Shown one piece after another: positions 1 through 30,620 of a DNA stretch of 30,620 nt. This DNA is from Candidatus Peregrinibacteria bacterium (GTDB lineage Bacteria; Patescibacteriota; Gracilibacteria; UM-FILTER-43-11): positions 1-30,620 of the forward strand of contig JAZDOH010000030.1 in assembly GCA_043798815.1 (NCBI GenBank), given 5' to 3'. The notes under the pieces are model-generated. The model made no database searches, was not told the DNA's origin, and worked only from the letters and a program-made list of their open reading frames with translations. Positions within the stretch are counted from its first letter, which is position 1, and each line of letters begins with the position of its first letter. A program made the translations under genes and the position numbers.

Positions 1-352
1 GTTTAATATTGAGCACGGTTTCGTGTTTAAAGAACGTGAGCACCAGGGTAAGCAATCCGCTCAGGACGAATAAAACGATGTACAGAATAACCACGTTGAA
101 AACAAAATAAGCCGCACCAACGAGGAACGGGCTGGTTAGAAGCGGCTTGAAAATTTCATATTCCGCCAGCCGTGGCAAAACATTTTGGTAAATGGCTTTA
201 TAACCAAATACCGGCAACATGGAAAATAACCCGATTCCGAAGATTTGAACCATCACGCGCAATGGCAGAGGGCGATAATCATGCCTGTAAAAAAAATATC
301 CCCACCCGAAGGTTGCGAGCACGAGCCCAACAGCGTAAAATGCAGTTTGCAT
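1..352 (-). CDS. Membrane protein, probably PrsW-family intramembrane protease (N-terminal part; runs off the window)
   Basis: Not in the ORF track. I translated it from ATG at 352: MQTAFYAVGLVLATFGWGYFFYRHDYRPLPLRVMVQIFGIGLFSMLP... It is open to position 1 with several hydrophobic helices. The W-x-YFFY-x-x-D...P...F-x-x-G start resembles PrsW N-termini, but the catalytic motif lies outside the window. Confidence 0.55.
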   Translation of the reverse strand, partial: MQTAFYAVGLVLATFGWGYFFYRHDYRPLPLRVMVQIFGIGLFSMLPVFGYKAIYQNVLPRLAEYEIFKPLLTSPFLVGAAYFVFNVVILYIVLFVLSGLLTLVLTFFKHETVLNIK

Positions 353-428
353 TTTTGAGATTTTTTGATGTTCAGCTAACAGATAATTATAGCACATATT
401 CGCTAAATTAACAAGTCCCACACTCAGA

Positions 429-1688
429 ATGAACACCCATCGTTTTCTCGTCACCGGCCGGCAGAAACTTGAGGGGCAAGTGCGCGTGAGCGGTTCCAAA
501 AACGCGGCTTTGCCGATTTTGGCGGCGGCTCTCCTTACATCAGAGCCTGTTACTCTCACCAATGTGCCGGATATCGCGGACATAGCGACCATGGAACATA
601 TCCTCCATTTTTTGAATGTTAAAACCGATCGGGAAGGAGATCGCCTTACGGTGCACGCCCAAACGGTGTCGAATGTGAAAATCGAACATGAGTTGGTCAG
701 CAAGCTTCGCGCTTCCGTTCTCTTGTTGGCTCCTCTGCTCGTCCGCAATGGAGAAGTAAAACTGGCGTATCCTGGCGGATGTGTCATCGGCAAGCGGCCG
801 GTGGACGCGCATTTATTCGCCCTTGAAGCGCTGGGAGCCAAAGACCTTGATGGCTCTGATTTATTACATTTGAAAACGGACTCATTGGTTGGTGCGGATT
901 TTACGATGACGGAGGCGAGCGTGACTGCCACCGAAAACGCGGTGATGGCCGCGGCACTAGTCAAAGGCATTACCACCATTCGCTTTGCCGCCGCGGAACC
1001 TCATGTGCAGGATTTGTGTCATTTTTTGGTTTCGATGGGCGCCAAAATCAACGGGATTGGCACGCACACGCTCGTCATCGAAGGGGTAAAAAAATTGCAT
1101 GGCACCACCTATCGCATCACTCCCGATTACCTGGAAGCCGGGACTTTGGTGTTGGCCGCGGCCATTACGGGCGGCACGGTGGATGTGCTGGACGTGAATC
1201 CTCATCATCTCGACATCTTTTGGCAAAAGCTTCGCGAAGTAGGCGTGCATTTTGAGCTGGGACAAGACATGGTTCGCGTTCTTCCTTCGCATCACCTCAA
1301 ACCCGTTCGCCTGCAAACCGCGGTGTTTCCCAGTTTCCCCACCGACTTGCAAGCTCCTTTTGCCACCCTGCTCACCCAAGCCGAGGGAACGAGTTTTGTT
1401 TTTGAAACGCTGTTCGACGGCCGTCTGCAATATCTGTATGAATTGGAGAAAATGGGCGCCAAGTTCAAAGTGCTGAATCCTTACCAGGCGGAAGTGATGG
1501 GTCCGGTGCCTCTCAAGGGCGCTTCGGTTACCAGTTGTGACATTCGCGCCGGAGCCGCTATTTTACTCGCCGCTTTGGCCGCGGAAGGCGATACGGAAAT
1601 TTCAAACATCTACTACATCGATCGCGGTTACGAACGATTCGACGAAAAACTACGAAGTTTGGGGGCGAAGATCAAGCGGATCCGGTAA
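429..1688 (+). CDS. murA: UDP-N-acetylglucosamine 1-carboxyvinyltransferase
   Basis: Motifs SGSKNAALP, KLRAS, PGGCVIGKRPVD (active-site Cys present), FPTDLQ, DIRAGAA and IDRGYE. Confidence 0.98.
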   Translation: MNTHRFLVTGRQKLEGQVRVSGSKNAALPILAAALLTSEPVTLTNVPDIADIATMEHILHFLNVKTDREGDRLTVHAQTVSNVKIEHELVSKLRASVLLLAPLLVRNGEVKLAYPGGCVIGKRPVDAHLFALEALGAKDLDGSDLLHLKTDSLVGADFTMTEASVTATENAVMAAALVKGITTIRFAAAEPHVQDLCHFLVSMGAKINGIGTHTLVIEGVKKLHGTTYRITPDYLEAGTLVLAAAITGGTVDVLDVNPHHLDIFWQKLREVGVHFELGQDMVRVLPSHHLKPVRLQTAVFPSFPTDLQAPFATLLTQAEGTSFVFETLFDGRLQYLYELEKMGAKFKVLNPYQAEVMGPVPLKGASVTSCDIRAGAAILLAALAAEGDTEISNIYYIDRGYERFDEKLRSLGAKIKRIR

Positions 1689-1719
1689 GTCAAAAGCGCT
1701 TTCAAAAAGATCGTTTTTT

Positions 1720-1728
1720 TGGTATAAT
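1720..1728 (+). promoter_or_regulatory. Extended -10 promoter (TGGTATAAT)
   Basis: Consensus TGnTATAAT 20 nt upstream of the ATG at 1749. Confidence 0.55.
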
Positions 1729-1748
1729 ATATAGATTAATCAAAAGAA

Positions 1749-2873
1749 ATGCTTTTTTATTGTCGATTTTCGTTTTCCTCCGGCTTTCAGCCCCAGCGGT
1801 TGACGCGTATCGAAGAAGCGCTACCCGCTCCCGATACCCAAACGGTTGAGGCACGCTTAAAAACCGTCCAAGAAGACGTCACTCGATCCATTCCCCGGCG
1901 CGCTCAAATCACTCGCAACCATTTGGAAGAAAATGGGCTTCAGCCTCTCGATGTGGGGCTGGGCTCCGTTGATGTCAACGATAATGATGCCATGGTAAAG
2001 GCAGTTCTTGAATTGCAGATACAGCTATTTCCAAATGATCCCACAGAACAAGATGGCATGTTCGGTCAGCGAACCTACTTAAAGTACAAAGAAAAATTAG
2101 AATCATTGTCAACGGATGCCGTCAGGGCCAAACTTCAAAATTTAAGGATTAAAATTGATCAAGGTCGAGAAGCGCTTCGCAAATGGGACGGCGATATGGT
2201 GGTGCATGAAGTTAAAGAAGATAATGCAGACATTGTTAAATGTGGCATTACAGCGGACGTCATTCAAGCGGCGCAAAACGACTGCAAAAAACCATCTTCC
2301 ATCGATGATCTTGCAGCCAAGGAAAACTTTAATAAAGTGGTGCAATACGCGGCCAAAGTTACCGATGTACCCCCCGCCCTTATTACGGCTATCACTTGGG
2401 CGGAAACCGGTGGCACTTTTTCTCAGAAAGGCTTTGGCGCTTATCAAGAATTGGGCATGGGGCATTTCCTCAAGCGCTATTGGCGTGAGTATACGTCTGA
2501 CAAGCGGTTTGTGGATGCCATGAAAAATGTCACTACCATGGATGATACACAAATCAGAAATATTGGCAGGGCGCGAAGCATCGTGGCAGATCTAGTGGCC
2601 ATTGGCATTAAACTCAAGGAGACTGTCACAAGGTTGAATATTGATTTTGACTATTCTACCGACGTGAGTGCGATGAGCAATGAAGATTTAATGAAAATTC
2701 GTTTCCACTACTATGCGCCGGGCTATGCCTACGCGCTTTGGGTAAACAATACGCATGGCGAGAATTATCTTACCGCCGCCCAGCATTCTTATGATGGGGT
2801 CAAAGGCAATTTACAAACTCGTTTTGCCGATAAAGCCAAACAAGCTTACGAAAAATTGAAGCCAATTCAGTAA
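1749..2873 (+). CDS. Putative lytic transglycosylase/lysozyme-fold protein with a peptidoglycan-binding-like motif
   Basis: QDGMFGQRTY resembles the DGxFGxxT peptidoglycan-binding motif. VPPALITAITWAETGG resembles SLT motif I with the catalytic Glu. GMGHFLKRYW resembles SLT motif II. Confidence 0.5.
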   Translation: MLFYCRFSFSSGFQPQRLTRIEEALPAPDTQTVEARLKTVQEDVTRSIPRRAQITRNHLEENGLQPLDVGLGSVDVNDNDAMVKAVLELQIQLFPNDPTEQDGMFGQRTYLKYKEKLESLSTDAVRAKLQNLRIKIDQGREALRKWDGDMVVHEVKEDNADIVKCGITADVIQAAQNDCKKPSSIDDLAAKENFNKVVQYAAKVTDVPPALITAITWAETGGTFSQKGFGAYQELGMGHFLKRYWREYTSDKRFVDAMKNVTTMDDTQIRNIGRARSIVADLVAIGIKLKETVTRLNIDFDYSTDVSAMSNEDLMKIRFHYYAPGYAYALWVNNTHGENYLTAAQHSYDGVKGNLQTRFADKAKQAYEKLKPIQ

Positions 2874-2928
2874 ACTCATTTGAGCCCAGCGCCAGGTTTT
2901 GTTAGACTGCTTGCGATAGTTGTTTTTT

Positions 2929-3975
2929 ATGCAAGACAAAATTCATCAACTCAAGGCGCAAATGCTGCAAGCTCTCCACGCGGCTCCTGCGGAACCGCAG
3001 GTGCGTGAGGTGGAAGTCCGCTATCTTGGCCGCAAGGGGTCGTTCAATGAAATCATGAAAGGGCTGGTAGGGTTGAGTGATGAAGAAAAACGCACGGTGG
3101 GAAAGCTGGCGAATGAAATCAAACTCGAACTGGAACAATCGGTTCTTCGCCGGTTGGAGCAACTGGAAGGGGAGCGCATGGGCAAATTGGCGGAATTGGA
3201 ATGGATCGACGTCACTGTTCCCGGCAAAAAGCCGGTGATAGGGCATCGGCATCCTATTTCCAAATTCATCGATGAGATCGAAACGGTTTTTGGGAAAATG
3301 GGATTCGCGGTGGCCGAGGGACCCGAGGTGGAACAGGAGCATTACAACTTCAATCAACTCAATATCCCTGCCGACCACCCCGCGCGTGACACACAGGACA
3401 CTTTTTGGATTAAGAATCTTGATAAATATCTCCTGCGCACACAAACTTCCCCCGTGCAGATCCGCTACATGGAATCCCATAAACCTCCGATTCGCATCAT
3501 CGCACCGGGCAAAACGTTTCGCAAAGACAGCGACGCCACTCATTCGCCCATGTTCCACCAAGTCGAGGGGTTGATGATCGATGAAAACGTCAGCATGGCC
3601 AACCTGAAGGCCGTCATCACGCACGCGTTGCAGCAGATCTTTGAAGATCCTTCCATCAAAACCCGTTTCCGTATCAGCTTTTTTCCGTTCGTGGAACCAG
3701 GTATGGAAGTCGACTGCACTTGTCCCATTTGCCATGGCAACGGCCGCCTGCCCGATTCCACTCCCTGCCGCCTCTGCAAACAATGCGGGTGGCTCGAAAT
3801 CGCCGGCTGCGGCATGGTGCATCCGCAAGTGCTCAAAAACGTTGGCTATAATCCCGAAAAATACACCGGTTTTGCCTTTGGCATGGGTCTGGATCGCATG
3901 GTCATGATCAAATACCGCATCCCTCATCTTCGTCTGTTTTTTGAAAATGATTTGCGGTTTTTAAGGCAGTTTTAA
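2929..3975 (+). CDS. pheS: Phenylalanine-tRNA ligase alpha subunit
   Basis: Motifs GHRHP, HPARDTQDTF, LLRTQTSPVQIR, DATHSPMFHQVEG, FFPFVEPG and GFAFGMGLDR. The ATG at 2929 is preferred over the ORF-track TTG at 2920. Confidence 0.98.
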   Translation: MQDKIHQLKAQMLQALHAAPAEPQVREVEVRYLGRKGSFNEIMKGLVGLSDEEKRTVGKLANEIKLELEQSVLRRLEQLEGERMGKLAELEWIDVTVPGKKPVIGHRHPISKFIDEIETVFGKMGFAVAEGPEVEQEHYNFNQLNIPADHPARDTQDTFWIKNLDKYLLRTQTSPVQIRYMESHKPPIRIIAPGKTFRKDSDATHSPMFHQVEGLMIDENVSMANLKAVITHALQQIFEDPSIKTRFRISFFPFVEPGMEVDCTCPICHGNGRLPDSTPCRLCKQCGWLEIAGCGMVHPQVLKNVGYNPEKYTGFAFGMGLDRMVMIKYRIPHLRLFFENDLRFLRQF

Positions 3976-4033
3976 ATAGCTATTGCCAAAAAAGGCAAAA
4001 TTTGGTTAAATGACTTCCCTTAATCATTTTTTT

Positions 4034-4576
4034 ATGTACAGAGATTCTAGAGACTCCCTAAATATTGAACTGCCAACAACTCCTGATGGTACATCTATCC
4101 ATCCAATCAATTCACGATTTGTTTATCGATTACCGCGAGATTTAATTGATTTAGCTGAAGTAGTAGATGGGATGCGAGTTTTAACAAGGAGCGTTATTGA
4201 AAGATTCGGATTATGTGTCGTACAGGAGAGAGAAGCAACTGATTTGGCTACATTTACGCGAAACAACGTTAGATACATAATATATTTTCAAGGTTTGCAG
4301 TGCGCTAAACGTGGAGTACAGTTTGTAAATCTGGTAAATTTATCTTTGAAAGAAGAAGAAGAAGAAGGCGCAAAATTTGTTGGTATGGAAGCAAATGGAG
4401 ATGCAAGATACGAATATCCAGGGGTCGTAGGTGGTTCATCCATTCCATTAACACAAGTTCAGATTCAGCCATTTCTTCATGATGGTAAACCAACACCAGA
4501 GTCCGCCTTTATTCAACCTTGTTATTTCACGATTTCGGATGTCAGCACTCCAGCCGCACCTCCAGCGCAAAGATAA
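4034..4576 (+). CDS. Hypothetical protein (AT-rich ORFan)
   Basis: Single long ORF filling the gap, with A/T-ending codons unlike its neighbours. The ATG at 4010 overlaps a -10-like box (TTGCCA 3983-3988, 17 nt, TTAAAT 4006-4011), so the T-tract-preceded ATG at 4034 is preferred. Confidence 0.65.
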   Translation: MYRDSRDSLNIELPTTPDGTSIHPINSRFVYRLPRDLIDLAEVVDGMRVLTRSVIERFGLCVVQEREATDLATFTRNNVRYIIYFQGLQCAKRGVQFVNLVNLSLKEEEEEGAKFVGMEANGDARYEYPGVVGGSSIPLTQVQIQPFLHDGKPTPESAFIQPCYFTISDVSTPAAPPAQR

Positions 4577-4660
4577 TATGCCAAGATCTCTATGCCTTAT
4601 TTAATTGAAATTGGTCGTGCAATATGATCTTTTGGTATAGTGGTAGGGTAGCTTGTAGTT

Positions 4661-5263
4661 ATGAAGAATCTCTATACCATTTTAGAGCTGAAACCCGGTG
4701 TGTCGCCTGAGGATATCAAGCGGGCTTATTATTTACGAGCCAAGCAGTATCATCCGGATTCCGGAAATAAGGCGGAATTGAAAAAGTTTTATGAGGTCAC
4801 GGAGGCGTACCAAATTCTCTCCGATGTTGCCCGGCGTGCCGCGTATGATGAGACACTGAAAACCGGAAAACTTGAAAAAACACTGTTGAATCAAGAACCC
4901 CTGGAAACTCCCCTGGAATACAGCCGCCCGACTCATGGACAGGATTTTGCCTATCGTCATGAGGAAATGACCCATTTCCGTTCGCGCTTGCTGTGGATGG
5001 CCTTTTTTAAAGTGCTCATCACAATCATCGTGTCCGGCGTGATTGGCAGCACGTTCGCGATTTTATTCGAAAGCTCGCGATTTCTGGGAAGTTTTGCCGG
5101 CGCCGCGTTCGGATTGATTTGGGCGGTTCATCATCATTTTGACGTCGCTTCTTTCATTCCCTCAGCTGCTCATTACCGGCTGGCCCGGTGGGGCGGGATT
5201 TTGGTGATGATTTTGAGCGCGGGATATTTTGCCGCCTTATTTTTAAAAAGTTTGTTGGCTTAG
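4661..5263 (+). CDS. J-domain (DnaJ-like) protein with C-terminal membrane helices
   Basis: N-terminal LYTILEL...IKRAYY...YHPD...EVTEAYQILSD...R..YD, followed by three hydrophobic segments. Confidence 0.9.
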   Translation: MKNLYTILELKPGVSPEDIKRAYYLRAKQYHPDSGNKAELKKFYEVTEAYQILSDVARRAAYDETLKTGKLEKTLLNQEPLETPLEYSRPTHGQDFAYRHEEMTHFRSRLLWMAFFKVLITIIVSGVIGSTFAILFESSRFLGSFAGAAFGLIWAVHHHFDVASFIPSAAHYRLARWGGILVMILSAGYFAALFLKSLLA

Positions 5264-5290
5264 CGTAATGGGGAGTGATATAAATAGATC

Positions 5291-5752
5291 ATGAAAACAA
5301 TTTTTATAGGAACCGATCACGCAGGCTTTGATCACAAAGAAGCCATTAAAAAGTCTCTTTTAGACGCCGGTTACACGGTGGAAGACAAGGGCGCTTTTAA
5401 AAACGACGCAGAGGATGATTATCCTGATTTTATTTATCCCGTGGCCAAGGCGGTGTCTGAAGATTTGGAAAACCGTGTTGGGATCGTTCTCGGCGGTTCC
5501 GGCCAGGGGGAAGCAATGGTGGCCAACAAGGTCAAAGGCATCCGCGCCGCTATCGGATTTAGTGAATGGGCCGTACGAATGTCTCGCGAACACAATGACG
5601 CCAATGTGCTCTCTTTGGGGGCCCGTGTGGTCAGCCCCATAGAAGCGGTTCGTTTTGTCCACTTGTGGCTCAATACCCCTTTTGAGGGGAAGAATCGTCA
5701 TCAGCGCCGGATCGATAAAATCAAAAACATCGAAAACAAAGTTTTTCAATAA
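5291..5752 (+). CDS. rpiB: Ribose-5-phosphate isomerase B
   Basis: Motifs GTDHAGF, DDYPD, GGSGQGEAMVANKVKGIRAA, SREHNDANVL and RHQRRIDKI. Confidence 0.95.
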   Translation: MKTIFIGTDHAGFDHKEAIKKSLLDAGYTVEDKGAFKNDAEDDYPDFIYPVAKAVSEDLENRVGIVLGGSGQGEAMVANKVKGIRAAIGFSEWAVRMSREHNDANVLSLGARVVSPIEAVRFVHLWLNTPFEGKNRHQRRIDKIKNIENKVFQ

Positions 5753-6384
5753 TGCCCAAACTCAAAATCACCCCTTCGATCCTCGGCGTTGATTACGGTC
5801 GGATGAACGAGCACCTAAAAGAACTCGAATCTTTTTCCGACTGGTTCCATGTGGACGTGATGGACGGTAATTTTGTGAACAATCTCACGGTTGGGGCTCC
5901 GGTAGTCGCGCGGATCAAAACCAAAGTGCCGCTGGACTGCCACCTGATGATCAACAATCCCGGCAAATACCTCGAAGACTTCGCGAAAGCGGGCGCCTAC
6001 TCCATCACCATCCAGGCAGAGGCGAGCGGGAAGCATTTGAGCAATGACATCGACAAAATCCACGCTCTCGGCTGCCGGGCGGCCGTGGCGCTGAATCCCA
6101 ATACTCCCATCGACAAAATTTCCCACGTTCTGCAAAAACTCGACATGGTGCTCGTCATGTCCGTTTTCCCCGGCTTCGGCGGCCAGGAATTTATTACGGA
6201 CGTCCTTACAAAAGTCCGTTGGCTCCGGGAGCACTTCCCCGATCTCGACATCCAAGTCGACGGCGGCATTAATGACAAAACTGCACCATTGGCCATAAAA
6301 GCCGGAGCTAATGTGCTCGTGGCTGGGTCCTATATATTAAAAAATAAAAATCCTAAAGCAGCTGCGGAACGGCTTCGTGGGTAG
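5752..6384 (+). CDS. rpe: Ribulose-phosphate 3-epimerase
   Basis: Motifs PSIL, HVDVMDGNFV, DCHLM, VMSVFPGFGGQ, QVDGGIN and LVAGS. It overlaps rpiB through TAATG. Confidence 0.97.
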   Translation: MPKLKITPSILGVDYGRMNEHLKELESFSDWFHVDVMDGNFVNNLTVGAPVVARIKTKVPLDCHLMINNPGKYLEDFAKAGAYSITIQAEASGKHLSNDIDKIHALGCRAAVALNPNTPIDKISHVLQKLDMVLVMSVFPGFGGQEFITDVLTKVRWLREHFPDLDIQVDGGINDKTAPLAIKAGANVLVAGSYILKNKNPKAAAERLRG

Positions 6385-6400
6385 CAGCAAGAAAAATCAG

Positions 6401-6820
6401 TTATTTGCGGCGCTTTTTTGGCGCACTTCTTTTCGTTTTTTCTTTAATTATCCAGAATCTCTTTTTTACCTTGATCATCAAATCTCCCCCTTGAACGGGT
6501 TTGCGCCCACTATCAATTTCTATTTTTGTAATGCCCTCTTCCTCTATCCTTTCGGCTGAACGAATATCTACAGAAACCTCCTTTTTACTAAAATCGCTAC
6601 CTGTGCTATAGGGAATAACTACATATCTTGCACCTTCTTTTCTTAATTGTGCTGGAGTAAAAACGTTTCCAACTTTCTTTCTTACTTCCAACGCAAAGCC
6701 TTTAGCATCCAATGTTTCAGCATTACAAATTCCTTCTTCATCATAAAATTCACCAGGTAAGTCATCAATTTCCGGAGTTACCCTGAATTGGTCTTCGCCA
6801 ATTTCAATAAAATGTTCCAT
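6401..6820 (-). CDS. Hypothetical protein (AT-rich ORFan; acidic N-terminus, basic C-terminal tail)
   Basis: A 139-aa ORF fills the gap between rpe and the MFS gene. I recognise no motif. Confidence 0.6.
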   Translation of the reverse strand: MEHFIEIGEDQFRVTPEIDDLPGEFYDEEGICNAETLDAKGFALEVRKKVGNVFTPAQLRKEGARYVVIPYSTGSDFSKKEVSVDIRSAERIEEEGITKIEIDSGRKPVQGGDLMIKVKKRFWIIKEKTKRSAPKKRRK

Positions 6821-6858
6821 TAAAATTACTTAAAGGGGTTCATGGTAGTACAGAAAGT

Positions 6859-8019
6859 TTAACGCAACAAGTGATCACTCCGTTTTAAGTTCAGCCAGCC
6901 GAGTATCATAAGGGCACCTAAGGTGATGGAGACCCATAGATATTCCGGAGGTAAAAAGTAAAAGGCGATGACAAGAATGGCGGTGCAGATTCCACGGGCG
7001 ATGGTTAGGTGCACTTCGCGGTTCAGGTGAAAATAAATGGGGTGGATTTTGTTGCTGTAGCCGAATAAATACGAATCAATCACGGTGCCGTGCATGGAGC
7101 CAACGAAGCGGTTAAAAATGTCCACCACCCACACGTAGGCCGTTATGGGGAAAAAATAAACCGAGGCGTACAGCAATCTCCCCACCACGTTAAGCGGTGT
7201 GGTTAAGTTGAGCAGAGGGATCCGTTTTTTCAGATCGAAAAAATGTCCGGTGAGTCGCGTGAGGATGGCGGCGATGAATGTGGAAAATCCTATCAGAATC
7301 CCCAAATCTTTTATGTTTCCCAAAAAAATACCGAAGACCAGCACCCAGGGCCAGTTGATGAGGCATCCGGAAAAGCCCTCCCACAAGTATGTAGAGCGGA
7401 TCGCTTTGAGCGCTGGTTTTTGCAGAATGGAATAGATGGTCTTGAAAGAATAATGTTCCGTATGCGGCGGCGCGTTGAATAACAACACAGGAATCAAACT
7501 GCAAAATATTCCGATTCCCCCGAGCCAAAAAGCCGCATTAAAAGAAACCCAGTAACTCAGCGCCCCTCCCGCAACGGGGCCGATGAAACTGGCGACCATG
7601 TTGATGATCGCGAGCCAGCTGATTTGTTTGCCGATTTTCAAATGATCCGCATTCACTGAAAAAAACCAATGTCGTACCATCCAGTAAAAACTCAGATACA
7701 AAGAGAAGGCCAGCAAAGTGGTAAAAATTAGCCAGGGTTTTTCCGACGTGATGCTTCCCATGAGCATCGAAGCCACGACGTAAAACACGACCCCCAACGC
7801 CATAAAATATTTGGGCTTTTCCCATTTCATCGCCAGGTTGAAAAGAGGGATGAATAGCAGGCCGTAAATGAGGTTCCAGGAAAAAGTCCACGCAAAAACC
7901 ATGCTGATCGAATGGAACGTTTTATAAAGGAACAGCGGAAACGTGATGCTATAAATGCTGTCGGTAAAAGTAAAGAAGGCCTGGTGGATGTAGAAAAGTC
8001 TCAGGTTTCGCGATTTCAT
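6859..8019 (-). CDS. MFS-type transporter
   Basis: 386 aa with about 12 hydrophobic helices in two halves, and a GPVAGG motif in the helix 5 region. Confidence 0.75.
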   Translation of the reverse strand: MKSRNLRLFYIHQAFFTFTDSIYSITFPLFLYKTFHSISMVFAWTFSWNLIYGLLFIPLFNLAMKWEKPKYFMALGVVFYVVASMLMGSITSEKPWLIFTTLLAFSLYLSFYWMVRHWFFSVNADHLKIGKQISWLAIINMVASFIGPVAGGALSYWVSFNAAFWLGGIGIFCSLIPVLLFNAPPHTEHYSFKTIYSILQKPALKAIRSTYLWEGFSGCLINWPWVLVFGIFLGNIKDLGILIGFSTFIAAILTRLTGHFFDLKKRIPLLNLTTPLNVVGRLLYASVYFFPITAYVWVVDIFNRFVGSMHGTVIDSYLFGYSNKIHPIYFHLNREVHLTIARGICTAILVIAFYFLPPEYLWVSITLGALMILGWLNLKRSDHLLR

Positions 8020-8030
8020 GATCTTTTTTA

Positions 8031-8073
8031 TGGTGCGCCCGGCCCCGCCTTGGCGGGACGGCCTTGTGGACCG
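8031..8073 (-). repeat. Degenerate tandem copy of the 3' half of tRNA-Arg
   Basis: 8031-8043 is identical to 8092-8104 (TGGTGCGCCCGGC), and 8059-8073 (CGGCCTTGTGGACCG) matches the tRNA anticodon-stem/variable region. The T-arm between them is replaced by CCCGCCTTGGCGGGA. Confidence 0.9.
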
Positions 8074-8091
8074 GACTTATGACATTATTTC

Positions 8092-8168
8092 TGGTGCGCC
8101 CGGCAGGAATTGAACCTGCGGCCTTGTGGACCGCAACCACACGCTCTAATCCACTGAGCTACGGGCGC
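8092..8168 (-). tRNA. tRNA-Arg, anticodon GCG, with encoded CCA
   Basis: The cloverleaf folds by hand: acceptor GCGCCCG/CGGGCGC, D-arm GCTC/GAGC with A20, anticodon arm TGTGG-TTGCGGT-CCACA, T-arm GCAGG-TTCAATT-CCTGC, then ACCA. Length is 77 nt. Confidence 0.97.
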
Positions 8169-8243
8169 ATAAAGCTTCGTCATATTATTAAAAAGCAGCT
8201 CCAGTAGCAAGGTCTTTCGATTTTCTATACAATAAAAGCACTT

Positions 8244-8891
8244 ATGATTCGTTTCCAGAACATCAGCAAGCGGTTTGGACGGCACGCGGTGCTGGATAAA
8301 GTGAATTTTGAAATTCGCCCGCAGGAATTCGTGGTGCTCACAGGGCCGTCAGGATCCGGCAAGTCCACGGTGGTGGCGTTGCTCATCGGCGCGGAAAAGC
8401 CGGACATGGGTTATGTGGAAGTGGACAACCTGATCGTGAACGACATGGATTCGGACACGCTCCAGCTGTATCGCCGCAAAGTGGGCGTCGCGTTTCAGGA
8501 TTATAAACTTTTACCGCGCAAAACCGTGTTTGAAAACGTGGCCTTTGCTATGGAGGCGTGCGACTCGGGTGATGAAGCGATCCATCGGCGAGTGCCGGAG
8601 GTATTGGAGAAGGTGGGATTATTGAAGGCGCAGGATCAATTCCCCGAAGAACTCTCCGGCGGAGAAAAACAACGTTTGGCCATTGCGCGGGCGCTGGTGC
8701 ATTTTCCTCGCCTGCTCATCGCGGATGAGCCCACAGGCAATTTGGATGAAACCAACGCGCGCGGGATTCTTCAATTATTCAAAAAACTTCACGAAGAAGG
8801 CGTTACTATTCTCATCACCACGCATGATCCGCTGGTGCAAAAGATGGCGGGCGGGCGTGTATTAACCCTTTCTGAAGGACACATACAATAA
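8244..8891 (+). CDS. ftsE: Cell division ATP-binding protein FtsE (ABC ATPase)
   Basis: Walker [10 protein letters not shown], FtsE-typical [30 protein letters not shown] and [10 protein letters not shown]. Confidence 0.85.
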
Positions 8892-8895
8892 TTTT

Positions 8896-10014
8896 ATGGA
8901 TCACGTTAACTACTCATCATTGGATCAGGCGAAAAACGCGTTCATCGCCGCGAGCAAAAAGACGGTGCGTTTTGCGGCAAAATTCGGCTTCATGCCGCCT
9001 TCCGGATTCGGAGCCAGCGCGAATGTGTTTAATTTAGATTTACGGCCGTTTGTAAAAGCAGGCGCACAACATCTCCACATCACATTACTCCCCGAGGGGT
9101 TGGGTACGTCGGATGACGCGCGGCCGGACGATCTTTCGGATTCGGAGCTCACGCGCTTTTGGCACAACATCGGACTCAAAACCGTGGCGGTGATGACAAA
9201 CGACGCGGCGAGCACGGGGATGCAGACGGTTTTGATCAGCTTGTATTTGCCGTCGAGCACGCCGGAACTCGTTTTCAATAAAACTTTCATGAAAGGGTTT
9301 CTCGATGGTTTTGTAAAAGGGTGCCGCACGGTGGGGTGCGTTTATTTTTCCGGCGAAACCCCTCAACTCAAAACTAAAATTTATCCGGGTCGGCTCGACA
9401 TTGCGGGAGCTTTGTTCGGCCTAATGCCAGCTGGAATGCCTCCGTTGGATGGTCAAAATTTGGGAGCGGGGGATCGTATCGTTTTTATTCAAAGCTCCGG
9501 TCCGCACGACAACGGATTCACTTCACTCCGTGAACTCGCGGAACAATTGCCTCAGGGGTATCACATGCGCCTTGCGGATGGCCGTGAATACTGGCAGGCA
9601 ATCAACGAGCCGACGATTTTATATACTCCGCTCATTCAATCTCTTTTGCGCGCAGGGGTTCGGCCAACGAACGTGGAACCCATCAGCGGCCACGGCTGGC
9701 AAAAACTGATGCGGAGTAAAAAACCTCTCCGCTATGTCATCCACAAAGTGCTGCCCGTGCCGGAAGTATTTAAGTTCGTTCAGGAGCATACGGGTGCCTC
9801 GCGGGAAGAAATGATTAAAATCTTCAACTACGGCGTCGGCCTGGCCGTGTTTACAAAAAACGACCACGATGCTCGCCAAGTTGTCCAAATTGCCCGTAAA
9901 CTCAAGCTGAACGCCGTGGTGGCCGGGGAAGTGAAGAAATCAGCTAAGCGCGAAGTGGTTGTGGAGCCGTGGCAAATCACTCTGAGTGGAGAATCCTTTA
10001 AATTAAAACAATAA
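8896..10014 (+). CDS. purM: Phosphoribosylformylglycinamidine cyclo-ligase (AIR synthase), divergent
   Basis: Motifs EGLGT, NDAAS, GETPQL, DIAGA, SSGPHDNGFTSLR, ISGHGW and FNYGVG. Confidence 0.8.
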   Translation: MDHVNYSSLDQAKNAFIAASKKTVRFAAKFGFMPPSGFGASANVFNLDLRPFVKAGAQHLHITLLPEGLGTSDDARPDDLSDSELTRFWHNIGLKTVAVMTNDAASTGMQTVLISLYLPSSTPELVFNKTFMKGFLDGFVKGCRTVGCVYFSGETPQLKTKIYPGRLDIAGALFGLMPAGMPPLDGQNLGAGDRIVFIQSSGPHDNGFTSLRELAEQLPQGYHMRLADGREYWQAINEPTILYTPLIQSLLRAGVRPTNVEPISGHGWQKLMRSKKPLRYVIHKVLPVPEVFKFVQEHTGASREEMIKIFNYGVGLAVFTKNDHDARQVVQIARKLKLNAVVAGEVKKSAKREVVVEPWQITLSGESFKLKQ

Positions 10015-10023
10015 TGACCATCG

Positions 10024-10605
10024 TTAATAGCGTTGGCATTCTACCCATCGTTTATTTGAAGTATTTTCAGGAGAAGCGATAATGAAACCGACCCGTTCCA
10101 GCGGGCTTTGGATTTTTTGAGGTCGGGGCGGGTAGATCAGCGCGTAAATTTGAGTCGTGCGCGGGCTTTTGTGCCCCATCAGGTTTTGGATCACTTTCAA
10201 ATCGATGCCATTTTCCGCCAAATGAGCCGCAAAACTGTGTCGCAGCACTTGAAAACGAATTGTTTTTGCAAGGCCGGTTTGCCGAAGTGCGCGCCGAAAA
10301 ATCCGTTGTACGTTTTTTTCGGAAAAAGGCCGTTGTCGGCGGTTGATGAAAACCTGGTCGTCCGGCGGACGGTTCAGTGCTCGCCGCCACAAAGCAATTT
10401 TCAGTTTATGCGGCAGCAGCGTGTTCCGTTCGTCCAGGCGGATCAGCTGTTCCTGGAAATCAATATTTTCGATTTTCAGGGCGACTATTTCCTTTATTTT
10501 TAAACCAGCTCCATAGGCAAGAGCCACCATGGCTTGATGGGTTGGATTTTTAATTCCGTGCAGCAGACGCGCAATTTCCTCGGGCGCCAGGATCACTGGT
10601 TGCAT
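10024..10605 (-). CDS. Short tyrosine recombinase (XerD/integron-integrase-like catalytic domain only) with degenerate catalytic residues
   Basis: Motifs PVILAPEEI, LAYGAGLKIKEI, QVLRHSFAAHLAENG, IQNLMGHKSPRTTQIY and IQSPLE. There is no N-terminal core-binding domain. The ATG at 10605 is preceded by a T-tract. Confidence 0.88.
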   Translation of the reverse strand: MQPVILAPEEIARLLHGIKNPTHQAMVALAYGAGLKIKEIVALKIENIDFQEQLIRLDERNTLLPHKLKIALWRRALNRPPDDQVFINRRQRPFSEKNVQRIFRRALRQTGLAKTIRFQVLRHSFAAHLAENGIDLKVIQNLMGHKSPRTTQIYALIYPPRPQKIQSPLERVGFIIASPENTSNKRWVECQRY

Positions 10606-10740
10606 AAAATTCGTTTGAATACAAAAGACAAACGGCAAGTTAACATAAGTGTGGCGATTGGCGCAAGTTTTTTTGGTGAGCCTTCGGCTTGGCGCCTGCC
10701 CGTGCCGGCCATTGGTCTTCCTCTTTGCGGTGCGTTTTCA

Positions 10741-10941
10741 GCACTTTTTGAAAATGTCCCCCTTTTTAGCAGGTTTTGGTACAAAAAGGGACACTTTTTT
10801 TTGACATTGCTAGCAATCTATTTTTTTTAATGAATTGCGCACAGAAACCAGTTATATAAAATACATGTTTTCCTTTTGGGGCTATCGCCCCAACTCTAAA
10901 AAAGAATCCGATTTTGTTTTTTATTTATTTTTAGAGGGGAA
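10741..10941 (+). repeat. Intergenic repeat family, copy 1 (left inverted repeat of cassette 1)
   Basis: Colinear with the reverse complement of 13203-13415. Shared blocks are 10783-10796 vs 13361-13374 (14/14), 10862-10876 vs 13277-13291 (15/15), 10894-10921 vs 13230-13257 (27/28) and 10932-10941 vs 13203-13212 (10/10). Confidence 0.93.
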
Positions 10942-10987
10942 ATAAGGTGTCTTCTCCGCTGCGCTCCGAAAACGGTTTATTTATAAA

Positions 10988-11017
10988 TTGAATAAAAAAG
11001 AGTAATGCCTATATAAT
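10988..11017 (+). promoter_or_regulatory. Putative sigma70 promoter of the cargo gene
   Basis: TTGAAT at 10988-10993, 18 nt spacer, TATAAT at 11012-11017. Confidence 0.45.
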
Positions 11018-11043
11018 ACAAACAGTTTTTAAAAAATGAAATT

Positions 11044-13164
11044 ATGAACAGACAGCCTAAACCGGATTCAAAGAAATATACAGATTTGATCTCTGAAATT
11101 CAAAAAGGTTATATCAAAGTCCCTAAATTTCAGAGAAATTTTGTTTGGAGTCTGGATAAAACAGCAAAACTATTAGACAGTATCCTAAAGGGCTATCCTA
11201 TCGGAACATTTATTTTATGGGAAACCAACGAAAGGTTAAACGACATTAAGAATATTGGTAACCTTGAGCTTCCAGCAGTTCCAGATGACACCAAAGTCCA
11301 GTATGTTTTAGATGGTCAACAGCGCATTACTTCTCTTTATGCAGCTTTTAAGGGCGCACAAATTCAAAAGGATGGTGAAAAGAAAATTACAGATTATGCG
11401 AATATTTTTGTGGATCTAGAAGGAGATGTCGACAATAATGATGAGCAGATTGTTGTTTCGGAGAAACCCGAAGGTATTTTTATCTCACTTCATGAAATAC
11501 TTAATTTCAGTGATCATCTACTCGAAATAAAAGAAAAATATTCCAATGAACAATTTACTAAAATACACCTATACTCTCAAGCATTTTCAACATACGATTT
11601 CTCAACAATTATTCTTCGTAAAGAAGATATAGATTCTGCTATTGAAGTTTTTACAAGAATTAATACAGGAGGACAAACACTAACATTGTTTGAAATCATG
11701 TCTGCAAAAACTTACGATGAAGAACAAGATTTTGATATGGAGGATGAATTCCAAAAGTTGATGGAAGAATTGACGGAACGAAAATATAACAGCATCTCCA
11801 GTTCCGTTATTTTAAGTATTTTGTCCCTTGTTTTAAGCAAAAACAAAGAATGTAAAAGAAAAACGATTTTACAACTTGAAAAGCAAAAAATTATTGAAGC
11901 CTGGAATGATGTAATTTCCGCATTAAAGGAAAGTATAGATTATTTTCGTTTCGTCTACCGTATTCCTGTTTCCGCTATTTTGCCCTATGATTCGCTTTTA
12001 GTACCTTTTGCTTATTTTTTCTACTACCAAAAAGAGAGACCAAAAGGCGAGCAAATAAAATATTTAGAAGAATTTTTTTGGAGAGTTTCTCTTTCTTCGC
12101 GATATTCTAGTTCAACCGAATCAAAATTAGCACAGGACATAAAACGAATTGATGAAATTTTGAAAAATAATCGTCCAAACTATGATGATGTTAAGGTATT
12201 TTTAAACTCCCCTAAGGATCTGATAGAAACTAACTTTAGTGCAGGAAGCAGCTATTGTAAGGCTATTTTATGTTTATTAGCATATCACGAACCAAAAGAT
12301 TTACGGGACAATGGAAGAGTCATTTTAGACAATTCGTGGCTAAAGATTGCGAACAGCAAAAATTTTCATCATTTTTTTCCTAAGGCATATTTGAAGAAGC
12401 TTAATATTGGAAATGGAAATAGCTTAGTTAATATTACTTTAGTAGGGGCGGACTTAAATAAACGAAAAATTAAAGCAAAAGCTCCGTCAATCTACATCCA
12501 GGAATTCTTAGATGAAAACGACGAATTGCCTACAGCATTAAAATCGCACTTGATAAACGGATTAGAAGAATTTGGAATTCAGAGCGATGATTATCTGGTT
12601 TTCTTAGAAAAACGAGCTGACATAATGTTCAAGGAGCTTAAAGATCGAATCGAACTTAAGCGCAAGGAAGACAGGAAGGAGGATGAATTAAGAGAAATAA
12701 TCCTAAGTCTTGAGAATGAGATATTAGAAAAAAAATCAACATTGAGATTTGATTTACGAGAAGGAAATATTAACAAGAAATTAGAGTACGTTATTGCCAA
12801 AACTATTTCCGCTTTCTTGAATAGCGAGGGTGGGACTCTCATCATCGGAGTTGATGATAACGGGAATATATTAGGGCTTGAAAAAGACATTCAGACTCTT
12901 GAAAAGCAAAATTTAGATGGGTTTTCATTGCACTTAAGACAGGTAGTAAAGAAATATTTGGGAGAAAATTACGAAAACTATTTAAAGATTTCTTTCCCAA
13001 AAATTGAAAATAAGGAAATATGCGTTATCAAAATATCAAAAAGCGGAAAACCAGTTTTTGTAAATATTGAAGGTGACAAAGAATTTTTTGTTCGCAACGG
13101 CGGATCTTCTATCCCTAAAAATAGACAAGAACAAAGCGAATACGAAAAACTACATTGGAATTAA
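11044..13164 (+). CDS. DUF262 (GmrSD/ParB-like) + HNH-like (DUF1524-type) + Schlafen/AlbA_2 fusion protein; candidate defence nuclease
   Basis: DUF262 motifs VPKFQRNFVW, VLDGQQRITSL and FTRINTGG. HNH-like NFHHFFPK...NSLVNITL...LN. AlbA_2 motifs ENEILEKKS, ISAFLNSEGGTLIIGVDDNG and FFVRNG. Confidence 0.85.
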   Translation: MNRQPKPDSKKYTDLISEIQKGYIKVPKFQRNFVWSLDKTAKLLDSILKGYPIGTFILWETNERLNDIKNIGNLELPAVPDDTKVQYVLDGQQRITSLYAAFKGAQIQKDGEKKITDYANIFVDLEGDVDNNDEQIVVSEKPEGIFISLHEILNFSDHLLEIKEKYSNEQFTKIHLYSQAFSTYDFSTIILRKEDIDSAIEVFTRINTGGQTLTLFEIMSAKTYDEEQDFDMEDEFQKLMEELTERKYNSISSSVILSILSLVLSKNKECKRKTILQLEKQKIIEAWNDVISALKESIDYFRFVYRIPVSAILPYDSLLVPFAYFFYYQKERPKGEQIKYLEEFFWRVSLSSRYSSSTESKLAQDIKRIDEILKNNRPNYDDVKVFLNSPKDLIETNFSAGSSYCKAILCLLAYHEPKDLRDNGRVILDNSWLKIANSKNFHHFFPKAYLKKLNIGNGNSLVNITLVGADLNKRKIKAKAPSIYIQEFLDENDELPTALKSHLINGLEEFGIQSDDYLVFLEKRADIMFKELKDRIELKRKEDRKEDELREIILSLENEILEKKSTLRFDLREGNINKKLEYVIAKTISAFLNSEGGTLIIGVDDNGNILGLEKDIQTLEKQNLDGFSLHLRQVVKKYLGENYENYLKISFPKIENKEICVIKISKSGKPVFVNIEGDKEFFVRNGGSSIPKNRQEQSEYEKLHWN

Positions 13165-13202
13165 AATAAGGTGTTTTAGGCATCGAGTATTCACCCCTTT
13201 GA

Positions 13203-13452
13203 TTCCCCTCTACCCTTCGTCAAAAACGGAAAAACAAAATCGGATTCTTTCTTAGAGCGATCCGCCTAAGCGGATTAAAGGAAAACATGTACTTCATATA
13301 ACTGATCCAGTGTGCGCAGTTTTGTTTTTTGCGCGTAGTTTTCCTGCGAACGTCAAATTGAAGTGTCCCTTTTTTGCAGGAAATGACATCTAAAAAGGAC
13401 ATTTTTGAAAAGTGCCCTTGAGGTGCCCCGGGGGAGTGTTCTATTTTTGGCG
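13203..13452 (-). repeat. Intergenic repeat family, copy 2 (right inverted repeat of cassette 1)
   Basis: Inverted match to copy 1. Direct match to copy 5 (13351-13380 vs 25220-25249, 29/30) and to copy 3 (13404-13452 vs 24348-24396, 44/49). Confidence 0.93.
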
Positions 13453-13512
13453 CACCGGCTGGCGAACTGGCAGGCACACCTACCGACGCACCAGCCTATA
13501 ACCAATTACTTT

Positions 13513-14574
13513 ATGGATGAATATCTTTACCTTTGGGCCCAATGGGGCGCCGCGGAAACGGCGGAACAATACCGGCAACTCAAGGAAACTTTTGGAGATC
13601 TTGAACGTGCGTGGAAAGAAATAACTCCGGCGTTTTTTACGCCTTACAATTATGGCGCCGAAAAACTCCAACGCCTTTTTGAAATTCGCCGTTGCCTGGA
13701 TTTCCAGCAAATCACGCAAGATTTGGCACGGTTCAAAACCACTCTTTTTTGCATTGATGAACCCAGTTACCCGGAATGTCTTAAAAACATTCCCGATGCC
13801 CCCCCTTTTCTTTTTGTGCGCGGCCAACTGCCCCCGCTACACAAGGCCTTTGCCGTGGTGGGTACGCGCAAAATGTCCGCTTATGGCCGTCACGCTACGG
13901 AAGTCCTTGTAGCCGATCTTGTCCGCAATGGGTTTGTCATCGTCAGCGGTTTGGCCAATGGAGTGGATGACTGCGCGCACGTAACCACCCTTGAATACCA
14001 TGGCACCACTGTTGCGGTGCTCGGCTGCGGCGTGGATTTGATTTATCCCGCCAGTAACGAACGACTGGGGGAACAAATTTTGCGGCAGGGCGGAGCCATC
14101 GTGAGCGAATTCCCTTTGGGAACGCCTGCCATGAAATATCATTTTCCCCGACGCAATCGCATCATTTCCGGCCTCAGCCGCGGGGTACTCGTCATTGAAG
14201 GCGGTATGAAATCGGGGGCAAAAATCACAGCTGAAAAGGCGGTTGAACAAGGCCGTAATGTTTTTGCCGTCCCCGCTCCTTTAAGCGGAGAACTTTCCTG
14301 CGCCAATTACCTCATCCAGCAGGGGGCGGCGCTCGTGCAAAGCGCGCAAGATATTCTGGGTCATTACCAAATGCAAGGCCTTGATTTCCACCAAACCGTG
14401 GAACTCACTCCCGAAGAACAGGAAATCATGAATCACATTTCCCAGGGCGGAAAAACAATGGACGAATTGGTTGTGAGCACCCCCTACAGCATCCCGCAGC
14501 TCTCCGAAATTCTCCTCGTGCTTTGCCTTAAAAAGCAGCTTCGCGAAATGGGAAACAAATGGGTTTTGATTTAA
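13513..14574 (+). CDS. dprA: DNA-processing protein DprA/Smf
   Basis: Motifs YPECLKNIPDAPPFLFVRG, AVVGTRKMSAYG, IVSGLANGVD, SEFP, FPRRNRIISGLS and SGAKITA, plus a C-terminal winged helix. The ORF-track extension to 13405 is translated repeat. Confidence 0.96.
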   Translation: MDEYLYLWAQWGAAETAEQYRQLKETFGDLERAWKEITPAFFTPYNYGAEKLQRLFEIRRCLDFQQITQDLARFKTTLFCIDEPSYPECLKNIPDAPPFLFVRGQLPPLHKAFAVVGTRKMSAYGRHATEVLVADLVRNGFVIVSGLANGVDDCAHVTTLEYHGTTVAVLGCGVDLIYPASNERLGEQILRQGGAIVSEFPLGTPAMKYHFPRRNRIISGLSRGVLVIEGGMKSGAKITAEKAVEQGRNVFAVPAPLSGELSCANYLIQQGAALVQSAQDILGHYQMQGLDFHQTVELTPEEQEIMNHISQGGKTMDELVVSTPYSIPQLSEILLVLCLKKQLREMGNKWVLI

Positions 14575-14604
14575 ACCGGTTTTGCGTTATGATGACCCCT
14601 TCCT

Positions 14605-15003
14605 ATGTTTGATCTAATCTTTACCCCACTTCGCCGGGTTCTCATTATGTTCTTGCTGATTGTTCATGCAACCATGGTATTTTTTGTGATGCAGCGTTTT
14701 GAAAAAGCCGAAGTGCGCGCTTTTTTTACAGAAACATTTGTTTCACCGTCTTCCTCGCAGGTCATTTCGGCTAAAAAACCCAAGATTCCTTTTCTCATCG
14801 ATCAGCCTGCCACGTCGGAACAACCCAACACAAAGGCCGGAGACACAATGACGTTTAAATCCAATCAGCCGGCTCAATGGCGAGTGGATCACGAATGGGT
14901 TGGCGAAGGTAAAAAGGCATTTTGGTCTGCGACTTTGGGGCGACACGTCGTCCAGGCGTTTCACAATGGCGAAGAGCAAAGAATAATTATAGAAGTACAA
15001 TAA
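14605..15003 (+). CDS. Membrane-anchored hypothetical protein with a small C-terminal beta domain
   Basis: One N-terminal TM helix. The C-terminal WRVDHEWVG...W...GRHVVQA...RIIIEV resembles the Ig-like tail of PBP1C-type proteins (tentative). Confidence 0.65.
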   Translation: MFDLIFTPLRRVLIMFLLIVHATMVFFVMQRFEKAEVRAFFTETFVSPSSSQVISAKKPKIPFLIDQPATSEQPNTKAGDTMTFKSNQPAQWRVDHEWVGEGKKAFWSATLGRHVVQAFHNGEEQRIIIEVQ

Positions 15004-15030
15004 TTTATTCTATCTGTCCATCTATTTTTT

Positions 15031-15058
15031 TTGCCTTTGTAGACATGCTGTCTATAAT
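15031..15058 (+). promoter_or_regulatory. Putative rpoB promoter
   Basis: TTGCCT, 16 nt spacer, TATAAT. It overlaps the dyad TAGACA-TGC-TGTCTA (15040-15054). Confidence 0.55.
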
Positions 15059-15141
15059 AGCTTGGATTCTGACAGCGTCCTTCTGATTGTGTTGTGGATG
15101 AACGGACATCTCTTTTTTATCTCGTTCACCCTTTTTTCTTT

Positions 15142-18100
15142 ATGGTCACTGCCACCAAAACGCCCGGCCTACCGGCGGGCAAAAAGACGCCCATCATGTC
15201 ACTCAAGCCAACCAAGATTGTACATGGGCGCCATTATTTTAATGAGCAGGAAGAATTTCGTCTTCCCCCGCTCATTGAAGTCCAACTGAGTTCTTATCAG
15301 TGGTTTTTGACAGACGGTCTTAAAGAATTACTAGAAGAAGTATCGCCCATTGCGGATTTTTCCAATAAAAAAATGGAACTCCATTTTTTGACCCACTCTT
15401 TGGATAAACCGAAATACGATCCCATCACGGCCAAGCGAAAAAATCTCACGTATGAAGCTTCGCTGAAAGCCCATGTTCAGCTCATCAATAAGGAAAGCGG
15501 GGAAATCAAAGAGCAAGATGTCTTTTTGGGCTCCATCCCTTTGATGACGGACAAAGGCACATTCATCGTCAACGGCATTGAGCGGGTGGTGGTGAACCAA
15601 ATCGTGCGCAGCCCCGGGGTGTTTTATTCCCGCAACTCCAGCACCCCCGGGTTTTTTAACGCCAAAATCATCCCCAAACGCGGCGCCTGGTTGGAATTGG
15701 AAACGGATAAAAAAGGCATTCTCACCGTTAAAATTGATCGAAAGCGCAAAATTCCCGCCACCCAATTACTTCGCATTTTCGGTCATCACAAAGACAGCGA
15801 CATTCTCGATTTATTCAAGGATGTGAATGTGAATCTCAACAACGATTTCATTCAGAATACCCTTGAAAAAGATCCCGCGCGCACCGTGGATGAAGCGTAT
15901 CAAAGCATTTATCGCAAAATCCGTCCGGGCGACTTGGCCACTCCTGAAAACGCCAAACAGCTCATCGAAACCTTGTTTTTTGATTTCAAACGTTATGACA
16001 TGGGTCCCATCGCCCGCTACAAATTGAACCGGCGCTTTGGCACCAACATTCCCGATGACATGAAACACCGCGTATTTCAGGTGCAGGATTTCGTGAACAT
16101 CGTCAAAGGGTTGATCGAACTGAACAACGGTGAAGGGGGCGAAGACGACATTGACCACTTGAGCAATCGCCGCATCCGTTCTGTGGGGGAATTGGTTCAA
16201 AACAAATTCCGCATGGGATTGCTCCGCACCGATCGCATCGCCAAGGATCGCATGACCATCATGGATTTGGAAACCGTCACCCCCACACAACTCATCAACT
16301 GCCGACCCATCACGGCGGCGCTGCGGGAATTTTTTGCTTCCTCCCAGCTCTCGCAATTCATGGATCAAACCAATCCGCTCTCCGAGCTTTCCCACAAACG
16401 GCGCATCTCGGCCATGGGTCCGGGCGGGCTTTCCCGCGAGCGTGCTTCTTTTGACGTTCGCGACGTGCATACTTCCCATTACGGCCGCATTTGTCCGATT
16501 GCCACTCCGGAAGGTCCCAACATTGGATTGGTGGTGCATTTGGCCGCTTATGCCCGTGTGAATCCTTACGGATTTGTAGAAACCCCTTATCGAAAAGTGG
16601 CTCATCACGTTGACCTTAAAGCGGAAGAACTGACGGGACGCATTGCCGACGAAGAAGTGAAAGACGGCCGCAAGACTGTAGTGAAAGCAGGCGAGGTGAT
16701 TACCCGCGCCCAGGCGGCTAAAATCGTGCAAATCAAAAAGAAAGTGGCCAAGCCGCCGGTGGTTGTTTTGGAACACCCCATGGCTCGCCAACTCGTAAAC
16801 AAGGTCGCCGCCCAGGACATCAAAGTTAATCGCAAGGTGTTGGTCAAAAAAGGAGAAGTGATTGATGAATTCACTGCGCGTGCGATTGCCGCGGATAAAA
16901 AATTGATTGAAGTGAAAGTGCAGGATCAACCGGAAAACCGCGTGCGTGTGCGCGCGTACCTCACGGAAGACGTTCAATATTACGATGCGGACGCGGAACG
17001 GAGCTTCGTGATTTCTGAAGGTAATGCTGTGCTGAATGAAAAAAAGGAATTCACGGATACCCGCGTGGCGGCTCGTCGAAATGGCGAACCATCGCTGGTG
17101 CACGTGCGCGACATCACTCACATCGACATTTCCCCCAAACAAATCATCTCGGTCACCACAGCGCTCATTCCGTTTTTGGAACACGATGACAACACTCGCG
17201 CTTCCATGGGCAGCAACATGCAACGCCAGGCGGTATCCCTAATTCGTCCCACCACTCCCATCGTAGGAACGGGGATGGAACATGTGGCGGCTGAAAGTTC
17301 CGGCCAAGCCATTACGGCCCGTCTGAAAGGCGAGGTGCTCCAGGCCGATGCCACCGAAATTGTGGTCAGTTACGCGGATGGTAAAAAAGAAACCTATCCC
17401 ATTTTCAATTTCCAGCGCTCGAACCAGGCTACCTCCATTCACATGCGCCCAGCGGTAAAGAAGGGCGACAAACTACAAAAAGGCGATGTGCTCATAAATG
17501 GCGCGGCGGTGGATAAAGGGGAATTGGCGCTCGGGCAAAATCTGCTCGTCGCCTATTTGCCCTGGGGCGGTTACAACTATGAAGACGCCATCATCATCTC
17601 CGATCGATTGGTGCGTGAAGGGTTTTACGACTCCATTCACATCGAAGCCTTCAGTTTGGATGTGCGCGATACTAAACTCGGACCCGAAATCGTGACGCGT
17701 GACATCCCCAATGTCGGCGAGGCGCGCCTGAAAGATCTAGATGTGGATGGCATTGTGCGCATTGGCGCAACCGTCCGTGAAGGCGACATTCTCGCAGGTA
17801 AAATCACACCCAAAGGCGAAACAGAACTCACAGCGGAAGAACGCTTACTCCAATCCATTTTCGGCGACAAAGCCAAAGACGTCAAAGACACATCGCTCCG
17901 CCTTCCCGGAGGCGAAGGGGGTAAGGTGGTGGATGTCCAGATTTTCACCCGCCAGGAAGGCGATGAACTGCCAACGGGTGTCATCCGCCAAATCAAAGTG
18001 TACGTGGCTCAAACCCGCAAGATCCAGGTGGGTGATAAAATGGCCGGCCGGCACGGAAACAAAGGGGTCATTTCCCGCGTTGTGGCTCAGGAAGACATGC

Positions 18101-18972
18101 CATTTTTGCCCGACGGCACTCCGGTCGACATCATTTTAAACCCCCTCGGCGTGTCGAGCCGTATGAACATCGGCCAGATTCTTGAAACCCATTTGGGCTG
18201 GGCGGCAGATGTGTTGGGGATTCGAGTGGCCACCCCCGCTCTTAATGGAATGCTCCTCGATCAAATCGAAACTCTGATGAAAGACGCCGGATTGCCACAA
18301 GACGGCAAACTCCAACTGTTTGACGGCCGCACCGGAGAGCCTTTCTATTACAAGTCTGTGGTTGGCAAGGTGTACATGCTCAAACTGCTCCATTTAGTGG
18401 AAGATAAACTCCATGCCCGCAGCGTCGGCCCTTACTCCCTCGTCACTCAGCAGCCTTTGGGAGGGAAGGCGCAGCATGGAGGCCAACGTTTCGGGGAAAT
18501 GGAAGTGTGGGCACTCGAGGCTTATGGCGCCGCTCATACGCTCCAGGAGATGCTCACCATTAAATCCGATGACGTCATCGGCCGCGCCAAGGCTTACGAA
18601 TCCATCGTCAAAGGTGAATCCATCCGCACGCCCAGCGTGCCGGAAAGTTTTAATGTTCTCGTGAAAGAACTCAAGAGCTTGTGTTTGGATGTCGGGCTTC
18701 TGAAAGAAAAGACCCCTGAAAAATTGGAAGAAGTTCCTCTTGAAAAAGTGATCGTAATTCTGGATGACGAGAGCGAAGTTCCCGAAGCCCACCAAATCCG
18801 CGAGTTCAAAGCCGGCAGTGAATCAGAAGAAGAGCTGACCGCGGAAATCATCGGTCGCTCGGGTGGAGATCGAAGTGTTGTGAAGTCTCTGGAAGACAAA
18901 CTTACCGAAGACGAAGCTCCGGAAGGCAAACTTTCCACTCGCGACCTCAAGGCGCTGGAAGAAGAGAAATAA
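15142..18972 (+). CDS. rpoB: RNA polymerase beta subunit
   Basis: Motifs [44 protein letters not shown] and [18 protein letters not shown]. The start is 15142 or possibly 15196. Confidence 0.99.
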   Translation: [1276 protein letters not shown]

Positions 18973-19009
18973 TTAATCATTTAATATTTAGAATTTAAAA
19001 TTTATTTTT

Positions 19010-19429
19010 ATGCGCAGTGTTAACAAAGTTCTTCTCATCGGCAATTTAACCCGTGATCCCGAAATCAAACAAACCGGGAACGGCCAGACCATCGTCACCT
19101 TTGGAATGGCGACCAATCGCGAGTGGGTCACACAAGGAGGTGAAAAAAAGTCCCTCGCCGAGTTCCACAATGTGGTGGCCTGGGGCCGCTTGGCGGATAT
19201 TTGCGGCAAATTCCTTAAAAAAGGAAAATTCGTCTATGTGGAAGGGTATTTAAAGACCCGCTCCTGGGATTCTCCCGAAGGAGTTAAAATTTTTAAGACC
19301 GAGATCGTGGCGCAAGACATGATCATGCTTGAAAAACGCCCCAAAGAAGAAGGGGTAATCGCCGAAGAAATAGAAACCTTCTCTCCCGAAGCGAATCCGG
19401 GGGAAATGGACGAAATTCCTCCCGTCTAA
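19010..19429 (+). CDS. ssb: Single-stranded DNA-binding protein
   Basis: Motifs VNKVLLIGNLTRDPE, FHNVVAW, KGKFVYVEGYLKTRSW and TEIVA. Confidence 0.95.
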   Translation: MRSVNKVLLIGNLTRDPEIKQTGNGQTIVTFGMATNREWVTQGGEKKSLAEFHNVVAWGRLADICGKFLKKGKFVYVEGYLKTRSWDSPEGVKIFKTEIVAQDMIMLEKRPKEEGVIAEEIETFSPEANPGEMDEIPPV

Positions 19430-19471
19430 ATCATTAAGAATTCGATATTAGAAATTTAATCATTTTATTCT

Positions 19472-22400
19472 ATGGTTCCATCCAAAGGTAAAGGTCCCCA
19501 ACGTCACGAAGACTTTGATGCCATCAGCTTAGCTGTGGCGAGTCCTGAAGCGATCCTCAGTTGGTCGCACGGAGAGGTGACCAAACCCGAAACCATCAAT
19601 TACCGCACCCAAAAACCCGAACGCGATGGACTGTTTTGCGAAAAGATTTTTGGTCCCACCAAAAACTGGGAATGCTATTGCGGCAAATACAAGCGCATCC
19701 GGTATCGCGGAGTTGTGTGTGAAAAATGCGGCGTGGAAGTCACCCGTTCCATCGTCCGCCGCGAACGGATGGGGCACATCAGTTTGGCGGTGCCCGTCAC
19801 CCACATCTGGTTTTTGCGCTCCACCCCCAGCCGCGTGGGATTGCTTTTGGATCTCCCAATCAAAGCGATTGAGCAGGTGATTTATTTCGCCGCATACATC
19901 GTGATCGAAGTCGATGACAAGGGGAAAAAAGAAGCCCTCGTTCAATTGGATGAAGATTATAAAAAATACAAGAAGCAGATTCAGGAGGAATTCAAAGACA
20001 AGAGCAGTGATCTGAAGCATAAAAAGAAAGACAAAAAAGTGAAAAAAGAGGAATCGGAAGGAGTTGATCCCCAGGAATTGGTCAAATTGGAAGATTCTTA
20101 CGCGCAAAAAATTGAAGAACTCGACAATCAACATCGCCAGGCCAAAAACGATTTGGTGAGCCTACACATGGGCAAGGTGGTTGGAGAAGTGGAATACCGT
20201 GATCTTTCCATGAAATTCGGCCATGTGTTCCGGGCCGGAACAGGCGCGGAATCCATTCGCCGCATCCTGGAATCCATCAACCTGGAAAAATTCATCAAAT
20301 CCCTGGAAGCGGAATGCACGCAAAGCACGGGCCAACGCCAAAAAAAGCTCATCCGCCGTCTCGCGTTTTCCAGCGCTCTCCACAAAGCTGGTATTCGGCC
20401 GGAGTGGATGGTGGTAACCCAGCTCCCCATCATTCCTCCCGACTTGCGGCCCATGGTGCAGCTCGATGGCGGCCGTTTCGCCGCCTCCGATCTCAACGAC
20501 TTGTATCGCCGTGTCATCAATCGCAACAATCGCCTTCGCCGTTTACTCGCCATCGGCGCTCCGGAAGTGATTTGCCGGAATGAAAAACGCATGCTGCAGG
20601 AAGCGGTGGACACCTTGTTCAATAATTCCGCACGCGGCGGCCGTGCCGTCTTCACCGCCGGTGACAAACGCAAACTCCGATCTTTGAGCGACATGCTCAA
20701 GGGAAAACAAGGCCGTTTCCGCCAAAACCTGCTCGGCAAACGCGTCGACTATTCCGGCCGTTCCGTAATCGTGGTGGGTCCGCGTCTCAAGCTCCACGAA
20801 TGCGGCATTCCCAAAGAAATGGCCCTTAAGCTCTTCAAGCCGTTTGTCATCGGCGAACTCATTCGTCAGGAATTGGCTCATAACGTTAAAGGAGCGGAAC
20901 GCCTGATTGAGGCCAGCAAAAAAGAGGTGTGGGATATTTTGGAACACCAAACTCAGGAGCGCTTTGTCCTACTCAATCGCGCGCCTACCCTGCATCGTCT
21001 GGGAATTCAAGCCTTTAAACCCGTACTAATCGAAGGCAAGGCCATCCAGATCCATCCGCTGGTCTGCGCGGCGTTCAACGCTGACTTTGACGGCGATCAA
21101 ATGGCCGTCCACTTGCCATTGTCTGAAGGGGCTCAAAAAGAAGCCAAAGAACTCATGCTTTCCAGCCACAACCTGCTCAAGCCTTCCGCCGGAGATCCAA
21201 TCATCACCCCGTCGCAAGACATGGTGCTTGGAGTGTACTTTTTGACCCAAGGGTTTAAAGGTAAAAAAGGTGAAGGCATGGCTTTTTCTGACATCAGTGA
21301 AGCAGTGAACGCTTACCGCATGGGTTGTGTTGATTTGCAGGCGTTCATCAAAGCCCGCGTACTCGCACCAAAAGATTCGGAAAACTCCACTCAAATTGTG
21401 GAAACCACCGTGGGACGTTTGATTTTCAATTCCATTTTACCGCCCCAAATACCCTACATGAATCAGGCATTGGGAAAGGATGATCTTCACACTCTTTTAG
21501 CCAATGTATTGGAACAAATCGGCTCTGAAGTCACCGCCAAATTGGCCGATGAAATCAAACGCATTGGCTTTAAATTTGCCACCAAATCCGGCATTTCCAT
21601 TTCGGTGTTCGACATGCTAACGCCCGAAGGACGCGATAACACCGTGCGCGATGCGGATGAAGTGATACGCAAGATCAACAATCAATACTGGAAAGGCTGG
21701 ATCACGGCGGACGAACGATACAATCACGCCATCCGGCTGTGGACCCGGGTCAAAAATGACGTCACGGCTCAGATGATCGAACGCTTCAAGAAATATCCTG
21801 AAAATCACATTTACTACATGATCGACTCCGGCGCCCGCGGCAACTGGGGGCAAATCACCCAGCTGTGCGGTATGAAGGGGCTGGTGGCCAATCCGAGCGG
21901 ACGCACCATCGAATTGCCGATCAAATCCAATCTCAAGCACGGCTTCTCCATTCTGGAATACTTCATCGCCACGCACGGAGGACGCAAAGGAAAATCCGAC
22001 ACGGCCCTTAAAACCGCCGAAGCCGGTTACCTCACCCGTCGTTTGGTGGATGCGGTGCAGGACATCGTGATCAAAGAAAACGATTGCGGTTCCGATCACC
22101 AGCACGCCGTAACCCGTGAAGAAAGCCAAAAAATCGGTGAAGAATTTGAAAATCGCATTTTCGGCCGCACCCTGGCTCAGGCCATCAAGCATCCCAAAAC
22201 CGGTAAAACCATTGCCGATAAGGGGGAAGAGGTCGACAATCGCATCACCGATCAAATCCGCACTCTTGGCGTTGGAGAAGTCAAAGTGCGCACCATCATG
22301 ACCTGCCGCACCGAAAACGGCATTTGCCAACGTTGCTACGGACGTGATCTGGGCACCAACAAAACCGTTGATTTGGGAACCGCAGTGGGAATCATTGCGG

Positions 22401-23377
22401 CGCAAAGCATCGGTGAACCAGGAACTCAGCTCACCATGCGCACGTTCCACATGGGAGGGGTTGCTGAGGGATCTGACATCACTCAAGGTCTCACTCGGGT
22501 GGAAGAACTCTTTGAAGCTCGTCAGCCTAAACGCACGGCTATTCTTTCGGAAATTGCCGGCCGTGTGAGCATCAAGCATAAAAAAGAGGGAATCGAAGCG
22601 GCCGTCACGGCGGAAAAGCTCGGTGAAGATCGTTACGAACTTTCTCCGGATTTTGACATTGTAGTCAAAAAAGGCGACAAGATTGAACCCAAACAAATCA
22701 TCGCCCGCTCCCAGTTCGACAAAACCACCCTTAAAGCCAAAGACGAAGGCAAAGTCATCGAAGTGAGGGACAACGTGATTGTGACCAAGCACACGGAACA
22801 CCATGTGAAGCTTTATACTTTCGATCCCCGCACTAATTTACTGGTCGCCAACAACCAACTGATTGAAAAAGGCACACCGCTCAATCGTGGTCATCTGAAT
22901 TTGCAGGAACTCCTCCTGATGACCGACGTGTACCCGGTGCAACGCTACATCATGAATGAGGTGCAGCACATTTACGCGTCGCAGGGGCAAACCATCAACG
23001 ACAAGCACATTGAAATCATCGTCAAACAGATGTTCTCCAAATGCCGCATCATCCATCCGGGGGGCAGTACTGGCTTGTTGTCCGGTGAAGTGCTCAATGT
23101 GGGGCGTTTGGAAAAATTGAATAATGAGCTCGCCAAAAAGAAGAAAAAGCCCATCCGCACCGAACGATTGCTCCTCGGAATTTCCCGCATCGCCATCACC
23201 ACGGAAAGCTGGCTTTCCGCCGCATCCTTTCAGGAAACCATCCGCGTTTTGGTGGAGGCCTCCACCACCAGAAAGGTAGATCGATTAAAAGGCTTGAAAG
23301 AGAATGTTATCATTGGTAAACTCATCCCCGCTGGTCAAGTTTTCCGAGACAGTTTAACCTCTAAAAAAGCTAAGTAA
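19472..23377 (+). CDS. rpoC: RNA polymerase beta' subunit
   Basis: Motifs [17 protein letters not shown]...[41 protein letters not shown] and GLKENVIIG. Confidence 0.99.
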
Positions 23378-23793
23378 TGCCAACCATCAACCAACTCGTT
23401 CGCCGGTCTCGCAGGAATCCCGGACACAAGAGTAAATCTCCGGCACTGCAATTTGCCTGGAATTCCCTGAACAATCGCCCTGTGGACCTTCCGGATGGCG
23501 CTCCTCAAAAACGAGGCGTGTGCATCAAGGTGGGAACCATGACGCCCAAAAAGCCGAACTCCGCGTTGCGCAAATTCGCCAAGGTTCGTTTGACAAATGG
23601 CATGGAAGTGAACGCGTACATCGGCGGCGAAGGCCACAACCTCCAGGAACACTCGGTGGTGATGATCCAGGGCGGACGCGTCAAAGATCTCCCGGGCATG
23701 CGCTACCACATCGTTCGCGGCCTTTTGGACACACAAGGAGTGCAGAATAGGAAGCAGGGAAGGAGCCGCTACGGAGCAAAACGACCTAAATAA
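23377..23793 (+). CDS. rpsL: 30S ribosomal protein S12
   Basis: Motifs [20 protein letters not shown] and GRVKDLPG. It overlaps rpoC through TAATG. Confidence 0.99.
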
Positions 23794-23800
23794 TTTTTTT

Positions 23801-24259
23801 ATGGCTCAACAAAAAGCACGATACATGCCGGCAGGATCCACGGATTTGCAAGAAAAGTTCATCAATACGATGATGCGCTGTGGCAAAAAGGATTTGGCTC
23901 GCCGGATCTTTCAAACCTGCATGCACACCCTCCGCGAACAGGGGAATAAGAACCCGGAAGAACTTTTTGAAAAAGCTGTTAAAAACGTGATGCCTCAAAT
24001 GGAAATCCGTCCTCGCCGCGTGGGAGGAGCCGTGTACCAAATCCCCGTGGAAGTGAAGCCCAAACGCCAGCTCTCTCTCAGTATTCGCTGGATCGTCGGA
24101 GTTTGCCGCGACCGCCGGGGAAAACCCATGGCAGAAAAACTGGCGCAAGAACTCCTCGATGCCAGCAAAGAAACCGGCGCCGCCTTTAAAAAGCGTGAAG
24201 ACGTTCACCGCATGGCTCAAGCCAACAAGGCCTTCGCGCATTTTGCGAAGTATAATTAA
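23801..24259 (+). CDS. rpsG: 30S ribosomal protein S7
   Basis: Motifs KFINTMMRCGKK, RRVGGAVYQIPVEV and KKREDVHRMAQANKAFAHF. Confidence 0.98.
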   Translation: MAQQKARYMPAGSTDLQEKFINTMMRCGKKDLARRIFQTCMHTLREQGNKNPEELFEKAVKNVMPQMEIRPRRVGGAVYQIPVEVKPKRQLSLSIRWIVGVCRDRRGKPMAEKLAQELLDASKETGAAFKKREDVHRMAQANKAFAHFAKYN

Positions 24260-24295
24260 AAGGTTAATGGGGCACCGCTGGCAGGTAAGGACACA

Positions 24296-24396
24296 GAAAG
24301 GGTTCCTTTTTTGCCCCGCCTTGGCGTGGTCATCCAAAGGTAACACTTTTGAAAAGTGCCCTTGATGTGCCACGTGGGAAAGTTCTATTTTTGGCG
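24296..24396 (-). repeat. Intergenic repeat family, copy 3 (GC hairpin inserted in the dyad spacer)
   Basis: 24329-24356 vs 25254-25281 (27/28) and 24348-24396 vs 13404-13452 (44/49). The spacer carries CCCGCCTTGGCGTGG at 24315-24329. Confidence 0.88.
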
Positions 24397-24462
24397 GATT
24401 CGATTTGGAACAAGCAGGTTGTACAATTCAGCAATTTGTATTCCCCCTTGTGAGCCGTTTTT

Positions 24463-24525
24463 CACTCTTTTTAAAAATGTACCCTTTAGATACCAAAATA
24501 GGACAAAAAGGGACACTTTTTTTGG
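24463..24525 (+). repeat. Intergenic repeat family, copy 4 (left inverted repeat of cassette 2)
   Basis: CACTCTTTTTAAAAATGTACCCTTTAG...CAAAAAGGGACACTTTTTTT parallels 10742-10801, with the 20-nt block CAAAAAGGGACACTTTTTTT identical. Confidence 0.85.
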
Positions 24526-24694
24526 TTCTCTAAGTAGGACAAGCCGCTGAGGCGGTTTGACAGCCCACATGATTTACTTTTTAATAAATTACGTATAGAA
24601 ACGAGTTGGGCGAAATTTCTAAAAAATTGTATGGCATTTTGCAAAAATAAATAATACAATGAATGTCGTAAAATAATTTTATTTTTAAAATCAT

Positions 24695-25129
24695 ATGGAA
24701 ACATCAAACAATTCATTATCAAATCAACAAGTATCTCGTCCTTGGCAAGGTACAATGCTTGGCGTTCTTAATATTATTAGCTTGATACTTCTCGGAATAA
24801 CTTTAGTGTTTTTTATTATTATGATGGTTGGTGGAGGTGCCATGTTTTCTGAGATGGTACAAGGAAGTGGCTTACCAATTGCTAGCATGTTTGGCGCTAT
24901 GGGAGCTCTTTTGCTTGTACCATTAATATTAATTTTTACATTGGGTATTTTTATCACAAGGGGGATTTTTAAGGGTCAAAAATGGGCTATTATTGTTACA
25001 ATGATTTTCACCGTATTAGCATTGCTGTATTCATTATTTGATGTAGTTATTGTGTCTATAATAATCAATGGTCTATTTTTGTATGCTGAAGTTATTTGTT
25101 TGAAAAATCCTTTTTACAATAAAAAATAA
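24695..25129 (+). CDS. Hypothetical integral membrane protein (about 4 TM helices, AT-rich)
   Basis: A 144-aa, strongly hydrophobic ORF with A/T-rich codons. Confidence 0.75.
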   Translation: METSNNSLSNQQVSRPWQGTMLGVLNIISLILLGITLVFFIIMMVGGGAMFSEMVQGSGLPIASMFGAMGALLLVPLILIFTLGIFITRGIFKGQKWAIIVTMIFTVLALLYSLFDVVIVSIIINGLFLYAEVICLKNPFYNKK

Positions 25130-25184
25130 AATCCTTGAATAAGTACATTTTTTAGGAACATCGCCTAACTATTCTGTTCTATAT

Positions 25185-25285
25185 GCAGTTTTGTTCTTTT
25201 GGCTTGGGTTTCCTGTGAGCGTCAAATTGAAGTGTCCATTTTTTGCAGGTTTAGTCATCCAAAGGGAACACTTTTGAAAAGGGCC
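25185..25285 (-). repeat. Intergenic repeat family, copy 5 (right inverted repeat of cassette 2)
   Basis: Colinear direct match to 13316-13415. Confidence 0.92.
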
Positions 25286-25411
25286 TAAAGTGCTCCACCA
25301 GAAGGAAGTCACTAGCGCGAAAGGAAACCTTTTACAGGCAATCGCTGGGCGCCATCGCGCGCAGACCCGCCTTTTACACCCTTTTTAAAATTGAGTATAA
25401 TGCGGTTTGCG

Positions 25412-26449
25412 ATGAAAAAATTGAAATTTTTTACCTTTGTTTTATTTTTGATCAGCTTGCTACCTTTGGCACGTGCGGCGGATGCGACGACGACGTTTTT
25501 GGATGTGCCGCGAACGGATGGGCAGTTTCTTTCCATTCAATATTTCACGGAACAAAAAGTAGTGAATGGGTATGCCGACAATACGTTTAAACCGGAAAAT
25601 CCGATCAACCGCGCGGAGGCGCTCAAGCTCATTTTGGCAAATGCGGGCGCTCGGCTTCCCACCACTTTAAATCAGCCGCCGTTTTCCGATGTGAAACTGG
25701 AAGACTGGTTTGCGCCGTACGCGGCGGCAGGACTGAATCTCAATATTGTTTCCGGCGACGGAGACTCCAAAACTTTTTCCGCGGGGCGGCAGGTGAATAA
25801 GGCCGAACTGCTCAAAATGCTCTTTGCGGCTCACAAAGTCAAAGTCCCCGCGGTCGCGGAAGATCAGGTCGCGCGTTTTTCCGATGTTCCCGCGGACACT
25901 TGGTTTGCCCCCATTTTGCACCATGCAGCCAGTCTTGGAATCATCGCGCCCAGTGCGTCAGGATTGCTTCGTCCGGCACAACCGCTCACACGGGGGGAAG
26001 TGATCGAGATTTTGTATTTGTTTGAACTCATCCGCAAAGGCAACGACACTCAATTTCTCCTCGATCAAACCGAAAAACATCTCAACCAAATCGAAATTTA
26101 CGTGGCGGCCAACCGCGTGGATTTGGCCAAAAAAACTTCCAAGCTCGGCGTGGATTTGTCGCAACAGACGATGAAGAATTTGCCGGGAAACAACGTGGTG
26201 CTCGGCGCCGCCAAGCTCGCCCGCGCCTATGATTTTTTAGTCGACGCTTTTCGTTTGGGAACAGAACGCAAATTCATCGAAGCGGCCGAAAATGCCAACG
26301 GGGCTATTGTAAAAGCCGGTGAAGCCTGGCAGGCCAACAACGCTACTCAGCCCATTGCCAAACACATCAAAGACCGTGCACGTGAAATTTTGGCACAAGT
26401 GGGCGGAATCGAATGGCCCAATGGCCAGCCGCCTGCGAAAGAGAATTGA
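25412..26449 (+). CDS. Secreted S-layer homology (SLH) domain protein
   Basis: Signal peptide MKKLKFF...LARAA. Three SLH repeats (FLDVP...GYADNTFKPENPINRAE, FSDVK...W...VNKAE, FSDVP...W...LTRGE) and a helical C-terminus. TATAAT at 25396-25401 favours the ATG at 25412. Confidence 0.9.
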   Translation: MKKLKFFTFVLFLISLLPLARAADATTTFLDVPRTDGQFLSIQYFTEQKVVNGYADNTFKPENPINRAEALKLILANAGARLPTTLNQPPFSDVKLEDWFAPYAAAGLNLNIVSGDGDSKTFSAGRQVNKAELLKMLFAAHKVKVPAVAEDQVARFSDVPADTWFAPILHHAASLGIIAPSASGLLRPAQPLTRGEVIEILYLFELIRKGNDTQFLLDQTEKHLNQIEIYVAANRVDLAKKTSKLGVDLSQQTMKNLPGNNVVLGAAKLARAYDFLVDAFRLGTERKFIEAAENANGAIVKAGEAWQANNATQPIAKHIKDRAREILAQVGGIEWPNGQPPAKEN

Positions 26450-26477
26450 TTGACAAAATCTCTTTTCTAGTTATAAT
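26450..26477 (+). promoter_or_regulatory. Consensus sigma70 promoter
   Basis: TTGACA at 26450-26455, 16 nt spacer, TATAAT at 26472-26477. Confidence 0.7.
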
Positions 26478-26498
26478 TATAGCCTTTTACTCTTATTT

Positions 26499-26735
26499 AT
26501 GGATAGAGGTGATCGTTTTTCAAATGCTGGCGCCTTGCGTGAATTACTGCATTTGCTGGGAGATGCCAGTTTTGAGAGAATGATGACTGTCGCTGAACAC
26601 CTGGTTGCTGTCACTCGTCTTCCAGTCACCGTAATTGTTCACGGAGGAAGACCGGCACTGCAAGATAGGGAAACAGGAAGAATCGTCACCCTGAGAGAAT
26701 TGCTCACAAGAGCTTTGGCTCGCGCTCAAAATTAA
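26499..26735 (+). CDS. Small hypothetical protein (78 aa)
   Basis: The ORF fills the gap, sits behind a consensus promoter, and its stop overlaps the convergent GGDEF gene stop. Confidence 0.6.
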   Translation: MDRGDRFSNAGALRELLHLLGDASFERMMTVAEHLVAVTRLPVTVIVHGGRPALQDRETGRIVTLRELLTRALARAQN

Positions 26736-27625
26736 GCGCTTTCTTCCCCTAATTCTTCCATGGCTTTTTTCATCATGCTTCTTGCTTGCGGATCTCGGCG
26801 AAGCAGTTCTTTAACCGTTTCCGGGTTGGCTCCCTTTAAGATTCTCAGCAGATCTTGTAGTAACCCCTGATCTGTTGCCAATCGGTTGACAATTGCCTCC
26901 AGGTTTGGAGATAACGGCGCTTCTGTTATTTTATCCGCCGTGTTGGGCCTGTAGGCACATACTTGATTGCGGCCATGCTCCTTTCCAAAATAAAGCGCTT
27001 GGTCTGCTCGCTCTTTCATAGTAGCTTCAGTAGAACTTTCCGCATCAAAAGTTGAACATCCAATCGTTACCGTTACCGGAGTATCGGTTTTTCCGGTTTC
27101 CGCTTCCACTGCTTGGCGCAAGTTTTCTGCCACGACAGTTGCTCCGTCTAAATCCGTTTCCGGTAAAATAACGGCAAATTCTTCGCCTCCATAACGGCAG
27201 ACCTCATCCGTAGGACGTCCGACATGCTCACTTATGATTCGCGCAACATTTTTTAAAACATGATCCCCGGCCACATGGCCGAGGGTGTCATTCACCCTTT
27301 TAAAGTGGTCGATATCGAGCAGAAGCATACTCAAGGGTCTGCCGGTTCTTTGAACCGTCCTTATCTCCCGTTCCATGGTTTCATCGTAGTGGCGGCGGTT
27401 CCCAAGCATGGTCAGGGGGTCGCGAAGAGCGAGATTTAACAATTCTTCGATTCTTCTTTGAAAATAAAGCACAGCACTTCTGCGCTCTTCTTCCGCTCCT
27501 CTTTCCAGCCTGGCAAAGGCGTTTTCATCAGCCGGAGTTAGCTGATTAGGAGACACAGCAACTTCTTCCGGCCTACCACCGTCAGATTTCCCACCCTGTA
27601 TTAATTGTAAGTGTGCTGGAGCCAT
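26732..27625 (-). CDS. Diguanylate cyclase (GGDEF domain)
   Basis: Motifs RDPLTMLGNRR, LDIDHFKRVNDTLGHVAGD, I-site RPTD, RYGGEEF, VTIGCS and ADQALYFGK..GRN. Confidence 0.95.
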   Translation of the reverse strand: MAPAHLQLIQGGKSDGGRPEEVAVSPNQLTPADENAFARLERGAEEERRSAVLYFQRRIEELLNLALRDPLTMLGNRRHYDETMEREIRTVQRTGRPLSMLLLDIDHFKRVNDTLGHVAGDHVLKNVARIISEHVGRPTDEVCRYGGEEFAVILPETDLDGATVVAENLRQAVEAETGKTDTPVTVTIGCSTFDAESSTEATMKERADQALYFGKEHGRNQVCAYRPNTADKITEAPLSPNLEAIVNRLATDQGLLQDLLRILKGANPETVKELLRRDPQARSMMKKAMEELGEESA

Positions 27626-27631
27626 CTTTAT

Positions 27632-27640
27632 ATTATACCA
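27632..27640 (-). promoter_or_regulatory. Extended -10 promoter, probably giving a leaderless GGDEF mRNA
   Basis: TGGTATAAT on the minus strand, with the hexamer ending 7 nt before the A of the ATG at 27625. Confidence 0.55.
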
Positions 27641-27647
27641 AAAAATC

Positions 27648-27675
27648 TTGCCTTTTTAAAGGTCATAGGTATAAT
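27648..27675 (+). promoter_or_regulatory. Putative fusA promoter
   Basis: TTGCCT, 16 nt spacer, TATAAT, which is the same form as the rpoB promoter. Confidence 0.6.
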
Positions 27676-27707
27676 TCCGTAGCTTGTATTTTTAATTGTT
27701 ATTTTTT

Positions 27708-29801
27708 ATGGCCGAAGCTATTCAACGCGCCCCCCTGGAAAAAGTCCGTAACTTTGGGATCATTGCCCACATCGATGCGGGGAAAACCACCGTTTCCGAG
27801 CGTATTCTTTATTACACGGGAGTGAACTATAAAATCGGGGAAGTGCACGAAGGGGAGGCCACCATGGACTGGATGGATCAAGAACAGGAACGCGGCATCA
27901 CCATCACCGCCGCTGCCACCACGTGTTTTTGGAAGGGGCATCAGTACAATATTATAGACACGCCCGGCCATGTGGATTTTACGGCCGAAGTGGAACGCAG
28001 CATGCGCGTGCTGGATGGCGGCGTTACCGTGTTCGACGGGGTGGCCGGCGTGGAACCTCAGTCGGAAACGGTTTGGCGCCAGGCGGATAAATATCACGTG
28101 CCCCGCATGTGTTTCATCAACAAGCTTGATCGCATGGGCGCCAGCTTTTATAAATCCTATGAAAGTATTTTAGATCGCCTAACCAAGCATGCGGCTCCAA
28201 TTCAAATCCCAATCGGAGTCGAAGCAGCTTTTAAAGGCCTCATCGACTTGGTAGCCATGAAGGCCACAATCTACAAAGATGATATGGGGAAAGAAATGGA
28301 AGAAATAGATATTCCGGCGGATATGAAGACAGAAGCTGAAAAGTGGCGCGCCACGCTCATCGAAAAAGTCGCGGAAGGGGATGACGCGTTAATGGAAAAG
28401 TACATCGAAGGAAAAATGCCCACGGCTGAAGAACTCAAAGCCGCCATTCGCCGCGCCACCATCAAGAACACGTTTGTGGCAGTGCTCGTTGGTTCCGCGC
28501 TGAAAAATAAAGGAGTTCAGCCGCTCCTGGATGCCGTGAACGACTACCTCCCTTCTCCTTTGGATATTCCTCCCGTGGAAGGACATTTAGAAGGCGATCC
28601 GGAAAAGAAAATCAGCTGTCCTCCGGATCCAAAAGGCCCTATGGCCGCGCTCGCGTTCAAAATCATGACAGATCCCTTTGTGGGACGCCTGGTGTTCGTC
28701 CGAGTGTATTCCGGAACCCTGAAAGCCGGTTCGTATGTGTATAATGTGTCGAAAGGGGAAAAAGAACGCGTGGGCCGCGTGCTCCAAATGCACGCCAACC
28801 ATCGGAAAGAAATCGATGAAATTCCCGCTGGGAATATCGGCGCGGTGGTCGGGCTCAAAAGCGCCCGCACCGGCAGTTCGCTGGTGAATGACGGCGATCC
28901 TGAATTGATTTTGGAATCAATCACCTTCCCGGAACCGGTTATCTCCATCGCCATTGAACCTAAAACCAAGGCGGATCAGGAGAAGATGGGAGTCGCCCTG
29001 CAAAAGCTGGCGGAAGAAGATCCAACCTTCCGTATTTTCACCGATCCGGAAACCAGCCAAACCATCATTTCCGGCATGGGCGAATTGCACTTAGAAATTC
29101 TCGTCGAACGCATGCGCCGTGAATTCAAAGTCGAAGCCAATGTGGGGCGGCCGCAAGTCGCCTACCGTGAGACCATTCAAAAAGAAGTGGAAGAGGAAGG
29201 TAAATACATCAAGCAAACCGGTGGCCGCGGACAATATGGCCACGTGTACCTGCGTGTTATTCCCAATGAACCCGGCAAAGGATTTGAATTTGTGGATAAG
29301 ATCGTGGGAGGTCGCATCCCGCGTGAATTCATCCCCGCGGTGGCAAAAGGAACCGAAGAAGCGCTTACCCGCGGTATTGTTGCCGGTTACCCGGTGGTGG
29401 ACGTAAAAGTCGAACTTTTCGACGGTTCATACCACGATGTGGACTCCTCGGAACTCGCGTTCAAAATGGCCGCTTCCATGTGCTTCCAATCTGCCTGCCG
29501 CAAAGCGAGCCCCGTTCTCCTCGAGCCAATCATGTCGGTCGAAGTCGTCACACCGGAAAATTTTATGGGAGACGTCATGGGTAACCTCAACTCCCGCCGC
29601 GGACAAATCGAAGCCATGGGAGATCGCGGAGTGGCCAAGACCATTCGAGCCAAAGTGCCGCTCTCCGAAATGTTCGGTTATTCCACCGATCTGCGCTCGA
29701 TGACCCAGGGCCGCGCCAGCTACACGATGGAATTCGCGTTCTATCAAAAAGTGCCGAACAACGTGGCTGAAAAGATCAAAGAAGCAAAAGGGATAAAATA
29801 A
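27708..29801 (+). CDS. fusA: Elongation factor G
   Basis: Motifs [46 protein letters not shown] and [11 protein letters not shown]. Confidence 0.99.
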
Positions 29802-29872
29802 TCTCTGTACGGATCCGACTTTTTTCTTTACAGACTTTGCGTTTTTTTGTTATAGTCATTCGTAGTCAAAAT

Positions 29873-30376
29873 ATGAAAAACAAACACCCTTTTAAGCCTT
29901 TGCGTTGGCTGTTGGATGTGGTGCCCAAGGGCATCGCGGTTTTTGCCATCGCCGCCGGCACCTACTACGCCTACGCGGAAATCACCTATCCTCCCCAGCC
30001 CTACGTCGTCACCGGCGTGGTGGGGCAGTTTGTAGGAGTGACGGCAGATGTTTATGATGGTTCTCCTGTGGGCTACCAAAACGTCAATGCTTTCTGCAGT
30101 GGAGGTACCGGAGATTTATCCGGGAGTCACGTTTGCACCGCCATGGAACTCATCAGCAGTTACAACGTGGGCAATCCGGTGATTGTCGCTCAGGGGGGAA
30201 GAGCTTGGTTTAATAATGGCCCCCCAGGGTACATCACCAATGTGGTGAATGATTGCACTGGCTGGAATAGCACTAGCAGCACGGTTTTTGGGGCGATCTG
30301 GAAGTTTAGTAGCCCCAGTAGCGCGAGCCTTTCTCCGTGCAACATTTCCAATTTGCCTTTTTCCTGTTGTAAATAA
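29873..30376 (+). CDS. Secreted or membrane-anchored Cys-rich hypothetical protein
   Basis: N-terminal hydrophobic helix and a Cys/Gly/Ser-rich domain ending FSCCK. The ATG at 29873 follows the -10-like TGTTATAGT. Confidence 0.7.
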   Translation: MKNKHPFKPLRWLLDVVPKGIAVFAIAAGTYYAYAEITYPPQPYVVTGVVGQFVGVTADVYDGSPVGYQNVNAFCSGGTGDLSGSHVCTAMELISSYNVGNPVIVAQGGRAWFNNGPPGYITNVVNDCTGWNSTSSTVFGAIWKFSSPSSASLSPCNISNLPFSCCK

Positions 30377-30384
30377 TTTCGATC

Positions 30385-30620
30385 ATGAAAAAATTCTTAC
30401 TGATCATCATTCTCCTTGGTTTCATTTTATCGCCTTCTTCTGTTTTTGCTCTCAGCGAAAGCTGTAATCCGGCAGTTTCATGCGATAAGGAAAAAGATTA
30501 TTACACTCAGAGTGGCAGATCAGATTGTTTTAAACACATCAGCGCTGTTTTGGGATCGATTGAAACCAGCTGTTCCGTTTCGAATCCGGAAGGCCAAACC
30601 TGGAGCTTCAGTTGCAGCCT
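30385..30620 (+). CDS. Secreted Cys-rich protein (partial; runs off the window)
   Basis: Not in the ORF track. I translated it as MKKFLLIIILLGFILSPSSVFALSESCNPAVSCDKEKDYY..., with a clear signal peptide and open to the window end. Confidence 0.7.
   Translation, partial: MKKFLLIIILLGFILSPSSVFALSESCNPAVSCDKEKDYYTQSGRSDCFKHISAVLGSIETSCSVSNPEGQTWSFSCS

Follow-up and report, generated by a model that had tools for sequence, protein, structure and literature searches.

Inverted repeats around single genes in a Peregrinibacteria genome as probable ends of integron-like cassettes

We analysed a stretch of 30,620 nucleotides from Candidatus Peregrinibacteria, hereafter called the window, in which a dispersed repeat family surrounds single AT-rich genes. 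We consider it probable, at roughly 60%, that each of these repeats forms either the left (L) or the right (R) end of an accessory cassette carrying one gene, in an integron-like CPR system that uses a Xer-type tyrosine recombinase and in which a folded attachment structure would be split upon integration. A literature search found no paper on an integron-like CPR system in which a Xer-type recombinase works with dif-like sites. With a profile made from the five window copies, all five were found again (nhmmer, E = 5e-18 to 3e-22), showing that the copies described in the original prediction are real and lie at or near the positions given there. The same profile yielded 12 additional matches on other contigs, two of which represent a single copy common to overlapping contig ends, leading to 16 distinct copies in the genome.

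The copies split into two subfamilies, L and R, representing left and right ends. As predicted, both inverted pairs in the window enclose exactly one AT-rich ORF (GC 0.329 and 0.320, against 0.477 for the window and 0.516 for the adjoining core genes). Three further one-gene inverted pairs were found on contigs C79, C87 and C112, resulting in five pairs in the genome. All five complete units are arranged as L(+) cargo(+) R(-), with a cargo GC of 0.32-0.46 compared to 0.48 for the genome, and throughout the genome the ends bracket low-GC cargo only and never core operons. Inverted sites around each cargo, a recombinase gene adjacent to them in the window and in relatives, and a cargo that reads from the R end in one relative would also be seen if the recombinase flipped the enclosed DNA for phase variation, as in fim switches, shufflons and Bacteroides invertons. 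However, with an invariant L to R direction of the cargo in this genome, a promoter-like site inside the unit that would make flipping of little consequence, ends that were never homogenised and have different central regions, and an adjacent enzyme that looks inactive, such invertible segments are scarcely credible here.

Passenger genes between inverted ends, with no enzyme gene inside, are also expected of a non-autonomous transposon (a mobile insertion cassette or MITE-like element), for which L and R would be long terminal inverted repeats mobilised by a transposase in trans. Contigs break at the repeat copies, and one congener contig begins near the locus with the C-terminus of an rve-type transposase. 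Nevertheless, we regard a transposon as very improbable: the L and R ends are consistently of different classes, the boundaries match dif-like sites rather than target duplications, with no duplication seen beyond the sites themselves, and the gene that consistently accompanies the ends encodes a tyrosine recombinase. In addition, a search for the Y1 (IS200-like) transposase PF01797 found none in the genome (85% complete), which separates the family from REP/REPIN elements with their RAYT.

The first cassette starts with copy 1, an L-type outer module (10718..10807, +; nhmmer E = 5e-18, L subfamily) containing the palindrome GCACTTTTTGAAAATG, a dyad with arms at 10751-10767 and 10783-10798, a T-run and a TTGACA box (10801-10806). 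It is followed by a dif-like L site (10832..10862, +; ..GCGCACAG AAACCAG TTATATAAAAT; 28.0 bits with a position weight matrix) with its right arm towards the cargo, and by the inner arm B-L (10848..10980, +; nhmmer 127.9 bits), which ends in a covarying hairpin and a T-run. A TTGAAT-18-TATAAT site (10988..11017, +; 10/12 positions in a consensus scan) is inferred to act as the promoter of cargo 1 (11044..13164, +), which encodes a fusion of GmrSD_N (DUF262) and Schlafen AlbA_2 domains (Pfam, 109.9 and 66.4 bits). Downstream lie the inner arm B-R (13166..13304, -; nhmmer 83.9 bits), the inverted partner of B-L with a conserved tail of its own, and the inner R site S_i (13291..13322, -; assigned by sequence and R-type homology), whose right arm also faces the cargo and whose central region is unlike that of the L site. 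The unit is closed by copy 2, an R-type outer module (13349..13474, -; nhmmer E = 6e-22, R subfamily; profile match 13349-13437 (-); repeat D2, 88 nt at 76%) that includes an outer flank common with copy 3. The predicted colinearity of this pair over about 200 bp was confirmed by three arms of 28, 28 and 26 nt (96%, 93% and 85% identity, respectively) in conserved order, and in both copies the inner ~130 nt constitute a separate module (B-L and B-R). The window B-L arm is 81-90% identical to copies from other genera and phyla, the R-type tail of B-R is common to R arms in other genera, and S_i is homologous to R-type sites at 42 ends from other genomes.

The second cassette is located between rpsG and an SLH gene. 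Copy 3 (24288..24418, -; nhmmer E = 2e-18 and alignment; profile match 24288-24382 (-)) abuts the rpsG stop codon and is a solo R-type module, an unpaired R end without the inner part. Back to back with it lies copy 4, an L-type outer module (24441..24525, +; nhmmer E = 5e-19), followed by the best match to the dif-like matrix in the genome, the L site at 24586..24616 (+; ..ACGTATAG AAACGAG TTGGGCGAAAT; 35.7 bits). Cargo 2 (24695..25129, +) encodes a 144-aa membrane protein (4-TM) that matched no Pfam family, and behind it are S_i of this cassette (25158..25190, -; from sequence) and copy 5, an R-type outer module beside the SLH gene (25219..25307, -; nhmmer E = 3e-22).

All copies had been predicted to share a dyad core on which the recombinase would act. 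The core is indeed present in every copy, although it is imperfect, with 81% of the cells pairing, and a covariation check across the copies revealed no compensatory change in the dyad of this genome. Instead, it is conserved as sequence, with a 15-bp palindrome and a third half-site. Dif-like sites of 29-31 bp are located 25-60 bp inside each dyad with the right arm facing the cargo, and it is at these inner sites that the breakpoints of cargo exchange fall, which, together with the lack of compensatory change, argues against the dyad as the recombinase site. Judged from sequence, the dyad is a lineage-specific hairpin or operator-like module outside the dif-like site, and the dif-like sites are better candidates for recombination. 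The position weight matrix for these sites was built from 20 platform-type sites, and shuffled genomes gave only 1-6 matches at >=12 bits. A platform-type site of 31.3 bits is present 166 nt upstream of an intact recombinase gene on contig C69 (11797-11827), and three further platform-type sites border low-GC islands in this genome. The sites are near-palindromic, of the single-enzyme type, and resemble published dif/attP sites such as VGJ attP (ACTTCGCATTA-7-TTATGGTAAAA). In both window cassettes the L site and S_i are mutually inverted, right arms inward, and have different central regions. Neither the outer boundaries of the ends nor any outward-facing site was located in this genome.

To place these ends in a wider context, we looked at their counterparts in other genomes. 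The B arms (~130 nt, 80-95% identical) were found in 10/31 family genomes and at 67 loci in MAGs whose labels cover many CPR phyla and some groups outside CPR; some of these labels (Gammaproteobacteria, Bacteroidota) may reflect mis-binning. No match to the inner arm was found among 72,556 plasmids. In other MAGs the cargo lies between a single L arm and a single R arm that face each other; adjacent B arms were convergent L/R pairs in 24 cases and divergent junctions in 8, and R/R pairs did not occur. The L arm is often next to a divergent Xer/IntI-like recombinase gene with an attI-like site, and in at least 10 loci from several CPR phyla the distance to the recombinase is 80-260 bp; together with the varying cargo at orthologous loci, this supports the predicted recombinase-linked capture or exchange system. 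Of the 42 R ends, 24 lose their conservation at AAC|GTT, where a target-type right arm follows, and in relatives the L sites and the outward-facing site of the R ends are direct repeats. Between cassettes we found an element, J, that folds as a three-way junction (median folding z = -6.8) and in which the arms of two inverted sites pair to close the structure. In relatives, compensatory changes affect 18 of 30 pairs across the three helices of J, and complementarity of its own arms is 9.3/11 versus 7.3/11 for arms of other elements.

Part of this pattern could be produced by regulatory repeats, in which the dyad would serve as a bidirectional terminator or as the operator of a DNA-binding protein specific to the lineage, and the inner arms as portable promoter or leader modules. 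The link to accessory genes would then arise from acquired genes bringing or recruiting such signals, with no dedicated recombination. Sequence conservation of the dyad without covariation is consistent with this, as are the T-run and subsequent TTGACA-17-TTTAAT-like boxes of the L ends, the extended -10 (TGGTATAAT) in the J hairpin loop and the Shine-Dalgarno-like AGAGGGGA that terminates both B arms. However, the terminator scan made no call at the dyads, and purely regulatory signals do not account for the restriction of the ends to low-GC cargo, the replacement of cargo at orthologous loci with breakpoints at dif-like sites, or the linkage, seen across phyla, between the ends and a recombinase with its site. 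Regulatory repeats are thus an unlikely explanation by a wide measure.

The cassettes themselves were compared with the orthologous loci of two congeners, in which, as capture or exchange of cargo would lead one to expect, the ends persist while the cargo differs or the 4-TM gene is missing. At the first cassette, the segment swapped relative to congener L134 extends from the right arm of the L site to S_i, the right-hand breakpoint, and both outer modules stay in place. Congener L132 lacks the cargo 2 gene at the orthologous locus; its homology at rpsG/SLH begins at S_i, its orthologous R end (the counterpart of copy 5) precedes the same SLH promoter, and a counterpart of copy 3 is absent at the rpsG position. 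Both cassettes look like the products of exchange at two inverted sites rather than of single-site insertion. Such an exchange could occur on double-stranded DNA with the same enzyme family and sites, as proposed for Acinetobacter pdif modules, which have Xer sites in opposite orientation at their two ends (PMC6449649, PMC13141974). If two DNA molecules crossed over L-by-L and R-by-R, the segment would be swapped without inversion and without a folded single strand. The inward-facing, inverted L site and S_i with their differing central regions agree with this alternative, as do the limits of the segment swapped in L134 and the start of homology in L132. For a double-stranded reaction, however, the strong compensatory evolution of J in three helices would be superfluous, and the direct repeats formed by the L sites and the outward-facing R-end site are like those left by single-site integration. 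Moreover, the left-arm motif and the right arm are 7, 8 or 10 nt apart depending on the site class, which is awkward for one double-stranded core site. We therefore consider this form of module exchange rather doubtful.

A tyrosine recombinase gene had been predicted to start just outside copy 1. The gene adjoins the copy (10024..10638, -; 204 aa; Pfam Phage_integrase 115 bits), with its 5' side ~80-100 bp away, but it encodes a short, degenerate mini paralogue consisting of the catalytic domain only. This protein is 40% identical to the family that we call platform recombinases, whose genes in relatives are divergent beside a primary attI-like site at which cassettes stack. It has no CB (N-terminal) domain, a 6-aa deletion removes the beta-hairpin Lys, GLK replaces GLR (R->K) and FQVLRHS replaces FHSLRHS (H->Q); it is kept in a congener at 81% aa identity. 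The mini paralogue looks inactive, and these losses, along with an intact orthologue of the platform recombinase on a separate contig (C69), speak against the neighbouring gene as the acting enzyme.

The platform recombinase is present in 26/31 family genomes. Among 19 orthologous loci examined, 14 have a recognisable attI-like site (..CGTATAGAAACGAGTT....GAAAT) upstream of the recombinase gene, with or without cassettes; for the remaining five, 0-210 nt of upstream sequence were available. The top NCBIfam match of the enzyme is the XerA/integron integrase family. Four platform recombinases, including that on C69, scored 190-221 bits with the IntI model TIGR02249 (cut-off 265), in two stretches that skip approximately profile positions 180-236; these enzymes lack the IntI-specific insert and fall outside IntI. 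Since the genome also has a second, more XerD-like gene on C17 (255.7 bits, where the platform enzyme reaches 173.5), a dedicated paralogue appears to act as the partner of the cassettes.

In the cassette system that we favour, the free cassette would be circular or single-stranded, and its R arm, J and L arm would fold together as one long imperfect hairpin. No recombination product, circle or junction was seen in the sequences analysed. The recombinase, presumably the intact C69 orthologue, would cross this folded cassette with a resident site at ..AAC|GTT.., splitting the hairpin so that its halves become inverted repeats around the gene. The cassettes of this genome would sit off-platform at secondary landing pads, where the L site and the inner R site may delimit the replacement of cargo. 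As the dyad of this genome does not covary, the folded-hairpin model rests on relatives, whose J sequence differs. The further step, that this is a CPR integron analogue with a compact Xer-type enzyme without the IntI domain and a long self-folding attachment structure recombined single-stranded and split on integration, is a tentative reading; single strands might be delivered, for example, by natural transformation. If true, it would account for the near-identical arms across differently labelled phyla as well as for the inverted repeats that surround each gene, and the window would be a snapshot of the system as it seeds secondary landing pads between core genes.

The original prediction stated that the system is not a classical integron. 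The layout, with a recombinase, an adjacent primary site and folded-site cassettes, is integron-like, which does not support that statement, although the enzyme lacks the IntI-specific insert and scores below the IntI cut-off. As in sedentary chromosomal integrons and CALINs, the recombinase gene is divergent from an adjacent primary site corresponding to attI, the mostly single-gene accessory or defence cassettes stack there, and the inter-cassette sites are kept by fold and not by sequence, as J of the relatives is. The G|TT crossover of integrons resembles the AAC|GTT conservation boundary, and CALINs also have cassettes away from the integrase. In contrast to integrons, this system has dif-like sites with 11-nt arms and a far longer folded region with the putative crossover inside it, which would leave the cassette bracketed by inverted halves, and its ~130-nt arms are nearly invariant across phyla. 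Integron cassettes are promoterless, with one 3' attC and one orientation, whereas those described here have inverted L/R ends and carry promoter-like sites of their own, such as that of cargo 1.

IMEX, notably CTXphi attP(+), share the dif-like sites of 11-6/7-11 design (PMC3089051, PMC4246890). Two inverted dif-like sites of CTXphi fold into a hairpin (PMC3089051), and here, too, two inverted sites ~80-115 nt apart can form a hairpin, which would present one recombination site, and no integrase gene is found inside the element. Unlike in IMEX, the cargo consists of cellular genes, one or a few, and not of a phage. IMEX integrate at the chromosome-dimer resolution site by means of the host's housekeeping Xer; the partner enzyme here appears to be a dedicated paralogue. 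Acinetobacter pdif modules are likewise discrete accessory modules between inversely oriented Xer-type sites (PMC6449649, PMC13141974), with site orientation alternating along the array and content shuffled between replicons or loci. However, they have XerC/XerD heterodimer sites on Acinetobacter Rep_3-type plasmids, whereas the present sites are chromosomal in CPR, near-palindromic and of the single-recombinase type, with long structured flanks (J, B-L and B-R) beside them and a dedicated platform of recombinase and primary site. Single-recombinase Xer modules (xerS/difSL, xerH/difH and archaeal xerA/dif; PMC5357621) also link a compact two-domain recombinase to a near-palindromic site, and the 'Cand' subgroup of Xer-related recombinases (PMC8138268) is among the closest systems; the best NCBIfam family of the present enzyme is XerA/integron integrase. 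What sets the present system apart from these modules is that its site is a stacking point for cassettes and that the same genome has a second, more canonical Xer-like gene.

The window, which is the entire contig C21 of the genome G000 (0.92 Mb in 114 contigs, 85% complete, GC 0.48; the closed genome CP064978.1, labelled Candidatus Peregrinibacteria, is a relative of the same family), starts with genes for an ABC ATPase and an AIRS-like protein. These are followed by a short gene of the Phage_integrase family on the minus strand (10024-10638, the mini recombinase), a fusion of GmrSD_N and Schlafen AlbA_2 domains (11044-13164), dprA with a probable start ATG at 13513, and rpoB, rpoC, rpsL and rpsG, the last of which extends to 24259. 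Then come a gene encoding a 144-aa membrane protein with four predicted transmembrane segments (4-TM; 24695-25129), the SLH protein gene, a GGDEF protein gene on the minus strand and fusA.

The original prediction described five related repeat copies in this region. They are real, as a profile of their common ~90 nt recovered every one of them (E = 5e-18 to 3e-22). The same profile gave 12 more matches on eight other G000 contigs, two of which represent a single copy lying on both of two overlapping contig ends (141 nt, 100% identical), so that 16 distinct copies were found genome-wide. The copies divide cleanly into two types, L ends with a T-run and then TTGACA after the dyad, and R ends with CAATTTGACG...CAGGAAA after the dyad. 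Copy 1 (10718-10807, plus strand) and copy 4 (24441) are L ends, and copy 2 (13349), the solo copy 3 (24288) and copy 5 (25219-25307) are R ends. All five complete units consist of an L end on the plus strand, a single gene read from that end, and an R end on the minus strand; the GC content of their cargo is 0.33, 0.32, 0.43, 0.46 and 0.36. For the first pair of repeats, the predicted colinearity over ~200 bp was confirmed by repeat comparison. An R end and an L end were found back to back in two cases, at 24288/24441 and on contig C87. An overlap of 141 identical bases within an L module joins the end of contig C99 to the start of C112, and therefore these contigs are neighbours at which the assembly was broken by the repeat; several recombinase contigs of relatives likewise stop just 5′ of the recombinase gene. 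About 65 nt outside copy 5, a strong promoter-like site of the SLH gene (TTTACA-17-TATAAT, 25373-25401) is kept in a congener. In Rfam, the repeats had no match at the gathering threshold in the window, where the sole match is a tRNA, and six loci had no match at E≤1. No RAYT/Y1 transposase was found in G000.

The dyad within these copies had been proposed as the recombinase site. Among 18 copies, including three congener loci, 81% of the cells are able to pair, and no measure of covariation exceeded that of shuffles; a structure under compensatory selection was therefore rejected. What is conserved is the sequence itself, a palindrome GCACTTTTCAAAAGTG with a third half-site AAAAAGGGACAC. The module is absent from forty relatives of other genera and present in congeners recovered from metagenomes. 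Our reading is that it serves this lineage as a hairpin or as a protein-binding module rather than as the crossover site. It is also not a canonical intrinsic terminator, as the terminator scan makes no call, owing to the loop of ~15-24 nt.

Copies 1 and 2 each have an inner part of ~130 nt, here called the B arms (B-L, 10848-10980, and B-R, 13166-13304), for which sequences of other genera show 81-90% identity. The distribution of this module is much wider than that of the dyad module. Of the 31 family genomes, 10 have a B arm, and an exact 26-base pattern taken from the module matched 67 loci, in MAGs labelled as Peregrini-, Uhr-, Sacchari-, Kerfeld-, Komeili-, Gracili- and Magasanikbacteria as well as Gammaproteobacteria, Bacteroidota, Nitrospirae, Bdellovibrionales and Micrarchaeota. 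Mis-binning may be behind some of these labels. Because arms are near-identical in MAGs labelled as different phyla, the sequences point to frequent exchange between distantly related community members. When searching IMG/VR viral contigs, INPHARED phages and PLSDB plasmids with the inner arm, we found no match, and no vehicle. In relatives, the arms again fall into two classes, each with its own conserved tail. Where two arms are adjacent, L and R converge in 24 pairs (0.5-6.6 kb apart) and diverge at 8 junctions; two L arms stand in direct orientation in 4 pairs and converge in one, and no pair consists of two R arms. In 31 L arms, the sequence is nearly invariant as far as the terminal hairpin, which covaries. 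In about ten loci (L036:3611-3666, L046, L049, L066, L067, L072, L080, L087, L088 and L099), the final ~55 nt of the L arm, comprising a Shine-Dalgarno-like motif, hairpin and T-run, is tandemly duplicated. An 11-bp direct repeat at the cargo edges was considered as a target duplication and rejected, since it is part of the conserved B-L/B-R tails.

The L arm has a divergently oriented tyrosine recombinase gene as its neighbour, at a distance of 80-260 bp, in at least 10 of these 67 loci; in five more the distance is 0.7-2.7 kb. In NCBIfam, this recombinase family, which we call the platform recombinase, matches XerA/integron integrase best, and one member passes the cut-off. The IntI profile scored 190-221 bits against a cut-off of 265, and because this match falls in two stretches, the IntI-specific insert is absent. 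Orthologues are present in 26 of 31 family genomes and in all 17 genera. The true orthologue of G000 is intact and located on contig C69 (62% identity), with an AbiEi/AbiEii toxin-antitoxin pair directly behind it (C69:9326-10787).

The mini recombinase beside copy 1 is a paralogue (40% identity) without the N-terminal domain and the beta-hairpin lysine, and with R->K and H->Q changes. It belongs to a family of ~165-220 aa (window 10024-10638; G000 C4:5950-6444; L134:828-1490 in a congener; L129, from contig C89 of genome G005, another genus), in which the N-terminal DNA-binding domain is missing and a 6-aa deletion takes out the beta-hairpin Lys. The first Arg and the His of HxxR are lost to varying extent, and the Tyr is kept in all. 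Given 81% aa identity between two congeners, these genes are apparently retained, perhaps as regulators or as accessory DNA-binding proteins. The C4 gene has no site or repeat in its vicinity.

Of 19 loci, 14 have a recognisable conserved site upstream of the platform recombinase, both with and without a B arm after it; the five remaining loci offer just 0-210 nt of upstream sequence. The site is near-palindromic, for instance ATTTCGCATAA GAACGAG TTATATGAAAT, with extra TTCGTATAA-type boxes upstream, and it resembles the 11-6/7-11 design of published dif and attP sites (PMC3089051). A loxP-like reading of ATAACTTCGTATA in one relative was rejected because the arms are arranged the opposite way round. 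On C69, the site is located 166 nt upstream of the intact recombinase; a degenerate L-arm-like leader and then grpE-dnaK come after it. Scanning G000 with a weight matrix of these sites gave seven strong sites. Two are in the window, at 24586-24616 (35.7 bits) and 10832-10862 (28.0 bits), both 25-60 bp inside L dyad modules and directed towards the cargo. Three more (C61:4267-4297, C57:16948-16978 and C96:9173-9203; 28.5-32.8 bits) have upstream boxes in common and lie exactly at the edge of low-GC islands of 2-3 kb with NYN, methyltransferase or Fic genes; the dyad repeat is absent there. The related sites at the R ends (13291-13322 and 25158-25190) are inverted, with a central region unlike that of the L site.

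We also compared orthologous loci for swapped cargo or empty sites, as the original prediction had suggested. DprA is encoded at 81-84% identity on three metagenome contigs of congeners (L132, L133 and L134). L134 retains the mini recombinase, the L and R modules and dprA, and its cargo is a different 147-aa ORF (GC 0.35) without B arms; similarity to G000 breaks off at the L site's right arm and restarts at the inner R site. In L132, rpsG is followed by a GC-rich piece of 230 nt and then by the inner R site and the R module, ahead of the SLH promoter also present in G000; both the L module and the 4-TM gene are absent. Upstream of dprA, L132 and L133 carry a low-GC insert of 1.2 kb between ~170-nt direct duplications of the R module and dprA start. 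These loci indicate that the ends persist while the cargo changes, an outcome in favour of the original prediction. At both loci, dprA and rpsG/SLH, the pattern resembles an exchange in which two inverted sites take part, like that of pdif modules (PMC6449649); this is the main rival mechanism to cassette integration. A GC-rich segment of ~190 nt after rpsG in L132 (12280-12520) has on its two sides a perfect 13-bp inverted repeat (GTGAATTACGAAA / TTTCGTAATTCAC) that resembles the recombinase-box motif. The L132 insert holds three small ORFs, its duplications lie within 1-300 and 1510-1700, and the contig starts with the C-terminal end of an rve-type transposase. An exact-protein look-up of RpsG and the mini recombinase gave no further assemblies with either.

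In relatives, R ends of two genera are near-identical for ~300 nt, and the outward limit of conservation is exactly ..ATAAC|GTT... This boundary is present in 24 of 42 R ends and is followed by a right arm of the empty-platform type, so that each R end has two sites, one outward and one inward, separated by 76-123 nt. Relative to the L site, the outward one stands as a direct repeat, which is the arrangement that integration would be expected to leave. For the G000 R ends, a search of the outer edge for an outward-facing site gave no convincing match. The stretch between the two sites (J) folds as a three-way junction (median z = -6.8, 27 sequences) with compensatory changes in 18 of 30 pairs, and the two arms of an element match one another better (9.3/11) than they match arms of other elements (7.3/11). 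If the cassette is circular or single-stranded, its R arm, J and L arm would fold together as a single long, imperfect hairpin. A crossover at the point between J and L arm would cut this hairpin in two, leaving inverted halves on either side of the gene. In L065:7731-7862 and 20+ other R ends, a perfect extended -10 (TGGTATAAT or TGTATAAT) occupies the apical loop of the first J hairpin; it is directed towards the R arm and could drive transcription into the cassette from the R end. With this element and the Shine-Dalgarno-like motif at the end of both B arms, a promoter/leader role of the arms is possible.

Among the cargo of relatives are an AAA_21 ATPase, a CsoR-CopA-DsbD/HMA operon, Rrf2 with a methyltransferase, HAD-like and VTT proteins and HsdR_N/N6_Mtase parts. 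Elsewhere in G000, most of the cargo has no annotation, and the domains seen are cyclase-like, NYN, Fic and methyltransferase. Defence genes (GmrSD-Schlafen, AAA_21 ATPase, restriction-enzyme parts, Fic and NYN) are found among the cargo, as is a copper-resistance operon. The genomes of CPR bacteria are tiny, few mobile elements have been recognised in them, and to our knowledge their acquisition of defence and resistance genes is poorly understood. In the literature we found no description of such a system in these bacteria. We infer a recombination system from comparisons of recombinases, their sites, the J fold and the variable cargo. If this is true, integron-style gene capture would be possible on a Xer-type enzyme without the IntI-specific domain, and B arms, J fold and dif-like site would together be a signature for exchanged genes in metagenomes.

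Such a system would also be a mechanistic link among integrons, IMEX elements and dif modules. The J region with its paired sites parallels integron attC sites and the CTXphi attP(+) hairpin, which consists of two inverted dif-like sites ~90 bp apart (PMC3089051). A single recombinase genetically linked to its own site is known from xerS/difSL (PMC5357621), and a 'Cand' subgroup of Xer-related enzymes has been defined from candidate phyla (PMC8138268). Since a separate, more XerD-like gene is present on contig C17 of G000, the platform enzyme looks like a dedicated recombinase, which fits the integron analogy better than the IMEX analogy.

Follow-up and report, generated by a model that had tools for sequence, protein, structure and literature searches.

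The window analysed here, a stretch of 30,620 nucleotides from a Candidatus Peregrinibacteria assembly (GCA_043798815.1, contig JAZDOH010000030.1), contains, at 11044..13164 on the plus strand, an uninterrupted open reading frame for a protein of 706 amino acids, which lies between the remnant of a divergent recombinase gene and dprA (Table 1). The GC content along the gene is 0.31-0.33, compared to ~0.5 in the flanks and 0.478 genome-wide. The host genome assembly comprises 0.92 Mb at 85% completeness and is of the small, CPR-like kind. Its RpoB gives a weak lead, with 62% identity to a Candidatus Peribacteria MAG as the best match of near-full length. Residues 13-222 match Pfam GmrSD_N (PF03235, E 2.3e-31) and residues 557-691 match SLFN_AlbA_2 (PF04326, E 4.3e-18), both far beyond chance. 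The three-part architecture of the original prediction, in which a DUF262 domain, a His-Me/HNH nuclease and a Schlafen/AlbA_2 domain follow each other from N- to C-terminus, was recovered with all of its motifs: the DUF262 signatures FQRxFVW, DGQQR and FxRINxGG (FQRNFVW at residues 29-35, DGQQR at 90-94, FTRINTGG at 203-210), HHFFP (442-446) with the downstream N463 and N472, and, in the C-terminal domain, ENEILEKK (557-564; E-x4-E-x-K) and AFLNSEGGTLIIGVDDNG (590-607). The AF2 model of the full-length protein has a pLDDT of 92.6.

Table 1. Features of the locus, in window coordinates
Feature	Position	Strand	Basis
Xer-like tyrosine recombinase remnant, 204 aa, divergent	10024..10638	-	Pfam Phage_integrase, 3.6e-33
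Host-type L arm, 3' half of the genome's long palindromic recombination site	10735..10850	+	Dispersed repeat
Hairpin in L arm	10751-10767 / 10783-10799	+	Within 10735..10850
R'-type core GTTATAT (GTTRRRY), cassette 5' boundary	10851..10857	+	Homology with other cassette copies begins here
Cassette-internal inverted repeat, 5' arm (pairs with 13230-13295)	10858..10921	.	Homologous to 5' flank of other copies
11-nt direct repeat AAATAAGGTGT	10940..10950 and 13164-13174	+	Conserved in other cassette copies
Putative promoter-like site TTGAAT-18-TATAAT, inside cassette	10988..11017	+	Consensus match and conservation
Complete ORF, BrxU/GmrSD-like chassis plus Schlafen domain	11044..13164	+	ORF call, Pfam, homologues, AF2 model
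BrxU-like GmrSD chassis, residues 4-538	11053..12657	+	PADLOC, BrxU profile, fold match, unfused relatives
DUF262/GmrSD_N ParB-like NTPase domain	11080..11709	+	Pfam, motif conservation, ParB/Noc folds
FQR motif	11128-11148	+	Within DUF262 domain
BrxU-type KLLDS motif	11167-11181	+	Within DUF262 domain
DGQQR motif	11311-11325	+	Within DUF262 domain
FTRINTGG motif	11650-11673	+	Within DUF262 domain
His-Me finger (HNH/DUF1524-like) nuclease region; N463, N472, H502	12355..12549	+	BrxU alignment, conservation, weak PF07510 in relatives
HHFFP of nuclease region	12367-12381	+	Motif
Flexible linker, chassis to Schlafen, residues 539-545	12658..12678	+	Sole segment with pLDDT <50 in AF2 model
Single-lobe Schlafen/AlbA_2 domain, residues 546-706	12679..13161	+	Pfam, sequence matches, fold matches
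E557-x4-E562-x-K564	12712-12735	+	Motif in Schlafen domain
GVDD Asp605	within 12811-12864	+	Motif in Schlafen domain
Cassette-internal inverted repeat, 3' arm	13230..13295	.	Alignment
R''-type core ATATAAC (RYYYAAC), cassette 3' boundary	13296..13302	+	Motif
Host-type R arm, 5' half of site	13303..13420	-	Repeat alignment

The gene had been regarded as cargo of an AT-rich cassette, and this view can be refined to a gene cassette of the integron type on account of conserved flanks, core boxes and attC-bounded copies in other genomes. The putative promoter lies 27 nt upstream of the ATG, its TATATAAT box is conserved in other cassette copies, and the direct-repeat pair brackets promoter and ORF, with the second copy overlapping the stop codon. 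The two host-type arms flanking the cassette belong to a dispersed repeat, of which we extracted and aligned 16 copies from nine contigs of the host genome. Half of these (8/16) have a GTTRRRY terminus facing the cargo, and GTTAGGC or GTTGGGC boxes occupy there the place of GTTATAT. A complete site with R arm and L arm is found elsewhere in the genome (C87:23749-24032), while at the locus itself the 3' half that would match the R arm is missing before dprA. The 180-nt inverted repeat around the gene could also be read as the ends of an invertible segment or of a TIR transposon. We rejected this reading since the repeat is dispersed in the genome with the GTTRRRY ends just described, since its cassette-specific part is common to attC-bounded copies elsewhere, and since the Peregrinibacteria copy L003 is devoid of such a repeat.

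The adjoining recombinase remnant is devoid of its N-terminal domain, and alignment with the intact 269-aa recombinase of a second cassette locus (L096) revealed that the catalytic Arg is replaced by Lys, the His of H-x-x-R by Gln, and that the Lys hairpin is deleted. With its half recombination sites and this decayed Xer-like recombinase alongside, the window cassette looks stranded, and this copy is probably fixed in place. The remnant scores 113.8 bits against TIGR02249 over the whole protein, compared to a cut-off of 265 bits, and neither the remaining host genome nor five genomes with the cassette yielded a protein above this value. Alignments to this model skip positions ~181-236, and the recombinases adjoining the cassettes are Xer-like, without the IntI-specific additional domain, so that the term integron applies here by architecture and not by integrase family. 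A search of 20 relatives for an empty site or an orthologous recombinase returned just Xer paralogues of 38-44% identity.

Copies of the cassette, with identities of 71-87%, are present in CPR bacteria, Bacteroidota, Ignavibacteria and further groups, as well as in MAGs labelled as DPANN archaea. One DPANN-labelled contig (L033) was checked and is archaeal; it carries a six-attC array in which the R and L boxes pair and 18 of the 32 pairs exhibit compensatory changes. In the L033 and L096 loci a recombinase on the minus strand is followed by six cassettes on the plus strand, and the order in the window is the same, with the recombinase remnant followed by a single cassette. The other copies have conserved flanks from GTTATAC to a terminal attC, whereas the window copy has only its two core boxes with half arms. 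The gene travels as a cassette of the integron type with a putative promoter of its own. Single genes with their own promoter, GTTRRRY/RYYYAAC cores and folded attC sites also characterise phage-defence integron cassettes (10.1101/2024.07.02.601686; 10.1101/2024.07.02.601719), arrays beside a divergent tyrosine recombinase are likewise typical of integrons, and cassettes common to Bacteria and Archaea are known from archaeal integrons (Ghaly et al. 2022, PMC9668308). In contrast to known integrons, the recombinases are Xer-like, the palindromic sites of the window genome measure ~300 nt and the window cassette is solitary with half sites. The cassette is also long, ~2.5 kb compared to ~0.7-0.75 kb for four neighbouring cassettes of the same array. 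Like these loci, the rAID-1 clusters described by Ross et al. (10.1101/471110) from gut Bacteroidales are low-GC arrays with integron-like repeats between the genes and a recombinase of the XerD family, but their cargo consists of T6SS immunity genes instead of a probable phage-defence gene, and their recombinase is co-directional with the array, not divergent. The cassette provides a clean case of a putative immune gene that circulates at ~80% protein identity among CPR bacteria and Bacteroidota and has reached at least one archaeon confirmed as such, carried by integron-type cassettes that are served by Xer-like recombinases.

Residues 4-538 of the protein are predicted to form the entire chassis of a type IV restriction enzyme of the GmrSD family, similar to BrxU, with NTPase, helical linker and nuclease. 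The profile of BrxU (7P9K) matches with E 2.9e-38, HNH stretch included, the modelled residues 5-540 superimpose on BrxU (7P9K/7P9M) with VIA Z 18.3-18.8 and Foldseek E 9e-15, and ParB/Noc folds match the DUF262 domain at Z 5-6. Unfused, this chassis is known from stand-alone relatives of ~540 aa. No significant Pfam match to GmrSD_C/DUF1524 (PF07510) was obtained on the protein, also when residues 225-560 were searched alone. The HNH assignment is based on the BrxU profile alignment, on the fold match and on weak PF07510 matches in relatives. In the alignment HHFFP with N463 and N472 falls on HIYPK..N..N of BrxU (the DHIYP region; E 0.025 for that domain), and the acidic residue that usually precedes the catalytic His (DH or EH) is a His in our protein. 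Both proteins have a DUF262 domain bearing an RLFDS-like motif (here KLLDS) and DGQQR, followed by a helical linker; the His-Me nuclease at the C-terminus of BrxU has its putative counterpart in the aligned region of our protein. They differ in sequence (~17% identity), in the nuclease motif (DH in BrxU, HH here), in the additional Schlafen domain of 160 residues and in gene context, since the present gene lies outside any BREX. PADLOC assigned the protein to PDC-M55C (7.7e-64) and to HEC-05 (1e-36), the latter corresponding to BrxU (10.1101/2024.01.29.577857). PDC-M55 is a multi-gene candidate system, of which our protein matches component C; partner genes A and B are absent from the single-gene cassette, the neighbours of which are the recombinase remnant and dprA.

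As anticipated, the C-terminal domain models as a Schlafen fold with intact E-x4-E-x-K. Residues 546-706 probably represent one Schlafen/AlbA_2 lobe with the active-site residues of the tRNA-cleaving Schlafens: in structure comparisons the model matched DIP2311 (Z 13.2), the SAMD9 tRNase (Z 12.8) and the C-lobe of SLFN11/13/14 (Z 8-9.5), and in sequence it matched SLFN5/8/11/12 at ~2e-4. The equivalent domain of SAMD9 has now been solved as a tRNase (9O0D). The motif agrees with the Ex4(E/D)xK definition for prokaryotic Schlafens (PMC13056530), of which RorSlfn5, a Schlafen with an Ig-like sensor and thus of another architecture, is a phage-activated tRNase with the same motif (PMC13056530). 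RorSlfn5, human SLFN11/13/14 and SAMD9 share fold and catalytic motif with our protein, and in these proteins a fused sensor activates the RNase, the cue being a tail chaperone of the phage, ssDNA or nucleic acid in double-stranded form. However, their Schlafen domain is N-terminal and not C-terminal, mammalian Schlafens have two lobes instead of one, and the partner domain in our protein is itself a predicted nuclease. Complex prediction for two copies of residues 546-706 gave a score of 0.00, which speaks neither for nor against oligomerisation.

Among fused homologues, all 125 retain the Schlafen residues E557, E562, K564 and D605 as well as the chassis residues F29-Q30-R31, L43, S46, DGQQR, H442, H443, N463 and N472, while D45 is found in 123 and K42 in 117 of the 125. 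The NTPase and nuclease motifs of the chassis are thus as invariant as the RNase motif. Both Pfam domains occur in 120 of the 120 homologues listed, and mean identity per domain is 76-87% (119 close homologues). Relatives in which the identity of the Schlafen domain drops to 39-47% still have E-x4-E-x-K and the Asp without exception, and in a set of 108 relatives, most of them unfused, the conservation of H442, H443, N463 and N472 is 90% or higher. In a tree of the chassis, Schlafen fusions occupy at least three separate places, consistent with three or more events in which this domain was gained or lost. Some relatives carry HEPN_Swt1, DUF5655 or DUF4268 in the same C-terminal position, and the Schlafen subtype of our protein is also joined to other N-termini. 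The repeated occupation of this C-terminal slot by domains of RNase or nuclease type (HEPN, and Schlafen on three or more occasions) argues for a general design of a restriction chassis plus RNase.

The fusion had been considered possibly novel, but Perez Taboada et al. (Nat Microbiol 2026, PMC13056530) have already catalogued DUF262-Schlafen fusions, which make up 1.8% of their 5,930 prokaryotic Schlafens. Our gene is a further representative of this class. Since that survey drew on RefSeq complete genomes (PMC13056530), most CPR and DPANN lineages, known from MAGs, are unlikely to be well covered by it. EcoSlfn7 from E. coli UC4224, a DUF262-Slfn protein, reduced plating of T7 ~540-fold and also blocked other phages (PMC13056530). 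It is to date the one recorded defence phenotype of the class. Both proteins are encoded by single genes and join DUF262 to a prokaryotic Schlafen with Ex4(E/D)xK, a likeness of domain composition; anti-phage activity was demonstrated for EcoSlfn7. No DNA match turned up in 5,426 E. coli genomes with blastn in its distant setting, a plasmid tblastn with the Schlafen part gave no enterobacterial copy, and no public sequencing run with the locus is listed. The PADLOC matches to PDC-M55C and HEC-05/BrxU and the tested member of the same architecture class make the proposed defence role likely.

It appears fairly probable that the product of the gene is an anti-phage protein of pSlfn7 type, a DUF262-Schlafen fusion acting as a single polypeptide, in which the chassis would gate the Schlafen RNase. 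We infer this gating as follows. The GmrSD chassis would engage incoming phage DNA in a nucleotide-regulated manner and may be able to cut it. Engagement, or an accompanying change in oligomeric state, would free the otherwise silent Schlafen RNase, which would then cleave tRNA, stop translation and arrest growth or abort the infection, adding a second defensive layer. It is plausible that restriction and tRNA cleavage are coupled in this way. One fused protein among the distant relatives has an EVE domain, a reader of modified bases, at its N-terminus, a hint that modified DNA may be recognised. Against a strictly modification-dependent trigger argues that the DNA of T7, the best target of EcoSlfn7, is not known to be hypermodified.

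A chassis that senses DNA or nucleotides and leaves the Schlafen RNase as sole effector is implied by Perez Taboada et al., who treat the fused domains as sensors and describe them without mention of an HNH/GmrSD nuclease (PMC13056530). The lack of a significant DUF1524 match on the protein and the change from DH to HH in the nuclease motif would fit such a model. We nevertheless regard it as unlikely, since drift would be expected of a dead nuclease, and the nuclease residues are maintained in all fused homologues and in the mostly unfused relatives. HH also occurs in active HNH enzymes such as the colicin DNases. The so-called sensor is a full restriction-enzyme chassis of predicted activity. 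Conversely, the chassis could be the sole nuclease and the AlbA_2 domain a non-catalytic nucleic-acid-binding module for targeting or regulation that cleaves no RNA. The best fold matches do include the AlbA_2 protein DIP2311 and a SAMD9 'DNA-binding domain' with DNA, and among bacterial AlbA_2 proteins annotation as a regulator or as 'ATP-binding' is common, but this same SAMD9 domain has been solved as a tRNase (9O0D), the catalytic motif persists in Schlafen domains of 39-47% identity and a HEPN RNase at the same position in relatives suggests a slot for RNase effectors, all of which renders mere binding quite improbable.

That the protein has no part in immunity is very improbable; in that case the gene would be a toxin cassette, selfish or serving to stabilise the integron-like platform, or else a passenger without function in this genome. 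Self-promoted cassettes of chromosomal integrons are often addiction modules (10.1101/2024.07.02.601686) and the local platform is decayed, but the reading frame is intact and under strong constraint, the cassette holds no antitoxin partner, and EcoSlfn7 of the same class has a defence phenotype. In a wider reading, the type IV restriction enzyme might serve as the switch for the fused Schlafen tRNase, with tRNA cleavage licensed by engagement of phage DNA or by an anti-restriction protein that blocks the chassis, so that restriction would act first and abortive infection as a fail-safe, and the gene might have been passed between Bacteria and DPANN Archaea on integron-like platforms of Xer type, not IntI type. 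We offer this scheme tentatively, as a possibility that is rather doubtful. A copy with 75% identity is present in the cultured strain Psychroflexus salis CGMCC 1.12925, which opens the way to tests in a native host.

A single uninterrupted ORF of 706 aa occupies positions 11044-13164 (+) of the window and forms a trough of 32% GC between flanks of ∼50% GC, in a genome of 0.92 Mb, 114 contigs and 48% GC. Two Pfam domains were recognised, GmrSD_N/DUF262 (residues 13-222, 2.3e-31) and SLFN_AlbA_2 (residues 557-691, 4.3e-18); DUF1524 was below significance on this protein. All motifs quoted in the original prediction lie at the expected positions, and the architecture it proposed, a GmrSD-like protein fused to a Schlafen domain, is upheld by the Pfam assignments and by fold matches to BrxU and to Schlafen proteins.

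In PADLOC, residues 4-532 match PDC-M55C (7.7e-64), and HEC-05, which is identical with BrxU (10.1101/2024.01.29.577857), matches as well (1e-36). A profile built from 108 relatives found BrxU (7P9K) at 2.9e-38 and SspE more weakly, while a second stretch of the BrxU match sets H-F-F-P-K..N..N of the family opposite H-I-Y-P-K..N..N of BrxU. The AlphaFold2 model (pLDDT 92.6, pTM 0.77), in which residues 539-545 are the sole disordered segment, aligns with the BrxU structure over residues 5-540 (Z 18.3-18.8). In the 108 sequences, conservation is 90% or more for the BrxU-type nucleotide motif (KLLDS), DGQQR, H442-H443, N463 and N472. Among 125 Schlafen-fused homologues DGQQR, L43, S46, H442, H443, N463 and N472 are invariant, with D45 present in 123 and K42 in 117. 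Differences from BrxU are the nucleotide motif, RLFDS in BrxU, and the residue before the catalytic His, which is acidic in BrxU (DH) and HEC-06 (EH) but His in the window protein. Due to the profile matches, the BrxU fold and the conserved NTPase and nuclease motifs, we regard the N-terminal 540 residues as a full BrxU-like type IV restriction chassis that is probably active, with HNH membership lacking formal Pfam support.

The Schlafen fold, on which the original prediction hinged, is borne out by the predicted structure (Z 8-13.2). For residues 545-706 the matching structures are the AlbA_2 domain of DIP2311 (Z 13.2), the tRNase domain of SAMD9 (Z 12.8) and the C-lobes of SLFN14, SLFN11, SLFN13, SLFN5 and SLFN12 (Z 8-9.5). 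A sequence search with the C-terminal 160 residues also found the catalytic C-lobes of SLFN5, SLFN8, SLFN11 and SLFN12 at ∼2e-4. E557, E562 and K564 (E-x4-E-x-K) together with D605 are kept in 125/125 fused homologues, including relatives with only 39-47% identity within the Schlafen domain.

A search of a library clustered at 50% identity gave 14,289 proteins with E of at most 0.001. The top-ranking ones are mostly ∼540 aa long and span query residues 4-536 only, representing the chassis without Schlafen domain, as on Rhodobacterales plasmids (48-52% identity); fused full-length relatives occur at 57%, 48% and ∼29% identity. A quick maximum-likelihood tree built on the chassis puts the Schlafen-fused proteins in three separate, well-supported places, which points to at least three gains or losses of the domain. 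In other relatives HEPN_Swt1 + DUF5655 + DUF4268 or DUF4268 + DUF4357 take the C-terminal position of Schlafen. The set P0262, P0222, P0248 and P0133 comprises an N-terminal EVE with C-terminal Schlafen (905 aa), HEPN_Swt1 + DUF5655 (912 aa; 955 aa with DUF4268 too) and DUF4268 + DUF4357 (812 aa). Taken together, these proteins depict a restriction chassis that has repeatedly accepted RNase or nuclease effectors in its C-terminal slot. Several chassis relatives of 780-800 aa carry C-terminal extensions without Pfam match. The Schlafen subtype itself (43-46% identity) is joined to a bacterial PH domain in a Saccharibacteria MAG (L076:3509-4483, 325 aa) and to an unannotated, unrelated N-terminus of ∼640 residues in a Promethearchaeota (Asgard) MAG (L079:185-2572, 796 aa).

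Perez Taboada et al. (Nat Microbiol 2026, PMC13056530; preprint PMC12330615) sorted 5,930 prokaryotic Schlafens into 55 architectures, with DUF262 fusions accounting for 1.8% of the proteins. Since these fusions are already catalogued, the GmrSD-Schlafen fusion is not new; the architecture, the fold of the Schlafen domain, a likely role in defence and the cassette nature of the gene stand. HNH, GmrSD or restriction are not mentioned alongside Slfn7 in that study, and a mechanism was resolved only for a different architecture, the phage-activated tRNase RorSlfn5 (PMC13056530). The known class is extended here by a full restriction chassis, by the recurrence of the fusion and by spread between Bacteria and Archaea on integron-like cassettes of the Xer type.

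All three sets of catalytic motifs are intact and strongly constrained, and a short flexible linker joins chassis and Schlafen module. In the mechanism we propose, nucleotides would control the chassis as it binds, and probably cuts, phage DNA; this engagement would unlock the Schlafen RNase, and the RNase would then cleave tRNA, resulting in translation arrest. This proposal builds on analogies with the BrxU switch and the activation of SLFN11 and SAMD9. BrxU, an intertwined homodimer that requires dimerisation for defence, reportedly switches from dimer to monomer in a nucleotide-dependent manner. SLFN11 is switched on by ssDNA and SAMD9 by double-stranded nucleic acid (cited in PMC13056530). 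A defence role of the window protein is highly likely; phage defence has been seen for one member of the DUF262-Schlafen class, EcoSlfn7 (PMC13056530). The Schlafen domain is somewhat more probably an active RNase than not, whereas gating by the chassis, suggested by analogy, is an evenly balanced possibility. That the trigger depends on DNA modification seems rather doubtful, and we lowered this estimate because EcoSlfn7 has a T7 phenotype.

More than 120 clusters (90% identity) contain full-length homologues at 79-87% identity. Among named genomes, copies with 71-87% identity occur in Peregrini-, Parcu- and Gracilibacteria, many Bacteroidota including the cultured Psychroflexus salis, Ignavibacteria, Cloacimonadota, Gammaproteobacteria and MAGs labelled Aenigmat-, Pace- and Woesearchaeota; Roizman- and Uhrbacteria hold partial copies. 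Flanks are conserved as well in eight loci (L016, L020, L021, L022, L023, L025, L028 and L033), which have in common ∼200 nt upstream, starting with GTTATAC and holding a TATATAAT box. Downstream, in the seven loci with an available flank (all but L016), L020, L021, L022 and L033 share ∼240-270 nt ending in an attC-like palindrome (TATAAC ... GTTRRRY), L023 and L028 just the initial ∼65 nt, and L025 weaker stretches. Within the inverted flanks an 11-nt direct repeat (AAATAAGGTGT, with variants elsewhere) brackets promoter and ORF at the same positions in L020-L033, conserved across hosts. Its layout resembles a target duplication, as if the gene had been inserted into the loop of a more ancient palindromic element, and may be a clue to the origin of the cassettes.

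Features of the cassettes and repeat arms in the window and its own genome (C, contigs)
Feature	Location	Remarks
5' boundary	10851	GTTATAT; start of homology with other cassettes, 10913-11034 included
3' boundary	13296	ATATAAC
11-nt direct repeats	10940-10950, 13164-13174	
Host-specific arms	10735-10850, 13303-13420	Inverted copies of each other, outside the boundary boxes
Second solitary cassette	24336-25285	Just after rpoB-rpoC region; same arm-repeat family
R-arm fragment	24336-24364	Second cassette
L arm	24459-24523	Second cassette
R arm	25185-25285	Second cassette
ORF	24695-25129	Second cassette; AT-rich, 144 aa, no Pfam match; membrane-protein character noted in the original prediction
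Single-gene cargo	C87:22502-24032	Arm-bracketed; the cargos on C87, C112 and C79 comprise proteins of 314 aa (weak SprT-like match), 255 aa (putative cyclase domain) and 140 aa (no match)
Single-gene cargo	C112:80-741	Arm-bracketed
Single-gene cargo	C79:3430-4450	Arm-bracketed
Single arms	C52, C58, C80, C97, C99	

The arms are members of a repeat family scattered over the genome; an alignment was made of 16 copies taken from 9 contigs. L and R copies, the inverted halves of a palindromic recombination site, also pair around other AT-rich cargo, e.g. window 24459-25285. The cargo-side end reads GTTAGGC, GTTGGGC, GTTATAT or GTTATGT in half of the copies (8/16). On contig C87 an R arm abuts an L arm, giving one palindromic site of ∼300 nt between two cassettes (folding z-score -2.6), which would be exceptionally long as an attC site. 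The cassette at 10851-13302 has a 3' half-site at its left, a 5' half-site at its right and no complete site. The adjacent recombinase is without its N-terminal 98 residues, has Lys for the first catalytic Arg and Gln for the HxxR His, and its Lys hairpin is deleted. We conclude from these half-sites and the truncated, mutated recombinase that the cassette is apparently stranded. No empty site was found among 20 relatives, and no public sequencing runs containing the locus were found.

In the archaeal locus L033 (1-6400, contig CAYYKJ010000009.1) an array with six attC-like sites ends in the GmrSD-Schlafen gene as its sixth cassette; the six sites fold as attCs with R''/R' and L''/L' paired and compensatory changes in 18/32 pairs. 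This attC-bounded copy, the conserved flanks and the boundary cores agree with the earlier idea that the gene is AT-rich cassette cargo. The preceding cassettes encode DUF4365-like, unknown, GNAT, NUDIX and other proteins. The 57.8-kb contig is genuinely archaeal, encoding aIF2-gamma (607 bits, above cut-off), a GGGP-type prenyltransferase and an archaeal RecJ. Beyond the array, on the opposite strand, lies an Eco57I/MmeI-type restriction-modification gene. The array adjoins a divergent, intact tyrosine recombinase of 269 aa (L096), which is Xer-like without the extra domain of IntI. No recombinase of the own genome or of five cassette-bearing genomes reached the integron-integrase cut-off, and their alignments to that model skip the IntI-specific region. 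As judged from sequence, the cassette-associated recombinases are Xer-like and not IntI, so the closest counterparts in the literature are archaeal and bacterial integrons (PMC9668308), defence cassettes in integrons (10.1101/2024.07.02.601686, 10.1101/2024.07.02.601719) and XerD-linked rAID-1 arrays (10.1101/471110).

An apparently solitary full-length copy (75% identical) is present in the cultured Bacteroidota strain Psychroflexus salis CGMCC 1.12925 (L029, NZ_BMGL01000008.1:151404-161512), with no repeated attC within 10 kb; this strain could act as native host for experiments. In a Gammaproteobacteria MAG (L019) the gene is flanked by a 54-nt direct repeat (98% identical, at 3870-3923 and 6138-6191), a boundary unlike the GTTATAC/attC cassette form.
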